From positions 96,001 to 160,000 of the forward strand of contig JBEIPA010000011.1 in the NCBI GenBank assembly GCA_040377305.1: a stretch of DNA of 64,000 bases, given 5' to 3'. Position numbers and translations under genes: made by a program. The DNA comes from Flavobacteriales bacterium (GTDB lineage Bacteria; Bacteroidota; Bacteroidia; Palsa-965). Each line of letters starts with the position of its first letter. The stretch's first letter is position 1. This document shows, in pieces, positions 1-64,000 of this stretch. Below the pieces are notes generated by a model. The model made no database searches. It saw only the letters and a list, made by a program, of their open reading frames with translations, and was not told the DNA's origin.

Positions 1-333
1 CGAGATGTCAGAAGTTTCCTCAAGCACTTTGAACTTCACCGTTTTTCCTTTTACAGATACGACCTCAACAATTCCAATACTCATCCAACCGGAAACGTTC
101 GACTTGAAAATTTTCGTTTCAAACTGCTTGTGCATTTCTCCTTTGTCGCCCGGACGAAGTGATTCTTCTTCGTTGAGTTGCATGACCGGAAGCTTATCGC
201 TGTCAGTAGTGAGCATTCCCTCAATGGAATAAGTTGCCGCATCTGAGCATTTTACTTCGCCCGAGTCCTGACTGTAAACAGGAATAACAATTTGATGCAG
301 AATCAGAATGAGCAGCGAAATAAATTTGTGCAT
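1..333 (-). CDS. Hypothetical exported protein, 3' end runs off the window
   Basis: Manual translation from ATG at 333: MHKFISLLILILHQIVIPVYSQDSGEVKC..., open to base 1; signal-peptide-like start. Not in the ORF track. Confidence 0.6.
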   Translation of the reverse strand, partial: MHKFISLLILILHQIVIPVYSQDSGEVKCSDAATYSIEGMLTTDSDKLPVMQLNEEESLRPGDKGEMHKQFETKIFKSNVSGWMSIGIVEVVSVKGKTVKFKVLEETSDIS

Positions 334-444
334 GATTCAAAAGTAACGAACTACGCAATTGAAGAATGTTAATATTGAGAATAGTCCTTGTCAGCTAAAA
401 AATATTGTATAATTTTCGCCATCTAACAATTTAATCTACCTAGA

Positions 445-1032
445 ATGAAAAACAAATTTATCCTTGCTGTTGCGGTTCTCGTATCAGCATCATTGATTAC
501 TTCATGTTCGATTGAGAAACGCCACTATATGTCTGGCTATCATGTTGAGTGGAAGAACAATAACGAAAAGAGCAATACCGTAACAGCGCAGCAGGACAAA
601 ACACAGACAGTTGCTAAGAATGAAACAGTAGCATTTACAGACGAGCAGATTACTGCTCCGGTAATTGAGAACACAACTCAGAATGCAGTGGTAACAGACG
701 TTACTTCGGAAAACACAGACGTCGTAGTTAACTCTCAAACTTCTAAGATTAATACTGTAGTTGCAGACCATGACGCAGCGAAGCAGGAAGTAACCGTAAA
801 GAACAACACGAAAGAGTCGGTGAAAGTTGCAGCTAAACAGACACAGAACAGTCCCGCTGACGATGTACCGAAAGGTTTGTTGATCGTTCTATGTTTCCTT
901 TTGCCTTGGCTTGCAGTAGGTCTTGCTACAAACTGGGAAGTAAAACCACTTATTATCAACCTGCTTTGGTGTCTTACGTGCATCGGCGGAATCATTCACG
1001 CACTCATCGTAGTGAACCGTGAGGTGAAATAA
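445..1032 (+). CDS. Lipoprotein with C-terminal YqaE/Pmp3-family membrane domain
   Basis: Lipobox-like ITSC, low-complexity linker, C-terminal LLIVLCFLLPWLAVG...GIIHALIVV typical of Pmp3. Confidence 0.75.
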   Translation: MKNKFILAVAVLVSASLITSCSIEKRHYMSGYHVEWKNNNEKSNTVTAQQDKTQTVAKNETVAFTDEQITAPVIENTTQNAVVTDVTSENTDVVVNSQTSKINTVVADHDAAKQEVTVKNNTKESVKVAAKQTQNSPADDVPKGLLIVLCFLLPWLAVGLATNWEVKPLIINLLWCLTCIGGIIHALIVVNREVK

Positions 1033-1343
1033 TGTCGAAGAAGACAGGATTAATTATTCTTGTTACCGGAATGATCATTGGCCCTCTGGCGCTGATGATC
1101 ATTCCTTTTGATACGTTTGACTACGGCGAAAGTATCTGCCCTTCAAAATTGTTATTTGACAGCGAATGCCCCGGTTGCGGCACGACACGCGCAACCATGC
1201 GGATATTTCATTTTCGTTTTGCAGAAGCATGGCAGTTTAACCGTTTAAGTTTTATCACTGTACCGCTCATTGGGTTTCTCTACATCCGGATCCTCTATAA
1301 ACTCATTAAGAGGATACGTGCTAAATCAGAACCCACAGCCTGA
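1032..1343 (+). CDS. DUF2752-family membrane protein
   Basis: CP...CPGCGTTRA...AWQFN motif with two TM helices; TAATG-coupled to the upstream gene. Confidence 0.8.
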   Translation: MSKKTGLIILVTGMIIGPLALMIIPFDTFDYGESICPSKLLFDSECPGCGTTRATMRIFHFRFAEAWQFNRLSFITVPLIGFLYIRILYKLIKRIRAKSEPTA

Positions 1344-1586
1344 CCGGATCTGCGCTTATTTTCCCTTCTTATTTTCCGCTTCGTTCACCGGCAACCGGCA
1401 AATTAACATTGATTTGCACTTGTTGCGGACTACCACATTGACACTGTTTACGTCCACTTATTAAGTGCGCCCGAAGGACAGAGTCCTACAAGGCGCTGTA
1501 AATCAAGTTGGAAATGGATAATGTAAATTTAGGGTGTCAAATTGCCATCCACACCGGGAGGCGAACTTGGTGGGTAGAGTACTTCA

Positions 1587-1602
1587 TGGCACATGCTTTG
1601 CA
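1587..1602 (+). promoter_or_regulatory. Putative sigma54 (-24/-12) promoter
   Basis: TGGCACATGCTTTGCA = GG-N10-GC, 33 nt before the ATG at 1636. Confidence 0.6.
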
Positions 1603-1635
1603 TTTTAGTATGAAAACGCCCTAATTTTAACGATT

Positions 1636-2415
1636 ATGAAACGCATCTTTTTAGCATCGGCACTCTTAGCAGCAATGGCTGTTCACGCTGATCCGGATCC
1701 AGTGTACCGTGTTGTAACAAACACTGCATTCAAACGTGGGGAAGAATTAAAATATCGTGTTCACTACGGTGCGATGAACGCCGGTTTGGCAACATTCACA
1801 ATCGACAACACGAACAAGTTGATCAACGGACGTCCAACACTTCACGTAGTTGCAACGGGAAATACGATCGGTGCATTCGAATGGTTTTACAAAGTGCGCG
1901 ATCGCTACGAGTCGTATGTCGATGAGCAGGCGATGATGCCGTGGATTTTTATTCGACGCGTGGATGAAGGTGGATTCAAGATCAACCAGAATCAAACGTA
2001 CGACCATAACGTTGGACGTGTGAATTCGAACGGAAAATTCATGACTGTTCCGAAGTATATACAGGATATGGTTTCTTCGTTCTACTATGCGCGTACAATG
2101 GATTTCACGAATGCCAAAGTGGGTGACATCTATTCGGTTCCTACTTTTATCGATGATTCGGTGTGGACTATGAAGCTCAAGTTTAAAGGACGCGAGGCAA
2201 TCAGAACAGATCTTGGTCGTGTGAACTGCATCAAGTTTTGTCCGGTTGTACAAGTGGGTCGTGTCTTCAAGAAAGAAGAAGACCTGCAGCTCTGGATCAG
2301 CGACGATGCTAACCACGTTCCGATGAAAGTTGAAGGTTCGATTCTCGTCGGATCAATCAAGATGTCGATCATCAGCACGGCGAATTTGATGGTGCCGCTG
2401 AATAAGGTGAAATAG
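1636..2415 (+). CDS. DUF3108-family exported protein
   Basis: Signal peptide; AFKRGEELKYRVHYG, YKVRDRYESY and LWISDDANHVP motifs of Bacteroidota DUF3108. Confidence 0.8.
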   Translation: MKRIFLASALLAAMAVHADPDPVYRVVTNTAFKRGEELKYRVHYGAMNAGLATFTIDNTNKLINGRPTLHVVATGNTIGAFEWFYKVRDRYESYVDEQAMMPWIFIRRVDEGGFKINQNQTYDHNVGRVNSNGKFMTVPKYIQDMVSSFYYARTMDFTNAKVGDIYSVPTFIDDSVWTMKLKFKGREAIRTDLGRVNCIKFCPVVQVGRVFKKEEDLQLWISDDANHVPMKVEGSILVGSIKMSIISTANLMVPLNKVK

Positions 2416-2430
2416 GTCCGCTGCTTTGTT

Positions 2431-2506
2431 AATGTGCTAATCAGGCATGAGATTTATCATTCTCACCCCGATTAGCACATTTTGCATATTAACCCATTAG
2501 CACATT
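2431..2506. repeat. Inverted short-repeat element (ATTAGCACATT units)
   Basis: AATGTGCTAATC 2431-2442 / GATTAGCACATT 2470-2481, extra unit 2496-2506; same unit at 31091-31125. Confidence 0.7.
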
Positions 2507-2540
2507 ATTAGTAATTTGGCACCACTAAAAATTCATTGTT

Positions 2541-3476
2541 ATGGGTGATGCTAAAACTCCGGACCGCACGGAAATCCTGAAGAAGATTGAAGAGAAGTAT
2601 GAGGCGCTGGGACAAGATGCAGGAAATTTCCTAAAAGGATTTTCGCACATCAAAGCACTAACATACTGGGACTATGTTGAAGTTGACACGTTGCTTTCTC
2701 TTCAGCGTCCCCGCACCGATTTTCCGGATGAGCCAATCTTCATCATGTACCACCAGGTGACGGAATTGCTCTTGAAACTTATTCGTCACGAATTGCAGCA
2801 GGTCACCGACAATCCGGATATCGACACCACACTATTTCGTACGAAGCTCGAGCGTGTGAATCGCTATGCGGGAATTCTTACGCAATCATTCAGCGTAATG
2901 CGCGAGGGAATGGATTACGAACAGTATAACGAATTCCGTTTGACGCTTGCACCAGCTAGTGGATTTCAGTCGGCGCAGTTTCGCTTCGTGGAACTGATGT
3001 GTACCGATGTTTCTTTGCTGATGAATCACCGCGTGAAAGGAAAGTACACAAACGATTCCAGTCACGACGAAATGTTCGAACACTTGTATTGGCTCGACGC
3101 AGGACTCGATCGTAAGACCGGAAAGAAAACGCAAACGCTGCAGCAATTGCTTGATCGTTATCTCGACGATTTCAAACGCACGGCGGTGAAGATGAAATCG
3201 AATAATCTTTATCAGCGCTTCAAGCAACTTGATCCATCAACGGCAGGATTTGCAGAATTGAAATCTGCCATGCGCAGTTTCGATCATACTTACAATGTTG
3301 TTTGGCCACTCGCGCATCTCAAAACGGCGGAACACTATCTCAATTCGAAAGGAGAAACGAAAGCTGCGACCGGCGGAAGTGAATGGCAGAAGTATCTGCA
3401 TCCTTCTTACCAGCGCAGAATTTTCTTCCCGGATTTGTGGACTGCGGAAGAGTTGGAGAAGTGGGGAACGTTTTAA
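2541..3476 (+). CDS. kynA: Tryptophan 2,3-dioxygenase
   Basis: YWDYVEVDTLLSLQ, FIMYHQVTEL, PASGFQSAQFR, ATGGSEW motifs. Confidence 0.92.
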   Translation: MGDAKTPDRTEILKKIEEKYEALGQDAGNFLKGFSHIKALTYWDYVEVDTLLSLQRPRTDFPDEPIFIMYHQVTELLLKLIRHELQQVTDNPDIDTTLFRTKLERVNRYAGILTQSFSVMREGMDYEQYNEFRLTLAPASGFQSAQFRFVELMCTDVSLLMNHRVKGKYTNDSSHDEMFEHLYWLDAGLDRKTGKKTQTLQQLLDRYLDDFKRTAVKMKSNNLYQRFKQLDPSTAGFAELKSAMRSFDHTYNVVWPLAHLKTAEHYLNSKGETKAATGGSEWQKYLHPSYQRRIFFPDLWTAEELEKWGTF

Positions 3477-3563
3477 CCAAACGATTGTCAGATTGAATTT
3501 TCTCGCCTGACTTTTTTCCTGAAAGCTTGTGCGGTATTGTTTGTCAGAACATCGCTCGTTTAC

Positions 3564-4028
3564 TTAATACTTTCCAAAGCGTTTCTCCAAAGCGATCATT
3601 CTGTATTCGAAAATATTCTGCAATTGTTTTTTGATGAAAAGTGTATTCGCAAGTACTCCGAAAATTCCAAAAGGAGGTTGATAGGTAATGATATCAGTCA
3701 TTAAAACCCCACCTTGAATAGGTTCAATTTTATGCTGATGATGCCACATGGCATACGGACCCACTCGCTGTTCATCCACGAAATATTCATTCTCTCTCAC
3801 GTGCGTTATTTCAGTTACCCACTTCAGTTTTATTCGAAGTATTGGACTTACCGTGTATGAAATGATCATGCCCGGATACATTTTCTCTGAACCGTTATTG
3901 CTCCTTATAATAAAGCCCATGTACTCCGGAGTTATTACTTTCAGATTCGACGGGGAGGAAATGAAGTTCCAAACATCGTCAATGGTTGCAGGTACTTTTT
4001 GTGTCTTAGTAAATTGATATACGGCCAT
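3564..4028 (-). CDS. SRPBCC-family protein
   Basis: WNFISSPSNLKVITP, WVTEITHV, FVDEQRVGPYAMWHHQH; start moved to MAVYQF at 4028. Confidence 0.85.
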   Translation of the reverse strand: MAVYQFTKTQKVPATIDDVWNFISSPSNLKVITPEYMGFIIRSNNGSEKMYPGMIISYTVSPILRIKLKWVTEITHVRENEYFVDEQRVGPYAMWHHQHKIEPIQGGVLMTDIITYQPPFGIFGVLANTLFIKKQLQNIFEYRMIALEKRFGKY

Positions 4029-4271
4029 AACTGGTACAAGGAGGGGCGTAAAAGTACAACCATCTGAATGCTGACACTGCACGTTGCTCTTCTTTCTGCA
4101 TAAATGTTGTTGCGTGTTTAGTTCTGTGGTAGGAATGCAAATCAGAAATTCAACAGAGATGGCTTATAGGGTGGAGTTGTCCACTTTTACCTGGAAAGTA
4201 TGGTCGAGAAATAGGGTCAAATAACGCTTTTTGGGTCAAAAACGCACATTTTTAATATATTCCAGTGATAC

Positions 4272-4297
4272 TGTAACTTCCCCTCTTTAATTCCGTC
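4272..4297 (+). promoter_or_regulatory. Putative ECF-sigma (autoregulatory) promoter
   Basis: TGTAAC-N16-CGTC, 27 nt upstream of the ECF sigma start. Confidence 0.6.
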
Positions 4298-4324
4298 CTA
4301 TACCCAGAACGCACCACCATTGCC

Positions 4325-4810
4325 ATGACCGTAGACGAATTTAACCGCTGCGTGGACCTGTACGCCGATAGCTTGTACCGGTTCATATTGAAAAACGTAA
4401 AGGACAAAGACAAAGCGAAAGACATTGTCCAGGACACGTATGAAAAACTCTGGGTGAAAGTTTCGGAAACCGAAGCGAAGAACGCAAAGTCGTACATGTT
4501 CACAACAGGATACCGCACCATGATTGACTATCTGCGAAAAGATGCGCGTCAAGGATCAATGGAAGAAGCGCCGATGATTGCAGTATCGCATAACAAGCAG
4601 TACAGCGACCTGAAGGAAATTCTGAATGAAGCTTTGAATAAGCTGCCCGATATTCAACGCTCCGTAATTCTTCTCCGCGACTACGAAGGATATTCATACA
4701 CAGAAATAGGACAAATCACGAACCTCAACGAATCGCAAGTGAAAGTTTACATTTTCCGCGCAAGAACATTTTTGAAAAACTACATTGGCAGTATTGAGAA
4801 AGTCGTGTAG
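4325..4810 (+). CDS. ECF RNA polymerase sigma factor
   Basis: Region 2 AKDIVQDTYEKLW; region 4 LRDYEGYSYTEIGQI...SQVKVYIFRAR; 161 aa. Confidence 0.93.
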   Translation: MTVDEFNRCVDLYADSLYRFILKNVKDKDKAKDIVQDTYEKLWVKVSETEAKNAKSYMFTTGYRTMIDYLRKDARQGSMEEAPMIAVSHNKQYSDLKEILNEALNKLPDIQRSVILLRDYEGYSYTEIGQITNLNESQVKVYIFRARTFLKNYIGSIEKVV

Positions 4811-4890
4811 TTTGTCAGACCGAGCGGAGTCGAGGGCGACAAGACAAGAACATTTTTGAAAAACTACATTGGCAGTATTGAGAAAGTCGT
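4761..4890 (+). repeat. 46-bp perfect direct repeat of the sigma 3' end flanking a REP-like insert
   Basis: CAAGAACATTTTTGAAAAACTACATTGGCAGTATTGAGAAAGTCGT at 4761-4806 and 4845-4890; TTGTCAGACCGAGCGGAGTCGAGG lies between. Confidence 0.9.
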
Positions 4891-4936
4891 ATAACCACAT
4901 TGGCATCTACTAATCAGAATCGAAAATCAACTAATC

Positions 4937-6742
4937 GTGAACATTAACCGCAATAACGCCGAAGCCTTCTTCCTCGATTACTACGAGGGGAACTTGTCCG
5001 AAGGACAGGTGGCCGAGATGTTTGCGTTCCTGAAAGCGAATCATGATCTGCGTGAAGTGTTTGAAGCTTTTTCCAATATTCAGTTGGATGCCGAAGATGA
5101 TTCCGACTCGACACTCATTCATCATTCCTCTTCCGACCGAACTCCCGATTTCTCTTTCCTGAAGAAAGAACCTGTTGTTGATATTCACGAGAAAGCTCAG
5201 GAGTGGATGGTTGATTTTGTGGAGGGAACTATTTCTGTTGAAGACAATACTTCGCTCGGGAAATACCTGGCTGAAAATCCTTCGAAGCGTGAAGAACTTG
5301 CAGCTTTTGAGAACACCGTATTACGTGCAGACGAAAACGAAACAATCGGCGATCTCAGTAGCCTGAAGAAAGAAACGGCGATCACGTCCGAGAATTTCGA
5401 GCACTATGCAATTGCATTGATTGAAGGAACCATTTCTCCGAATGAGAAATCGCTCCTTGAGTCATTTGTGCTCACGCATCCTGAGTTCAGTATTCAACTC
5501 GATTCATTCCGGGATTCTGTTCAGAAAGCAGACGAGTCGATTGTATTTGACGCGAAATCGTCTTTGAAGCGTTCTTCAGTTGTGGTTACCAAAGACAACA
5601 TCGAAGAATTGCTCTTTGATAAAACAGAAGGACAACTTGCCTCTCACGAAGAAGCAGCAGTGGATGCATTCCTTGCTGCAAATCCGGAATACAAAAACGA
5701 TCTCGGGTTATTGGCGAAGACAAAACTCGTTCCTGATACAACTGAAACGTTTGACGCGAAAGACAAACTCAAGCGCGGAGTAACTTTGATCAACGAAAGT
5801 AACTTCGAACAGTATTTGATTTCGGCTTCAGAAGGATTGCTTAACCGCGAGGAGTTGAAGGCGTTCAATTCATTTGTTGTCACACATCCGAAATACAGAA
5901 ATGCACTTGCTCTTTACGCTGCAACAAAATTGCAACCGGATATGTCTGTCGTGTACGACGACAAAGAAGGACTGAAGCGCAAAGAAAAAGGTGCGATCAT
6001 CTGGTTCAGCGTAGGATTCCGTTATGCGGCGGCAGCTGTGCTCGTGATTTTGCTCAGCGTTTATTTCTGGACGAAGTTCGATGCTTCTAATCAGGGAGAT
6101 GTTGAAATGGCGGATAAAACGAAGCAGAATTTCCAGAACAATGACGTGATCCCACTCGATAACAATACGCAGCCGGGCACGAATCCAAACGCGCTTGCAA
6201 GCAACACCGACGAAAACACTTCAAAGTTTCCGGAGTGGAACACAAACAATGCAAACAAGGATGACGTGAACGGATCGCGCAAGGTTGTGGATCCTAATCC
6301 GGAGGAAAATATTCTTGTTGCAACTTTCACACCGATAACAATCCTGGTGTCAAGTATTCCGAATGGGGCAAACGAAAGTGTTGCATTCTCGGGGGCGTTA
6401 TATGACGTTGTATTCAACGACAACAACAAGACGCAACCTGTTGCCGAAGTTCCTGCAGATGATTACATCACTCCGGGACAATTAGCAATGCGTTGGATGA
6501 AAGACAAGATTGACGGCACTGATCCTATGCTGGTAAGTGGGCAGGATGATGTTGTGAACACATGGAGTGCACCGGGCAGTAAGCCAGATCCAAAAGACAA
6601 AAACGTCGATGGAATGGACATCACCGAAAGTGCAGTGAACCGTGTTGGGCAATCGGCTGCTCATGGCAATATCGCTATGGAGCAGCGCAAGGACGGAACG
6701 TATCTGCAGCTGTGGAATTACGAAGTGCGTGTGGGGAAGTAG
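4937..6742 (+). CDS. Putative transmembrane anti-sigma factor with five tandem N-terminal repeats
   Basis: Downstream of the ECF sigma; five ~67-aa repeats (EG.L/I...F...NP/HP...LKK/R), one TM helix (RYAAAAVLVILLSVYFW), extracytoplasmic tail. Confidence 0.7.
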   Translation: MNINRNNAEAFFLDYYEGNLSEGQVAEMFAFLKANHDLREVFEAFSNIQLDAEDDSDSTLIHHSSSDRTPDFSFLKKEPVVDIHEKAQEWMVDFVEGTISVEDNTSLGKYLAENPSKREELAAFENTVLRADENETIGDLSSLKKETAITSENFEHYAIALIEGTISPNEKSLLESFVLTHPEFSIQLDSFRDSVQKADESIVFDAKSSLKRSSVVVTKDNIEELLFDKTEGQLASHEEAAVDAFLAANPEYKNDLGLLAKTKLVPDTTETFDAKDKLKRGVTLINESNFEQYLISASEGLLNREELKAFNSFVVTHPKYRNALALYAATKLQPDMSVVYDDKEGLKRKEKGAIIWFSVGFRYAAAAVLVILLSVYFWTKFDASNQGDVEMADKTKQNFQNNDVIPLDNNTQPGTNPNALASNTDENTSKFPEWNTNNANKDDVNGSRKVVDPNPEENILVATFTPITILVSSIPNGANESVAFSGALYDVVFNDNNKTQPVAEVPADDYITPGQLAMRWMKDKIDGTDPMLVSGQDDVVNTWSAPGSKPDPKDKNVDGMDITESAVNRVGQSAAHGNIAMEQRKDGTYLQLWNYEVRVGK

Positions 6743-6852
6743 TAAGTAGTTAAGGTTTTAAGTAGGCGAGTAAACGAACTTCAGTTTTCTGCTCCCTTTT
6801 TTATTTAAAATTCATGACTTGCCTACTTAAGGACTTAGGGACTTACAACTTC
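6743..6852. repeat. Inverted 8-mer repeat element
   Basis: TTAAGTAGGCGAGT 6758-6771 / ACTTGCCTACTTAA 6817-6830, followed by GACTTA.. units. Confidence 0.6.
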
Positions 6853-7000
6853 ATTTAACATTTGGTAACTTAGAGGTTAAATCCCAGGCGGCGGAACCAC
6901 CGTAGATGGAGAGTCACTGAGTATTTGAGCCATGAAGTAGGAAAGTCACTGACGAATTCCCACTGGTCTACTTTCTGACTTAACTACTTACAAACTTTAA

Positions 7001-7510
7001 ATGAAAATGTTTCTCGCAACAGTCACACTCGCAATCGGACTCGCCAGCTGCGGATCTCCCGATACAATTCCGGTTAAAGAAAATTCAGATTCAACAATCA
7101 CCATGAGCGATACCACAAAGAAAGTCCCGGCAACAGATGCAGAATGGAAAGCGCAACTTACTCCCACACAATACAACATTCTGCGTGAGAAGGGAACAGA
7201 ACGAGCGTTCACAGGCGAATACTGGGACAATCACGCGCAAGGAGTTTACCATTGTGCCGGATGTAATTCTGTGTTGTTTTCTTCGGAAGAAAAATTCGAC
7301 AGCGGATGCGGATGGCCAAGCTTTTCATTGCCCTGGGATTCTACAGCAGTGAATTATCATGAAGACGTTACGTACGGCATGAAACGAACTGAAGTCACCT
7401 GCAAGAAATGCGGAGGTCACCTCGGTCATGTTTTCGACGATGGTCCACCGCCAACGAATCTGCGCTACTGTATTAATTCCGGTGCGATGGTCTTTGTGAA
7501 AAAGGAATAG
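7001..7510 (+). CDS. msrB: Peptide-methionine (R)-S-oxide reductase, lipoprotein form
   Basis: [43 protein letters not shown]; lipobox LASC. Confidence 0.95.
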
Positions 7511-7531
7511 TGCGCATTTCAAATAGCTTTT

Positions 7532-7564
7532 AAAACGACTGGCATTGCCGGTCGTTTTGTTTTT
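7532..7564 (+). terminator. Intrinsic terminator
   Basis: AAAACGACTGGC-ATT-GCCGGTCGTTTT plus T-rich tail after msrB. Confidence 0.6.
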
Positions 7565-7639
7565 AGGTGTGTAGTTCTCCAATGAAATAAAAAACCCCGC
7601 GAGACAAGCTCTGCGTGGTTCGGGGATAATTACAAATAC

Positions 7640-7975
7640 TTACTTATTCTTCGCATGTCCTGGATTTGTAGACTGCGGATGATGTGGGTTATTCGGATTT
7701 TTATTCCACCCTTTTTTCTTTCCGTGATTCGCTCCGTTGTTTCCTTTTTTGTCTTTCGGATTCTTCACCTGATCAGGAGCAGGAGCTGTTGTGCCTCCCG
7801 GAGTTGATGTGCCCGGACGTGGTGTTGGAGCTGGAGCCGGTGGAGCTGGAGCTGGAGGTGCAGGAAGTGTTGGAGGTGCAGGTGTTGTTCCCGGACGTGG
7901 ATCACCAGGACCGCCTGCGTATACTGTTCCAAACATCATTACGATTGCGATTGCAGTTGCGAGTGTGGTTTTCAT
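7640..7975 (-). CDS. Small secreted Pro-rich, basic protein
   Basis: Signal peptide (...GTVYA), PAP-rich stretch, C-terminal GKKKGWNKNPNNPHHP; own promoter and terminator. Confidence 0.75.
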   Translation of the reverse strand: MKTTLATAIAIVMMFGTVYAGGPGDPRPGTTPAPPTLPAPPAPAPPAPAPTPRPGTSTPGGTTAPAPDQVKNPKDKKGNNGANHGKKKGWNKNPNNPHHPQSTNPGHAKNK

Positions 7976-8007
7976 AGTAGATAGTTATTGATATCTGTCA
8001 TGAATAT

Positions 8008-8023
8008 TGCAAAGCAGTTGCCA
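8008..8023 (-). promoter_or_regulatory. Putative sigma54 promoter
   Basis: Minus strand TGGCAACTGCTTTGCA (GG-N10-GC), 32 nt before the ATG at 7975. Confidence 0.6.
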
Positions 8024-8080
8024 AACACGAAAAAGTGTTGTGTAATAATGCAAGTGGTCTTCTCTGCACATCAAGTGGAC

Positions 8081-8112
8081 AAAAAAATCCCGACGAGCAG
8101 CGCTGTCGGGAT
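8081..8112 (-). terminator. Intrinsic terminator
   Basis: Minus strand ATCCCGACAGC...GTCGGGAT followed by a T run. Confidence 0.65.
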
Positions 8113-8212
8113 AGGGATGTGTAAACTTCAAAACCAAACCACTGGCATTGATTATGCGGTGTTCAACGTCACTGTCGATGAAGAGTGAACAGCCAAACGA
8201 ATGGACGCAGAA

Positions 8213-8410
8213 CTATTGAACCATGTCACAACCTTTGCTGTTGCGACGACTCATTTTCTTTTTCTTCTTGCCACCTTTTTTGTGCTTCTTTTTCTTCGTC
8301 ATCATTTCGTGACGATCACCTTTATTTACAGGTGTTGGTCCGTTACCGGCGTATGCAGGTGCTACAAATGAGAGCATCAATGCTGTTGAAAGGGCGATGA
8401 GGGTTTTCAT
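8213..8410 (-). CDS. Small secreted Lys-rich peptide
   Basis: Signal peptide ending APAYA; mature part KKKKHKKGGKKKKK; sigma54-like box upstream. Confidence 0.65.
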   Translation of the reverse strand: MKTLIALSTALMLSFVAPAYAGNGPTPVNKGDRHEMMTKKKKHKKGGKKKKKMSRRNSKGCDMVQ

Positions 8411-8437
8411 AGTATTTTAGATTTATACTATTACTAA

Positions 8438-8453
8438 CGCAAAAGCATTGCCA
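8438..8453 (-). promoter_or_regulatory. Putative sigma54 promoter
   Basis: Minus strand TGGCAATGCTTTTGCG (GG-N10-GC), 27 nt before the ATG at 8410. Confidence 0.55.
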
Positions 8454-8537
8454 TTTGTTTGTTAAGAAGGGAGTAGCTATACAGGTGGTGAATTTTGATC
8501 AGCAAGTGGTCAAGCGCAATAAATTCGTCGACAAAAA

Positions 8538-8747
8538 CTAATTGAAATCTAAACGGGTGAAGTGTTTTTTTCCTTTACCTTTTGGATTGTCGGTATTCGG
8601 GTTGTGCGGATTGTGGCGGTTTTTGTACCAGCCTTTTTTCTTGCCGTTGCTGGTTCCGCTGGTTCTTTTCGCGTTAGGGGTAACAACAACGCATGCAGAA
8701 CTTACAAGCATGAAGCTTGCAACGATTATTGAGAGTAGTGTTTTCAT
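8538..8747 (-). CDS. Small basic lipoprotein
   Basis: Lipobox SSAC; shares GKKKGW.KN..NPH.P...NP with 7640-7975. Confidence 0.7.
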   Translation of the reverse strand: MKTLLSIIVASFMLVSSACVVVTPNAKRTSGTSNGKKKGWYKNRHNPHNPNTDNPKGKGKKHFTRLDFN

Positions 8748-8803
8748 ATACTTATTAAACGACTCTGCTCCACAGTCGTTACAGACTTAGGTCGGGAAGA
8801 CAC

Positions 8804-9013
8804 TTAGTGTCGACGGTTGGTAACAAGCTGCATACTGTTGGTAATCGGCGAGTTTCTGATTGTTCCGCTTTCTGGATCACAGCGAATATTATGAGTTGCA
8901 GGACTCATTCCAGCACTGTCCGATTTCTTATACACCTTTGTTGGCATCTGCATGCATCCGTGCATTCCAAAAAGCATCGCAATAGTGCTGAACATTACAA
9001 CGAATGTTTTCAT
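8804..9013 (-). CDS. Small putative lipoprotein
   Basis: Start reassigned to MKTFVVMF (ATG 9013); hydrophobic leader ending MHGC. Confidence 0.45.
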   Translation of the reverse strand: MKTFVVMFSTIAMLFGMHGCMQMPTKVYKKSDSAGMSPATHNIRCDPESGTIRNSPITNSMQLVTNRRH

Positions 9014-9164
9014 GACACGTGTTTTGTATTTTATACGGATGTGATCAACCGTATTCAAAACAATTCTATACTTCACTCATAATCGTCGATAGTTCCGTGC
9101 GCTAAACTCACTGTCTCGATTTCCTGCAACCGCTTCTCCGTTTTCTTCGCGCCTCCGCGGTAAT

Positions 9165-9198
9165 AAAAAAAGGGACCGCATCCTGAATGCGATCCCTT
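9165..9198 (-). terminator. Intrinsic terminator
   Basis: Minus strand AAGGGATCGCAT...ATGCGGTCCC followed by a T run. Confidence 0.65.
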
Positions 9199-9239
9199 GA
9201 ATCAAAACCACGCGTTTGCCGCGCATGGACTATCTAACC

Positions 9240-12200
9240 CTATCTTGAAATCGTTAGCTTCTGTGTAATTACACTTGAACCATTCTTCACGTTCACGAGG
9301 TACATACCATTTGCAAGTGATGATGTTTCAAATACCGTAGTAGTTCCGTTCGGCACAATTGTCTTCACTACACGTCCACTCATGTCGCAGATTTCAATCA
9401 CTTGTGTTGCGGAAGATGTTTGCACGGTAACTTTATCGTTCGCAGGGTTCGGGTACATCGAGAATGAAAGTACCGGCTCATGCTCATTGTATCCTGGCAT
9501 TACACTTGGATCGATCACCACAGAATCATTCACCGGAGTCATTGCGATATAGGTTTGACGGGCCGTTATTGCGGTGATATCTGAGAGATCAAAGTTGCAG
9601 GTTTCAATTCCGGAAAGATTGTCTGTGGTTACGATGAAAAACGTTGCAATCACACCGCTTCCGTTAATCGTATTGATGTGGTTGTTCTTCACCTCAGCGA
9701 AATCAATCACCGCATTCGAGAGGAAATGTTTCTGGAAAGTGAACATGTCTGTTCCTGTATTTCCAAGCCACGAGTTGTTTGCGTTGATCACCGTAAGGTT
9801 TGTATCGATCAGGAATGCTTCTGATGTAATGCGGAACGAAATTCCATACAAACTATCGATTGGAGTTAATGCAGTTCCAAGTACTACATCAATTTGAACG
9901 AGTGTTTGCAATCCAACCGTGTCAGGAGTACAAACGAGCGTGAGTGATGATGCAGCTGCAGTTTCTTCTGGTGACCCCAAACGGAAAGGATGCGTGAGTG
10001 AGTAGTTCAACGAGATTGGTAGTGTATCGGCAACATCAATTGTTCCGTTGCCATCAGCATCACCATGCTTGTAATTGCAGTTCACATAATTCTGCGACCA
10101 ATCGACCATGGGTTGTGCGTACCACGCGTTCGACGCGCCCGGACGTACTGCATCCGTTGCTCCATAACCTAAACCGATGTGTAATGCATCTGCCATGTTT
10201 ACAACAAGATCGTAGTTGCAATCGCCCGGCCATACATTCGCAACATACACGTTACACGAATCAACTACTGTGAATACGCTTGTGAGTGCACCGCATCCAG
10301 GGAACAGTCCAATTCCGCTGTATGTGCCCGGTTGAGTAACCGTAAGCTGTTGCGTAGGAATATTCAGGAACGTTGTGTTGCCCGTAGTGTCCGTGAAGAA
10401 TTGCCAGCTATAACCCGATCCACCCGGACCGAAGTCAAGTGTTGCGGGACTACCATTGCAGATGAATGTGGTGTCTTGCACATGGAAGTAGTATGCGCTT
10501 ACAACTACAGTGTCCTGAGCAACGCAACCGCCCTGCAGGTCAGTCATGGTTACAATATATTGCTGATTGTGCACCCCGGAAACTACGATCGGACTCTGAA
10601 TGTTTGGATTGTTTAACCCAGTTGCAGGCGACCACTGATATGAATACAATCCCGGAATCTGTGGTTGCGCAAATAGCTGGCCCATCTGCTGACAGAATGT
10701 TGTATCAGGTCCGGCAAATACGCCACACGTGTCGCAGTTGGCAACAACATTAAAAACACTGGTCAATGTTCCACATCCAGGGAAGGTTGCGAAACCAACA
10801 TATGTTCCCGGCTGAGATACTGAGATGGACTGCACCGCCTGATTGAGGAATGTAGTGTTGCCAAGTGTATCCGTAAACGTCTGGAACATATAACTAGTTC
10901 CTCCCGGACCGAGGTTCAACACAACGCTGGTGCACACATTAAATGTATCTGACATCGTATAAAAGTAATATGCGCTAACTACTACAGTGTCGGTTGACGA
11001 GCAGCCGTTGTTCAGGTCAGTCAGAGTAACAATGTATTGCTGATTGGAAACACCTGTGACCACATTCGGTGTTGGTGAATACGGATTATCAAGTCCGGTA
11101 GATGGCGACCACTGGTAAGAATAGTTTCCCGGAGCTCCCGGTGTTGCCTGTAGTTGTCCTTGTTGCTGACAGAAAACAGTATCTGGTCCAGCATATACAG
11201 AACAAGACGACTGAACACAGTTTGTATCCCATTGTACAGCGAATACGTAGTTGTACTGGTTACCACACGCGTACGCAGCACCGAAGTACACACCGATTGT
11301 ATCAACGAACATGACTTGCGATGAGTCCATCTGCATCTGCCAGTAATATCCGTCTTCGGCACCAGCACCCAAATCAAGACCAACACTATCGCCGGGACAC
11401 AGCGAAACTAACCATGTTGGTTGACTCAATGGAACGTACGTTGTTGAATCAGTAATGAGAACCACCATATCAGTAAGCATACCACAGCCCGTGATCGGAT
11501 CACTCATGGTGATGATGATCTGTAAAGTGTCAAACGCGATGCTATCATTTACGTAATAGTATTGACCATAGGACATTGCTGTGTCCAGTACCCACGCTGG
11601 TGTAACATTGAACACATAAGGATTCAACGCAGACGCAGACGCAGTGAAGACTGCCAGAGAATTGGCACATGCTTCTATCGTGTCTGGCATTGAAACTGTA
11701 TTCTGAACAATCATCGTCGGACAACCGGAACCGGCGTTCGTCGTTTTCCACGTCCCACTAAAATCTAGTGTAACAAATCCTGTATCGTTGCTGATGAAAT
11801 CACAATCGCGCACCATATAGCCCGGAGGAATATGATTCAAACCAATCCAGGATGCTCCACCATCTATAGTACGGAATACATTTCCACCAACACCCGTCAT
11901 GTAGCCTGTGTCCGCTGACGGAAAATCAATGGAGAGGAATTGATATGTACCGTAAACTGTAATAGGATTCCAATTTGTTCCACCATTTGTGGTGCGCATT
12001 AAACCATAAGTTCCTGTTGCACATCCGTTCATCGGATCTGTAAATGCGATATCCTGAAATTCGTAGAAGATGCTCGAGAACTGCTGAGTCCACGTTGTTG
12101 CATTGCTAGTCTTGATAATGATTCCGTCATCACCGCCAACCCAACCTGTTGTTGCATTCGCAAATTCAATGGAATAGAGATCAAGTGTTGTTGTTGATGA

Positions 12201-12683
12201 AAGCGTAGTCCAACTCGTTCCTCCGTTAATTGTTTTGCGGATAACTCCACCACCTCCAACTACAAATCCGTCGGTCGAAGAAGTGAACCAAACAGCATTC
12301 AATGGTTCGTTCGATGAGACATTTTGCATCGCAGTCCACGTGGAGCCACCGTTAGAGGTTTTCTTGAACCAACCTGCGTAGTTACCGAAACCAAGATTTT
12401 CACTGTACACCGCAAATCCCTCGTTCGCATTCAACCAGAACATTCCTGATTGATTGAATGAACCGCTTACCGAATCGATCGTGGTCCATGTTATACCGCC
12501 GTCGGTAGATTTCTGCATCGTGTAAACACTTTGCAGGAAACCAACTGAGCTCGACACAAACTTTATGGATTGACCACCATTGTTTGGTGCGATGTTGTTC
12601 CATTGCGCAGATGCAGGTAGCATTAATAAAATCGCGGCTACGGTTGCAATCAGTTTTGTAGGGGAGAAAACAAGTTTACTCAT
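9240..12683 (-). CDS. T9SS-secreted protein: YCF48/BNR propeller, Ig-like repeats, dockerin- and cohesin-like modules, type A CTD
   Basis: Repeated (S/T)xDGGxTW Asp-boxes, ~160-aa internal duplication, WPGDCNYD..VN..D and GDADGNG.ID..D, MYPNPAND...GMYLV...KLTI. Confidence 0.85.
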   Translation of the reverse strand: MSKLVFSPTKLIATVAAILLMLPASAQWNNIAPNNGGQSIKFVSSSVGFLQSVYTMQKSTDGGITWTTIDSVSGSFNQSGMFWLNANEGFAVYSENLGFGNYAGWFKKTSNGGSTWTAMQNVSSNEPLNAVWFTSSTDGFVVGGGGVIRKTINGGTSWTTLSSTTTLDLYSIEFANATTGWVGGDDGIIIKTSNATTWTQQFSSIFYEFQDIAFTDPMNGCATGTYGLMRTTNGGTNWNPITVYGTYQFLSIDFPSADTGYMTGVGGNVFRTIDGGASWIGLNHIPPGYMVRDCDFISNDTGFVTLDFSGTWKTTNAGSGCPTMIVQNTVSMPDTIEACANSLAVFTASASALNPYVFNVTPAWVLDTAMSYGQYYYVNDSIAFDTLQIIITMSDPITGCGMLTDMVVLITDSTTYVPLSQPTWLVSLCPGDSVGLDLGAGAEDGYYWQMQMDSSQVMFVDTIGVYFGAAYACGNQYNYVFAVQWDTNCVQSSCSVYAGPDTVFCQQQGQLQATPGAPGNYSYQWSPSTGLDNPYSPTPNVVTGVSNQQYIVTLTDLNNGCSSTDTVVVSAYYFYTMSDTFNVCTSVVLNLGPGGTSYMFQTFTDTLGNTTFLNQAVQSISVSQPGTYVGFATFPGCGTLTSVFNVVANCDTCGVFAGPDTTFCQQMGQLFAQPQIPGLYSYQWSPATGLNNPNIQSPIVVSGVHNQQYIVTMTDLQGGCVAQDTVVVSAYYFHVQDTTFICNGSPATLDFGPGGSGYSWQFFTDTTGNTTFLNIPTQQLTVTQPGTYSGIGLFPGCGALTSVFTVVDSCNVYVANVWPGDCNYDLVVNMADALHIGLGYGATDAVRPGASNAWYAQPMVDWSQNYVNCNYKHGDADGNGTIDVADTLPISLNYSLTHPFRLGSPEETAAASSLTLVCTPDTVGLQTLVQIDVVLGTALTPIDSLYGISFRITSEAFLIDTNLTVINANNSWLGNTGTDMFTFQKHFLSNAVIDFAEVKNNHINTINGSGVIATFFIVTTDNLSGIETCNFDLSDITAITARQTYIAMTPVNDSVVIDPSVMPGYNEHEPVLSFSMYPNPANDKVTVQTSSATQVIEICDMSGRVVKTIVPNGTTTVFETSSLANGMYLVNVKNGSSVITQKLTISR

Positions 12684-12852
12684 GACTTTGATTTTTTATC
12701 GTTTCGGACGGGTATCGATTGGATACTTGATCACATTACAAACGTAGACCGAAAGCAGCGCCCTTAAAAATACAAAAATTAGTATTTGTCGGATATATAT
12801 AATTACAAATAACGCTCAAATAGCTTATAATTGCTGTATTAAAGCTGATATT

Positions 12853-14280
12853 TTGTCGGAAATACATAAAAACAAGGTTTTGGGCATAATCAGTGGTTTG
12901 TCGGCCGCTGAACTCCCTCTTTTTCGTTCCTGGATCAGTAATGGAGCCACGAACGACAAACTGCTTTTGTCATTGTTCGACTATTGCTGCGAAGTTGTGC
13001 GCAATCCCAAACCGGATACTATATATAAGAAGAATGACGCGTGGAGTGCTTGCTTCGGAAAGTTGAAGTTTGACGACAGTCGTTTTCGTTACCTCAATTC
13101 GGATCTCGTGATGCGTTTGGAAGAATTCATCTTGTGGCGAGGTAATGTAAAGGATGAACTGCGCAGGGAAGAAGTCTTACTGCACGAGTACGGCAAGCGC
13201 GGCAGCATGAAAGCGTGGCATGCGCACTTCGGACAATTCGATGCATTCATCAAAACGGAGAAAGTGCAGGATGCCGATTATTTCTCGCACGCATGGGAAA
13301 TGGAGTTTACACATCTCTCGATGATGTCGGCGGGAAAAGTAGATCCGGAAGCAGCAGCAATTACGCGGGCAGCGGGATATCTCGATCGATTCTACTTAAT
13401 ACGCAAGCTGCAATTGTGTTGCGAAATATTCAACGTGCAAAATGTATTCGCGCAGGAGCATCAGGTTTTTTTGCTGGATGAAATTCTCATTCACATGAAG
13501 AATCGCAGTTACGATGATGTGCCGGTGATTGTGATTTATTACCGCATTCTCATGACGCTGCGCGAGAGTGAGAAAGAAGAACATTATCACACCTTGAGGA
13601 AATTATTACGTGAGCATGCAAATGTTGTAACAACCGAAGAGCTGCGCGACATGTACAAGTACGTGCTCAATTACTGCATCAAGAAAATCAATCTCGGAAA
13701 TATCGATTGGCAAGGTGAGTTGTTTGACATTTACAAAACTACTCTGGAGAACCGTGTTTTGTTAACGGAAGGATTTCTCTCTCACCGCGATTTCAAAAAC
13801 ATTGTCACCATCAGCCTGCGATTACGTGAACTAAAATGGGCAGAAGAATTTATTCCGAAATACGTTCCGGAGTTGCAAGCGAGGGAAAGAGAAAACGCGA
13901 GAATGTACAACACCGCCAATCTTCTTTTTCACAGGAATGATTTCTCCGGGGCTTTACGTCTGCTGCAGCAGGTCGACTTCTCGGATATTTTCTACGATCT
14001 GGATGCACGTTCTATTGTCCTCAAAACTTACTTCGAGCTCGATGAAGAAGAATCATTCGAGTATCATGCAACGGCGTTCCGGAAATTTCTCAAGCGAAAC
14101 AAAAGTGTATCGGAATACCAGCGCAGCATTTATGAGAACCTGATTTTCTACACTTCCCGACTTATGAAAGCCGGAGCCCGGGAGAAACAGATCGAACAAC
14201 TGCGAACAGAAGTCATGGACAAAAAGAATATCGCCGATTTACGCTGGTTGCTCGCGAAAATTGAAGAGAGACTTTCTTAG
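12853..14280 (+). CDS. Hypothetical alpha-helical cytoplasmic protein (TPR-like C-terminus)
   Basis: 475-aa ORF, no signal peptide, divergent from the T9SS gene; TTG start uncertain. Confidence 0.75.
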   Translation: MSEIHKNKVLGIISGLSAAELPLFRSWISNGATNDKLLLSLFDYCCEVVRNPKPDTIYKKNDAWSACFGKLKFDDSRFRYLNSDLVMRLEEFILWRGNVKDELRREEVLLHEYGKRGSMKAWHAHFGQFDAFIKTEKVQDADYFSHAWEMEFTHLSMMSAGKVDPEAAAITRAAGYLDRFYLIRKLQLCCEIFNVQNVFAQEHQVFLLDEILIHMKNRSYDDVPVIVIYYRILMTLRESEKEEHYHTLRKLLREHANVVTTEELRDMYKYVLNYCIKKINLGNIDWQGELFDIYKTTLENRVLLTEGFLSHRDFKNIVTISLRLRELKWAEEFIPKYVPELQARERENARMYNTANLLFHRNDFSGALRLLQQVDFSDIFYDLDARSIVLKTYFELDEEESFEYHATAFRKFLKRNKSVSEYQRSIYENLIFYTSRLMKAGAREKQIEQLRTEVMDKKNIADLRWLLAKIEERLS

Positions 14281-15818
14281 AATCCGTTTCTGATCAAGGG
14301 TTCATCCAGTACGATTACATCAATACCCGGTACAACAGGAATTTCTGCTGGATTGTCCCTGAAAATTGCGACAGGACGATTCTGGATCCGACAATTTTCG
14401 AGCTGATCCGCAGAAGGCAGTCCATCGTAAGCCGTAAAACCCGTGTAATACATGCACGGAACAGCATTCCATTCCCCGCAATTGAAAATTACCGTGTTTG
14501 CGGGAAGTGTTAGCCCTGCACGTTCAAAGCATTCGCGGTTATTGATTCTCGTCTTGCGATAAAATTCTTTAGGATCGCGATCGGTGTGATAATGTTCCAG
14601 TCGACCGATATTCGTAGTGAAGAATATTATTACAACGCCAACGACCGACAGCCACAACATTTTTCTTTGTGCTTGCTCTATTACGCGTTCAATTCCAAAT
14701 GCGACGATGAGCAGTAACAATGGTGTAACCGGAAAACAGAAGAAGGGCATCTTCGTTGGAACAAAACAGTAGAATCCATACACAGCCACAAGTGCAACTA
14801 AAATTCCTGCTTTGATTTGCCCATTCGATTTTCCATGGAGATAAATGAAAAGGGAGATCACGAACGCGACAATAAATACCCAGCCAAACTGTTCACGTAC
14901 CTGATCAAAGTGATACCACCAGGAACCGGAATGGGCAAAGTCGGAACTGAGATGTTCGGCGTAGTTGCCCATTGTCGCACTCCATTGTTCCGGCCACGTT
15001 TGTGATGCATAAACAAACCACGGCGCAGCGAGTAACGTGGTTATTCCAACCGCAAGGAATAACTTCAGCCATCCGTTTTTCGAGAGGCGATTATCAAAGA
15101 ACAGAAACTGCACGGTGAAGGCAACTCCGAATACCAGCATGCCGGGTAGCCATTTGGTGAGCACTGCCCCCGCAGCAAAACACGACATCAGTACTAACCA
15201 CCGTGTTTTTTTCGTGTGAACGTATTCCATCCATGTCCAGAGACTGAAGAAAACATAATAAGCAAACACGGCATCGTTGTGATCTGTATTGAGCCAGCCG
15301 GAAACAATATTGATCTGGATATTAGAGCACGTGATCAGCAATGCGGCAATAAATCCCACGCGTTCGTTTCCGATAATTTTCCCGCAACGATAAATTGCGG
15401 GAATCATCAATACGGAAAGCACTACGCTTGGAATGCGAATAGCCCACGTTGTCGCTCCAAACATTTTTATTGCAAGCGCCATTTGCCACAGAAATAGTGG
15501 CGGCTTATGCAACCAGGTATCCGTGAATGCCCAATACGCCGGAGACATGTTGCTGTCTGCGCTATTCGCTACTAAAACCGGGTGGAAGAAATCGCTGGTA
15601 AGATTTTTTGCAACGAGGGCGTGATATTGCTCATCCCAAATGTTGACGAAGGGATCAATGAAGGCCATCATTAAACGAAACGCTAAGCCGGAAACAAGCA
15701 AAAGAAGAAGTGAAGCCCGAACGTTACCGCGGCTGAAAAGGACCACGGCCATTAACGCAAAAACAATACCGGAGGCAAGAAATGCCAGATCGCGATCCGT
15801 AAAGTGAGTATCAATCAT
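14277..15818 (-). CDS. ArnT/PMT-like GT-C glycosyltransferase
   Basis: WDEQYHALVA, HKPPLFLW, RIPS, LTKW motifs; many TM helices. Confidence 0.85.
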   Translation of the reverse strand: MIDTHFTDRDLAFLASGIVFALMAVVLFSRGNVRASLLLLLVSGLAFRLMMAFIDPFVNIWDEQYHALVAKNLTSDFFHPVLVANSADSNMSPAYWAFTDTWLHKPPLFLWQMALAIKMFGATTWAIRIPSVVLSVLMIPAIYRCGKIIGNERVGFIAALLITCSNIQINIVSGWLNTDHNDAVFAYYVFFSLWTWMEYVHTKKTRWLVLMSCFAAGAVLTKWLPGMLVFGVAFTVQFLFFDNRLSKNGWLKLFLAVGITTLLAAPWFVYASQTWPEQWSATMGNYAEHLSSDFAHSGSWWYHFDQVREQFGWVFIVAFVISLFIYLHGKSNGQIKAGILVALVAVYGFYCFVPTKMPFFCFPVTPLLLLIVAFGIERVIEQAQRKMLWLSVVGVVIIFFTTNIGRLEHYHTDRDPKEFYRKTRINNRECFERAGLTLPANTVIFNCGEWNAVPCMYYTGFTAYDGLPSADQLENCRIQNRPVAIFRDNPAEIPVVPGIDVIVLDEPLIRNGF

Positions 15819-15925
15819 CGGTGCGCTAAATATACACTTAAGGGTGTGCCGTTTTGTGTTAGAATTTAATGAATAAGTAAACGAAAATACTACCCGCTGT
15901 GCACTGGCAACTGCGCACTGAGTAG

Positions 15926-15933
15926 TAATTTTG
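15926..15933 (+). promoter_or_regulatory. Bacteroidota -7 promoter box
   Basis: TAATTTTG matches TAnnTTTG, 4 nt before the purD ATG; same motif at 20476, 27487, 29182, 59477, 61928 (+) and 40740-40747 (-). Confidence 0.65.
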
Positions 15934-15937
15934 CGCC

Positions 15938-17233
15938 ATGAATGTACTCCTTCTTGGTTCCGGTGGACGCGAACACGCTTTCTCCTGGAAAATGTCTCAA
16001 AGTCCGCTTTTATCGAAACTCTTCATTGCGCCCGGAAATGCAGGAACTTCCCTGCACGGAACAAACGTTGACATGAGTGCAACTGATTTTCCTAGAATCA
16101 AATCGTTTGTGCTGGAGAATAACATTGAGCTTGTCGTTGTGGGACCGGAAGATCCGCTGGTGAAAGGCGTTCACGATTTTTTTCTCGCAGATGACGCGCT
16201 GAAAAACATTCCGGTAATTGGTCCGCAAAAACAAGGGGCACAACTCGAAGGCAGCAAAGATTTCTCGAAACGATTTATGATGCGTCATGGTGTTCCGACT
16301 GCAGCTTATGAAACGTTCACGAAAGACACACTCGAAGCCGGATTGAAATTTCTCGAGACACTTTCTCCGCCGTATGTTCTGAAGGCAGACGGACTTGCAG
16401 CAGGAAAAGGCGTTGTGATTCCTACAACACTTGCTGATGCGAAAGCAGAATTAACTGCAATGCTCGCCGATGCAAAATTCGGTGAAGCAAGTAGCCGCGT
16501 GGTGATTGAAGAATTTCTGCAAGGAATTGAGCTTTCTGTTTTCGTTCTCACCGATGGAGTGTCGTATAAAATTCTTCCTGCAGCAAAAGATTACAAACGC
16601 ATCGGGGAAGGCGATACAGGATTGAACACCGGTGGAATGGGCGCGGTGTCTCCGGTTCCGTTTGCAGATGAAGCGTATCTCAAAAAAGTGGAAGAGCGCG
16701 TTGTAATTCCTACCATCGAAGGATTGAAGAAGGACAACATTCCGTATTGCGGATTCATCTTCATTGGCTTGATGAACGACAACGGCGATCCGAAAGTGAT
16801 CGAGTACAACGTTCGCATGGGCGATCCGGAAACAGAAGTTGTTCTTCCGAGAATCAAATCCGATTTGCTGGAGCTTTTTATCGCAGTAGGTAAGAAGCAG
16901 CTCTCATCTGTGAAAGTTGAAATCGATTCACGTACAGCAACAACAGTCATGATGGTTGCAGGCGGTTATCCCGGCGATTACGAAAAAGGAAAAATAATTT
17001 CCGGTCTCGATAAAGTTTCAACGGCAACTGTTTTTCACGCAGGAACGAAGAAATCAGGTGATAACGTTGTGAGCAATGGCGGACGTGTACTTGCATTCAC
17101 TGCGCTGGGCAATTCTATCCAGGAGGCGCTCGATGGATCATTTACAGCAGCGAAAACTGTTTCGTTTGAGGGATGTTATTACCGGAAAGATATCGGACAG
17201 GATTTGCTGAAGCTCATAGGCGAGAAAGTATAG
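15938..17233 (+). CDS. purD: Phosphoribosylamine--glycine ligase
   Basis: LLGSGGREHA, APGNAG, LEGSKDF, KADGLAAGKGV, GLNTGGMGA, EYNVRMGDPE, NGGRVL. Confidence 0.97.
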   Translation: MNVLLLGSGGREHAFSWKMSQSPLLSKLFIAPGNAGTSLHGTNVDMSATDFPRIKSFVLENNIELVVVGPEDPLVKGVHDFFLADDALKNIPVIGPQKQGAQLEGSKDFSKRFMMRHGVPTAAYETFTKDTLEAGLKFLETLSPPYVLKADGLAAGKGVVIPTTLADAKAELTAMLADAKFGEASSRVVIEEFLQGIELSVFVLTDGVSYKILPAAKDYKRIGEGDTGLNTGGMGAVSPVPFADEAYLKKVEERVVIPTIEGLKKDNIPYCGFIFIGLMNDNGDPKVIEYNVRMGDPETEVVLPRIKSDLLELFIAVGKKQLSSVKVEIDSRTATTVMMVAGGYPGDYEKGKIISGLDKVSTATVFHAGTKKSGDNVVSNGGRVLAFTALGNSIQEALDGSFTAAKTVSFEGCYYRKDIGQDLLKLIGEKV

Positions 17234-17330
17234 CGCTTCACTTGTTCGAAATCTGCTCCACTTGCTCGGAGCGGGAATACACTTGACGGCCCTGATGTTT
17301 TTCATTCGGCTTAAGAAGTAATTTTAAATC

Positions 17331-18017
17331 ATGAGAAATTTCTTTCTGGCTTCCATTATTTTGCTGTCAGCTTGCAGCGACACACCTGTTCATAATCAGA
17401 ATGATTCTGTAATTGTGGATTCAGTTGCCGTGATGACGGACAAAACACTTCCACGTCCGCATTCGGTTGTACTTGATACTGTTCCCTCCAAAGATCCGGA
17501 ACTGTATAGCAGGATGGATCCCGCTGCAATATCCGATGCGATGGTGAAAAATACTCCTGAGGGTTGGGTAATTATGGACACAATGACGGGTGATCTCAAC
17601 CGTGACCAATTCACAGATCTTATCATAATACTACAACGCGAGAATGAGTCGGAAAATGATTCCGACGTGGTGCGTCCTCTTCTTATTTTCACCGGCAATA
17701 CGGGAGGCGGATTGGATTTTCGCGAACGAAATGACCATGTAGTTTTGTGTTACCATTGCGGAGGAGTTTACGGTGATCCTTATGATGGTCTCGCCATTAA
17801 GAACGGATATTTTTCCGTCGAACATTACGGCGGTAGCAGTGATCGGTGGACCAGGATCATCACGTTCAAATATTCTGAGAAGGGAAAAACATGGATTTTG
17901 CATCGTGATGCGGGGATCAGCTACAGTGTGTGGGACCCGGAAAAGGAAGAACCGGAAACTGTTTCGAATCAGGAGCACTACGGCAAGATGAAATTCACTG
18001 AATACAATTCGCTATAA
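17331..18017 (+). CDS. Hypothetical lipoprotein (paralog 1)
   Basis: Lipobox LSAC; GDLNRD..D, RND, HYGGS..RW shared with the next gene. Confidence 0.75.
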   Translation: MRNFFLASIILLSACSDTPVHNQNDSVIVDSVAVMTDKTLPRPHSVVLDTVPSKDPELYSRMDPAAISDAMVKNTPEGWVIMDTMTGDLNRDQFTDLIIILQRENESENDSDVVRPLLIFTGNTGGGLDFRERNDHVVLCYHCGGVYGDPYDGLAIKNGYFSVEHYGGSSDRWTRIITFKYSEKGKTWILHRDAGISYSVWDPEKEEPETVSNQEHYGKMKFTEYNSL

Positions 18018-18707
18018 GTGAATCGGACTGTACTTTTTGTTCTTGGGTTCTTACTTCTGGCTTGTGGACAAAGTGAGGAGGTTGAGAAATTGGACAGCAA
18101 TCCGAACGATTCCACAATTGCAGATACAATTCATCGCGACACAATTTTACAGGAAGAAGCACGCCTTGTCTTTGGAGACACTTCCATCATTCCTTCCGGT
18201 TATATTATAATGGAGTCGGCGTATGGAGATCTGAATCTCGATCCATATGCGGATGTTGTTCTCGTACTAGGACATAAATCGGAAACAGAAGGAGCAACAG
18301 GGAGCGAAAAGCCAAGAGTGCTGATGATTTTTTTGTGTGATGCATCAGGTAAGCTGAACTTGGCAGTGCGAAACGATAACATTGTTTACACGGAAGCCGA
18401 AGGACAAATGTTCGGCGAGTCATTCGCGGGAATTGAAGTTGATTCCGGCTCATTGCGCGTGAATCACTACGGAGGCAGTCGTTACCGATGGACAGCGGAC
18501 TACATATTTGAATACAATCCCGATAAAAAGTCGTGGTTCTACACACGTAGCTACGCAACAATGGGCGACATGCTGGGAGAAATGAATGATCTGACGGAAA
18601 CTGGTCAATGTATCCCTTACGCGAATGATACATTAGTCATCAAAAGGCCAATCGACATTCGGAAATTTGATAATCGTACTGCTCCTGTTGCTGCTACACG
18701 CGAATAG
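18018..18707 (+). CDS. Hypothetical lipoprotein (paralog 2)
   Basis: Lipobox LLAC; GDLNLD..D, RND, HYGGSRYRW; GTG directly follows the previous stop. Confidence 0.75.
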   Translation: MNRTVLFVLGFLLLACGQSEEVEKLDSNPNDSTIADTIHRDTILQEEARLVFGDTSIIPSGYIIMESAYGDLNLDPYADVVLVLGHKSETEGATGSEKPRVLMIFLCDASGKLNLAVRNDNIVYTEAEGQMFGESFAGIEVDSGSLRVNHYGGSRYRWTADYIFEYNPDKKSWFYTRSYATMGDMLGEMNDLTETGQCIPYANDTLVIKRPIDIRKFDNRTAPVAATRE

Positions 18708-18795
18708 TTTTCTAACCTGAATCATGCTTCGTTTCTGCACGATCCTGATTCTCTTCTTAACCAAGCACGTGTTGTCCGCACAAGATGCGTCTATC

Positions 18796-18866
18796 TTGTC
18801 AGACCGAGTAAACTCGAGTGTTCGCGTAGCGACTTGTGAAATAGTCTTGGTTGTACCGAGGTATGA
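18796..18866. repeat. REP-like element (TTGTCAGACCGAG family)
   Basis: TTGTCAGACCGAGTAA...TGTACCGAGG.TGA; ends match 59268-59331 inverted; core also at 4812 and 61849. Confidence 0.65.
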
Positions 18867-18930
18867 TCAGAAACAAAAAAAAGCGTCGCTCTTTCGAACA
18901 ACGCTTACGTATAGAGAATTGAGTTGGGTA

Positions 18931-19125
18931 CTACTTCAAAGTGCCGTTAGCTGCGGCCGCTTTATTATACTTATGCTGCACGTAAATCCATGCTGCAGTT
19001 GCAACGAAACCTACTACGATCAAAACTTTGTTTGGAGTGATTGTTTCGTATGTCCATTCAAGTGCGCGGAAGCAATCGTAACAGAAGTCACCAAATGCCC
19101 ACCAGAATCCTTCGTGCTTAATCAT
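18931..19125 (-). CDS. Small membrane protein, DUF6341-like
   Basis: 64 aa with one TM helix; lies between purD and a DUF6427-like gene; terminator-like hairpin near 18876-18907. Confidence 0.55.
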   Translation of the reverse strand: MIKHEGFWWAFGDFCYDCFRALEWTYETITPNKVLIVVGFVATAAWIYVQHKYNKAAAANGTLK

Positions 19126-19207
19126 AAGTCATTGTTTTTTGAACGGCTCAAAAATACAAATTCAAATCAATCCGCAATGCCTTAACTTTGGGAAAACCTC
19201 GGTTTTT

Positions 19208-20200
19208 GTGGTAATCAGCCCTGTACGTCAGCATTCTCCTCTTGCATTGATCATCATTCCGGTGCTGGCGATCGCCCTGTGGATTCCCGCGTTCCTCCAT
19301 CCTTTAGCGCCGATACAACAGGTTGAAATGCCGCTGTATTCCTATCTGGATGTGTTTTTTCGGAACCATCATTATCTGGCATTGACGATTGGATTGCTGT
19401 TACTCATTGCTGAAGCGTTCATACTCAATCTGATTCTTCAGGCACACCAAGTCATCGTAAAAAAGAACTGGTTGCCCGCATTGCTTGTAATCGTTTTCGG
19501 TTCGTGTTCTCCGGGATTACTCTGGCCGAATGCCGAACAGTTCGCGGGGCTGCTGATTCTCTTTGTGATTCATATTCTGCTTGGAACTTACCGGCAGGAC
19601 AAATCATTCGGATCGGTTTTCAATAGCGGATTGCTCATCGGATTAGCAGCACAGCTCTACCTACCTACACTTGTATTTTTTCTGTTCGGTCTTATCGCAA
19701 TTATCATCCTTCGTCCTTTCATCTGGCGCGAATGGGTGATGCTGATTCTCGGTGTGCTCATTCCGTTTCTCTACGGCGGAGTTTATTATTTCTGGAATGA
19801 TGAGTACTCTGAAATCACGAGGCGGGTGATCACAGAACCAATCGCAAACCGCAGCTTTTTCTTAAAGCTCGACTCTGCAGATTACTTTCTCACAGCCATG
19901 ACACTTCTCGTACTGCTGGTGTCGGCCGGCCGATTGGTGTCAGGATCACTCACTTCCACACTCAAAACCAAGAAAGGGATTTCCGTTTTCCTGTGGTTTA
20001 CCTTCTTCGCATTAATTGCGGTGTTGCCTGCCCAGAATTTTGGTGTCGCCACATTCCGTTTTGTGATTTATCCGTTCGCGTTTTTCGCCTCAAACTACTT
20101 CCTCAACGCCCGCCGCGGTTGGATCGCCGAAGTCATTTTTACGCTTCTGCTGGCCGGAATCGGTGTTTCTTACCTGATAGAATCTGGTTTTACCATCTAA
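19208..20200 (+). CDS. DUF6427-like multi-pass membrane protein
   Basis: About 9 TM helices, LRPFIWREW motif; GTG 19208 chosen after the TAACTTTG box. Confidence 0.65.
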   Translation: MVISPVRQHSPLALIIIPVLAIALWIPAFLHPLAPIQQVEMPLYSYLDVFFRNHHYLALTIGLLLLIAEAFILNLILQAHQVIVKKNWLPALLVIVFGSCSPGLLWPNAEQFAGLLILFVIHILLGTYRQDKSFGSVFNSGLLIGLAAQLYLPTLVFFLFGLIAIIILRPFIWREWVMLILGVLIPFLYGGVYYFWNDEYSEITRRVITEPIANRSFFLKLDSADYFLTAMTLLVLLVSAGRLVSGSLTSTLKTKKGISVFLWFTFFALIAVLPAQNFGVATFRFVIYPFAFFASNYFLNARRGWIAEVIFTLLLAGIGVSYLIESGFTI

Positions 20201-20204
20201 CGGA

Positions 20205-20394
20205 TGCCTGCGGCGCTTACCACGGCGGCTCGGCGTTACGGCGTGTGCTTGGTGCGTGATTACCAATACCCATCCGGCGTTCACGGTGTTGTGATGTCAG
20301 GGTCCCAATCTTGACATTGATATACGCCGTGTCCTCCGGTTGGGCCTAAAACCATCAACACTTACTCCGTTTCGCCGTGGTTGGCCTCGCAGAG
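20205..20394. repeat. Gene-less CCACGG-family inverted-repeat element (copy A)
   Basis: TGCCTGCGGCGCTTACCACGGCGGCTCGGCGTTACGGCG 20205-20243; degenerate inverted end CGCCGTGGTTGGCCTCGCAG. Confidence 0.8.
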
Positions 20395-20487
20395 TCCCAA
20401 TGATTTTGTTAGGATCAAGTGAAAAATTTAGCAATTCCACTCCCGTCTCCCGGCTGACGTCTCCCGTCTATTAAGTAAATTTGCACT

Positions 20488-21180
20488 ATGAAATTCGGCG
20501 TTGTTATTTTCCCTGGATCCAACTGCGATCAGGACATGATTTATGTTCTCAAAGAGATCATGGGTCAGGAAGTTGTTGAACTCTGGCACAAAGATCACGA
20601 CCTTAAAGGCGTTGATTGCGTAGTACTTCCGGGAGGATTCTCGTACGGCGATTATTTGCGCTCTGGTGCAATCGCACGTTTCTCTCCTATCATGAACGAA
20701 GTAATTGATTTCGCTGGTAAAGGTGGATACGTTTTCGGAGTTTGCAACGGATTTCAGGTGCTCTGCGAATCGGGATTACTTCCGGGCGCATTGCTACATA
20801 ACACCGAACGTAAATTCAATTGCAGCAACGTTTACATCAAAGCACAAACGAACGATACACTTCTCACGTCAAAAGTTCCGACTTCAAAAGCGTTGAAAAT
20901 TCCAATCGCGCACGGAGAAGGTCGTTTCTATGCTGATGAGAAAACACTCCGCGAGTTGAACGCAAACGGACAAATTCTTTTCCGCTATTGCGATGAGAAC
21001 GGAGAAGTCACTCCGGAGTCAAATCCGAACGGAGCACTCGAAAATATTGCGGGCGTTTGTAATGCTGGGCGCAACGTATTCGGAATGATGCCACACCCGG
21101 AACGCGCTTCTGATCCGGAATTGTCGAATATCGACGGAAAAGTGCTGTTTCAGTCTTTGGTGAGCCTCGTGCACGCTTAA
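20488..21180 (+). CDS. purQ: Phosphoribosylformylglycinamidine synthase subunit I
   Basis: [41 protein letters not shown]. Confidence 0.97.
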
Positions 21181-21202
21181 ACTGAGCAGGTAAGATATCG
21201 GG

Positions 21203-21235
21203 AGGCTGTTTTCATTGAGAAAGCAGCCTTTTTTT
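21203..21235 (+). terminator. Intrinsic terminator
   Basis: AGGCTGTTTTC...GAAAGCAGCC followed by a T run. Confidence 0.65.
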
Positions 21236-21340
21236 CGGTCGATGTATTAGTATGATTTGTCGAATAATCGTTTGATTCCGGGTTCAAACTTCTCAACTTT
21301 TGTTCAGCAAACCCGGGAGAAAATCCCCTAAAATCTCTAC

Positions 21341-24055
21341 ATGAAAAAACTTTACTCCTCATTCGCGGTTCTGTGTGCAACAGCAATCACACTTTGCGCG
21401 CAACAACCAGAAGTCGGCACACCAGCTTACGCTCAGTGGTTGAATTCCCAGAACATTCAATCGCAACGTTTGATCGGACCAACGGTTCAACCATTAAACG
21501 GTAACGATACACTCACGACAACTTATTCGAACACGGCGTGCGGACTGAACTACAGTCTCACTTCAGTTCGTTTGGGACAACGTTTTGTTCCGGTTGGAGT
21601 TCCGCAACCAGCGGCAATGAACGTGAATGCAATGCCAACCTGCGGACAAGTTCTTCAGGCGTATCTCTACACCGAATGTCTCGGAGCTGCGGGTTCAATC
21701 ACTGCAACACTTACTGATCCTTCGAATACTACTACTGCAGTTCCCATGACATTGATCGGAAGCTCGCTTGATGTATGCTGGGGAATGGGTGGAACGCACA
21801 TGTGGCGTGCAGATGTAACGAGCCTCATCACTGGCGCTGGTACATACATGCTCAGTGGACTTCCGGTTTCCGCATCTCCTGCAACAGTAGACGTTGAAGG
21901 TGCAACACTTCTTATTATCTACGCAGATCCAACTGCATCGTACACAGGTTCAATTCAGATCGATGATGGTTGTCATACCGTACAAGGCGGAAACCTCTCG
22001 CACACGATGACAGGATTCAACGCGTGTTCAAACTCAACCGCAGGTTCAGCGTTTATGCTGGTTGGAGATATGCAATTGACCGGCTACAACATTAACATGA
22101 ATGGTAACGCAGTGGCACAACCACAATGGAATTGGTGGAATGAAGTTTCTGCACCAACGTCTGTTGTTTCCGGACAAAATTTCTGCGCTTTCACAATGTA
22201 TAATGCAGGCGACTGCTACACATTGGGTGTTGCCGGATTGTATTACCAATCTAACTGCAACTCATGTACACCACAACAAGTGGGACTCGCAGTTTCAGCA
22301 ACCGGAACTTCCGCGAGCTGCGGAAACAACGGAACTGCAACAGCAACAGCAACTGGCGGAAATGGTAACTACACGTACGTGTGGGCGCCAGGTGGACAAA
22401 CTACAGCTACGGCTACAGGTCTTGCTGCAGGTACATACACCGTGAACGTAACGGATGGAACTACATGCGGTACTGCAACTGTTACTATTGCGAATACGTC
22501 AATGTCAGTAACAACGTATGTTGTTGGTTCAAGTTGTATGTCAGCAACCGGAACTGCATCAGTATCAGTAACGGGCGGAACTGGTCCTTATACCTATGCA
22601 TGGTCACCGTCTGGTGGAAATACTTCAACTGCAACCGGACTTGCTCCAGGAAATTATACCTGTACAATTACAGACGCTGCATCGTGTACAACAACGGTTA
22701 CTGTAAATATTGCGAATGCCAGTCAACTGACAGCGTACGTGTATGCATGGCCAGACAGTTGTCCTTCACCAACAGGCAGTGCGTATATATGGCATTCAGG
22801 TGGTAATGGTCCATTCACTTATTTATGGTCGAACGGAAACACAACCAACAATCCTACAAACTTAGCGGCAGGTATTTACTGCTGTACAGTTACGGATGCT
22901 GCAGGATGTACTGCGACTGCGTGTGATACGGTTACTGCTGTTCCGAGCAACTTCTCACACGGCACAAATATGTTCGCTTATGTTTCCTGCGGCGATTCCG
23001 CAATGTTGACCGCGTGGAGTTCTGATCCGACATCAACGTTCAGCTGGTCACCTGCAAACCAATGCAACACGCCAACAAACGATTCCACGTACGCACATCC
23101 AACACAACCATTCACTGTGTTCTACGTTACAATCACAGGTTCTTGCGGAACAGCAGTTGACAGTGTGTGGGTTTTCACCGACAGCTTGAACTGGTACAAC
23201 GAGCAAATTTGTTTCGTGACTGTTGACACGGCGAATAACCACAACCTCATTACGTGGGAGCGCGCAAATTCACCGTCATCAGGAACGTACAACATTTATC
23301 GTGAGACTGCAGTTTCTGGTGTGTATGCTTTGATTGCAACGCAACCGGTTTCTCAGTTCACCACGTACCTCGATGTAACGTCAAATCCTTACGTGCAGCC
23401 GTACCGTTATCAGATCACTACAACTGATGTTTGCGGAAATGAATCCGATACGAGCTGGCATCACCGCAGCATTCACTTGCAGGCGAGTGCGTCTCCGTTC
23501 GGTGGGTGGAATTTGTTCTGGACAGCTTACGAAGGTTTGCCGATTGCGACTTACAACATTTATCGCGGCACAAACATTTCGAACATGACGTTGCTTACAC
23601 AGGTTTCCGGAAGCACATTTACGTACACAGATCTTACAGCGCCAATGGGTCCAATCTGGTACATGATTGAAGCTGTTCACCCGAATGGCGGATGTTCTCC
23701 TTCACGTTGGGCAGAACCAGGAAACACGTTCGATTACAGTTCAATGTTGTCAAACCTACATCTCGCAGATCCTCTTGGAATCAACAATGCCAACGCAATT
23801 CAGAATTCACTCACGGTATCTCCGAATCCAGGTAACGGGAATTTTGTATTGTCTTGCAACCTCGCGACCAGCGGACCGGCAACAGTTACAATCACGGATG
23901 CACTCGGACGAGTTGTGTTTACTGAAACCGGCGCTTCGAATGCTCCAACAATGACGATGTACCTTGATCTTTCTTCACTTGCAGCAGGAGTGTACAATGT
24001 GAAAGTGACGAATGGTGCGAGCGAAGGAGTTACGAAGCTGGTGATTACACAATAG
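21341..24055 (+). CDS. T9SS-secreted protein with SprB-type repeats and Fn3-like domains
   Basis: Three GG.GPYTY.W...L..G.Y..T.TD repeats; YNIYR modules; VSPNPGNG...GVYNV...KLVI CTD. Confidence 0.85.
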   Translation: MKKLYSSFAVLCATAITLCAQQPEVGTPAYAQWLNSQNIQSQRLIGPTVQPLNGNDTLTTTYSNTACGLNYSLTSVRLGQRFVPVGVPQPAAMNVNAMPTCGQVLQAYLYTECLGAAGSITATLTDPSNTTTAVPMTLIGSSLDVCWGMGGTHMWRADVTSLITGAGTYMLSGLPVSASPATVDVEGATLLIIYADPTASYTGSIQIDDGCHTVQGGNLSHTMTGFNACSNSTAGSAFMLVGDMQLTGYNINMNGNAVAQPQWNWWNEVSAPTSVVSGQNFCAFTMYNAGDCYTLGVAGLYYQSNCNSCTPQQVGLAVSATGTSASCGNNGTATATATGGNGNYTYVWAPGGQTTATATGLAAGTYTVNVTDGTTCGTATVTIANTSMSVTTYVVGSSCMSATGTASVSVTGGTGPYTYAWSPSGGNTSTATGLAPGNYTCTITDAASCTTTVTVNIANASQLTAYVYAWPDSCPSPTGSAYIWHSGGNGPFTYLWSNGNTTNNPTNLAAGIYCCTVTDAAGCTATACDTVTAVPSNFSHGTNMFAYVSCGDSAMLTAWSSDPTSTFSWSPANQCNTPTNDSTYAHPTQPFTVFYVTITGSCGTAVDSVWVFTDSLNWYNEQICFVTVDTANNHNLITWERANSPSSGTYNIYRETAVSGVYALIATQPVSQFTTYLDVTSNPYVQPYRYQITTTDVCGNESDTSWHHRSIHLQASASPFGGWNLFWTAYEGLPIATYNIYRGTNISNMTLLTQVSGSTFTYTDLTAPMGPIWYMIEAVHPNGGCSPSRWAEPGNTFDYSSMLSNLHLADPLGINNANAIQNSLTVSPNPGNGNFVLSCNLATSGPATVTITDALGRVVFTETGASNAPTMTMYLDLSSLAAGVYNVKVTNGASEGVTKLVITQ

Positions 24056-24126
24056 CAATACGCAATTGTCAATGCGCAATACGCAGTCTATAGGGCTTGC
24101 GTATTGCGCATTGTACATTGCGCATT
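24055..24126. repeat. Inverted heptamer array between convergent genes
   Basis: GCAATAC-type units; perfect IR CAATGCGCAATACGCA 24070-24085 / TGCGTATTGCGCATTG 24098-24113. Confidence 0.8.
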
Positions 24127-24700
24127 ATTTTTCGTAGAAATGCATCTCCTCACAATACTTCCAAGCTCCTTCAGGCATAAAGTATTGCATGTTCTTTTTC
24201 GCTTTGATCGCTTCGCGAATCATGGTTGAGGAAATACTCATTTGTGGTGCATCGGTCATCACCACACTTTTGTGCTTAGCAAACTCTCCGCCGGGAAACC
24301 CAGGTCGCGGGTACACGTAAATCTTGTAGCGCTCAAGAATCACTTCAAAGTTTTTCCACTTATTGAGCGATTCAATATTATCAGAACCCATGATGAGCGC
24401 GAATTCATCGTTCGGGTATTTTTCTTCGAGATGCGCCAGTGTGTTTACCGTGTACGAAGGTTGCGGCAGACTGAATTCAATATTGCTCGCCTTGTATTTC
24501 GGGTTTTCCCCAATAGCGGCGCGAACGAGTGCCAGGCGTTGAACATCGGAAAGCAGTGTAGCTTTTTTCTTCAGCGGATTGTGTGGCGTAACCACGAACC
24601 AGATTCTTTCAAGATCGGTGAACTCCAGCATGTAATTCGCCAGCACCATGTGACCGATGTGAATGGGATTAAACGATCCGAAGAAAAGTCCGATTTTCAT
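24125..24700 (-). CDS. nadD: Nicotinate-nucleotide adenylyltransferase
   Basis: FFGSFNPIHIGH, PSYTVNTL, IMGSDN, ISSTMIR. Confidence 0.96.
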   Translation of the reverse strand: MKIGLFFGSFNPIHIGHMVLANYMLEFTDLERIWFVVTPHNPLKKKATLLSDVQRLALVRAAIGENPKYKASNIEFSLPQPSYTVNTLAHLEEKYPNDEFALIMGSDNIESLNKWKNFEVILERYKIYVYPRPGFPGGEFAKHKSVVMTDAPQMSISSTMIREAIKAKKNMQYFMPEGAWKYCEEMHFYEK

Positions 24701-25272
24701 TGGGGTTGATTCAGAAAGCCTCGCACTATTTCTTCTGCACGTTTCAATGCTTCTTCGAGATTGTCGTTGAGCAAAACCGTATCGAAATGCACCGCATCGT
24801 CGAGTTCACTTTTGGCTTTCGCAATGCGCATCTGAATTTTCGATTCAGGCTCCGTTGCCCGCGAACGCAAACGTTTTTCCAAAGCAGCGACACTTGGCGG
24901 CATCACAAACACCGACAGCGCACGCTCACCGAATTTCTTCGCGAGATTAATTCCGCCTTTCACATCCACATCAAAAATTACGTGGTGACCTTTTCTCCAG
25001 ATGCGATCAACTTCAGCCTGCAACGTTCCGTACATCTGCCCGGGATAAACTTCTTCCCATTCTACAAACTCGCCGGCATCGATACGCTTTTTGAATTCTT
25101 CAACCGAGAAAAAATAGTAATCGCTGCCGTGATTTTCATCACCACGCAATGGGCGCGATGTGGCAGAAACCGAAAACTCAAGCTCAGGAAATACTTTCAG
25201 AAGGTGGTGGACAATCGTGGTCTTACCGGCACCCGAGGGAGCAGAGAAGATGACGAGCTTGCCGTTTTCCAT
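24697..25272 (-). CDS. gmk: Guanylate kinase
   Basis: SAPSGAGKTT, SVSATSR, EWEEVY...YGT, FDVDVKG; start reassigned to MENGK at 25272. Confidence 0.96.
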   Translation of the reverse strand: MENGKLVIFSAPSGAGKTTIVHHLLKVFPELEFSVSATSRPLRGDENHGSDYYFFSVEEFKKRIDAGEFVEWEEVYPGQMYGTLQAEVDRIWRKGHHVIFDVDVKGGINLAKKFGERALSVFVMPPSVAALEKRLRSRATEPESKIQMRIAKAKSELDDAVHFDTVLLNDNLEEALKRAEEIVRGFLNQPQ

Positions 25273-25303
25273 ACGCCAAAGATAGTGATAGGCATGAGAC
25301 GGG

Positions 25304-25506
25304 AAATTGGAACGCGGATTTTGTTGTTCGTTGTTTTCTATCGCTTTTCCCGGATGAGTCGGGGAGACTTCAACTGTTTTCCATCGGATTTTATGAGATA
25401 AACTCAAACTTATCTCATAAAATCAAATAGCCAGATTTTCTATTTACCGGAGTGATCCAATGGAACGACTAACACCAGACGGGCTTAGAAATCCGCGTTC
25501 CAATTT
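25304..25506. repeat. 203-bp MITE/REPIN-like element with 18-bp terminal inverted repeats
   Basis: AAATTGGAACGCGGATTT 25304-25321 / AAATCCGCGTTCCAATTT 25489-25506; internal IR GATTTTATGAGATAA / TTATCTCATAAAATC. Confidence 0.75.
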
Positions 25507-25512
25507 ACAACC

Positions 25513-26379
25513 CTAGAGTACGTTCAGAAGTTGCTCCTTTATCTTCTCCAACTCATCCTTCATCTCCACCACATATTTCTGGATTTCAGCGTCATTGGCT
25601 TTAGAACCAATCGTGTTAATCTCCCGCCCGATTTCCTGAGCAATGAATCCGAGCTTTCGGCCGCTCGATGCTTCTTTCATGGTGTCGAGAAAGTAATTGC
25701 AATGTGTGGTGAGACGTAATTTCTCCTCCGTGATGTCAAGCTTCTCCACGTAGTAAATCAGTTCCTGCTCGAAACGATTTTTATCGGTATGTTCAGCGGG
25801 AACATTCTCCGACATGTATTTGTTGAGTCGTTCGCGTACGGCTGCAATTCGTTGCGGATCGCGATCAGTCACTTCTTTCAGTTTGGTCTGAATCATTCCG
25901 ATACGCTGCGTGAATTCATTCGCAAGAACTTTTCCTTCGTCGTCGCGGAATTTCTGAAACGCATCAACGGCTTCATTCACGGCTTTCATCACGGCAACCC
26001 ATTCGTTTTCATCGGGAACAACTTTATCCTGCTTGAGAACATCGGGCATGCGCATGACAATTGCGAGAAGATCTTTTGTGTTATCGCCGTTTGCCTCAGC
26101 TACTTTTTTAAGCTCCTTATAGTATTCACTGGCAAGCGACTGGTTGACGATGTTGCTGCTTCCATCGCCGGTTGATTCTGCAAAAACAGTGAAATCAATT
26201 TTTCCTCGCTCTAGCGTGCGTGAAATCAGTCCGCGCATCTCAGATTCTTTATCGCGATACTGCGATGCCACACGAAAATTCAGATCGAGCTGTCTGCTGT
26301 TCAGTGAACGGATTTCAATCGTCACTTTTTTATTGGGCAACTCACATACTGCCTTGCCAAAACCGGTCATTGATTTCAT
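25513..26379 (-). CDS. yicC: YicC/YloC-family endoribonuclease
   Basis: MKSMTGFG, EIRSLNSR, GRKLGFIAQEIGREINTIGSKAN, ELEKIKEQ. Confidence 0.93.
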   Translation of the reverse strand: MKSMTGFGKAVCELPNKKVTIEIRSLNSRQLDLNFRVASQYRDKESEMRGLISRTLERGKIDFTVFAESTGDGSSNIVNQSLASEYYKELKKVAEANGDNTKDLLAIVMRMPDVLKQDKVVPDENEWVAVMKAVNEAVDAFQKFRDDEGKVLANEFTQRIGMIQTKLKEVTDRDPQRIAAVRERLNKYMSENVPAEHTDKNRFEQELIYYVEKLDITEEKLRLTTHCNYFLDTMKEASSGRKLGFIAQEIGREINTIGSKANDAEIQKYVVEMKDELEKIKEQLLNVL

Positions 26380-26413
26380 AGGGTCAAATATAGCAACATA
26401 AAAAGGCTAAGGA

Positions 26414-26440
26414 GTCATTGCGAGCCTGCGAAGCAATCTC
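26414..26440 (+). repeat. Single REP-like palindromic unit
   Basis: GTCATTGCGAG...CGAAGCAATCTC, a familiar dispersed-repeat signature; one copy in the window. Confidence 0.5.
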
Positions 26441-26500
26441 CTGTGACGAAACTCAGTGATAACGGTGCTGCGGCATGCACTTCATAAGCCTTTTTATGGT

Positions 26501-27394
26501 TCATGGAATACTCTTCCGTACAGTATTCTGGCTTGCCAAAAACACCCCAAGAAAAATGCAAAGACCCAGTACAACTTTTACCCACGTCAACTCATCTTTT
26601 CCAAGGTATAGAGCAATTGCCGCTGCGAACAGTGGTTGTGTATAGATGTAAGCGCTCACAACTGTCGGACTCAATACTTTCAACGAGAAAACATTCAGTA
26701 GGTATGCGATAAATGTAACACCAAGCACAACGAATGAAATATCAAACCAGGTTGCGCCTGTGAACGTAGACCACTGCGCATCCATCATTCCCGTCCAGCC
26801 AAGCGGCACAAGTATCGGCAGCCCGAAAAGGAATACCCATTTCAATACCGTTACCGTATTGTACTTCATCATTAATGGTTTTACAAACACCAGGAATGTT
26901 CCCCACGAAAGCGCATTGATGAAAATGAACAAATCGCCAAGTGCATTGTCTTCTTTTCCATTGCTGAGTGAACTGGAAAGAATCAGAAGTCCTGCGCCGG
27001 TGAGGCCTAACAATACTCCTGTGACACGCGTAGCCGTCAATTTCTCTTTCAGTACAATTGCCCCGATGATCAGTACGATGAGCGGAGATGTGATCATGAT
27101 TATCGCACCACTGATCGGCGATGTGAGCGACATTCCCTTGATGAAGAGCGACTGATTGATCGAAACACCGAACAAAGACAGAACGGCAATTCTTTTCAGG
27201 TCGGCTTTCTCCACTTTTTCCTTGATGAAAATTCCGGTGAGCCACAACAGCGGTGTAGCGCCGAGTACACGCACTGCAACAAATCCTGCCGGTGAAATGA
27301 ATTCCGGCGTAACCTGTTTGATGATCGTAAATCCCGCCGCGTAGATAATCATTGATGTGAGCAACGTAAGATGGGCGAGGAGGGTGCGATTCAC
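26501..27394 (-). CDS. EamA/DMT-family transporter
   Basis: About 10 TM helices in two EamA halves; LKEKL and YIYTQP motifs. Confidence 0.9.
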   Translation of the reverse strand: MNRTLLAHLTLLTSMIIYAAGFTIIKQVTPEFISPAGFVAVRVLGATPLLWLTGIFIKEKVEKADLKRIAVLSLFGVSINQSLFIKGMSLTSPISGAIIMITSPLIVLIIGAIVLKEKLTATRVTGVLLGLTGAGLLILSSSLSNGKEDNALGDLFIFINALSWGTFLVFVKPLMMKYNTVTVLKWVFLFGLPILVPLGWTGMMDAQWSTFTGATWFDISFVVLGVTFIAYLLNVFSLKVLSPTVVSAYIYTQPLFAAAIALYLGKDELTWVKVVLGLCIFLGVFLASQNTVRKSIP

Positions 27395-27412
27395 GGCGCA
27401 AAGGTAAGTATT

Positions 27413-27479
27413 CAGCGGCAGTGGCAGTTGCAGTCAGTATGCAGTTACTGCCACCTGACTGCAACTGCTACTGCCACTG
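27413..27479. repeat. Inverted hexamer array between divergent promoters
   Basis: CAGCGGCAGTGGCAGTTGCAGTCAG / CTGACTGCAACTGCTACTGCCACTG. Confidence 0.8.
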
Positions 27480-27497
27480 TTTTCACTACATTTGATC

Positions 27498-28616
27498 ATG
27501 GCTAAGAACGTAGTATTTACCCTTGTGCTTGTGTTGGGACTTCATGTATGCAACGCCCAAACCTTCACCGGCAAACCACAATACGACATCAACGTTTACC
27601 GCGATACAACGTATATCGGAACAACCAGGGTCGAATTGTTTCCGGCAATTGCTCCGCTGCACACGCACATGTTCGATAGCCTGGTGAGCACACAGTTCTA
27701 TGATAGCACGGCGTTTCATCGTGTAATTCCGGGATTCATGATTCAGGGTGGAGATCCGAATTCACGCAGCGGACCAATCAGCACCTGGGGACAAGGCCAA
27801 CCCTGGCAGCCAACCGTGAATGCAGAATTCACCGCAGCAAGACATTTGCGCGGAAGAATGTCGGCAGCACGTGACGCAAATCCGAACAGTGCAACTTCAC
27901 AATTCTTCATTTGTGTTGCAACAGCAAACTGGCTTGATGGACAATATTCAGTTTACGGACGCGTAGTTGGCGGAATGAATTTCGTAGACACCATTGTAAA
28001 CGAGCCTCGTGATGCGAACGACAATCCATTCATCAAGATGTCGATGTTCGTTGATTACGTAGGAGAAGTTGATACACTCGCAGTTCCGCCTACGCATAAC
28101 GCACCTGCGAATTTCTCATCGAGTAATTCAACATCACGTGTAGTTAGTTGGCTAGCGGTACCCGATGCAGCACTGTACAATCTTCAGGTGTCAACAGATT
28201 CAACTTTTGCAACTACTCATCTTGATGTGGATGTTGGAAACACAACGCGTCTTGTAAGCGGACTCACACTCGGACAAACTTATTACTGGCGATTACGCAG
28301 CAACAACGGCGGCGACACAAGCGCATTTACGCAGTGGTGGTGTTTCAACACTTCTCCAACTGGAATTGCAGAAGGAAGCGTTCAAAGTGAAGTAGTTGTT
28401 TATCCTAATCCAAGTGCAGGACAGTTCACCTTCGCCGACATGGAAGTTGGAAACACCATCGAAGTTTTCGATCTCTCCGGTCGCGTGATTTATACATCGA
28501 CTGCAAACAACGCCATCTGCATGGTTGATCTTTCAATGTTCACTAGTGGAGTTTACTTCTACGGCATTCGAAAGGACAACGAGAAAGTACAGCAAGGAAA
28601 ACTCGTCATCGAATAA
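27498..28616 (+). CDS. Cyclophilin-type peptidyl-prolyl isomerase with Fn3-like domain and T9SS CTD
   Basis: FHRVIPGFMIQGGDP, SATSQFFI, LDGQYSVYGRV; YYWRLRS; VYPNPS...GVYFY...GKLVIE. Confidence 0.9.
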   Translation: MAKNVVFTLVLVLGLHVCNAQTFTGKPQYDINVYRDTTYIGTTRVELFPAIAPLHTHMFDSLVSTQFYDSTAFHRVIPGFMIQGGDPNSRSGPISTWGQGQPWQPTVNAEFTAARHLRGRMSAARDANPNSATSQFFICVATANWLDGQYSVYGRVVGGMNFVDTIVNEPRDANDNPFIKMSMFVDYVGEVDTLAVPPTHNAPANFSSSNSTSRVVSWLAVPDAALYNLQVSTDSTFATTHLDVDVGNTTRLVSGLTLGQTYYWRLRSNNGGDTSAFTQWWCFNTSPTGIAEGSVQSEVVVYPNPSAGQFTFADMEVGNTIEVFDLSGRVIYTSTANNAICMVDLSMFTSGVYFYGIRKDNEKVQQGKLVIE

Positions 28617-28625
28617 CATCGTGAA

Positions 28626-28720
28626 TGCCTGCGGCGCTTACCACGGCGGCGCGGCGTTACGGAGAAAATCCTTTGGAATTATACCCAATACTATCGGGAC
28701 CGTGGTAAGCGCCGCAGGCA
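28626..28720. repeat. Gene-less CCACGG-family inverted-repeat element (copy B)
   Basis: Perfect 21-bp IR TGCCTGCGGCGCTTACCACGG 28626-28646 / CCGTGGTAAGCGCCGCAGGCA 28700-28720. Confidence 0.9.
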
Positions 28721-28727
28721 ACCGCAG

Positions 28728-29075
28728 TTATTTGGCAGCCTCTTTAAGGTTAGCAACATTCGTCTTTGAATTGCCGATGAAAATCTGACCGTTAATAATA
28801 GCGACCGGTCTTTTCAGAAAAGTATATTCTTCAAGAATCAATTTGCGATATTCTTTCTCCGTCGTCGGTTTCGGATCAAGCGATTTGTACTTCAATGCTA
28901 CACGCGAGAAAAGTGCTTCGTAGCTACCCGCCATCTTTTTCATTTCATCCAGTTGCGCCGCAGTAATTGGTTGTGTCTTGATATCCTGCAACTCAAAACC
29001 TTTCGGTGTGATCTTGCAATCTTTCATGATGCGCGCACAAGTGGAGCAGGTGGAGAGGTAGTACATTTTTTTCAT
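28728..29075 (-). CDS. ArsC/Spx-family protein
   Basis: YYLSTCSTCARI (CxxC), LFSR, FLKRPV. Confidence 0.85.
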   Translation of the reverse strand: MKKMYYLSTCSTCARIMKDCKITPKGFELQDIKTQPITAAQLDEMKKMAGSYEALFSRVALKYKSLDPKPTTEKEYRKLILEEYTFLKRPVAIINGQIFIGNSKTNVANLKEAAK

Positions 29076-29090
29076 GTCGTAAAGATAAAA

Positions 29091-29176
29091 GTTCCCCGTT
29101 TCCAGTTCCGGGTTTCCCGTTAAGTTGGACTAAGTAACGATATTCAACAGGGAACTGGAAACAGGGAACGGGGAAC
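29091..29176. repeat. Inverted heptamer array between divergent genes
   Basis: GTTCCCC/GTTTCCA/GTTCCGG/GTTTCCC mirrored by GGGAAC/GGAAAC units. Confidence 0.8.
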
Positions 29177-29193
29177 AGTAGTACATTTGCATC

Positions 29194-30351
29194 ATGAAAG
29201 ACGCATCCGCATACGGCTTCGGCACAAAAGCAATTCACGCCGGACAAGAACCTGATCCTACTACCGGTGCAATCATGACACCGATTTACCAAACGTCTAC
29301 GTATGTGCAGGAATCTCCCGGCACAAACAAAGGGTATGGTTATGCACGTGGAAAAAATCCTACGCGTGTTGCACTGGAAAATTGTTTGGCTGCGTTAGAA
29401 GGCGCGCAATACGGATTGTGTTTCTCCAGCGGCATGGGCTCCATGGATGCTGTGTGTAAATTGCTTCGTCCCGGAGATGAAGTAATTACTGGTGACGATT
29501 TATACGGTGGCGCGTATCGCATGTTCACGAAAGTATTTGCGAACTACGGAATCAAGTTTCATTTCATCAACATGACGAACGCGGAGAACATCCGTAAGTA
29601 TGTCAATGCAAATACAAAATTGATTTGGGTGGAAACACCTTCGAATCCAACGATGCAGATTATTGATCTCGCCGCGGTTTCGAAAATCGCGAAGGAAGCA
29701 AAAGCAATTTTCGCAGTCGACAATACATTCGCAACGCCGTACCTGCAGAATCCCATTGCACTGGGTGCTGATATTGTGATGCACTCTGTAACAAAATATC
29801 TTGGTGGTCACTCGGATGTCGTGATGGGCGCGCTGATGATGAATTCAAAAGATCTGTATGATCAATTGTATTTCATTCTCAACAGCTGCGGTGCTAATCC
29901 GGGACCTATGGATTCTTTCCTCGTGCTGCGTGGTGTGAAAACATTGCACGTGCGAATGGATCGTCATTGCGAAAACGGAAAGCAAATTGCTGCATACTTG
30001 AAAACACATCCGCGCATTGATAAAATCTACTGGCCGGGATTTACTGATCATCCGAATCACGACATCGCGAAGAAGCAAATGAAAGATTTCGGTGGCATGA
30101 TTTCATTCTCACTGAAAGGTGCAGATCTGAAAGAAACATTCCGCGTAGCATCTTCATTCAAAGTGTTCTCACTGGCAGAATCATTGGGCGGAGTAGAATC
30201 GTTGATCAATCACCCGGCAACCATGACGCACGCTTCCATTCCGAAAGAAGAGCGCGAGAAATCAGGAGTGGTTGACAACCTTCTTCGTCTCAGCGTGGGA
30301 ATAGAAAATGCAGAAGATTTGCTTGCGGATTTGAAACAAGCTCTCGGCTAA
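29194..30351 (+). CDS. Cystathionine gamma-synthase/lyase (Cys/Met PLP enzyme)
   Basis: PIYQTSTY, ETPSNP, VDNTFATP, HSVTKYLGGHSD, AESLGGVESL. Confidence 0.93.
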   Translation: MKDASAYGFGTKAIHAGQEPDPTTGAIMTPIYQTSTYVQESPGTNKGYGYARGKNPTRVALENCLAALEGAQYGLCFSSGMGSMDAVCKLLRPGDEVITGDDLYGGAYRMFTKVFANYGIKFHFINMTNAENIRKYVNANTKLIWVETPSNPTMQIIDLAAVSKIAKEAKAIFAVDNTFATPYLQNPIALGADIVMHSVTKYLGGHSDVVMGALMMNSKDLYDQLYFILNSCGANPGPMDSFLVLRGVKTLHVRMDRHCENGKQIAAYLKTHPRIDKIYWPGFTDHPNHDIAKKQMKDFGGMISFSLKGADLKETFRVASSFKVFSLAESLGGVESLINHPATMTHASIPKEEREKSGVVDNLLRLSVGIENAEDLLADLKQALG

Positions 30352-30461
30352 TGATTGGATGATCTGATGATAGAATGATAAGATTCAGGCGTTGTAAGAA
30401 CGAATGATCTTTTCAGTATGCTTCAATTCTATCATCCAATAATTTTATCATCCTATCATCA
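30351..30461. repeat. Inverted 8-mer array between convergent genes
   Basis: ATGATTGG/ATGATCTG/ATGATAGA/ATGATAAG mirrored by ..TATCAT units. Confidence 0.7.
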
Positions 30462-30944
30462 TTACCGTGTTTTCACAATCCTGAACGGTGGCACTTTCAT
30501 CGCTATCGGTCTTCCGGCAAGATCCACTAGCTCGACTTTTGTGACCGTAACGTACGCACCGATTTTGTGTTTTTCAATTGCACGAACCGCTTGACCGAAG
30601 TCTCGACGTTCGCTGCACCCACCCCGAATGAGATTGCCATTGAAGTATTCGAAATTGTAACTCTTCACGGCATAGTTCTGCACATTTCCGGCAGCGTCTG
30701 TGAAGACCAGAATTCCTTTGCATTCAGCCGGATAATAGGAACATTCATATTTGTCGTCAGTCACAATTTTAAACGTATGCCGATTGTAGTGCAGACTGTC
30801 ACTTGTCTTTCCTGTGAGCGTATCGAGACGCATGCTGAGATCAGTTCCCCACATGTTCACGAATACAATCTGTGTCGTCGCTTGTGAATTCAGATAACCG
30901 GTAAAGAACAGGAGAAATAAAGCAAGTATTATTTTCGATTTCAT
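30462..30944 (-). CDS. Hypothetical exported protein
   Basis: Signal peptide followed by Gln; 160 aa. Confidence 0.6.
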   Translation of the reverse strand: MKSKIILALFLLFFTGYLNSQATTQIVFVNMWGTDLSMRLDTLTGKTSDSLHYNRHTFKIVTDDKYECSYYPAECKGILVFTDAAGNVQNYAVKSYNFEYFNGNLIRGGCSERRDFGQAVRAIEKHKIGAYVTVTKVELVDLAGRPIAMKVPPFRIVKTR

Positions 30945-31123
30945 ACCTGTTTATACCGGAGTGAAGCAATAGGTAACCGTAAACTCGTGGTTTTATTCTC
31001 CGCCGTCCCCAATAGAGATATGCTCGTCGGGACAGATTTCGCTGACTGCTATTTGTTACATAGTAACACCTAACGACCTCAGCTAATTCATTTAGCACAT
31101 TACCTCATTAGCATGTTAGCACA

Positions 31124-31504
31124 TTACTGATCATTCCACTGTTCTTTCACCCGAATCTTATATCCACCCGCATCTTCACACTTTTGTCTCGCTGCTTCAT
31201 CCGCTTCATCTTGTGTGGCGTAACCGAATGCAACGCCTATGACTTTCGAATCAACGTAGTCTGTTCCGATACAGATGGCCCCGTACCCCTTTTTCGCTGA
31301 GAAGTCCTGCACAACAGGTTGGGTGCCTCCGCTCTTGATGCAATTGGAGTATGCGCATTCACGCGCCGCCATTTCCGAAGAAGCTCCATAACAAAAGCCA
31401 TAATTGCCGGTTTCAGCGCAGAAATACACAGCACTTTGCGCTTTAGAAATCACCGGGAAAAACACGAGTGACAATACGCAGACAATTAACAAGCGATTCA
31501 GCAT
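31124..31504 (-). CDS. DUF4189-like secreted Cys-rich protein
   Basis: Two G....G.....EA...A...C...GG half-repeats; signal peptide. Confidence 0.65.
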   Translation of the reverse strand: MLNRLLIVCVLSLVFFPVISKAQSAVYFCAETGNYGFCYGASSEMAARECAYSNCIKSGGTQPVVQDFSAKKGYGAICIGTDYVDSKVIGVAFGYATQDEADEAARQKCEDAGGYKIRVKEQWNDQ

Positions 31505-31569
31505 GGGGTGGATGATTTTATAAGTTAAAAATAGGAAAATCCCCCATTGCGGAATGTGGAAAAAGAGGT

Positions 31570-32349
31570 TTGTTTTACCCTATAATGCAAACAAAACTGC
31601 ACGTGAATTACTATTTCATCACTGGAACATCGAAAGGAATCGGCAAAGCTATTGTTGATGAAATTTTGCTGCGTGAGCACGTGAAAGTCACTGGCATTGG
31701 CAGAAAGAATTCGCATTCATCGCCCAGGTTTGTGTTTGTTCCACTTGATTTATCCAATACAAAATCTGCTGGCGAATTTGAATTTCCTTCCTGTAGTGAT
31801 GCGAAGAACATTTATCTCATCAACAACGCAGGAGCATTGGGAGAAGTGAAGCATGTTGGCGATTTCTCCAATCAAAACTTCGAAGAAATCATCAACCTGA
31901 ATTTAACCGCGGTTATGATTATCACGAATAAGTTTCTGGCTGCGTTTTCGAAGAAAAATGTTCCTCTTGTGATACTGAATATCAGTTCAGGTGCTGGGAA
32001 AAATGCGATTGATGGATGGAGTGCATACTGTGCATCGAAAGCGGGCCTGGATATGTTTTCTAAGGTTCTCGCTGAGGAACTTGCGATTTCAGGCAAAAAA
32101 CACATTCGCGTTTTCGCTGTTGCACCAGGAGTTGTAGATACTGCAATGCAAGATCAAATCCGGACAAATTCTGTTGAGGATTTTAGTCGCATTCAACAGT
32201 TCAAAGACTACAAATCCACTGGGCAGTTGGCTGATCCCCGCTTGACCGCGCAGAAATTAATAAGTATCTTAGACCTCCCTGAAAAATTCGCTGATACCAT
32301 ATTCTCGGTGAAGGATTTTAGCATGGAAAACGAGCACACCAATCAATAA
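31570..32349 (+). CDS. SDR oxidoreductase (benzil/sepiapterin reductase-like)
   Basis: TGTSKGIG, NNAG, NISSGA, YCASK, PGVVDTAMQ; true start probably slightly downstream. Confidence 0.88.
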   Translation: MFYPIMQTKLHVNYYFITGTSKGIGKAIVDEILLREHVKVTGIGRKNSHSSPRFVFVPLDLSNTKSAGEFEFPSCSDAKNIYLINNAGALGEVKHVGDFSNQNFEEIINLNLTAVMIITNKFLAAFSKKNVPLVILNISSGAGKNAIDGWSAYCASKAGLDMFSKVLAEELAISGKKHIRVFAVAPGVVDTAMQDQIRTNSVEDFSRIQQFKDYKSTGQLADPRLTAQKLISILDLPEKFADTIFSVKDFSMENEHTNQ

Positions 32350-32363
32350 CAACATCCGCAAAA

Positions 32364-34493
32364 ATGAAACGGACATTCACAATTCTTGCCAGCGTAGCAT
32401 TCCTTTTAGGAACTGCGCAAATGACCATGGCACAATCAACAGCACCTGCAGGATATCTTCCTTGCGGCACCGATCAGGCAATGGAAGCAGCTTACAATCG
32501 CTATCCTGGCATGCGCGAAGAAATGGAAGAGAATCGCCGCAGAGCTGAAGAACAAGATCGCGCTGCATACCTTATGGGTTACCCGCACACAAACAGCACG
32601 GAGCGTAGCGGAAATCAAAGCACGCAGTCGCCTCCAACGTACACACTCGCGGTGGTATTCCACATTGTACATGATTACGGCTCAGAAAATATTTCTGATG
32701 CACAGATTTATGACGCAATGCGCATTCTCAACGAGGATTACCGCAAGCTCAACGCGGATACAAGCATCATCGTTTCTCCGTTTCAGACCATAGCTGATGA
32801 TACAGAAATCGAATTCCGTCTTGCACAAAAAGATCCGCAAGGAAATTGCACGAATGGAATTGATCGTGTATCGTCAACTGAAACTTACATCGGCGACGAC
32901 GGATCGAAACTGAATCCCTGGGATCGTTCCAAATACGTGAACATTTGGGTTGTGAAACAAATTTCAAGCGGCGCTGCGGGTTATTCACTCGGCGTTAGCA
33001 ATTTCAATCCTGCTGCAATTGATGGTGTCATTATCCTTTCTCAGTACGTTGGAAGTATTGGAACTGGAAGTCCACAATTGTCGCGTGCTTTGACTCACGA
33101 AATTGGTCACCACCTGAACCTTGATCACACTTGGGGAAACACCAATAACCCTGGTGTTGCTTGCGGTAATGACGGTGTAACTGACACTCCTGTTACAAAA
33201 GGATGGACGACTTGTAACCTCACAACCAATGATGTTTGCACAGCTGGTATCGATGAGAACGTTCAGAACTTCATGGACTATTCGTACTGCTCACGTATGT
33301 ACACATCAGGACAAGGCTCGCGTATGCGTACTTGTCTTACAAGCAGCACTGCGGCTCGAAGCACACTTGTGACTGCTGCAACAGCAATAGCAACTGGTAT
33401 TAATGCTCCACAGACTTGCGCACCAATTGCTGACTTCGGTCCTCCTGATGTGCAATATGTCTGTCAGGGTAGTTCTATCACATTCACAGATAACTCATTC
33501 AATGCACAACCAACTGGTTACAACTGGACTTTCCAGGGAGGAACCCCAAGCACTGCAACGAACGATACAACTCCTACAGTTCAATACAACACGCCGGGAA
33601 CATACAGCGTGAGTCTTACCGCTTCCAACACGCAGGGTAGCGATGCGTTCTCACGTACGAACTATGTTGTGGTTGTTCCGACAACAGCTGCATACCAATC
33701 AAGTTGGTTTGAAGGTGTTGAGAACACGGCTACTTTCAATGCCGATTGGGATATTATTAATCCGCAAGGAAATGGTTGGGTAAGCTCAACTACTGCTGCT
33801 GCAACAGGATCACGTAGCGTACGCTATGACAACACAGGTGCTGCTGCTGGCACAACAGATGAACTGATCGGGCCGACTGTAAATCTTTCTGCGATGACGG
33901 TACCAGGAATCACGTTCAAGGTTGCATTCGCGCAGCGTCAAACTTCGGATGTTGACCGCCTTCGCGTTTATGTTTCTACTGATTGCGGAAGAACATGGGT
34001 TCAGCGTTATTCCAAAGCAGGCACTCTTCTTTCGACTCATGCACCAGTAGGTTCAGGAAATTATGTTCCAGCTGCGGGTGACTGGAGAACAGAAACAGTA
34101 ACGTTCACAGCTGCACAAATGTCTTCAACCAACGCACGCCTGAAATTTGTATTTGAAAGCGATGGCGGTAACGACATTTTCCTTGACGACATCAACATTC
34201 TTGGTGGAGTAGGAGTGAATGAATTCAACACTACGGTGAATACATTCGATGTGTATCCGAATCCGGCACAAGACAACACCATGATTGAATTCAATCTCGA
34301 AGACAATTCAAACGTGAACATCGAGATGATGGACATGAGCGGAAAAGTGGTGCAGAATATCTATACGGGTTCACTTGCAACAGGTAACCACCGCATTCCG
34401 GTTAGCACAGGAGAACTCAGCGCAGGAATTTACCTCGTGCGCCTGATGACTGGAGAAGGAAACTATCTGACTCGCAAGCTGATTGTGGAGTAG
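32364..34493 (+). CDS. M43 (pappalysin/ulilysin-like) zinc metalloprotease with PKD domain and T9SS CTD
   Basis: Propeptide CG, HEIGHHLNLDH zinc motif, NFMDYS Met-turn, PKD YNTPGTYSVSLT, VYPNP CTD. Confidence 0.92.
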   Translation: MKRTFTILASVAFLLGTAQMTMAQSTAPAGYLPCGTDQAMEAAYNRYPGMREEMEENRRRAEEQDRAAYLMGYPHTNSTERSGNQSTQSPPTYTLAVVFHIVHDYGSENISDAQIYDAMRILNEDYRKLNADTSIIVSPFQTIADDTEIEFRLAQKDPQGNCTNGIDRVSSTETYIGDDGSKLNPWDRSKYVNIWVVKQISSGAAGYSLGVSNFNPAAIDGVIILSQYVGSIGTGSPQLSRALTHEIGHHLNLDHTWGNTNNPGVACGNDGVTDTPVTKGWTTCNLTTNDVCTAGIDENVQNFMDYSYCSRMYTSGQGSRMRTCLTSSTAARSTLVTAATAIATGINAPQTCAPIADFGPPDVQYVCQGSSITFTDNSFNAQPTGYNWTFQGGTPSTATNDTTPTVQYNTPGTYSVSLTASNTQGSDAFSRTNYVVVVPTTAAYQSSWFEGVENTATFNADWDIINPQGNGWVSSTTAAATGSRSVRYDNTGAAAGTTDELIGPTVNLSAMTVPGITFKVAFAQRQTSDVDRLRVYVSTDCGRTWVQRYSKAGTLLSTHAPVGSGNYVPAAGDWRTETVTFTAAQMSSTNARLKFVFESDGGNDIFLDDINILGGVGVNEFNTTVNTFDVYPNPAQDNTMIEFNLEDNSNVNIEMMDMSGKVVQNIYTGSLATGNHRIPVSTGELSAGIYLVRLMTGEGNYLTRKLIVE

Positions 34494-34546
34494 ATTGGAT
34501 TAGGAGATTGGAGACGGGTATATAAAGTCGTCTCGAAAAGCAAATA

Positions 34547-34580
34547 GAAAAAGGCGATTCAGTTTTGAATCGCCTTTTTC
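34547..34580. terminator. Bidirectional intrinsic terminator
   Basis: AAAAAGGCGATTCA-GTTT-TGAATCGCCTTTTT between convergent genes. Confidence 0.75.
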
Positions 34581-34647
34581 GTTGAGTTATTTTTCGTCAG
34601 ATGAATTGCTGGATACTGTTCAACAACTCCCGTCTGCGATCTCCGAT

Positions 34648-35091
34648 CTATTTGCTCTTAAAGCCAACAAGCACAGAAACACAACCACTCATCTCACCAT
34701 CATCACTGTCATTCGTTCCTGCGAAAACTTCAACACGCATTTCAGTAGTTGTCTTCACTTTGAAATCCCAGAAGTCAGTGTTGTCGTTGTTCTTGCTGTC
34801 GAAGAGAACTTTGCCGGTCATGTCGCTTACAACAAACGTAACGTTCTCTAATGTTTCTTCCGAACAAATTAGAATGCGATAATCTTGTCCGGAATAGAAC
34901 GTCATTACCGATTCAGTTTTCTGTCCTTCTTTCAGCAACGACATATTGGTTTGACCGTTGTGAATGAATGGACTTACTTTCGGCACACACTTTTTGCGCA
35001 CCCAGGTTTTGCTGCATTGCGATACTACATCTGTAGAGACAGCGATGCAGAAAATAGCTGATAGGATTACAGCCTTAGTAGAAAGTTTCAT
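34648..35091 (-). CDS. Hypothetical exported protein
   Basis: Signal peptide, QC start, four Cys, beta-rich pattern. Confidence 0.7.
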   Translation of the reverse strand: MKLSTKAVILSAIFCIAVSTDVVSQCSKTWVRKKCVPKVSPFIHNGQTNMSLLKEGQKTESVMTFYSGQDYRILICSEETLENVTFVVSDMTGKVLFDSKNNDNTDFWDFKVKTTTEMRVEVFAGTNDSDDGEMSGCVSVLVGFKSK

Positions 35092-35181
35092 AAGAGTTAG
35101 GTTCCGTGAGCCAGTAGTTTCCTTAGGGGGATAAAGACGAATACTGTGCCAGATTTTGTACGAAAACAGTTAGGAATTGTT

Positions 35182-36075
35182 TCAGCTACCTGACGTGATG
35201 CTGTTGCGGATTTCCGTAATTTTATCGAGTATCTGCTTGAATTCCAAAGAGTTGAGGCTACGCGGCTCTACTGGATTTTCTGCTTCAATAACACTTATGC
35301 CCGAATTTGGATCTTTCGTCTCCTTCAGCGCTCCGTCTTGTGATTTCGGGAGTTTGTCGAAGATAACTTTGAGTTCCTTGAGTTGAATTGAAACTGCTGT
35401 AACGTCATTATGTTCTTGTTTGTCGAGAAGAACAATAAGTTTGTCCAACGAAGGACGCTGTTCGACAATACGCACCCGGATTTCATTGCTGTTCGTGCTT
35501 TCCGCAACGCGACAGGCGAGGTATAAACCTTCAATCCAGCCACCCGCAATCATTAAAGCCGACGCGTGTGTCTGCTCATTATCCTGCAACATGGCATCGC
35601 AATCCCAATACGAATCGGTAATGATGCTCAAAACAGAATCGCGGTTGTTGATGTTGTTTTCCAAACGTGTTTTGCGTTCGTCGCTGAATGAAGCAGACAC
35701 GTGTAATCCGTCTGCAAGCTTGCGCGTGCAATCCATGTACGTAACCGTCTCTGCGTGCTGATTGAAAATTCCAGCGAATGCAAGATCACTTCCATAAACA
35801 CCCATGTTCAATGCCATGGCTGCAGTAGTTGTGTATAGCGATGTGTTTTTCGGATCGTTTAGCAATCCCGCATCGTATTGTGCCCCGGCTTGTTTCAGCA
35901 ATTCCGCAGTTTGAATAGGCGAAGGAATGTAGATGAAAACGTTCTCAGCAGAAACGACTTCGTTATTGATATCAATTACCGCAGAGTCATCACCAGTTGT
36001 TTCAGCGTTGTTCTGTCCGCAGGAAGCTGCAAAACAAATAACACCGGAGATCAAAACGAAATGCTGAATTTTCAT
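35182..36075 (-). CDS. Hypothetical helical lipoprotein
   Basis: Lipobox AASC; IPSP, ALNMGVYGSDL, GGWIEGLY motifs. Confidence 0.75.
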   Translation of the reverse strand: MKIQHFVLISGVICFAASCGQNNAETTGDDSAVIDINNEVVSAENVFIYIPSPIQTAELLKQAGAQYDAGLLNDPKNTSLYTTTAAMALNMGVYGSDLAFAGIFNQHAETVTYMDCTRKLADGLHVSASFSDERKTRLENNINNRDSVLSIITDSYWDCDAMLQDNEQTHASALMIAGGWIEGLYLACRVAESTNSNEIRVRIVEQRPSLDKLIVLLDKQEHNDVTAVSIQLKELKVIFDKLPKSQDGALKETKDPNSGISVIEAENPVEPRSLNSLEFKQILDKITEIRNSITSGS

Positions 36076-36164
36076 ATGAGCAAAGATATTAATTCAACGA
36101 AGCGTTCACCTACAGAGTTTCGTTGTGTAAATGGAAATTGCGAACAATATGAGCAATATAAGCT

Positions 36165-37868
36165 CTATTCCACAATTAGCTTTCCTGTTTGCGTTATTTC
36201 ATTGGAAGTGGAAATCTTATAGAAATAAATGCCGGACGAAGTTCCGGGCAAATCGATTCTGAAAGACGAACTTGTTATACCTGATCTAAAAATCACATGA
36301 CCTAACATGTCATTGATTTCGATCGTTAGTCCTGTAGGATCAATATTATTTAACTCCACATAAAACATTCCCGATGAAGGATTTGGAAATAGTGTAATTA
36401 GGTTTACATTTTGTTCATGCGGATTTATTCCAGCCACAATTGTACCTGTATTATCCAGTTTGAGAATAAACATATCGTAAGTTGCAGTACTCGCATCTGC
36501 ATTGGTCAATGTATTCGAACAAAATGTGACTGTCGTGCTATTAAAAAGTCCAACCCAGTAGCTGTTTCCGAATGAATCTATCGCGACGCCGTCAACAACG
36601 TCTCCACTGGATGAACCACCTGATTTGGCCCACAATACATTTCCAGAGCTGTTGTATTTGGTGAAAAACATCTCTAACTGCGAGGTAGTATTCGTCAGCG
36701 TCACAAAACCAAAAGTGATGCTCGTGCCGGTGAAAGTTCCTGCCAGATAAATATTGCCCGATATATCTACAGCCAATGAATTTCCCTGTTGAGTTGACCA
36801 TCCACCTGCTCGCTGAGCCCAACTGACATTTCCGCCAGAATCAAATTTGGCTAGGAACAGATTGGTGCCGCCGCTATTGTTGAGCGTGTAACTATCAAAT
36901 GTTATAGTCAGTCCGGAAAAATATCCGGTGATATAACTGTTCCCAGAAATATCTACAGCGACAGAATATGATATAGCGGTGTTTGTTCCAATAGCGCTCT
37001 TTGCCCAAACAGGGTTTCCGTAATCATCAAACTTCATAAGGAAAATGGCCCACAACATTCCAGTCGTGTCAAAACTAGCCAGGAAGTTACCGCCGAAATT
37101 TATGGTGTCCTGAAAAGAGCCGGTTACGCAAACACCACCCGTGGGATCTGCAGCAACATCGTAGGATTCATCATTGCCTGGACCGTTTCCAATCTTTGCC
37201 CAAAGTGCAGTACCGGCGGAATTATACTTGACGAGGAACGGATCAAACGAAGTACCCGAACTATTAACTGTCACAGATCCAAACGTGCAGGTAAGGCTGC
37301 CTGTTTTTCCTGTAACGTAACAACTGCCCGAACTATCGACTGCGAGCGACATGCACTGGTCACTGTAGTTTCCGCCAGCACTTTGTGCCCAGATTACAGA
37401 GCCTCCTGAATTGAATTTAACAACAAACATATCAGTTCCACCGCTGTTCGTTAAGAGCGTTGCTCCAATCAGAAGATTGTTCGTGAAATAATTTCCCGTT
37501 ACATAACAATTACCGGATGCATCTGTGGCAACAGCTACACCATCTTCTGAAGATATCCCTCCAATGCGGGTCGCCCAGAGTACAGTTCCCGCAGAGTTAT
37601 ATTTTACCAGGTACATGTCTCCGCTTAATCCGGAATTATCGGCATTAGTTAAGGTGACTGCGCCGAAGGTAATGGTTGGACTAAAAAATGTGCCCGTCAC
37701 AAATACATTTCCGGAAGCGTCTGTGGTGACACAGTCTCCGCGGTCGTATTCAACACCCCCTGCGCGATGTGACCAGGAGCAGTTAGGCGTTTGTGCATGC
37801 AGATGCGCCACCACCAGCAAAAGAAATGCAAACATGAATCTATGGAATGGAAACGTCATTGGTTTCAT
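36165..37868 (-). CDS. SBBP-type beta-propeller protein with T9SS CTD
   Basis: About seven D.SGN.YVTG.F...D.FL.KY.S.G...WA repeats; LFPNPSSG...GIYFY...GKLIVE. Confidence 0.88.
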   Translation of the reverse strand: MKPMTFPFHRFMFAFLLLVVAHLHAQTPNCSWSHRAGGVEYDRGDCVTTDASGNVFVTGTFFSPTITFGAVTLTNADNSGLSGDMYLVKYNSAGTVLWATRIGGISSEDGVAVATDASGNCYVTGNYFTNNLLIGATLLTNSGGTDMFVVKFNSGGSVIWAQSAGGNYSDQCMSLAVDSSGSCYVTGKTGSLTCTFGSVTVNSSGTSFDPFLVKYNSAGTALWAKIGNGPGNDESYDVAADPTGGVCVTGSFQDTINFGGNFLASFDTTGMLWAIFLMKFDDYGNPVWAKSAIGTNTAISYSVAVDISGNSYITGYFSGLTITFDSYTLNNSGGTNLFLAKFDSGGNVSWAQRAGGWSTQQGNSLAVDISGNIYLAGTFTGTSITFGFVTLTNTTSQLEMFFTKYNSSGNVLWAKSGGSSSGDVVDGVAIDSFGNSYWVGLFNSTTVTFCSNTLTNADASTATYDMFILKLDNTGTIVAGINPHEQNVNLITLFPNPSSGMFYVELNNIDPTGLTIEINDMLGHVIFRSGITSSSFRIDLPGTSSGIYFYKISTSNEITQTGKLIVE

Positions 37869-37896
37869 TTTTAAAGCTTTGTTATATGCATTTAAG

Positions 37897-40734
37897 TTAA
37901 TGCGCTTCCAGCCAACTCTTACCCGTTCCCATTCCCACTTCCACCGGAACTTTCAGTGGTAAAGCTTCACGCATGCATTTTTCAATTACAGGCTTAATGA
38001 TTTCGATTTCATCTTTCGGAACATCGAAAATCAATTCGTCATGCACCTGAAGCAACATACGCGTTTTGTATTTGCCTGTTGAAAGTTCTTTGTGAATGTT
38101 GATCATCGCGAGCTTGATCATATCTGCTGCTGAACCTTGAATCGGAGCGTTGATGGCATTTCGTTCTGCGAATCCACGTACGACTGCATTCGCTGAATTG
38201 ATATCGCGCAAATAACGACGACGACCGCATAACGTTTCAACGTAACCTTTGTCGCGCGCCGATTGCTGCATTGAATCCATGTAATCGCGTATGCTGCTGT
38301 ATTCACGGAAGTAATTATCGATAAGTGTTTTCGCTTCGCCACGTGAAATCTGCAAATTCTCTGCAAGTCCGAATGCGCCCTGACCGTAAATGATTCCGAA
38401 GTTTACGCTCTTCGCTTTGTAACGCATCTCTTTCGTTACTTCTGATTCAGCGATTCCGTAAACTTTCGCAGCAGTGGCGGTGTGAATGTCGATTCCTTTG
38501 TTGAACGCATCACACATTCCAGGATCACCGCTCATGCTTGCAACAATGCGCAATTCAATCTGCGAATAATCGGCGCTGAGCAAAACGTGATTTTCGTCTT
38601 TCGCAACAAACGCCGCACGGATTTTTCTTCCACGCTCGGTTCGCACAGGAATGTTTTGAAGATTCGGATTATCAGAACTCAAACGTCCGGTAGCAGCCAC
38701 AACCTGATTGAAGGAAGTATGAATGCGTCCCGTGTTCGGATGAACCATTTCAGGAAGTGTATCGACATACGTATTCTTGAGTTTTACCAATTCACGATAA
38801 TCAAGAATCTTATCTACGATCGGATGCTTTCCTGCGAGTTTCTGCAGAACATCTTCACCGGTTGCATACTGACCGGTTTTGGTTTTCTTCGGTTTGTCGC
38901 CGCCTACTTTCAAGACTTCGAAAAGAATATCACCAACCTGCTTTGGTGAAGAAATGTTGAATGGCGTTCCTGCAAGTTTCTGAATTTCTTCGTCAATGAT
39001 TGCAATTTCTTTTTCGAGCTCGGCCGAGTAGGTGTGCAATACTTCTTTATCGAGCGAAATTCCTTCACGCTCCATTGCTGCAAGCACTGGCATCAAAGGC
39101 ATTTCAATCGTATCGAAAACACCTTGAGCATTGTGTTCACTCAATCCCGGCGCAAATAGTCCTTTCAGTTGAAATGTGATGTCTGCATCTTCGCCGGCGT
39201 ACTCTGCAATTTTGTCGAGAGGAGCGTCGCGCATGGTGAGTTGCGCTTTTCCTTTTTTACCAATGAGCGTTTCAATACTCACCGGAGAATAGCTGAGATA
39301 AGTTTCAGCCAATAAATCCATTCCGTGACGCATATCGGGATTCAAAAGATAATGCGCGATCATCGTATCGAACATCGGTTCAGAAACGAGTATGTTGTAA
39401 TTCTTCAGCACACTCAGATCGTACTTGATGTTCTGTCCGATCTTCACAATGGATTTACTCTCGAGAACGGGCTTGAATTTATCAGCAATCTTTTGCGCTG
39501 CTTCTTTCTCCGCAGGCACAGGAACATACCACGCTTCCGCAGCTTTCCACGCGAATGAAAATCCGACAAGCTCTGCAGTGAGTGTATCCAGACCAGTTGT
39601 TTCTGTATCGAAGCAAACTTCCTGCAACGTCAGCATTTCTTTGACCAGGGAATCAATCTTCTCCTCTGTATCCGCGATGTGATAGGTGTGCGGAACAGTC
39701 TCAATCGTTTTTAGTGTAGTCGTTTCCGGCTCTGCTTCAGCAATACTCGCTCCGGTGTTTCCGAAAATATCAATTTGTCCCGGCTTGGTTTTGCGTCCTG
39801 CTGTTGACTCATCGTTTGTAACCGGTCCCTTGTCAGACTGCTCGTTTGTTGGTGCAGGAAGTTCTTCTCCCAACACTGTTTGTGCCAGACGACGGAATTC
39901 CAACTCGCCAAATACAGCTTTCGTTTTTTCTTTGTCTACTTCACGATAAAGCAACTCATCTGCATTGAATTCCATACCGGGAATATCAGTGATGATTGTT
40001 GCCAGCTTTTTGGAGAACACCGCCTGCTCTTTGTGATTCTCTACTTTCTCTTTCAGTTTGCCCTTCAGCTGATCTGTATTCACAATCAGATTTTCCACTG
40101 AACCGAATTGCTGAATCAAACTCATTGCGGTCTTTTCACCAACACCTGGAATTCCGGGAATGTTGTCGACAGAATCTCCCATGAGTCCGAGAATGTCAAT
40201 CACTTGTTCCGGACGTTGGATGCCATACTTCGCACAAATTTCTGCTACACCAATTTTTTCAGGAGGTCCGCCTTTGTAGCCCGGCTTGTAAATGAAAATA
40301 TTTTCCGACACGAGTTGACCGTAGTCTTTGTCGGGCGTCATCATAAATGTGGTGAATCCTTCTTTCTCTGCTTTCTTGGCGAGTGCACCAATAATGTCAT
40401 CCGCTTCCCAGCCGTCGCTCTTAATGACAGTGATGTTGAATGCTTCCAGCAAAGTAAAAATATACGGAAGTGCTTTCTGCAGATCTTCCGGCATCTCATC
40501 GCGGTTCGCTTTGTACTCGGTGTACTCAATGTGCCGATGCGTTGGCTCAGCAGTATCAAACACTACAGCAATGTGCGTTGGCTTCTCTTTCTTGAGGAGT
40601 TCAAGAAGTGTATTTGTAAATCCAAAAACAGCGGAAGTATTGAGTCCGGCAGAGTTAATGCGCGGTGCGTTAGCGAAGGCAAAATAGGCACGGTAGATCA
40701 GTGCGAATGCATCGAGGAGAAACAGCTTTTTCAT
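37897..40734 (-). CDS. polA: DNA polymerase I
   Basis: LFLLDAFALIYRAYFA, FDTETTG, TGRLSSDNPNLQNIP, ADYSQIELR, QVHDEL; start reassigned to MKKLFLLD at 40734. Confidence 0.98.
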   Translation of the reverse strand: MKKLFLLDAFALIYRAYFAFANAPRINSAGLNTSAVFGFTNTLLELLKKEKPTHIAVVFDTAEPTHRHIEYTEYKANRDEMPEDLQKALPYIFTLLEAFNITVIKSDGWEADDIIGALAKKAEKEGFTTFMMTPDKDYGQLVSENIFIYKPGYKGGPPEKIGVAEICAKYGIQRPEQVIDILGLMGDSVDNIPGIPGVGEKTAMSLIQQFGSVENLIVNTDQLKGKLKEKVENHKEQAVFSKKLATIITDIPGMEFNADELLYREVDKEKTKAVFGELEFRRLAQTVLGEELPAPTNEQSDKGPVTNDESTAGRKTKPGQIDIFGNTGASIAEAEPETTTLKTIETVPHTYHIADTEEKIDSLVKEMLTLQEVCFDTETTGLDTLTAELVGFSFAWKAAEAWYVPVPAEKEAAQKIADKFKPVLESKSIVKIGQNIKYDLSVLKNYNILVSEPMFDTMIAHYLLNPDMRHGMDLLAETYLSYSPVSIETLIGKKGKAQLTMRDAPLDKIAEYAGEDADITFQLKGLFAPGLSEHNAQGVFDTIEMPLMPVLAAMEREGISLDKEVLHTYSAELEKEIAIIDEEIQKLAGTPFNISSPKQVGDILFEVLKVGGDKPKKTKTGQYATGEDVLQKLAGKHPIVDKILDYRELVKLKNTYVDTLPEMVHPNTGRIHTSFNQVVAATGRLSSDNPNLQNIPVRTERGRKIRAAFVAKDENHVLLSADYSQIELRIVASMSGDPGMCDAFNKGIDIHTATAAKVYGIAESEVTKEMRYKAKSVNFGIIYGQGAFGLAENLQISRGEAKTLIDNYFREYSSIRDYMDSMQQSARDKGYVETLCGRRRYLRDINSANAVVRGFAERNAINAPIQGSAADMIKLAMINIHKELSTGKYKTRMLLQVHDELIFDVPKDEIEIIKPVIEKCMREALPLKVPVEVGMGTGKSWLEAH

Positions 40735-40757
40735 CACTACAAATGTAGCCACGATGT

Positions 40758-41370
40758 GGCTGCTTAACCACGGCGTCACAGCGAGCACGGCTAAAAAATT
40801 TAGTTTTATCCGTTTTCAAACGTTTGTTACCGACTAATGCGAAAAACACGATTTACGTTTGCAGAATAACCTTTAAACCTTAATAATATGAAAGTCCAGA
40901 AACCAGAATTTATGAGAGAGAATCACGAAATCGGAGCAAACTTTACTGTTGACGAAGATTGGGACCATTTAACTACAAAAATCATGGATGCATGTTTCGC
41001 TGTGCATCGTGAAATGGGACCAGGTTTAAAAGAGGAGATTTACCAAGCCTGCCTTTTGAAAGAGTTTGAGTTGAGAGAAATCAAGTTCGAGTGTCAGGTA
41101 AGAGTTCCAATGCTTTACAAAGGACACGATTTGAAGAAGCATTTGATTCTCGATTTGCTTGTTGAGGATAGGATTATTCTTGAGCTGAAAGCAACGGAGG
41201 AAATCACAGGATTGTTTCAAGCGCAACTGTTGAGTTACCTGAAGCTCACCAATCGTAAAATTGGTTACATCGTCAACTTCAATGTTTCAATGCTCAAGAC
41301 GGGCATCAAGCGAATGAAGAACGGATACTAACAAAAGCCGTGCTCGCCGTGCCGCCGTGGTAAAGCCGCC
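40758..41370. mobile_element. Putative GxxExxY cassette bounded by 35-bp inverted repeats
   Basis: 40758-40792 GGCTGCTTAACCACGGCGTCACAGCGAGCACGGCT versus the reverse complement of 41336-41370: 31/35 identical. Mobility is inferred. Confidence 0.55.
40888..41331 (+). CDS. GxxExxY protein (PD-(D/E)XK nuclease fold)
   Basis: VHREMGPGLKEEIY, LDLLVEDRIILELKA, AQLLSYLK, GYIVNFN. Confidence 0.92.
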   Translation: MKVQKPEFMRENHEIGANFTVDEDWDHLTTKIMDACFAVHREMGPGLKEEIYQACLLKEFELREIKFECQVRVPMLYKGHDLKKHLILDLLVEDRIILELKATEEITGLFQAQLLSYLKLTNRKIGYIVNFNVSMLKTGIKRMKNGY

Positions 41371-41452
41371 GGCATGGCCGGCACAGGTAACCAGAAGCCC
41401 CTAAACATTGCTGTTTAAGGGCCTCGGCGGAAACTACTACTAAGGGAAACTC

Positions 41453-42043
41453 TTACTTGGTGCCTTTCTGCCCTTCGTGTTCAGAAGCGTACCAGTCATT
41501 ATATTCTTCGATCACCGACTGCATGTCTTTGATCTCGTATTTCTTGTCTTCAGACTCGATGCGTGCAACGAGTTCGCTGTTGTCGGCCATCATTTCAGAA
41601 ACTGTTTTCTTAAAGTGATTGCCTTTTAACTTCTTCAGGCTCTTCGATTCGCCTTCTGTATTTTCAACATAGAAGTCTTTTTCAACTTCTGTCTGTTCGC
41701 CGTGGTAAACTTCAAATTGCCACTCGAAAAGATTGATCTTCCCTGCGGACACTAATTTAAGAAAAACCAGCTCCTTGTCCATAGAACGACTTAGAAATCT
41801 CACGCCTTCGTATGAGAATTCTTTCACGTCCTCCGGCTTGTAATTTTTCTGGACTCCTTCCGCATTTTTAAGAGTCACTTTCGTGAACAATGGGAGCTCC
41901 TTTTTCGTGTTGTATTTGATTTCGCCTTTCAGCGTATCGCCATTGGTCAGGATCACATAACCCTGTTTCCACACTAATTCAGCCTTTGCTGCTGTAAACG
42001 AACCCAGAACGAGTAGCAGGACGAGAGTAAGGTGTTTCTTCAT
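41453..42043 (-). CDS. Hypothetical exported protein
   Basis: Signal peptide from MKKHLTL; GYVILTNGDTLKG motif; terminator-like hairpin near 41397-41423. Confidence 0.7.
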   Translation of the reverse strand: MKKHLTLVLLLVLGSFTAAKAELVWKQGYVILTNGDTLKGEIKYNTKKELPLFTKVTLKNAEGVQKNYKPEDVKEFSYEGVRFLSRSMDKELVFLKLVSAGKINLFEWQFEVYHGEQTEVEKDFYVENTEGESKSLKKLKGNHFKKTVSEMMADNSELVARIESEDKKYEIKDMQSVIEEYNDWYASEHEGQKGTK

Positions 42044-42143
42044 TGCAGCCCAAATTAAGGTCATAAAGGCCTGAATTCAAAGGTGATGTTAGGAACTGTG
42101 TCGAAATGTTGAAAAGTGGGGGAATTGTGGATAACCCGGGGTT

Positions 42144-42176
42144 TAACCCTGCAAGAGTTTAACCCTTGCAGGGTTA
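42144..42176. repeat. REP-like palindrome (AACCCTGCAAGGG family)
   Basis: TAACCCTGCAAGAG-TTTAA-CCCTTGCAGGGTTA; overlaps the stop codon of the MBL gene. Confidence 0.8.
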
Positions 42177-43262
42177 GCCTTTCCACCATTCCCGAAACGC
42201 CTGTCCCGATTGCTTCAAAAACACCTTTTCACCAATCATCGGTGTCGCCATCTCAATATCACTGTTCTTGTTCGCTTCAGCCACACGATTCAAAGGCTCA
42301 TCCCAGGGGTGATTGCCCAGCGCAAATTTTGCCGAATGAACAGGAATAAAGCGTGATGCATTCAATTCTTTCGCAACCTGCACTACTTCTTCTGGCAAAG
42401 TATGGATAAGCTGCCAGCTCATGTCGTACTGACCATTTTCCAGAATGGCAAGATCAAACGGACCAAATTTCTTACCGATATCTGCAAAATGTGTGTCATA
42501 ACCACTGTCTCCACCGATGAAAATATTCATGGTTGGTGTTTTAAAAACGAATGACATCCACAAAGCGCGGTTGCGCACAAAACCTCTACCACTGAAATGT
42601 CGTGCTGGAGTCGCGTGCACAACAAATCCGTCGCCGAGATCTTCTGTCTCGTGCCAGTCTTTTTCAACGATGATTTCCGGATCATATCCCCATCGTTCGA
42701 AATGCGCACCTGTTCCAAGGCCGGTGATTATTTTACTAACTCGCGGTTTTATTTCGATCAGAGTTTTGTAATCGATGTGATCCCAATGATCGTGTGAGAT
42801 AAAAAGATAGTCGATCTCCGGAATGTCGGATGCGCGGTAAGCACCTGTGCCTTTGAATTCACGCGTGGTAAATGCAAGAGGTGATGCTGCGCCACTTAAT
42901 ACAGGATCAACCAATATTTTCTTCCCGTCAATTTGCATGAAGTACGAGGAATGACCGAACCACACGAGTACATCTTCGTTCAGTGGTAACGATTTCAGAT
43001 CCGTTTTAACATGTGGAATTTCTTTGGCAGGAACGCGATGTGGTTTTGAAGAAAGGATTTCACGCATCACCGTGTAATAGTTTGCGCCATTCGTCAGATC
43101 AGGAGTTACGCTCAGGTTGTGAAACTTTCCATCGCGGAAGTGTGGCGATTCACGAATACGTTCAAGCCGTTTTCCTTTTGGCGCACTTCCGAATTTCGGT
43201 TGTTGCATGAAGAGATAAACGATGAGGACGAAAAGTAGTATAACGGAAAGAGTAATGAGCAC
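42174..43262 (-). CDS. MBL-fold metallo-hydrolase (RomA/NAPE-PLD-like)
   Basis: WFGHSS, ISHDHWDHID, PARHFSGR, GGDSGY, ENGQY; N-terminal anchor. Confidence 0.88.
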   Translation of the reverse strand: MLITLSVILLFVLIVYLFMQQPKFGSAPKGKRLERIRESPHFRDGKFHNLSVTPDLTNGANYYTVMREILSSKPHRVPAKEIPHVKTDLKSLPLNEDVLVWFGHSSYFMQIDGKKILVDPVLSGAASPLAFTTREFKGTGAYRASDIPEIDYLFISHDHWDHIDYKTLIEIKPRVSKIITGLGTGAHFERWGYDPEIIVEKDWHETEDLGDGFVVHATPARHFSGRGFVRNRALWMSFVFKTPTMNIFIGGDSGYDTHFADIGKKFGPFDLAILENGQYDMSWQLIHTLPEEVVQVAKELNASRFIPVHSAKFALGNHPWDEPLNRVAEANKNSDIEMATPMIGEKVFLKQSGQAFREWWKG

Positions 43263-43323
43263 GATGGTGTTTTTGGTGGCTTTAGTATAGTCGTGAATGA
43301 GGGTGAAATATTGTAGTCTTGGG

Positions 43324-43480
43324 CATAACCCTGCAAGGGTTAATCCCTTGCAGGGTTATGCGCGCGCGCGAGTTACAACGATTTTTTCGCAATAGTCGGG
43401 AGTAAACGTTTGAAAACGGATGTGGTTGATGAATTAGGCACCCTCCAAGGGTTTAACCCTTGCAGCGTTAACCCTGCAGG
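43324..43480. repeat. Two further AACCCTGCAAGGG-family palindromes
   Basis: CATAACCCTGCAAGGG-TTAAT-CCCTTGCAGGGTTATG 43324-43360; degenerate copy 43440-43480. Confidence 0.8.
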
Positions 43481-43509
43481 ATCCGCCGCGGCGGAAAACG
43501 CTTGCGGGG

Positions 43510-44076
43510 TTACCAAACATTCTTTTCAGAATTACTCCCGCCAATATTATAGGTGTAAACAACGCCCATCCCATGACACAGGTACCCGCAAACCGTCTCG
43601 GTCAAGGTAGTATCGTTTTGAATGTACTCCATCTTGATGCTGCAATCGTTCTCAATGTTAATCCAAACAGTTTCACGTCCCCCAGGCTTCAGGTGTTCAA
43701 TGATCTGATCTTCACAACCGGTGATATTGACTTGCTCAATCTCTTCTAGCGTTTGATTTACAAAAGTGATGCGCGCAATATCAGACAAACGCGCTCCTGC
43801 CCACAAACAAACAATCGCCAAAGGAATATTGAAAAGCTGAAAGAGAATTGTTGTGATTCCGATTCTTCTGACTGATGAATTTTTTGCCATGACAACGCCC
43901 AGAATCACTAATGCAATCAGATTCACCAGGCCTAAAAGCAGCATGGAGAAATATCCGATGAACGCGTAGAGGAAATCGCCGCTGAAAAAGTACAACGCAA
44001 AAATTGTTGCCGCGGTGAGGAATGAAACCACAGCGGTATAGAAGGAGAGACGGACGGCGATGTGGTGTTTTTTCAT
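43510..44076 (-). CDS. Hypothetical membrane protein
   Basis: Three TM helices plus a Cys-containing soluble domain. Confidence 0.65.
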   Translation of the reverse strand: MKKHHIAVRLSFYTAVVSFLTAATIFALYFFSGDFLYAFIGYFSMLLLGLVNLIALVILGVVMAKNSSVRRIGITTILFQLFNIPLAIVCLWAGARLSDIARITFVNQTLEEIEQVNITGCEDQIIEHLKPGGRETVWINIENDCSIKMEYIQNDTTLTETVCGYLCHGMGVVYTYNIGGSNSEKNVW

Positions 44077-44089
44077 AATAGTTTATCGG

Positions 44090-44743
44090 CTAATAACCAT
44101 AAGGCGGAGTCCATTCCTCCCAATTGTTCAAAGCAATCTGTGCCCGATGATTCAGGATCCCGTTTTGAGCGGATGCGGCATCCTGGTCACCATTGTTTGC
44201 CGCGGCAATAACAATGGTCACTGCTTTTTCGCTTGCATCTGTTGCCGCGTCGTATTCACCGCTGCTGTATAGAAACCAACTGTATTTATCCCAAGCGTAA
44301 TAATTGAATTCACGTGACTCTGCGTACAATACGGAGTTCAGATTGAAGAGATAATAAATGTGATGCGACGGGAGGAAAGAGAGCCACATGCAAAAAAGGA
44401 TGTACGCTGAAAGCACAAATTGCGGCAGCCTGAATCCGGTTCTTTTCATCGCAAGAATAAGGATCCAGCCAATGGAAATTGCGATCGCAACCAAACGCAC
44501 TTTATCAGAATAGGTCCAGTATTGAATACGGAAAAGAAAATAAGTGGTCCAGCTCCAGAACGAAAAATGGAGAAGCACGGTCACGATATCGGTCTTACTA
44601 TTTTTAATTGCGAAAGTCGTCGCATGAATCATTAACAGCAGAACCGAAATAATCAGCAGTAATGCCGAGCCCGGCCAATGTGCAAATCGCATGATTAGCG
44701 CAACGCCGAATAGCGACCAGGAGATGATGAGAAATTTTTTCAT
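44090..44743 (-). CDS. Hypothetical membrane protein with GldL-like N-terminal HWPG motif
   Basis: FGVALIMRFAHWPGS; about five TM helices; TPR-like tail. Confidence 0.6.
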   Translation of the reverse strand: MKKFLIISWSLFGVALIMRFAHWPGSALLLIISVLLLMIHATTFAIKNSKTDIVTVLLHFSFWSWTTYFLFRIQYWTYSDKVRLVAIAISIGWILILAMKRTGFRLPQFVLSAYILFCMWLSFLPSHHIYYLFNLNSVLYAESREFNYYAWDKYSWFLYSSGEYDAATDASEKAVTIVIAAANNGDQDAASAQNGILNHRAQIALNNWEEWTPPYGY

Positions 44744-44746
44744 GTC

Positions 44747-45244
44747 TTAATTCTGTAACGCTTGGCATTCGAACAACTTTGCCATATCCTTCTTTGCAAT
44801 CCCGGCCTCGATCAGAAACGGAACCGTAAAGAACAGGTATCCACCGACAAGCATCCCGATTGGAATGACCAATCCTACGGGATTTACCAGTCGGTAATAA
44901 GTAAACGATGAAACAACCGCGAAGAGCAGAACACCGAAAAACACCGCACCAAATACCATCACAAGTGTGTGCAAGCGCATTTTGATTTCGATTTTCGTTC
45001 CGGTTGGCTGAACAGAAATTGTTCCGGAGATCATAGGCAGAAACGAATTCCTGTAAGCGATTGCCCTCGCAAGATCAAATTTGTTTCCCCGCAACTCCCC
45101 ATTGTATCCGCTGATTTTGATGTTCGGATAATACTTCACCTTGAACGCATTTGCAGCACGCGTCAGACAATTCAAGCGATTGCGGATTTCATTCTCGCTG
45201 AGCGGGGAATTGTAGGTGTACTTGCGGTAAGGGAGGAGGTTCAT
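44747..45244 (-). CDS. Hypothetical membrane protein
   Basis: YRNSFLP.ISG motif and two C-terminal TM helices. Confidence 0.65.
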   Translation of the reverse strand: MNLLPYRKYTYNSPLSENEIRNRLNCLTRAANAFKVKYYPNIKISGYNGELRGNKFDLARAIAYRNSFLPMISGTISVQPTGTKIEIKMRLHTLVMVFGAVFFGVLLFAVVSSFTYYRLVNPVGLVIPIGMLVGGYLFFTVPFLIEAGIAKKDMAKLFECQALQN

Positions 45245-45252
45245 TTTTGCAA

Positions 45253-46827
45253 CTAATTCAGCTCTCGTAAAGTAGAATCAATTGACTCTTTGGTGCTTTT
45301 GATCAAAGTCAATTCATAATCACCTTTCTCTGCCAACTCAATTTCTTTCGAAACGAAATATGGAATCCCGTCTTTATACGCCACGGCTATCAACGTAGCA
45401 CGTTCACCAACCGGAAGTCGCACAGTTTTTACAGGCTGAAATCCGAAACGGTATTGTCCATCGTCTGTCGTATACGCGTTCAAGGCTAGTTTCCTCCAAT
45501 TGAGAATCAATGTCAACGACACATACTTGAATTCTGTGCTATTACTTATCTTGGTCAGAAGTTCAATGTCTTTTGCTTCTGGCTCATTGAGAAATCGATC
45601 GCAATTGATCCACCCGAGTTTTGCAACCTCGAAAGAATTCCGAACAAGTTTTTCAGTTCCATCGGAATCTTTTTTCTCTGCAATAAGTCGCTTACGTACT
45701 CGATATGCGTTGAGAATTTCTGTGATTTCAGAATCCGTTTTCCCCGACTTCTGTAATTGTTCTCGTGCGTTAGAAGCGTCCAAATTTACTCCCGATGTAA
45801 TTGCAATACAGGATGTATTGCGCTGGTCAATGAAGGCTTGAAAAATCTCTAGCAGGGGTTTCCCTACTCCATCTCCATATTTACCCCAATCTCTGATCGT
45901 CGGTTTGTCAGACCACGATTTGATGTAAGCGTATGCAAGGGAATCGCAATACCATAGTTCCTTATCCAAATTATTCAGGTAGATATTTAAGACTGCGGAG
46001 TCGGCTATCATTCTACCCGTCATTGCACTTGAAGTTTCAAAACTTGTATAATGACCAATGGCCCACTGAGCAGATTGAATCATGTTAAAACGAGACTCGA
46101 ACTCACGAGTCGCTATAAATGTATTTTCGAGGACTGCTCTTTTCAAATTCAGACTATCAACTGTTTCGCTTCCGTCTGGAACACTATACGACCAACTCTC
46201 ATGATAGTAATCTTCCTTTTTGAAGTCAAACGACTTCCAATAGGAGTAATCAAACATTTCGAGTGGTAGGCAAATCATTTTATTTTCTGGTTTCCCACTT
46301 ACGGTCCAAGTGATATTGCCAGTTGAATCATACGACCCGGAAAAAATCTTAACACCAGGTTTTGATCGTCGAGTCGGCAATTCAATGCTCAATGTTTTAT
46401 CCGTTCCTAACGCAACTGACTGATTGTTCGCTTTAGCATCAATGAACAACATGCCCTCTGATTCCAGAATTTGTCCATCACAAACCGTTTGCATGTTACT
46501 GCGGATGATGTCGTTTGCACTGAGCACTTCTATCATCTTGATTTCTATAGGCCCAGTAACTGGCTTACCGTCTGATCCAATAAAACTGTTTTGCGCAACG
46601 AAAACTGTTGTGCCACCTTTACCGACTAAAAGCGTGTCATCGCTTGCATCCACTGAGAAGTTTTGTGTCTCCGGTCGAAATGATGCGAATGCTGCTTCAC
46701 GTGCAGAATCCGGAAACGCGATTCTGTCTTCGATTATAATTGGCTGAGAATTGTCTTCACTAGCGGGATCGCTACCGCATGAGAATAGAATGATGGACAC
46801 TAATACAACAATAGAAATTGTTTTCAT
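45253..46827 (-). CDS. Hypothetical lipoprotein (GWxNCD family, related to 53837-54793)
   Basis: Lipobox LFSC; NSF..VTG..IEV..G..LES.GM and LGWINCDRF. Confidence 0.75.
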   Translation of the reverse strand: MKTISIVVLVSIILFSCGSDPASEDNSQPIIIEDRIAFPDSAREAAFASFRPETQNFSVDASDDTLLVGKGGTTVFVAQNSFIGSDGKPVTGPIEIKMIEVLSANDIIRSNMQTVCDGQILESEGMLFIDAKANNQSVALGTDKTLSIELPTRRSKPGVKIFSGSYDSTGNITWTVSGKPENKMICLPLEMFDYSYWKSFDFKKEDYYHESWSYSVPDGSETVDSLNLKRAVLENTFIATREFESRFNMIQSAQWAIGHYTSFETSSAMTGRMIADSAVLNIYLNNLDKELWYCDSLAYAYIKSWSDKPTIRDWGKYGDGVGKPLLEIFQAFIDQRNTSCIAITSGVNLDASNAREQLQKSGKTDSEITEILNAYRVRKRLIAEKKDSDGTEKLVRNSFEVAKLGWINCDRFLNEPEAKDIELLTKISNSTEFKYVSLTLILNWRKLALNAYTTDDGQYRFGFQPVKTVRLPVGERATLIAVAYKDGIPYFVSKEIELAEKGDYELTLIKSTKESIDSTLRELN

Positions 46828-46893
46828 AGACGAGATAGTTCTAAATTTAGCACCCGACCGCTGTGACTGCCAACTGCACTACCGCCCGACTGC

Positions 46894-47931
46894 CTACTGG
46901 TTGGGCATCTCATTATACAGCACATCAATCACCACTCTCCCCACCGCATCCAACGAAGCAGGATCAATGTTGTCCATGTTGTCGGTGTGACGATGATGTG
47001 TAGGACCGTAATCCTGTTCGCTTGGATCGTAGTGAACGATGTCAATGCACGGAATACCTGCGAGCTGAATGATAAAGCGATTGTCGTCGATCGTTTCGCC
47101 GGTTACACTATTCACGAAGTAAGCTCCGTAACCAAGATCTTTTGCGGCGTTCCAGACTTTCTCAACCACGTTTGATGCGTAGCGAACAGAAGTTCCTTCA
47201 CGAGGAAAGACCGCACCTTTTGCGCCAACCATGTCGAGGAGAATTCCATAACGAACGGTTTTCGCATACTCCGGCTTCACACTCTGTGCCCAGTATTGCG
47301 AACCGAGACACCAGGAAGTTTCTGCGCCACCAGAATTGCCTTGATCTTCTGCATCCACAAAAAGAAAGTCAACACCAATGTTCGGATCTTTTTCGTTGAT
47401 GGTACGTGCGATTTCCAACAACACGGAAACTCCACTTGCACCATCGTTCGCGCCATCAATAGGTTCACCCTGTCTTTCATCATCGCGATCGGCAATGTAA
47501 CGTGTGTCCCAATGTGCAACGAGAAGAATTCGTTCAGTACGTTCTGGTTTGTACTGTGCGAAAATATTTTTCATCGTCACCATTTTGCCCATGGTGGTGG
47601 TGGGCGCTTCCTGCATGACAACCGTGTCGACGTACGAATTCATCTTCGCGAAAATCCAATCAGCACATTTCGCGTGCTCCGGCGTTCCCGGTACGCGTGG
47701 ACCGAAATCAACTTGTGTCTGTGTAAATGCCATTGCAGAATCAGGATTGAATTCAGGGCCGGCAATGCGAGGAACTTTTGGAACATTCGAATCACCGCAA
47801 GTATCGCAAGGAGGATCTTTCGGATCAACCGGACTGCACGACAAATACGGAAGCAACATCACGCTAACGAAAAGTGCGAGCAAAGACAGAATAATTATCG
47901 ATCGCTTTCGCGGACTATTCATCATCATCAT
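46894..47931 (-). CDS. M28-family zinc enzyme, probable glutaminyl cyclase
   Basis: GPRVPGT, AHWDTR, GANDGASG, DAEDQG, LLDMVG; lipobox-like YLSC. Confidence 0.8.
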   Translation of the reverse strand: MMMMNSPRKRSIIILSLLALFVSVMLLPYLSCSPVDPKDPPCDTCGDSNVPKVPRIAGPEFNPDSAMAFTQTQVDFGPRVPGTPEHAKCADWIFAKMNSYVDTVVMQEAPTTTMGKMVTMKNIFAQYKPERTERILLVAHWDTRYIADRDDERQGEPIDGANDGASGVSVLLEIARTINEKDPNIGVDFLFVDAEDQGNSGGAETSWCLGSQYWAQSVKPEYAKTVRYGILLDMVGAKGAVFPREGTSVRYASNVVEKVWNAAKDLGYGAYFVNSVTGETIDDNRFIIQLAGIPCIDIVHYDPSEQDYGPTHHRHTDNMDNIDPASLDAVGRVVIDVLYNEMPNQ

Positions 47932-49454
47932 GATTTCATTTCCCAGGTTGTTCCTTCTTTGCTGTCTTTGAGTACGATGTTCACTTTCGCAAGTTCATCG
48001 CGCACAAGATCACTCACGGCAAAATCTTTTTTCGCGCGTGCTTCCTGACGGATTTTGATAATGAGTTGCATCAAACCATCAGTTGTATCGCCAGCAGATT
48101 CCATGATATCGTCTTTGAGCCCGAGTACATCGAACACAAAATCGTTCATGATGGATTTCATTGCAGCGATGTCTTCTGCAGTCAGCGTTTCTTTTCCGTC
48201 GCGCGATGAATTGATGATACGCGCTGCGTCGAATAGTTCTGCAAGAAGTATCGGTGAATTGATATTGTCGTTCATTGCATCATAACAACGTTGACGCAAT
48301 GCAGCAACATCGTATGATGACTTTGCAGATGCAGGAACTTTATCGAGTGTGCGTAATGCTTCCATCAATTTGCGAAAACCTTTTTCGGATGCAAGCAATG
48401 CTTCATTCGAGAAATCGAGTGTACTCGAGTAATGCGTTTGCAGCATGAAGAAGCGAACCGTCATGGGTGAATACGCTTTATCGAACAGCGGATGTTTTCC
48501 TTCGAGCTTGGCTTGCGATGGAGTTGCGCTTGGAGAATCTGCAGCGAGTTTTTTTCCGGTGAATAATTCTACAGGAAGAAAAACATTGCCGAGTGAACGC
48601 GACATTTTCTGTCCATTCAGCGTAAGCATATTCGTGTGTACCCAATAGCGAACAGGAGCGCTTCCGCAGCAGCCAACGCTTTGTGCAACTTCATTCGTGT
48701 GGTGTGTTGGAATTAAATCCATTCCTCCACCGTGAATGTCCATTGTTTCGCCAAGATATTTTCTTCCCATTGCAGAGCACTCAATGTGCCAGCCGGGAAA
48801 ACCTTCGCCCCAGGGAGAATTCCAACGCATGAGATGTTCTGGTTTTGCTTTCTTCCAGAGCGCGAAATCCAAACGACCTTTCTTTTCTTCCTGCCCGTCG
48901 AGGTCACGCGTATTGCTTAATTGGTCATCCAATGATCTTCCCGAAAGAACGCCATAGTTGTGGTCCTTCGAAAATTTCTCTACGTCGAAGTAAACGGTTC
49001 CATCAACTACGTAGCCATAACCACGTTTGATGATTTCTTCCGTCATTTCGATCTGTTCCGGAATATGTCCCGAAGCAAGTGGTTCAATACTCGGCGGAAC
49101 TGTATTCAGCAACTGCATAACCTCACGAAAACCGAATGCATAACGCTGCACGATTTCCATGGGCTCGAGTTTTTTCAATCGCGCTTGTTTACCAATGCGG
49201 TCTTCGCCCGTTCCTGCATTTTCATCTTCGAGGTGACCAACGTCCGTAATGTTTCTTACATAACGAACCTTGTACCCGATGTGAACAAGATAACGGTACA
49301 ACAAATCGAATGAAGTGAACGTGCGACAATTTCCGATGTGGGCGTCGCTATACAAAGTTGGTCCGCACACGTACAATCCAACATGTGGTGCGTTCGGAGC
49401 AACGAAAAGTTCTTTCTTGCGGGTTAATGTATTGTAAAGATGTAAGGGCTGCAT
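47928..49454 (-). CDS. cysS: Cysteine--tRNA ligase
   Basis: YVCGPT, HIGN, NITDV, DFALWK, PGWHIECSAM, DIHGGG.DL, KMSRS. Confidence 0.97.
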   Translation of the reverse strand: MQPLHLYNTLTRKKELFVAPNAPHVGLYVCGPTLYSDAHIGNCRTFTSFDLLYRYLVHIGYKVRYVRNITDVGHLEDENAGTGEDRIGKQARLKKLEPMEIVQRYAFGFREVMQLLNTVPPSIEPLASGHIPEQIEMTEEIIKRGYGYVVDGTVYFDVEKFSKDHNYGVLSGRSLDDQLSNTRDLDGQEEKKGRLDFALWKKAKPEHLMRWNSPWGEGFPGWHIECSAMGRKYLGETMDIHGGGMDLIPTHHTNEVAQSVGCCGSAPVRYWVHTNMLTLNGQKMSRSLGNVFLPVELFTGKKLAADSPSATPSQAKLEGKHPLFDKAYSPMTVRFFMLQTHYSSTLDFSNEALLASEKGFRKLMEALRTLDKVPASAKSSYDVAALRQRCYDAMNDNINSPILLAELFDAARIINSSRDGKETLTAEDIAAMKSIMNDFVFDVLGLKDDIMESAGDTTDGLMQLIIKIRQEARAKKDFAVSDLVRDELAKVNIVLKDSKEGTTWEMKS

Positions 49455-49455
49455 A

Positions 49456-49561
49456 GGTTCTCGGTTCTCGGTTCTCAGTTCTCGGTTGAAAAAATTACAA
49501 TACCGGCTAAGAAAGAACGGAAAGCAAAGTTAAGAGAAACGGGGGAGTGGGGAACCGGGAA
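49456..49561. repeat. Heptamer array (GGTTCTC)n with degenerate inverted arm
   Basis: GGTTCTC x3 plus AGTTCTC directly upstream of the cysS start; GGGAACCGGGAA further on. Confidence 0.75.
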
Positions 49562-49583
49562 ATCCCCGATAAAAGTCAAGGTA

Positions 49584-50174
49584 TTACTGCGTTATCGCCG
49601 GCAACACTTCTCTCTTCAGCGTTCCGTTTTCATTGTAGATTTTGTAATCACCAATGAACCATCCGTTCGCCCAGGTGCCGTCTTCGTAAAGCTTGCCACT
49701 CGGATAATACGTTTTCATATTACCAACAATTTCCCCACCAGACCAATGATATTCCATCCAGATTGTTCCGTTGGGATAGTACGTTGTCATCAACCCCTCA
49801 CGTTTGCCGTTGACAAATGTAGATGAGGAAGTAATCGCGCCATCTTCATTGAAGTATTTGCACAGACCATCACGACGACTTTTTTTGTAAGTCACCTGGG
49901 CCACTGTTTTTCCGTATTGATTGTACGTACTCCAAACGCCTTCCAACTTGCTATCGGTGTAATTACCTTCCTGCACAACCTGCTCAGGTGCCCAAGGTGC
50001 GCCAAGTTTTTTGAAAGCGGCTGTTATTTTCCAATACCCTTGTCGTTTTCCAGCTGCGTCAACAACATTGACCGGATAATCACCAGAATAGGAACTGGTT
50101 TGGGCGCGCGATGAAATAATCGCCAGCAAAGTAATTGCAACAATAAAAACTGCAGAGAGAAAATGCTTGTTCAT
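49584..50174 (-). CDS. Secreted MORN-variant repeat protein (paralog 3)
   Basis: Signal peptide; VVDAAGKRQGYWKITA; G....YY.NG repeats. Confidence 0.85.
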   Translation of the reverse strand: MNKHFLSAVFIVAITLLAIISSRAQTSSYSGDYPVNVVDAAGKRQGYWKITAAFKKLGAPWAPEQVVQEGNYTDSKLEGVWSTYNQYGKTVAQVTYKKSRRDGLCKYFNEDGAITSSSTFVNGKREGLMTTYYPNGTIWMEYHWSGGEIVGNMKTYYPSGKLYEDGTWANGWFIGDYKIYNENGTLKREVLPAITQ

Positions 50175-50225
50175 CGAACATGATTTTGAACCGAGAAGTT
50201 ACAAAAACAAAAACGGAAGTGCATG

Positions 50226-50256
50226 AAAAAGTCCCGCTTTTGACGACGGGACTTTT
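50226..50256 (-). terminator. Intrinsic terminator
   Basis: AAAAGTCCCG...CGGGACTTTT. Confidence 0.65.
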
Positions 50257-50276
50257 GAGTTTTATTCGGAATGACG

Positions 50277-51185
50277 TTATTTCTTTTTCACTTCTTCTTC
50301 TTTCACAACACCGTCACCAATATACTTTCCACCTTCGTAACGCTTAGTTCTTACCCACTTTCCGGAAGCGTCGTAAAGTCGTTCCTCGCCGCTGATCATT
50401 TTCCAATCTTTGAAAACTCCAACCATTGTGACTTGTCCATTTTTGTAAAGCGTGTGTGGACCATTACCATCGAAAGGTTTCCCTCCGGTTTCGCCTTTAT
50501 TGATTTCCTGACCATCGCCTTTCTTTACGACAGGTGCTGTTCCTCCAACCTGATCTTCAGGAGCAACATCAACGGCTTCTTTTGGTTTATGCTTCACCGT
50601 TTTCGCCGGATCAATTGTGCCACCATTGAAGAATGTTTCTTCTACCAATTCACCTTTGTCGTTGTATTCTTTTTTCCAGCCTTCTTCTTTTCCGGCCTTC
50701 AAGTTCACGCTTATGTTTAATTGTCCGTTCGGATGATAGTATAGTTGCTCACCATCTCGCTGTCCAAGTGCATTGTACTTGAACTGCTGACGAACTTTTC
50801 CGTTCTCGTAATACATTTTGTACGGACCAGTCCAACGTGTTCCAACCCATGTTCCTTCTTCCTGCAGTTGTCCGGATTCGAAATATGTTTTCGCAGGACC
50901 GTTCGCACGATTGTTTACAAACGTAAGTTCAGATTCTTTATTTCCGTTCTGGAAAAATCGCGTCCACATACCAGTCTTCAGAGACTTCTCGTAGTTACCC
51001 TGCTCAACAGTTTGAGATGGAAGCCACGGCGAAGGCATTTTAAGAAGTAGTGCAGAAAGCTCCCAATAGCCTTGACGTTTGCCGTCGACTATCTGATTTT
51101 TTTGGTCTGTTGTATTTGGGGTTTGCCCGAACGCAACCGAAGTTGTGAGTGTCAACGCAAGTAGGGCGAGTACCAATTTCTTCAT
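50277..51185 (-). CDS. Secreted MORN-variant repeat protein (paralog 2)
   Basis: Signal peptide; GKRQGYW, EEGTWVGTRWTGPYK.YYE.G, GEERLYD. Confidence 0.87.
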   Translation of the reverse strand: MKKLVLALLALTLTTSVAFGQTPNTTDQKNQIVDGKRQGYWELSALLLKMPSPWLPSQTVEQGNYEKSLKTGMWTRFFQNGNKESELTFVNNRANGPAKTYFESGQLQEEGTWVGTRWTGPYKMYYENGKVRQQFKYNALGQRDGEQLYYHPNGQLNISVNLKAGKEEGWKKEYNDKGELVEETFFNGGTIDPAKTVKHKPKEAVDVAPEDQVGGTAPVVKKGDGQEINKGETGGKPFDGNGPHTLYKNGQVTMVGVFKDWKMISGEERLYDASGKWVRTKRYEGGKYIGDGVVKEEEVKKK

Positions 51186-51426
51186 CGGGGAAATGTCTTA
51201 ATGAAACACTCTGAAGTCACAACCCAAAACCGCTCCAAAAATCACCCAACTGCGAAAAAAAGTAGGGGCTGCTGGTATTGTTTTACGAAGAAACGGCATT
51301 ATGTGTTACGACATTGATCTTAAAACACAGACTTTCTGTCTACGCTTAACATGGTTTCGTCGCCTGCAGCAATTCCCAGCCGGAGGTACGGCGAGATGCG
51401 TTCGTGGGGTCTGACCTTCTCAGTTA

Positions 51427-51497
51427 CTCCGGCTGGGCTTAGAATCATAAACACTTAACGCCGTAACGCCGAGTCGCCGTGGTAAGCGTCGCAGACA
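51427..51497. repeat. CCACGG-family element (copy C)
   Basis: The reverse complement of 51459-51497 differs from 20205-20243 at 3 positions; interior CTCCGGYTGGGCYTARAAYCATMAACACTTA is shared with copy A. Confidence 0.85.
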
Positions 51498-51582
51498 GGC
51501 AAAAGTTGGAGAGTTGAGGAGTAAAAATGAAAGAGTCCCGTGTTTGCAGCCGGGACTCTCTCTGTATTCTCCTAAAGGGAAT

Positions 51583-52467
51583 CTACTTACTATTGCCTTC
51601 GGTTGGCAATGGACCATCGCCCACGTACTTGCCACCTTTGTAAAGTTTGATCTTGATGAGGATGCCGTTGTTATCATACAAACGCTCTTCACCGTCAACC
51701 AGTTTCTTTTTCGCGAACGTGCCTTTCATTGTGATCTGACCGTTCTTGTAAAGGATCCAATAACCTTCACCGTTAAATGTTCCGGTGTTTGGTTTCACTT
51801 CTGTTGATGTAACAGTTGGTGAAGTTCCTTTTTGTTCTTTTTCCTCAGGAGCTTTCACTGCGTCTGCAGATTCAGGCTTCTTCGGCTCGTATGTTTTTGT
51901 TTTCGCAGGATCAATTGTACCTCCGTTGAAATACGTTTCAGCTGTGAGCTCACCATTGGTGTTGTACTCTTTCTTAACGCCTTCTTCTTTTCCTGATTTC
52001 ATATTCACCTCGATAGCCACTTTGCCATTTGGGTGATAGTAAGTCTGTGCTCCGTCGCGCTGTCCAAGGTTGTTATAAGCGAACGACTGGCGGACTTGCC
52101 CGTCTTCGTAATACAGTTTGTATGGACCAGTCCAACGTGTTCCAACCCATGTACCTTCTTCGGAAAGATTTCCGTTTTCGTGGTACATCTTAGCAGGACC
52201 GTTTGGACGGTTGTTCACGTACGTGAGTTCCGATTTTTTCTTGCCGTTCTGGTAGTATTCAATCCAGATTCCAGTCTTCATGGAATTCGTGTAGGTGCCT
52301 TCTTCAACCAGTTGCTCGGGCGTCCATGGTGATCCAAGTTTCTTGAAACCTGCAGTGATCTTCCAGTAACCTTGTCGCTTTCCGGCAGCGTCAACAACAT
52401 TATCCTGCGCAATCGCAAATGACGCTGTAACACACAACACAAGTAGGGATAGTATAAATTTCTTCAT
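51583..52467 (-). CDS. Secreted MORN-variant repeat protein (paralog 1)
   Basis: Signal peptide; colinear and highly similar to 50277-51185. Confidence 0.87.
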   Translation of the reverse strand: MKKFILSLLVLCVTASFAIAQDNVVDAAGKRQGYWKITAGFKKLGSPWTPEQLVEEGTYTNSMKTGIWIEYYQNGKKKSELTYVNNRPNGPAKMYHENGNLSEEGTWVGTRWTGPYKLYYEDGQVRQSFAYNNLGQRDGAQTYYHPNGKVAIEVNMKSGKEEGVKKEYNTNGELTAETYFNGGTIDPAKTKTYEPKKPESADAVKAPEEKEQKGTSPTVTSTEVKPNTGTFNGEGYWILYKNGQITMKGTFAKKKLVDGEERLYDNNGILIKIKLYKGGKYVGDGPLPTEGNSK

Positions 52468-52518
52468 CGGCCAGCGGCTTTGTGGGGGCGTTTCCCCAGT
52501 CCAACATTACTGAAATTT

Positions 52519-52544
52519 AACGAAACAAGCCGCTTTTCGTTGCA
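52519..52544 (-). promoter_or_regulatory. Possible ECF-type promoter
   Basis: Minus strand TGCAAC-N16-CGTT; similar CGTAAC-N17-CGTA at 51284-51310. Confidence 0.4.
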
Positions 52545-52652
52545 CAAATTCGATCAACCCAGAAATAACTTCGACTAACCTCAACACAAATCGATGCAGG
52601 GGGAAATGCGATTCGAATGCTGGTGAATTGTACGTGGAACATTGAAAGGCGG

Positions 52653-53606
52653 TTACACCTTTGTGTAAACATTTTTCAGGTTGACCAGCATGTCGTTAGT
52701 CATGGCCTCGAGGTCGTACTTTGGGGCCCATCCCCAGTGTTCTCTAGCAACCTGATCGTCAATGCTTTTTGGCCAGGAATCGGCTATTTGCTGGCGGAAA
52801 TCGGGCGCATAATCGATCGTGAATTCCGGTATAAATTTGCGGATTGAAGCGGCAATTTGTTCTGGATTAAAGCTCACTCCTGCCAGGTTATAGCCCCCAC
52901 GGAATTTGATCTTTTCAGCCGGGGCTTCCATAATTTCCAGTGTTCCACGAATTGCATCGGGCATGTACATCATGGGCAAAGTGGTGTCTTTTGACAAGAA
53001 CGACGTGTACTTCTTGTGTTTCAGCGCCTCGTGATATATATGTACAGCGTAATCCGTTGTTCCTCCTCCGGGTGCTGACTTCCAGCCAATTAGTCCGGGA
53101 TAACGCAGGCTTCTGGTGTCAACGCCGTGTTTGTGGAAATACCATTCAATCCAGCGCTCGCCCGCAAACTTGGAGTTGCCATAAACCGTCGTGGGTTCAA
53201 TGATTGTAAACTGCGGAGTATTCTCCCGTGGAGTCGTAAGACCGAAGACAGCAATTGAGCTCGGCCAGTATATTTTTTGTATGTGTTTCTCACGCGCCAA
53301 TTCGAGCACATGGAACAAGCTTTCCATATTGAGCTTCCACCCGAACATTGGTTTCTGTTCTGCTGTTGCGGAGAGTAATGCGGCGAGCAAATAAACCTGC
53401 GTGATACCGTGACGTTTTACGACTTCGAATAATTTGTCTTTGTCAAGCGCATCTAAAACTTCATACGGCCCGAGAGCGAGTTGATCAGCATCAGCAGGTT
53501 TGATATCGGAAGCCACTACGTTGTTCTGTCCGAAAATCGATCGCAGTTCGGCAACTAACTCAGTTCCGATCTGTCCGGAAGAACCGATCACAAGAATTTT
53601 ATCCAT
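52653..53606 (-). CDS. SDR-type L-threonine 3-dehydrogenase (NAD-dependent epimerase family)
   Basis: GSSGQIG, LAALLSA, PSSIAVFG, YGNSK, RYPGLI, PGGGTTDYAV, LPMMYMPD. Confidence 0.88.
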   Translation of the reverse strand: MDKILVIGSSGQIGTELVAELRSIFGQNNVVASDIKPADADQLALGPYEVLDALDKDKLFEVVKRHGITQVYLLAALLSATAEQKPMFGWKLNMESLFHVLELAREKHIQKIYWPSSIAVFGLTTPRENTPQFTIIEPTTVYGNSKFAGERWIEWYFHKHGVDTRSLRYPGLIGWKSAPGGGTTDYAVHIYHEALKHKKYTSFLSKDTTLPMMYMPDAIRGTLEIMEAPAEKIKFRGGYNLAGVSFNPEQIAASIRKFIPEFTIDYAPDFRQQIADSWPKSIDDQVAREHWGWAPKYDLEAMTNDMLVNLKNVYTKV

Positions 53607-53836
53607 CGCTGTAAATGTAAATACGATTTGCCAATTGTGAGAAGATGCAAACCACTTGTTGCCCGACGCAGGGCTCTGACCATGGTTGCTTCATGTTTTC
53701 GGAATGCTGGACAAGTAAGAATTGGGCAATCCTTGTTTTAGAAACGGGTATAACAAGGACACCTTTACTGTAACAATTCGTCAAAGAAGTTTTACAACAA
53801 GTGAGAACCAATCAATAACCCTCAATACTATCTATT

Positions 53837-54793
53837 ATGAAACGCAATTTATTAATCCTGACAGTTGCTTCCCTTGCGGTTGTGATGGTGTCTTGTAAGA
53901 AAGACATTGTTGAAAGAGACAATACTTATCCGGGCAGCTACTCCAGCAACGGGGCACTCAACAGTTATTTTCAACAGGCCGGTCCTCAGTTGCAAACCTT
54001 TACTGTGAATGCTGCTACAGGTGGAGTTTTTTATGGCAACCAAGGAGCGAGGTTAGTAATCGCACCAAACTCTTTTGTCTATCAGAATATGCAACCCGTT
54101 ACGGGCTCAGTTGACCTACAACTCATTGAAGTGTACGGTAAGAAAGCAATCATTTGTTCGGGTGGTTTCACAACATCGAACGGAGTTCCAATTGAATCGG
54201 GTGGCGAAATCTACATCAATGCGTGGCAAGGAAATAACGAGTTGGAATTGAATCCTGCTGGTGGAATTACAGCTTCCATACCTGCAGGTCTAACGACGCC
54301 TCCTCCGATGGAGAATTTCACCGCATCGGAAATCGGGGAAGGGGCGGATTTTGATCGCGTTGATTCTTCACTAGTGCAGATCACATGGGATACTTCAAAC
54401 GTAGTGGCGGCACAGTACTATTATAATTTGCAGGTATATCAGTTTGGCTGGGCGAATTGTGATGTGTACATGAATTCGAATAGTGACTTGACTGATTTTA
54501 CAGTTTCCCTGCCGCAAACGTTCAATCATGAAAACACAATGGTGATCATTTCATTCACTGATTATAATACCGTATCTACAATGTATACGTTCGACGAAGA
54601 AACCAATGCATACGTTTCGGGTTATTACAAGCTGCCGATCGGATTCGATGTGACATTTATTGCCATCTCTGAAATCAACGGTCAATTTTATTATACAGAA
54701 CATTCAACAAATATTGTTGAAGATCACCTTATCTCGCTTACTCCGCAGGTGTGCACGGAGGCTTATGTTGATCAGATGCTCACCTCGTTATAA
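53837..54793 (+). CDS. Hypothetical lipoprotein (GWxNCD family)
   Basis: Lipobox MVSCKK; QTFTVNA..GG, IESGGE, FGWANCD. Confidence 0.78.
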   Translation: MKRNLLILTVASLAVVMVSCKKDIVERDNTYPGSYSSNGALNSYFQQAGPQLQTFTVNAATGGVFYGNQGARLVIAPNSFVYQNMQPVTGSVDLQLIEVYGKKAIICSGGFTTSNGVPIESGGEIYINAWQGNNELELNPAGGITASIPAGLTTPPPMENFTASEIGEGADFDRVDSSLVQITWDTSNVVAAQYYYNLQVYQFGWANCDVYMNSNSDLTDFTVSLPQTFNHENTMVIISFTDYNTVSTMYTFDEETNAYVSGYYKLPIGFDVTFIAISEINGQFYYTEHSTNIVEDHLISLTPQVCTEAYVDQMLTSL

Positions 54794-54829
54794 TATTAAA
54801 GAGTGAACTGACCCACGCACGTTGAAATG

Positions 54830-54869
54830 ATCCCGTCTCGTCAAGAAATTGATGAGGCGGGATTTTTTT
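54830..54869 (+). terminator. Intrinsic terminator
   Basis: ATCCCGTCTCGTCAA...TTGATGAGGCGGGAT followed by a T run. Confidence 0.75.
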
Positions 54870-54992
54870 ATGCGAGTAAAACAACTGGACTGTTTTGTTT
54901 TGCGATCTGCAAACTGCAACACACCACGTGCGCGTTTCAACACACAAGTGGTAACATGGTTCACGACTTGATTGGTTTGAACATTGTAATTT

Positions 54993-55126
54993 GTTGTTGT
55001 ACTTAATACAGATGCTCCCCGCATCTTTGAAGTACAGTTGTAATCTGAGCTGTTCCCCGCAGCAATCGTCCCCTAAAAGATACAGTAGCAACGAGGCATT
55101 AGTACTGCGCGTAATTCCAATACGCA
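54993..55126 (+). ncRNA. Candidate structured leader/sRNA with UCCCC loops
   Basis: AGATGC-TCCCC-GCATCT, GCTGT-TCCCC-GCAGC and a third TCCCC within nested stems; no known family recognised. Confidence 0.35.
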
Positions 55127-55160
55127 CATCAATGTTGCAAACAATTTAAAGTATCTGACC

Positions 55161-58100
55161 ATGAAAAACATTCGCAAAATTTCTCTCCCTGCGATTGCAA
55201 TTCTTGCTCTGCTAGGGACAGCAGATGCAAGGGAGAATGTAAACCCAAACGGAAACCGAAATTCAAACGGCAATCGCTATCAATCCGGTGAAGATGTATT
55301 AGCAACGTGCACACCGGCTTCTGCCAAAACTGATCTGGATGTCAACAACGTTCGCACGACCATTATGACTGGTGGCGATATGTGGTGGGATCTGACTACA
55401 GCACGTTATGAAATTCCCAAAGGTAGCGGCAAGCATTCTATTTATGCCGGAGCATTGTGGATCGGTGGATTGGATGCAGGCGGATCACTGCGCGTGGCGG
55501 CGATGACTTACCGTCAGACCGGAAATGATTTCTGGCCGGGCCCACTTGATTTAAATGATGCATCCGTTGATCAAAGTGTGTGCAACGAGTTCGACAAGCA
55601 TTGGAAAATTTCGCGCAAGGAAGTAGAAGACTTTGTAGCGTGGCAACTAGACCCGCCTGCGTATCCGAATTACACTGTTCCGTTGAGCATTCAGAACTGG
55701 CCAGGGAATGGCGCACCAGGACAAGATCAGTACCTCGCCCCCTTTCATGATGAACAAGGCGATGGCATCTATAATTATATGGATGGTGATTATCCCGGTT
55801 TTGATCTTGATGGAACAGGAAGCTGCGATCACAACCAGTTGTTTGGCGATCAGGTTTTGTGGTGGGTGTTCAACGATCGCGGAAATATTCACTCAGAATC
55901 AGGCGCAACTGCAATCGGACTTGAAATTCATGCACAGGCTTTCGGTTTCGAAACGAATGATGAAATCAACAATATGACTTTCTATTCGTACAAGATTATT
56001 AATCGATCGACCACACAATTAGATCAGACTTATTTCGGTCAGTGGACAGACGCTGATCTTGGTTATGCATTCGATGATTATGTTGGATGCGATGTTGGTC
56101 GCGGATTGGGATACACCTACAACGGCAATGCGAATGATGGAGGATCGGCTCAACCGGGACCGGACTCCTATGGTGCAAATCCACCAGCAATTGGTATGGA
56201 CTTTTTCGAAGGACCGATTGCGGATTCTGCAGATGGAGTTGACAATGATCGCGACGGACAACTGGATGAAGCAGGAGAACAGATTATCATGTCGAAATTT
56301 ATTTACTATAACAATGACGGCAGCGTAACCGGCAATCCGGACAACGCAACACATTTCTATAACTACCTCTCCGGATTCTGGAAAGATGGTTCTCCACTTA
56401 CTTATGGTGATGACGCGTATGGTGGAACAGTTCCTTGCGACTTCATGTTCCCAGGCGATTCAGATCCGCTCGGTATTGGCGCCGGTGGGCCGCAACCAGC
56501 ATGGGATGAAGTAACGGAAGCGAACGGGGTTGGTGATCGGCGTATGTTGCAATCTGCCGGACCGTTTACATTGAAACCCGGTGCCGTGAATTATGTTACG
56601 GTTGGTGCCGTGTGGGCACGCGCCAACAGTGGTGGACCGACTGCATCTGTCGATCTCATGCGTACAACAGATGACAAGGCGCAACGATTGTTCGACAATT
56701 GTTTCCGTACGCTTGATGGACCAACTGCACCGGATCTTACGATTCAGGAATTGGACAAAGAAGTAATCGTTTACATCACCAATCCTGCAACTTCAAATAA
56801 TTATCTGGAACGCTACGAGGGAGTTGATCCTTCTATCGTGTACAATACGTATCATCCTGCTCTTGCGAATATCGATCTCACATACAACTTCGAAGGCTAC
56901 CAGCTGTTCCAGTTGAAGGACATCACTGTAACGACTGCAGATCTGTACAATCCTGATAAAGCACGCATGATTGCACAGTGCGATATTCAGAATGGTGTAG
57001 CACAACTTGTGAATAGCGATTTCGATGTTGAACTCAACGCGGACGTACCGAATGACATGACGCTCGATGCGGCTGATGACGGAATTGTTCACTCGTTCTC
57101 CGTGAAAACAGATGCATTTGCAACCGGAGATAATCGCCTGATCAATCACAAAACATATTACTACACGATTGTGGCTTATGCTTACAATCGCTACCTCACG
57201 TATGATGATGTTACGTTCGATGCGAATTCACCTCTGACTCCTTCGAACATCGGACAGAAGAAACCTTATCTCGCAGGCAGAAAAAATGTAATTACGTACA
57301 CGGCAATTCCGCACATCACTTCACCGGAAGCGTACGGAACCGACCAAACTTCAAATTATGGGTCAGGTCCGAAACTCACGCGCATCGAAGGTTGCGGCAA
57401 CGGAACAAACATCCTTGAACTAACTCAAGCTTCAGAAGATGCAATTGTTGCCGCAACATCGGTGAACAATGGTGGCACCGCGCGACACGATCACATTCAG
57501 TACGAAGGCGGATACGGTCCGGTGAACATCAAAGTGATTGATCCGCTTAACGTTCCTGTTGGTGATTTCACAATTCAGATGGTGGATAATCCGTATTCAT
57601 CAATTACCGCATCGGCTACTGCAACCTGGATTCTGAATCAGTTGAGCGGACCTGGTGCACCACGTGCGTGGACATCGGACACAACAATCAATTTCAAGTC
57701 GGTTTATGCGAATGAGCAGATCATTCCTGAAATCGGAATGTCTGTACAGTGGAGTCAAACACAAAATCCCGGGTTAGGAAATAATCCTGATCGCAACGGA
57801 TATCTTGCTTCGTCAATGACATTCGATGACCCAACGAAAGATTTCCTCACTGGAATTGTTGATGATGAGAGCAACACCGAGTACAATTGGATACGAGGCG
57901 GTTCACAAGACGGCACTGGAATTTGCATAGATGAGTTCGACGACAGATTCTACACGGGTAATGCACTTGATCCTGAGGGCGACTTTGAAAAATTAGTCGA
58001 CTCGCGTTGGGCTCCGTATCGATTGGCTGCGTACAATCCTTCTCCCGGACAAGCAACAATATGTTATCCCGTAGGACCTGCATGGCAGCCAACTGCACCA

Positions 58101-59264
58101 GCGGCAACTATTCAGAACAAGATTGAAAACATCGCCAATGTAAATGTGGTATTCACAAATGATCGCACAAAATGGACACGTTGTCCGGTGCTTGAAGTTG
58201 GTCCAACGCATATACTCAATCAAGGTCAGCGTGAGCCATGGCATTTGCGCGATCATCCTTCTGTTGATCAATACGGTCGCGCGGGTGATGGTGTTGTGAC
58301 CAATGATCCATCTGATGCAGATTACATTGCTGCAAACGGAATGGGATGGTTCCCGGGTTATGCAGTCAATCTCGAAACCGGTGAACGCCTGAACATGGCT
58401 TTCGGGGAGAACTCTGCGCTTGCGGCGGACAATGGCCGTGATATGTTGTTCAATCCGAATGGGCGTGAACAAGTCAACGGCAATACGATCTGGGGTGGAA
58501 TGCACTTTGTATACATTTTCGGTCACAACGGAAACGTAAAGTACTCCAGCACCGGCACAGTGTTGCCCGGAGAACTCAAGGACATACCTGCGTATGATTG
58601 CGGTTCAGCTGCGTACAAGATTCTCAACTATGATGCAACAGCTAATCCCGAATTGCGGGAAGTATATGCTGACATCATGTGGACGAGCATTCCTGTACTG
58701 GACAGCGAATTCGAAACCTGGACGTGGGGTAACAACTACCAATCCCCTGATGTGGTTCCGACAACAACGAAAGTTCGCTTGCGTGTTGCGAAACCGTACA
58801 AGCGTTACTTCAACGGAATCACAACAGCTGCCGGCGTTATGATGACTGATAGCGCGCAGGTTGTACAGAACAGGAATAATCCGATGTATGCCTTCAACAC
58901 GGCAGATCTTAAGACAACAACCAGTGATGCTGTGTCGGCACAAGAAGCACTCGAACTGATCAACGTTGTTCCAAATCCGTACTACGCTTATTCCGGATAT
59001 GAGAAAAATCAATTCGACAATCGCATCAAGTTCACGAACCTTCCGGTGAAATGTGAGATTAAAATTTACACCGTGAATGGTACGCTCGTGAGAAAGATGA
59101 CAAAGGACTCGCCTCAGACGTATCTCGATTGGGACTTAAAAAATCAGGCAGGAATTCCTGTTGCTAGCGGACTTTACATCATTCATGTTGATGTTCCGGG
59201 TGTTGGAGAGAAAATCCTCAAGTGGTTTGGTGTAATGCGTCCGGTTGACCTCGATTCGTACTAG
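55161..59264 (+). CDS. Large T9SS-type secreted protein of unknown function
   Basis: Signal peptide, LDVNNVR..GGDMWWD, DGVDNDRDGQLDE Ca-type loop, C-terminal VVPNPY...NLP...IYT..G.LV...DWDLKN...SGLYIIHV. Confidence 0.85.
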   Translation: MKNIRKISLPAIAILALLGTADARENVNPNGNRNSNGNRYQSGEDVLATCTPASAKTDLDVNNVRTTIMTGGDMWWDLTTARYEIPKGSGKHSIYAGALWIGGLDAGGSLRVAAMTYRQTGNDFWPGPLDLNDASVDQSVCNEFDKHWKISRKEVEDFVAWQLDPPAYPNYTVPLSIQNWPGNGAPGQDQYLAPFHDEQGDGIYNYMDGDYPGFDLDGTGSCDHNQLFGDQVLWWVFNDRGNIHSESGATAIGLEIHAQAFGFETNDEINNMTFYSYKIINRSTTQLDQTYFGQWTDADLGYAFDDYVGCDVGRGLGYTYNGNANDGGSAQPGPDSYGANPPAIGMDFFEGPIADSADGVDNDRDGQLDEAGEQIIMSKFIYYNNDGSVTGNPDNATHFYNYLSGFWKDGSPLTYGDDAYGGTVPCDFMFPGDSDPLGIGAGGPQPAWDEVTEANGVGDRRMLQSAGPFTLKPGAVNYVTVGAVWARANSGGPTASVDLMRTTDDKAQRLFDNCFRTLDGPTAPDLTIQELDKEVIVYITNPATSNNYLERYEGVDPSIVYNTYHPALANIDLTYNFEGYQLFQLKDITVTTADLYNPDKARMIAQCDIQNGVAQLVNSDFDVELNADVPNDMTLDAADDGIVHSFSVKTDAFATGDNRLINHKTYYYTIVAYAYNRYLTYDDVTFDANSPLTPSNIGQKKPYLAGRKNVITYTAIPHITSPEAYGTDQTSNYGSGPKLTRIEGCGNGTNILELTQASEDAIVAATSVNNGGTARHDHIQYEGGYGPVNIKVIDPLNVPVGDFTIQMVDNPYSSITASATATWILNQLSGPGAPRAWTSDTTINFKSVYANEQIIPEIGMSVQWSQTQNPGLGNNPDRNGYLASSMTFDDPTKDFLTGIVDDESNTEYNWIRGGSQDGTGICIDEFDDRFYTGNALDPEGDFEKLVDSRWAPYRLAAYNPSPGQATICYPVGPAWQPTAPAATIQNKIENIANVNVVFTNDRTKWTRCPVLEVGPTHILNQGQREPWHLRDHPSVDQYGRAGDGVVTNDPSDADYIAANGMGWFPGYAVNLETGERLNMAFGENSALAADNGRDMLFNPNGREQVNGNTIWGGMHFVYIFGHNGNVKYSSTGTVLPGELKDIPAYDCGSAAYKILNYDATANPELREVYADIMWTSIPVLDSEFETWTWGNNYQSPDVVPTTTKVRLRVAKPYKRYFNGITTAAGVMMTDSAQVVQNRNNPMYAFNTADLKTTTSDAVSAQEALELINVVPNPYYAYSGYEKNQFDNRIKFTNLPVKCEIKIYTVNGTLVRKMTKDSPQTYLDWDLKNQAGIPVASGLYIIHVDVPGVGEKILKWFGVMRPVDLDSY

Positions 59265-59267
59265 TCG

Positions 59268-59351
59268 TCAACCCTCGGTACAGCTAAAATTGTGGCTGAC
59301 CAATACAAGTGGCGCTTACTCGGTCTGACAACTAGTTTGTCAGGCCGAGTA
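59268..59351. repeat. REP-like element (TTGTCAGACCGAG family)
   Basis: TACTCGGTCTGACAA-CTAGT-TTGTCAGGCCGAGTA palindrome 59317-59351. Confidence 0.75.
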
Positions 59352-59490
59352 GCCATTTAACACTGCGGAGCAGGTTGGCCGACATTTAAGGCGTACCGAG
59401 GAATGACAGATGACAAATCCCTGTCCGAACTGATCTTTATCAGGGCGGATCATTTTTGGATTCCATCATTGCTGCGTAATTTTGCGCCCG

Positions 59491-60540
59491 ATGGCTTTGC
59501 ACAACCGCGTGAACCGTGATGAGATGAGAAAACGTTTGATGGAGGAATCTTTCCATCGGGTAACGCTTTCCTTTTATCGTTACGTGATCATTGATAATCC
59601 CCACGAGCTGCGAGACACGCTCTGGCGTGAATGGAACGCGCTTCAGGTATTCGGTCGCATTTATATTGCACAGGAAGGAATTAATGCCCAATTGAGTGTG
59701 CCGGAACATTACTTCCAGGAGTTTCGTCACAAGCTTGATACGCATCCGGAATTCAAGGATGTTCCGTTCAAGATTGCAGTAGAAGATGATGGGAAATCCT
59801 TTTTCCGTCTGACGATAAAAGTGCGGGAAAAAATAGTTGCCGACGGATTAGCAGCAGATGCGTTTGATGTAACGAACGTTGGCAATCACCTCACCGCAAT
59901 CGAGTTTAACGATGCGATGGAGAAGGATGGGACGATTGTGGTCGACATGCGTAATCACTACGAAAGCGAAGTCGGACACTTTCAGAATGCACTTCTTCCA
60001 CAGAGTGAGTCGTTTCGCGAAGAGTTGCCACTTGTACTCGATCAGCTGAAGGGCAAAGAGGATCAGAAAATATTAATGTATTGCACAGGAGGAATCCGTT
60101 GTGAGAAAGCGAGTGCTTATCTCAAGCACCACGGTTTCAAAGACGTGAATCAATTGTACGGTGGAATTATCGAGTACGCGCGACAAATCAAACAACAGGA
60201 ACTTCCATCGAAGTTTATCGGAAAGAATTTTGTGTTCGATGAACGTCTCGGCGAAAGAATTACCGATGATGTAATTGCACATTGTCACCAGTGCGGTAAG
60301 AAATGCGATCACCAGATCAACTGCGGAAATACCGATTGTCACGTACTTTTCATACAGTGCGACGGTTGTAAAAGTGTTTACGGAGAATTCTGTTCACATG
60401 AATGTCATGCGTATGCAGATTTACCTGCGGAGACACGTGCGCAGTTGCGTAAAGACGGCAAAGCCATAAGAGGCGGAAGCAGTTACGGTGGCGCGCATTT
60501 TTCGAAATCGATTGCAGCGAAGGCGCCTAAAAAGGGATGA
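59491..60540 (+). CDS. trhO: Rhodanese-related tRNA uridine hydroxylase (UPF0176/TrhO family)
   Basis: [49 protein letters not shown], Cys-rich tail. Confidence 0.88.
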
Positions 60541-60620
60541 GGAATGTGGCACGGGGGATGCGGGTTGAGATGACCTGGATTTCCACTGTTACATTACCTC
60601 ATTCCTCATTCCTCATTCCG
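60537..60620. repeat. Inverted heptamer array
   Basis: ATGAGGAATG... mirrored by (CATTCCT)n. Confidence 0.65.
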
Positions 60621-60685
60621 GATTGACAATTGTCATTTTCCACCTGAACACATTCCGTAACTTTATTCTTCAAATTTCACGAGCT

Positions 60686-61843
60686 ATGCCTCTTTATCAC
60701 AAACTTGGAACCTTCCCTCAGAAACGTCACACGATTTTTCAGAGTCCGAAAGGGAACCACTATTATGAACAGCTTTTCGGCACGGAAGGATTCAACGGAT
60801 ATTCTTCACTGCTTTATCACACACATCGTCCAACGCAGATCAAAGAAATTCTGAAGTCGGTTGATGTGACTCCGAAAATTGCAATTCCGAAAAACATCAA
60901 ACCACTTTTGCTGAAAGGTTTCCAGGTGAAACCAACAGCAGATTTTCTCGACAGCAGAAAAACCATGTTGCTGAATGGCGATTGTTCGATGGGCCTCGCT
61001 GCTCCGCAAAAGAGCATGACGGATTATTTCTACAAGAACGCAGACGCAGACGAAGTGATTTTCATTCACAAAGGAAAAGGCAAGTTGCGCACGTTCATGG
61101 GGAATATTCCATTTGAGTATGGCGACTATCTCGTAATTCCGCGGGGGATGATTTATCAGATGGAATTCGAAACAACGGAGAACAGAATTTTCTTCGTAGA
61201 AAGCTTTCATCCGATTTACACACCGAAACGATATAAAAATTCCGGCGGACAGCATCTCGAACATTCTCCGTTCTGTGAGCGTGATTTCAAAATGCCTACT
61301 GAGCTTGAAACTTATGATCAGAAAGGCGATTTCCTGGTGAAGGTGAAAAAGGAAAATGTACTTCACGATATTGTGTATGCAACGCACCCATTTGATGTTG
61401 TGGGTTGGGACGGATATAATTTTCCATGGGCATTTTCTATTCACAACTTCGAGCCGATCACAGGTCGTGTTCACCAACCACCTCCGGTTCACCAGACATT
61501 TGAAACAAGTGCATTCGTAATCTGCAGTTTCTGTCCGCGTTTGTACGATTATCACCCGAAAGCAATTCCCGCACCGTACAATCACAGCAACATCGATTCA
61601 GATGAAGTGTTGTATTACGTTGACGGGGATTTTATGAGCCGCAACAACATCGAACAAGGGCACATCACACTTCACCCGAAAGGAATTCCGCACGGACCAG
61701 CGCCCGGAGCAATGGAACGCTCTATTGGTCAGAAAGAGACTGCCGAATTAGCGGTAATGGTGGATACTTTCCGTCCCTTGCAGGTTACCGAAGAAGCGAT
61801 GGGAATTGATGATGGGGTGTACTATAAATCGTGGGTGGAGTAA
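60686..61843 (+). CDS. hmgA: Homogentisate 1,2-dioxygenase
   Basis: EGF.G.SSLLYH, KNADADE, HPFDVVGWDG, HQPPPVHQTF, PYNHSNIDSDE, HGP, AVMVDTF; next to hppD. Confidence 0.93.
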   Translation: MPLYHKLGTFPQKRHTIFQSPKGNHYYEQLFGTEGFNGYSSLLYHTHRPTQIKEILKSVDVTPKIAIPKNIKPLLLKGFQVKPTADFLDSRKTMLLNGDCSMGLAAPQKSMTDYFYKNADADEVIFIHKGKGKLRTFMGNIPFEYGDYLVIPRGMIYQMEFETTENRIFFVESFHPIYTPKRYKNSGGQHLEHSPFCERDFKMPTELETYDQKGDFLVKVKKENVLHDIVYATHPFDVVGWDGYNFPWAFSIHNFEPITGRVHQPPPVHQTFETSAFVICSFCPRLYDYHPKAIPAPYNHSNIDSDEVLYYVDGDFMSRNNIEQGHITLHPKGIPHGPAPGAMERSIGQKETAELAVMVDTFRPLQVTEEAMGIDDGVYYKSWVE

Positions 61844-61848
61844 CTCCT

Positions 61849-61904
61849 CTCGGTCTGACAAGCGATCTAGCCACAATATTTGTCAAACTGAGCGTAGCCG
61901 AAGG
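61849..61904. repeat. REP-like element (TTGTCAGACCGAG family)
   Basis: CTCGGTCTGACAA ... TTGTCAAACTGAGCGTAGCCGAAGG. Confidence 0.65.
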
Positions 61905-62043
61905 TTGGCAAATGGCACATTGATTCGTAAATTTGGCTATGATTAAGGCATTGCTTGCTGCGCATTCCCGCGCGATGTGGTCGTAAGTTGTTTCCATTCT
62001 GAAATAGTTCACGACATTTTTTCACACATTAAAATTCATTACA

Positions 62044-63204
62044 ATGGCTAAAGAAGTTAAAAACGTTGAATACGGTCTCGAAAAGATTTTCGAAGGAGCA
62101 CAGGATTTTCTTCCCTTGCTCGGAACCGATTATGTAGAATTTTATGTAGGCAATGCGAAGCAAGCCGCTCACTTTTACAAAACAGCTTTCGGATTTCAGT
62201 CGTACGCGTACGCTGGATTAGAAACCGGATTGAAAGACCGCACATCGTATGTAATTGCGCAGGATAAAATTCGCATTGTGTTAACCACGGCGCTAACGAG
62301 TGACAATCCGATTGGCGAACACGTGAAGAAGCATGGTGATGGTGTGAAGGTAATTGCGTTGTGGGTTGAAGATGCGCGCAGTGCGTTTGAGGAAACAACC
62401 AAGCGTGGCGCGAAAGTGTACATGGAGCCTGTGATAGAGAAAGACGAACATGGTGAAACAGTTCGGGCAGGAATCTACACGTATGGTGAAACTGTGCACA
62501 TGTTTGTAGAGCGTAAAAACTACAAAGGAAAATTTCTACCCGGATTTGTTGAGTGGAAATCAGATTACAATCCGGCTCCGGTTGGATTGAAGTTCATCGA
62601 TCACATGGTTGGCAATGTGGGCTGGGGAGAAATGAACACCTGGGTTAAATGGTACGAAGAAGTGATGGGATTTGTGAACTTCCTTTCATTCGACGATAAG
62701 CAAATCACCACGGAATATTCTGCGTTGATGTCGAAAGTGATGTCGAACGGAAACGGTCGCATTAAGTTTCCGATTAACGAGCCTGCAAAAGGAAAAAAGA
62801 AATCGCAGATTGAAGAGTACATCGATTTCTATGAAGGTCCCGGCGCACAACACATCGCGATTGCGACAGACGACATCATCAAGACGGTTACCGAGTTGCG
62901 CGCACGCGGAGTTGAATTTTTGTCTGCTCCACCTGCAGCGTATTACGAAGACATTCCAAATCGTCTCGGAAAGCACATGGAAATGATGCACGAAGACATT
63001 TCCGTTCTTCAGAAGCTCGCTATTCTTGTTGACGCCGATGAAGAAGGATATCTCCTGCAGATTTTCACCAAACCGGTTGAAGATCGTCCGACATTGTTCT
63101 ATGAAATTATTCAGCGCATGGGAGCAAAAGGCTTTGGAGCGGGAAATTTCAAAGCGTTGTTTGAATCGATAGAACGTGAGCAAGCAAAGCGCGGAACGCT
63201 CTAA
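62044..63204 (+). CDS. hppD: 4-hydroxyphenylpyruvate dioxygenase
   Basis: HGDGV, IDHMVGNV, FPINEP, SQIEEY, QHIA, LLQIFT, EIIQR, GFGAGNFKALF. Confidence 0.96.
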   Translation: MAKEVKNVEYGLEKIFEGAQDFLPLLGTDYVEFYVGNAKQAAHFYKTAFGFQSYAYAGLETGLKDRTSYVIAQDKIRIVLTTALTSDNPIGEHVKKHGDGVKVIALWVEDARSAFEETTKRGAKVYMEPVIEKDEHGETVRAGIYTYGETVHMFVERKNYKGKFLPGFVEWKSDYNPAPVGLKFIDHMVGNVGWGEMNTWVKWYEEVMGFVNFLSFDDKQITTEYSALMSKVMSNGNGRIKFPINEPAKGKKKSQIEEYIDFYEGPGAQHIAIATDDIIKTVTELRARGVEFLSAPPAAYYEDIPNRLGKHMEMMHEDISVLQKLAILVDADEEGYLLQIFTKPVEDRPTLFYEIIQRMGAKGFGAGNFKALFESIEREQAKRGTL

Positions 63205-63341
63205 TAGGAATTGAGGAATTAGGGGATTGGGGAATTTGGGCAAGGCTTGAATTCCCTGATTTTTTTCTATGGGAATTGCAATCCTATTCTGCCCAAATTC
63301 CTTAATCCCCAATACCCTAATCCCTAATCCCTAATTCCTTA
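63205..63341. repeat. Inverted 7/8-mer array
   Basis: AGGAATTG/AGGAATTA/GGGGATTG/GGGAATTT mirrored by CCCAAATTCCTTAATCCCCAAT(CCCTAAT)n. Confidence 0.8.
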
Positions 63342-63351
63342 ATTTCACCCC

Positions 63352-63906
63352 ATGTCCCGCAAACGTATCGGCTTACTCATTGCAATTTTCCTCTTAGCAG
63401 GATTTCTCGTGTGGCTTGTTTTCTTTCGTCAGGATGGAATGAAAAATGTACGCGCTGATTCGGCAAGTGGAGCACACTATTCATTGGAAGTTCCGCCCGA
63501 TATGGAACCGACGTACTTCAACAACGACAATGCGGCGTTCCAGTTTACCTCTGAGAAGAGCGGTTATTCGATGATGGTCATCGACGATTCGAAAGAAAGA
63601 ATTGCATCGTTCGGACTTGATTATGATCTCGAAACGTACATGAAGATTGCAACGCGTACACTCGACAGCGCAGGACTGTATGTTAACTCCACCATTGATG
63701 TTAACGGAGGAAAAGCATTACAAGCAACTGTGCAGGGAAAGCGCGACGGTGTTGCCACGACGTTCATTTTAACATGCGTTGAAACTCAAGCGTTTTACTA
63801 TCAGCTCGTCTGCTGGTCGCCCAACGACAAATTTGAAGCGAATAAACCGACGCTCGAAGGCTTGATTAACTCCTTCAAGGAAGAAAATCCGCAGCCGGTC
63901 GAGTAA
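63352..63906 (+). CDS. Hypothetical membrane-anchored protein (possible PsbP-like fold)
   Basis: N-terminal TM helix; YSLEVP, VNG..ALQ, INSFKE pattern. Confidence 0.65.
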   Translation: MSRKRIGLLIAIFLLAGFLVWLVFFRQDGMKNVRADSASGAHYSLEVPPDMEPTYFNNDNAAFQFTSEKSGYSMMVIDDSKERIASFGLDYDLETYMKIATRTLDSAGLYVNSTIDVNGGKALQATVQGKRDGVATTFILTCVETQAFYYQLVCWSPNDKFEANKPTLEGLINSFKEENPQPVE

Positions 63907-64000
63907 TTCATACTGAATTTCACTTTTTGAGAGTGAGCACGTAAGAAGTCACTACTTCTTTGTGGATGAATTGGGTGTGCACATCCTGAAATTCGTAACT

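Follow-up and report, generated by a model that had tools for sequence, protein, structure and literature searches.

Genes of the GxxExxY family and the inverted repeat arms on either side of them form a unit that is real and widespread. We describe it here from one copy beside polA in a 64-kb stretch of DNA (hereafter the window) and from its counterparts in other genomes. Judging from sequence, the unit works like REP/RAYT or Ssn/SRM systems but would belong to neither, because membership fails on the enzyme. In the reading that we favour, with a probability of roughly 55%, the predicted nuclease would recognise arms of its own type on DNA and make a nick nearby, after which host recombination would copy or swap arms among intergenic sites. 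The link between gene and arms is apparently absent from print: the initial annotation of this DNA knew of no mechanistic description, and our literature search, with subscription papers and supplements mostly outside its scope, gave no description of the link either.

The window corresponds to G000:C10:96001-160000, and its promoter boxes and nearest named homologs suggest a member of Bacteroidota. The features of the locus and the related repeats in the window are listed in Table 1. The two type A arms around the gene are 35 nt long and complementary at 31 of 35 positions (89%), as the initial annotation had stated, and are separated by 543 nt. It had also placed the element directly against the polA -7 box, and the sequence in question, TACATTTG on the minus strand, does lie there, 5 nt before the polA ATG. 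The putative promoter boxes of both polA and the GxxExxY gene were assigned on the basis of TAnnTTTG, which we take to be the Bacteroidota -7 consensus. The promoter-like layout upstream of the GxxExxY gene was found at nine sites in the genome and at 8 of 96 family loci. A sigma-70 promoter scan returned hits at chance level only, and the sigma-70 model is ill-suited to this lineage. The 196-aa ORF on the right had no NCBIfam or Pfam match.

Table 1. Features of the GxxExxY locus and related repeats in the window.
Feature	Position	Strand	Remarks
GxxExxY protein gene, 147 aa, predicted PD-(D/E)XK nuclease fold	40888..41331	+	E49, D89, E99-x-K101 and Q113xxxY117 present
Left arm, type A	40758..40792	+	Core of three 8-9 nt CACGGCG-like units from 40767
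Right arm, type A, inverted copy	41336..41370	-	Starts 5 nt past the stop codon
Left outer hairpin	40747..40761	.	6-bp perfect stem, 3-base loop; 5 nt outside the arm core
Right outer hairpin	41368..41382	.	6-bp perfect stem, 3-base loop; 6 nt outside the arm core
Inferred gene promoter region, inside the arms	40818..40861	+	AAACGTTTG, 27 nt, TAnnTTTG box
Inferred polA -7 box	40740..40747	-	Directly outside the left end of the element
polA, left neighbour	37897..40734	-	Transcription directed away from the element
Right neighbour, 196-aa ORF	41453..42043	-	Converges on the element; adjoins polA in the genus
Gene-less doublet, sister arm type B	20205..20394	.	End approximate
Gene-less doublet, type B	28626..28724	.	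Right arm shortened
Type B arm	51458..51497	-	Full partner arm not seen in 200 nt inward

Two further observations concern the surroundings of the element. Within 40732-40747 the inferred polA -7 box ends 5 nt ahead of the start codon, and the sequence that would precede this box has given way to the element, in a slot occupied by many different elements in the genus. Directly past the stop codon of the right neighbour, at 41392-41452, there is a hairpin followed by GGCGGAAACTACTACT-type sequence, and the AAACTACTACT part of it is present in all 23 polA-site rows of our genus comparison. This segment had no match in Rfam; it is possibly an RNA element of a new type.

The protein matches TIGR04256 (135.1 bits, cut-off 35) and PF13366 (133.1, cut-off 22). 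These were its only matches: no HUH Y1 transposase domain was detected, nor any GIY-YIG match in Pfam at E ≤ 0.1. The predicted structure has a pLDDT of 86, with residues 1-21 unreliable. Its nearest solved folds, all modest matches, are lambda exonuclease, Cas4, AddAB and restriction enzymes (best Foldseek E 2.4e-3; best Z 7.4, with an rmsd of 2.8 over 93 residues). Residues E49, E99, K101, Q113 and Y117 are invariant in 70 sequences and D89 is found in at least 90% of them; we take these to be the catalytic and RecB-type motifs. The protein is thus predicted to have a PD-(D/E)XK core fold with the D and ExK residues; the initial annotation had taken this fold as established for GxxExxY proteins, with no assigned function. 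It is a member of PDDEXK_3/PF13366/TIGR04256, a family whose function is entered as unknown in PMC3424549. The family passage there also describes multiple transfers and mixed clades, and makes no mention of flanking repeats.

We scanned the genome (G000) for the arm sequence and found 37 type A arms at up to two mismatches. This is far above chance, as the reversed pattern gave 0 matches and five shuffled cores gave no match under 8 mismatches. The arms make up 12 inward-facing, intergenic, gene-less doublets of 84-238 bp in addition to the gene-bearing pair, and none of the type A gene-less copies lies inside the window. The initial annotation had reported that the arm core recurs without a gene at 20205, 28626/28700 and 51459. 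These repeats are real and gene-less, but they are of the sister type B and nearer to the arms of a paralog elsewhere in the genome (G000:C11:49393). Three of them match the left arm of that paralog at 30-33 of 40 bases and the local arms at 18-23 of 40, while the shortened arm at 28700 has 23 matches to the paralog's arm and 14-16 to the arms of the local gene. Type B is represented by 41 arms in the genome, and two matches are common to types A and B.

The genome contains eight GxxExxY genes. The seven other paralogs are 29-46% identical to the window gene, with no near-identical copies among them, and all eight differ in their inverted arm pair (for the C53 gene the best-scoring pair is not the repeat arm). 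When four mismatches were allowed in 24 bases, the arm types of the seven paralogs that could be anchored, out of eight, had 37, 39, 27, 21, 44, 2 and 3 copies, with a reversed control of 0; five of the seven have 21-44 copies of their own arm type and two have only 2-3. Type A arms begin with GCTTT-like bases. In DNA folding the left arm core of the window element is unpaired or weakly paired, and the right arm pairs only with outside sequence. The spacers of the doublets are AT-rich and unrelated to one another. A MITE-like origin of the doublets by internal deletion is unsupported, since 11 of 13 spacers are no closer to the cassette interior than shuffled sequences are; the other two have low scores of 26-28. 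No consistently placed direct repeat indicative of target duplication was found at 14 elements, and the relatives and sequencing runs offered no near-identical empty allele. With unrelated AT-rich spacers and no placed target duplication, the doublets resemble REPIN/BIME elements more than deletion derivatives.

Other repeats were noted in the window. Further gene-less doublets of short tandem units, of other sequence types, are found at 6736-6852, 24057-24126 and 29091-29176; types like these are present at the polA site of some relatives. Another repeat family, of REP-like palindromes, is represented at 42139-42176, 43321-43358 and 43433-43470; one Y1 gene has such a repeat nearby.

Intergenic doublets with inward-facing arms would form long stems in a transcript, and tRNA splicing endonucleases are among the weak fold matches of the protein. 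The unit could on this basis act on RNA, with arms pairing in transcripts, the protein or a host RNase processing the stem, and the doublets serving as intergenic RNA stems. We consider this very unlikely. At the polA locus the inferred promoter of the gene is situated downstream of the left arm, and polA is transcribed away from the element. A sense transcript of the gene would then include just one arm, with no pairing of the two arms in it, a layout that speaks for DNA rather than RNA here. The fold neighbours of the protein are mostly DNases, and the Rfam search gave no match at E ≤ 1.

Many type A arms carry a short hairpin on their outer side. A perfect 4-7 bp stem with a 3-base loop, located 4-7 nt outside the core, was found at 19 of the 37 arms, compared with 4.7% of shuffled and 6.3% of random sequences and 0 for 4-base loops. 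The sequence of this hairpin differs from copy to copy. It is also present at 10 of 24 arms in relatives, and both ends of the polA-site element carry one, 15 nt in length. In a closer metagenome relative (L134) all six pairs of the left stem are kept through one two-sided change, while the right stem has one two-sided change and one G-T pair. These changes suggest that the structure of the hairpin matters, although template switching can produce two-sided changes without selection. The conservation in L134 weakens the idea that the hairpin is a one-off insertion footprint. We rejected it as a family-wide feature, with 13 of 89 arms positive compared with 6.9% of shuffled sequences.

The association of gene and arms extends across the family. 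We identified 170 family matches in 41 related genomes and analysed 96 loci, leaving out one genome (G012). Inverted arms with a score of at least 30 were found across the gene at 72 of the 96 loci, compared with 3 of 400 control ORFs; matches in direct orientation were found at 17 of 96. For a wider sample we took the best 80 loci from a species collection, dropped eight with short flanks or no motif, and scored the remaining 72. Among these best loci, which come from many phyla, arms were present at 41 of 72, including 16 of 26 outside Bacteroidota, with swapped flanks passing in 9% and direct orientation in 19 of 72. The initial annotation had counted homologs without flanking arms against its reading; they do occur beside the loci with arms, as 24 of the 96 related loci and 31 of the 72 wider-sample loci fell below the arm score.

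Arm types map onto protein clades. For 67 loci (the 72 with arms, minus four dropped on inspection and one with a short protein), arm similarity was correlated with protein identity (Mantel rho 0.30; 0 of 2000 permutations reached this value), at least part of which descent alone would yield because gene and arms are physically linked. At 46 of 53 loci, the arms resemble those beside the closest protein of another genome more than they resemble the arms of paralogs within the same genome. From these comparisons, arm sequence appears to follow the protein tree rather than the genome. The cross-genome pattern of flanking inverted repeats that co-vary with the protein, proposed in the initial annotation, was therefore recovered.

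Repeat abundance also tracks the gene. In 40 genomes the density of a generic arm pattern was correlated with the number of GxxExxY genes (rho 0.71; reversed control 0.04), a value that overstates the relationship because the compared genomes are kin. The initial annotation had asked whether the repeat is equally common in genomes without the gene: seven of eight gene-less genomes are at background density, but the eighth, G028 (97% complete, 150 contigs), has 54 arm-like matches, several of them at contig ends. Two more genomes are exceptions. G016 has seven GxxExxY genes and only four pattern matches. G023 (96% complete, 540 contigs) has 15 type A arms and no gene with type A arms, its best protein being 49% identical to that of the window. 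G028, in which our search detected no GxxExxY gene, also has large arrays of CCGCAAAG-type arms (L169:460-1145). In both G023 and G028, contig breaks may conceal the gene.

Repeats for which no cognate gene was detected, as in G023 and G028, are what might be seen if the arms were spread in trans by a Y1 (HUH) transposase or by generic recombination, with the GxxExxY gene as long-term cargo. This genome has ten Y1_Tnp matches, the AAACGTTT motif is near seven of the ten Y1 genes too, and the short hairpins outside the arms would suit HUH recognition as it is outlined in passages of PMC8266576. Type A arms in G023 also frame an ORF that is not a GxxExxY gene, a 110-aa frame with hydrophobic stretches (L133:622-1028), possibly a case of cargo capture by arms. 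We regard spreading in trans as unlikely, however: none of the ten Y1 genes has type A, type B or generic GxxExxY-type arms within 600 nt, and it is the GxxExxY tree that arm type follows and the GxxExxY gene number that repeat density follows.

To characterise the polA site we compared the 21 genus genomes in which polA adjoins this right-hand neighbour; of the 23 rows in the comparison, G001 (polA beyond the contig) and G012 were set aside. A GxxExxY gene is present at polA in 4 of the 21, in three lineages that are 49-53% identical and have three arm types. G021, G007 and G026 have gene-less doublets of other GxxExxY-like types at this site, several genus genomes have other hairpin elements, and G003-G006 have a bare interval of 100-110 bp. 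Empty sites in relatives, which the initial annotation had suggested looking for, are thus found. Its other expectation, that stable synteny with polA would speak against a mobile element, met a mixed picture: empty sites exist, but gene, arms and site are all kept in two closer metagenome relatives, L134 (84% protein identity) and a contig of run X4, as well as the gene in the four genus genomes. Contigs of X4 also contain gene-less type A doublets.

A single origin of the four polA-site genes was not rejected (AU p 0.145 and 0.102), and neither was a single origin at the C50 site (p 0.237). We set aside a p of 2e-5 for the C10:11404 site, where two of the four genes are at the other end of the flanking gene. 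Between G000 and G023 the polA-site pair is 49% identical, compared with 65-80% for five other syntenic paralog pairs. Each type is a single copy and is mostly inherited vertically, given the shared site in L134 and X4 and the five further paralogs that are syntenic with G023. Between the window gene and the L134 copy, pN is 0.11 and pS is 0.78 (polA pS 0.65). We conclude from this, together with the shared site in L134 and X4, that the gene is long established at the polA site and evolves under purifying selection. Overall, inheritance of the gene is mostly in place, with occasional gain or loss at individual sites. Stability at polA makes an active transposon less likely. A RAYT-like system is compatible with it, as RAYT genes are mostly vertical according to the part of PMC5581495 that deals with their inheritance.

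Sites that hold full cassettes in relatives vary in G000. Three are bare (C49:70790, C48:101530 and C50:167370), one has a doublet of the matching type (C56:75130) and two have a doublet of another type (C46:147620 and C6:16010). The sequencing runs listed for this sequence included no RNA run. In contigs of 4 of the 22 runs we found no junction that would represent loss of the cassette at polA; the junctions present link one arm with another and derive from gene-less doublets at other places.

A gene held in place under purifying selection would also fit a domesticated host function, by analogy with SsnA in Neisseria. The protein would then cut its cognate arms, for instance to gate incoming single-stranded DNA, and turnover would be a by-product without spreading. 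The five other paralogs at the same sites in G023, the absence of near-identical copies among the eight paralogs, the lack of any relative of the protein in viral contigs (a single-sequence scan) and the SsnA precedent, as presented in portions of PMC11893778, are all consistent with this. We nevertheless rate it as rather improbable, because on its own it explains neither the type-specific expansion at unshared sites nor the patchy gain and loss of full cassettes.

Turnover of the repeats between genomes is extensive. Type A is bound to a lineage, being found in 5 of 27 genus genomes (37, 15, 4, 2 and 1 arms) and in 2 of 401 class genomes. We mapped 11 type A sites of G023 onto G000, seven of them by both flanks. 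A type A arm was present at 0 of the 11 corresponding positions, which have nothing, type B or other elements. Two doublets have two different arm types (G000:C45:29030-29108 and L142:576-660), which suggests that arms are exchanged one at a time.

Our favoured reading, copying of arms by host recombination after an arm-specific nick, would proceed as follows. The GxxExxY protein would recognise the tandem 8-9 nt units of its cognate arm, probably when the DNA is single-stranded or extruded; in type A arms the outer hairpin with its three-base loop would serve as a further signal. It would make a hydrolytic nick beside the arm. Host repair would then transfer copies of arms from one intergenic site to another; this would take place through recombination or gene conversion with sites that also bear arms, and without cut-and-paste. 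Such a process would be expected to leave doublets with unrelated AT-rich spacers, doublets of mixed arms, and sites at which one element type has given way to another; all three were observed. A hydrolytic nuclease of the PD-(D/E)XK fold forms no covalent intermediate, so it cannot itself carry out the joining step; this class of enzyme would not perform strand transfer, unlike the REPtron enzyme. The initial annotation had proposed a REP/RAYT-like system with a non-HUH enzyme. The architecture of such a system is supported by the flanking arms, gene-less doublets, co-variation, density and empty polA sites, but the empty copies that it cited are of another paralog's type.

Insertion sequences with MITEs also combine a gene between terminal inverted repeats with gene-less elements that have the same ends, and the GxxExxY unit resembles them in this respect. 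It differs from them in having no transposase match, no near-identical copies and no positioned target duplication (14 elements), and in having doublet spacers that bear no relation to one another nor, for the most part, to the cassette. REPtrons (RAYT/TnpA-REP with REP, BIME and REPIN) are closer, as they are described in sections of PMC8266576 and PMC5581495: cognate repeats flank the gene, intergenic inverted doublets have a variable linker, repeat abundance tracks the gene, and the gene is mostly vertical. Unlike REPtrons as portrayed in those sections of PMC8266576, however, the GxxExxY protein has no HUH/Y1 domain and is not among the ten Y1_Tnp places, no GTAG-type tag was seen on its arms, and the arm is not a self-palindrome.

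The Ssn nucleases, which cut their own flanking repeats as single-stranded DNA, provide the other comparison (PMC11893778, in the portions that treat NTS and SRM). In both systems a small nuclease gene of a single domain is bordered by repeats on its left and right, the flanking repeat is dispersed in the genome, and each homolog has its own variant. Two-sided flanking is given there as 42% for Ssn, whereas we found it at 72 of 96 and 41 of 72 GxxExxY loci by a different test. According to the same portions, Ssn is a GIY-YIG enzyme (cd10448) and SRMs are hairpins of 20-50 nt; GxxExxY is PF13366 with a PD-(D/E)XK model, and its arm core consists of 8-9 nt direct units, with a left arm that does not fold alone and a separate short outer hairpin. 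Unlike Ssn, eight GxxExxY paralogs with different arm types are found in one genome. Cleavage has been demonstrated for Ssn (PMC11893778) and is predicted for GxxExxY proteins. In L134 a GIY-YIG gene (PF01541) lies beyond the neighbour gene (L134:3979-4572); it may be Ssn-like.

The gene-arm link gives each member of a common nuclease family of no assigned function a named candidate substrate, and function is therefore directly testable with oligonucleotides. The eight paralogs of this genome, with their distinguishable arms, offer built-in specificity controls. If GxxExxY proteins cut, systems of a nuclease plus its own repeat would have arisen in three unrelated folds (HUH, GIY-YIG and PD-(D/E)XK). 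How REPs spread is described as still unresolved in the passages of PMC8266576 that concern it; if GxxExxY proteins cut, the spread of intergenic repeats could be studied with an enzyme class that would depend on host repair for joining. A broader and more tentative proposal, which we think may well prove wrong, is that the GxxExxY family consists of evolution-programmable, arm-specific DNA nickases, the PD-(D/E)XK counterpart of RAYT and Ssn. Paralogs would drive their own repeats by nick-primed copying without a transposase, repeat populations would compete for the same intergenic slots, and arm pairs could capture other genes. Thousands of natural enzyme-target pairs could then be readable straight from DNA.

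The AAACGTTT motif was considered as a specific component of the GxxExxY-arm system and rejected, as its 91 strand hits are in many contexts. The CCGTTT-CAAACGTTTG-CCGACT motif family (window 40807-40846 and 43374-43421) accounts for the 91 strand hits genome-wide. It is found near seven of the ten Y1 genes, upstream of some small genes, GxxExxY genes among them, and in the gaps that separate REP-like palindromes, and in nine places it lies 27 nt before a TAnnTTTG box. It may be the site of a shared regulator or may belong to a further family of repeats.
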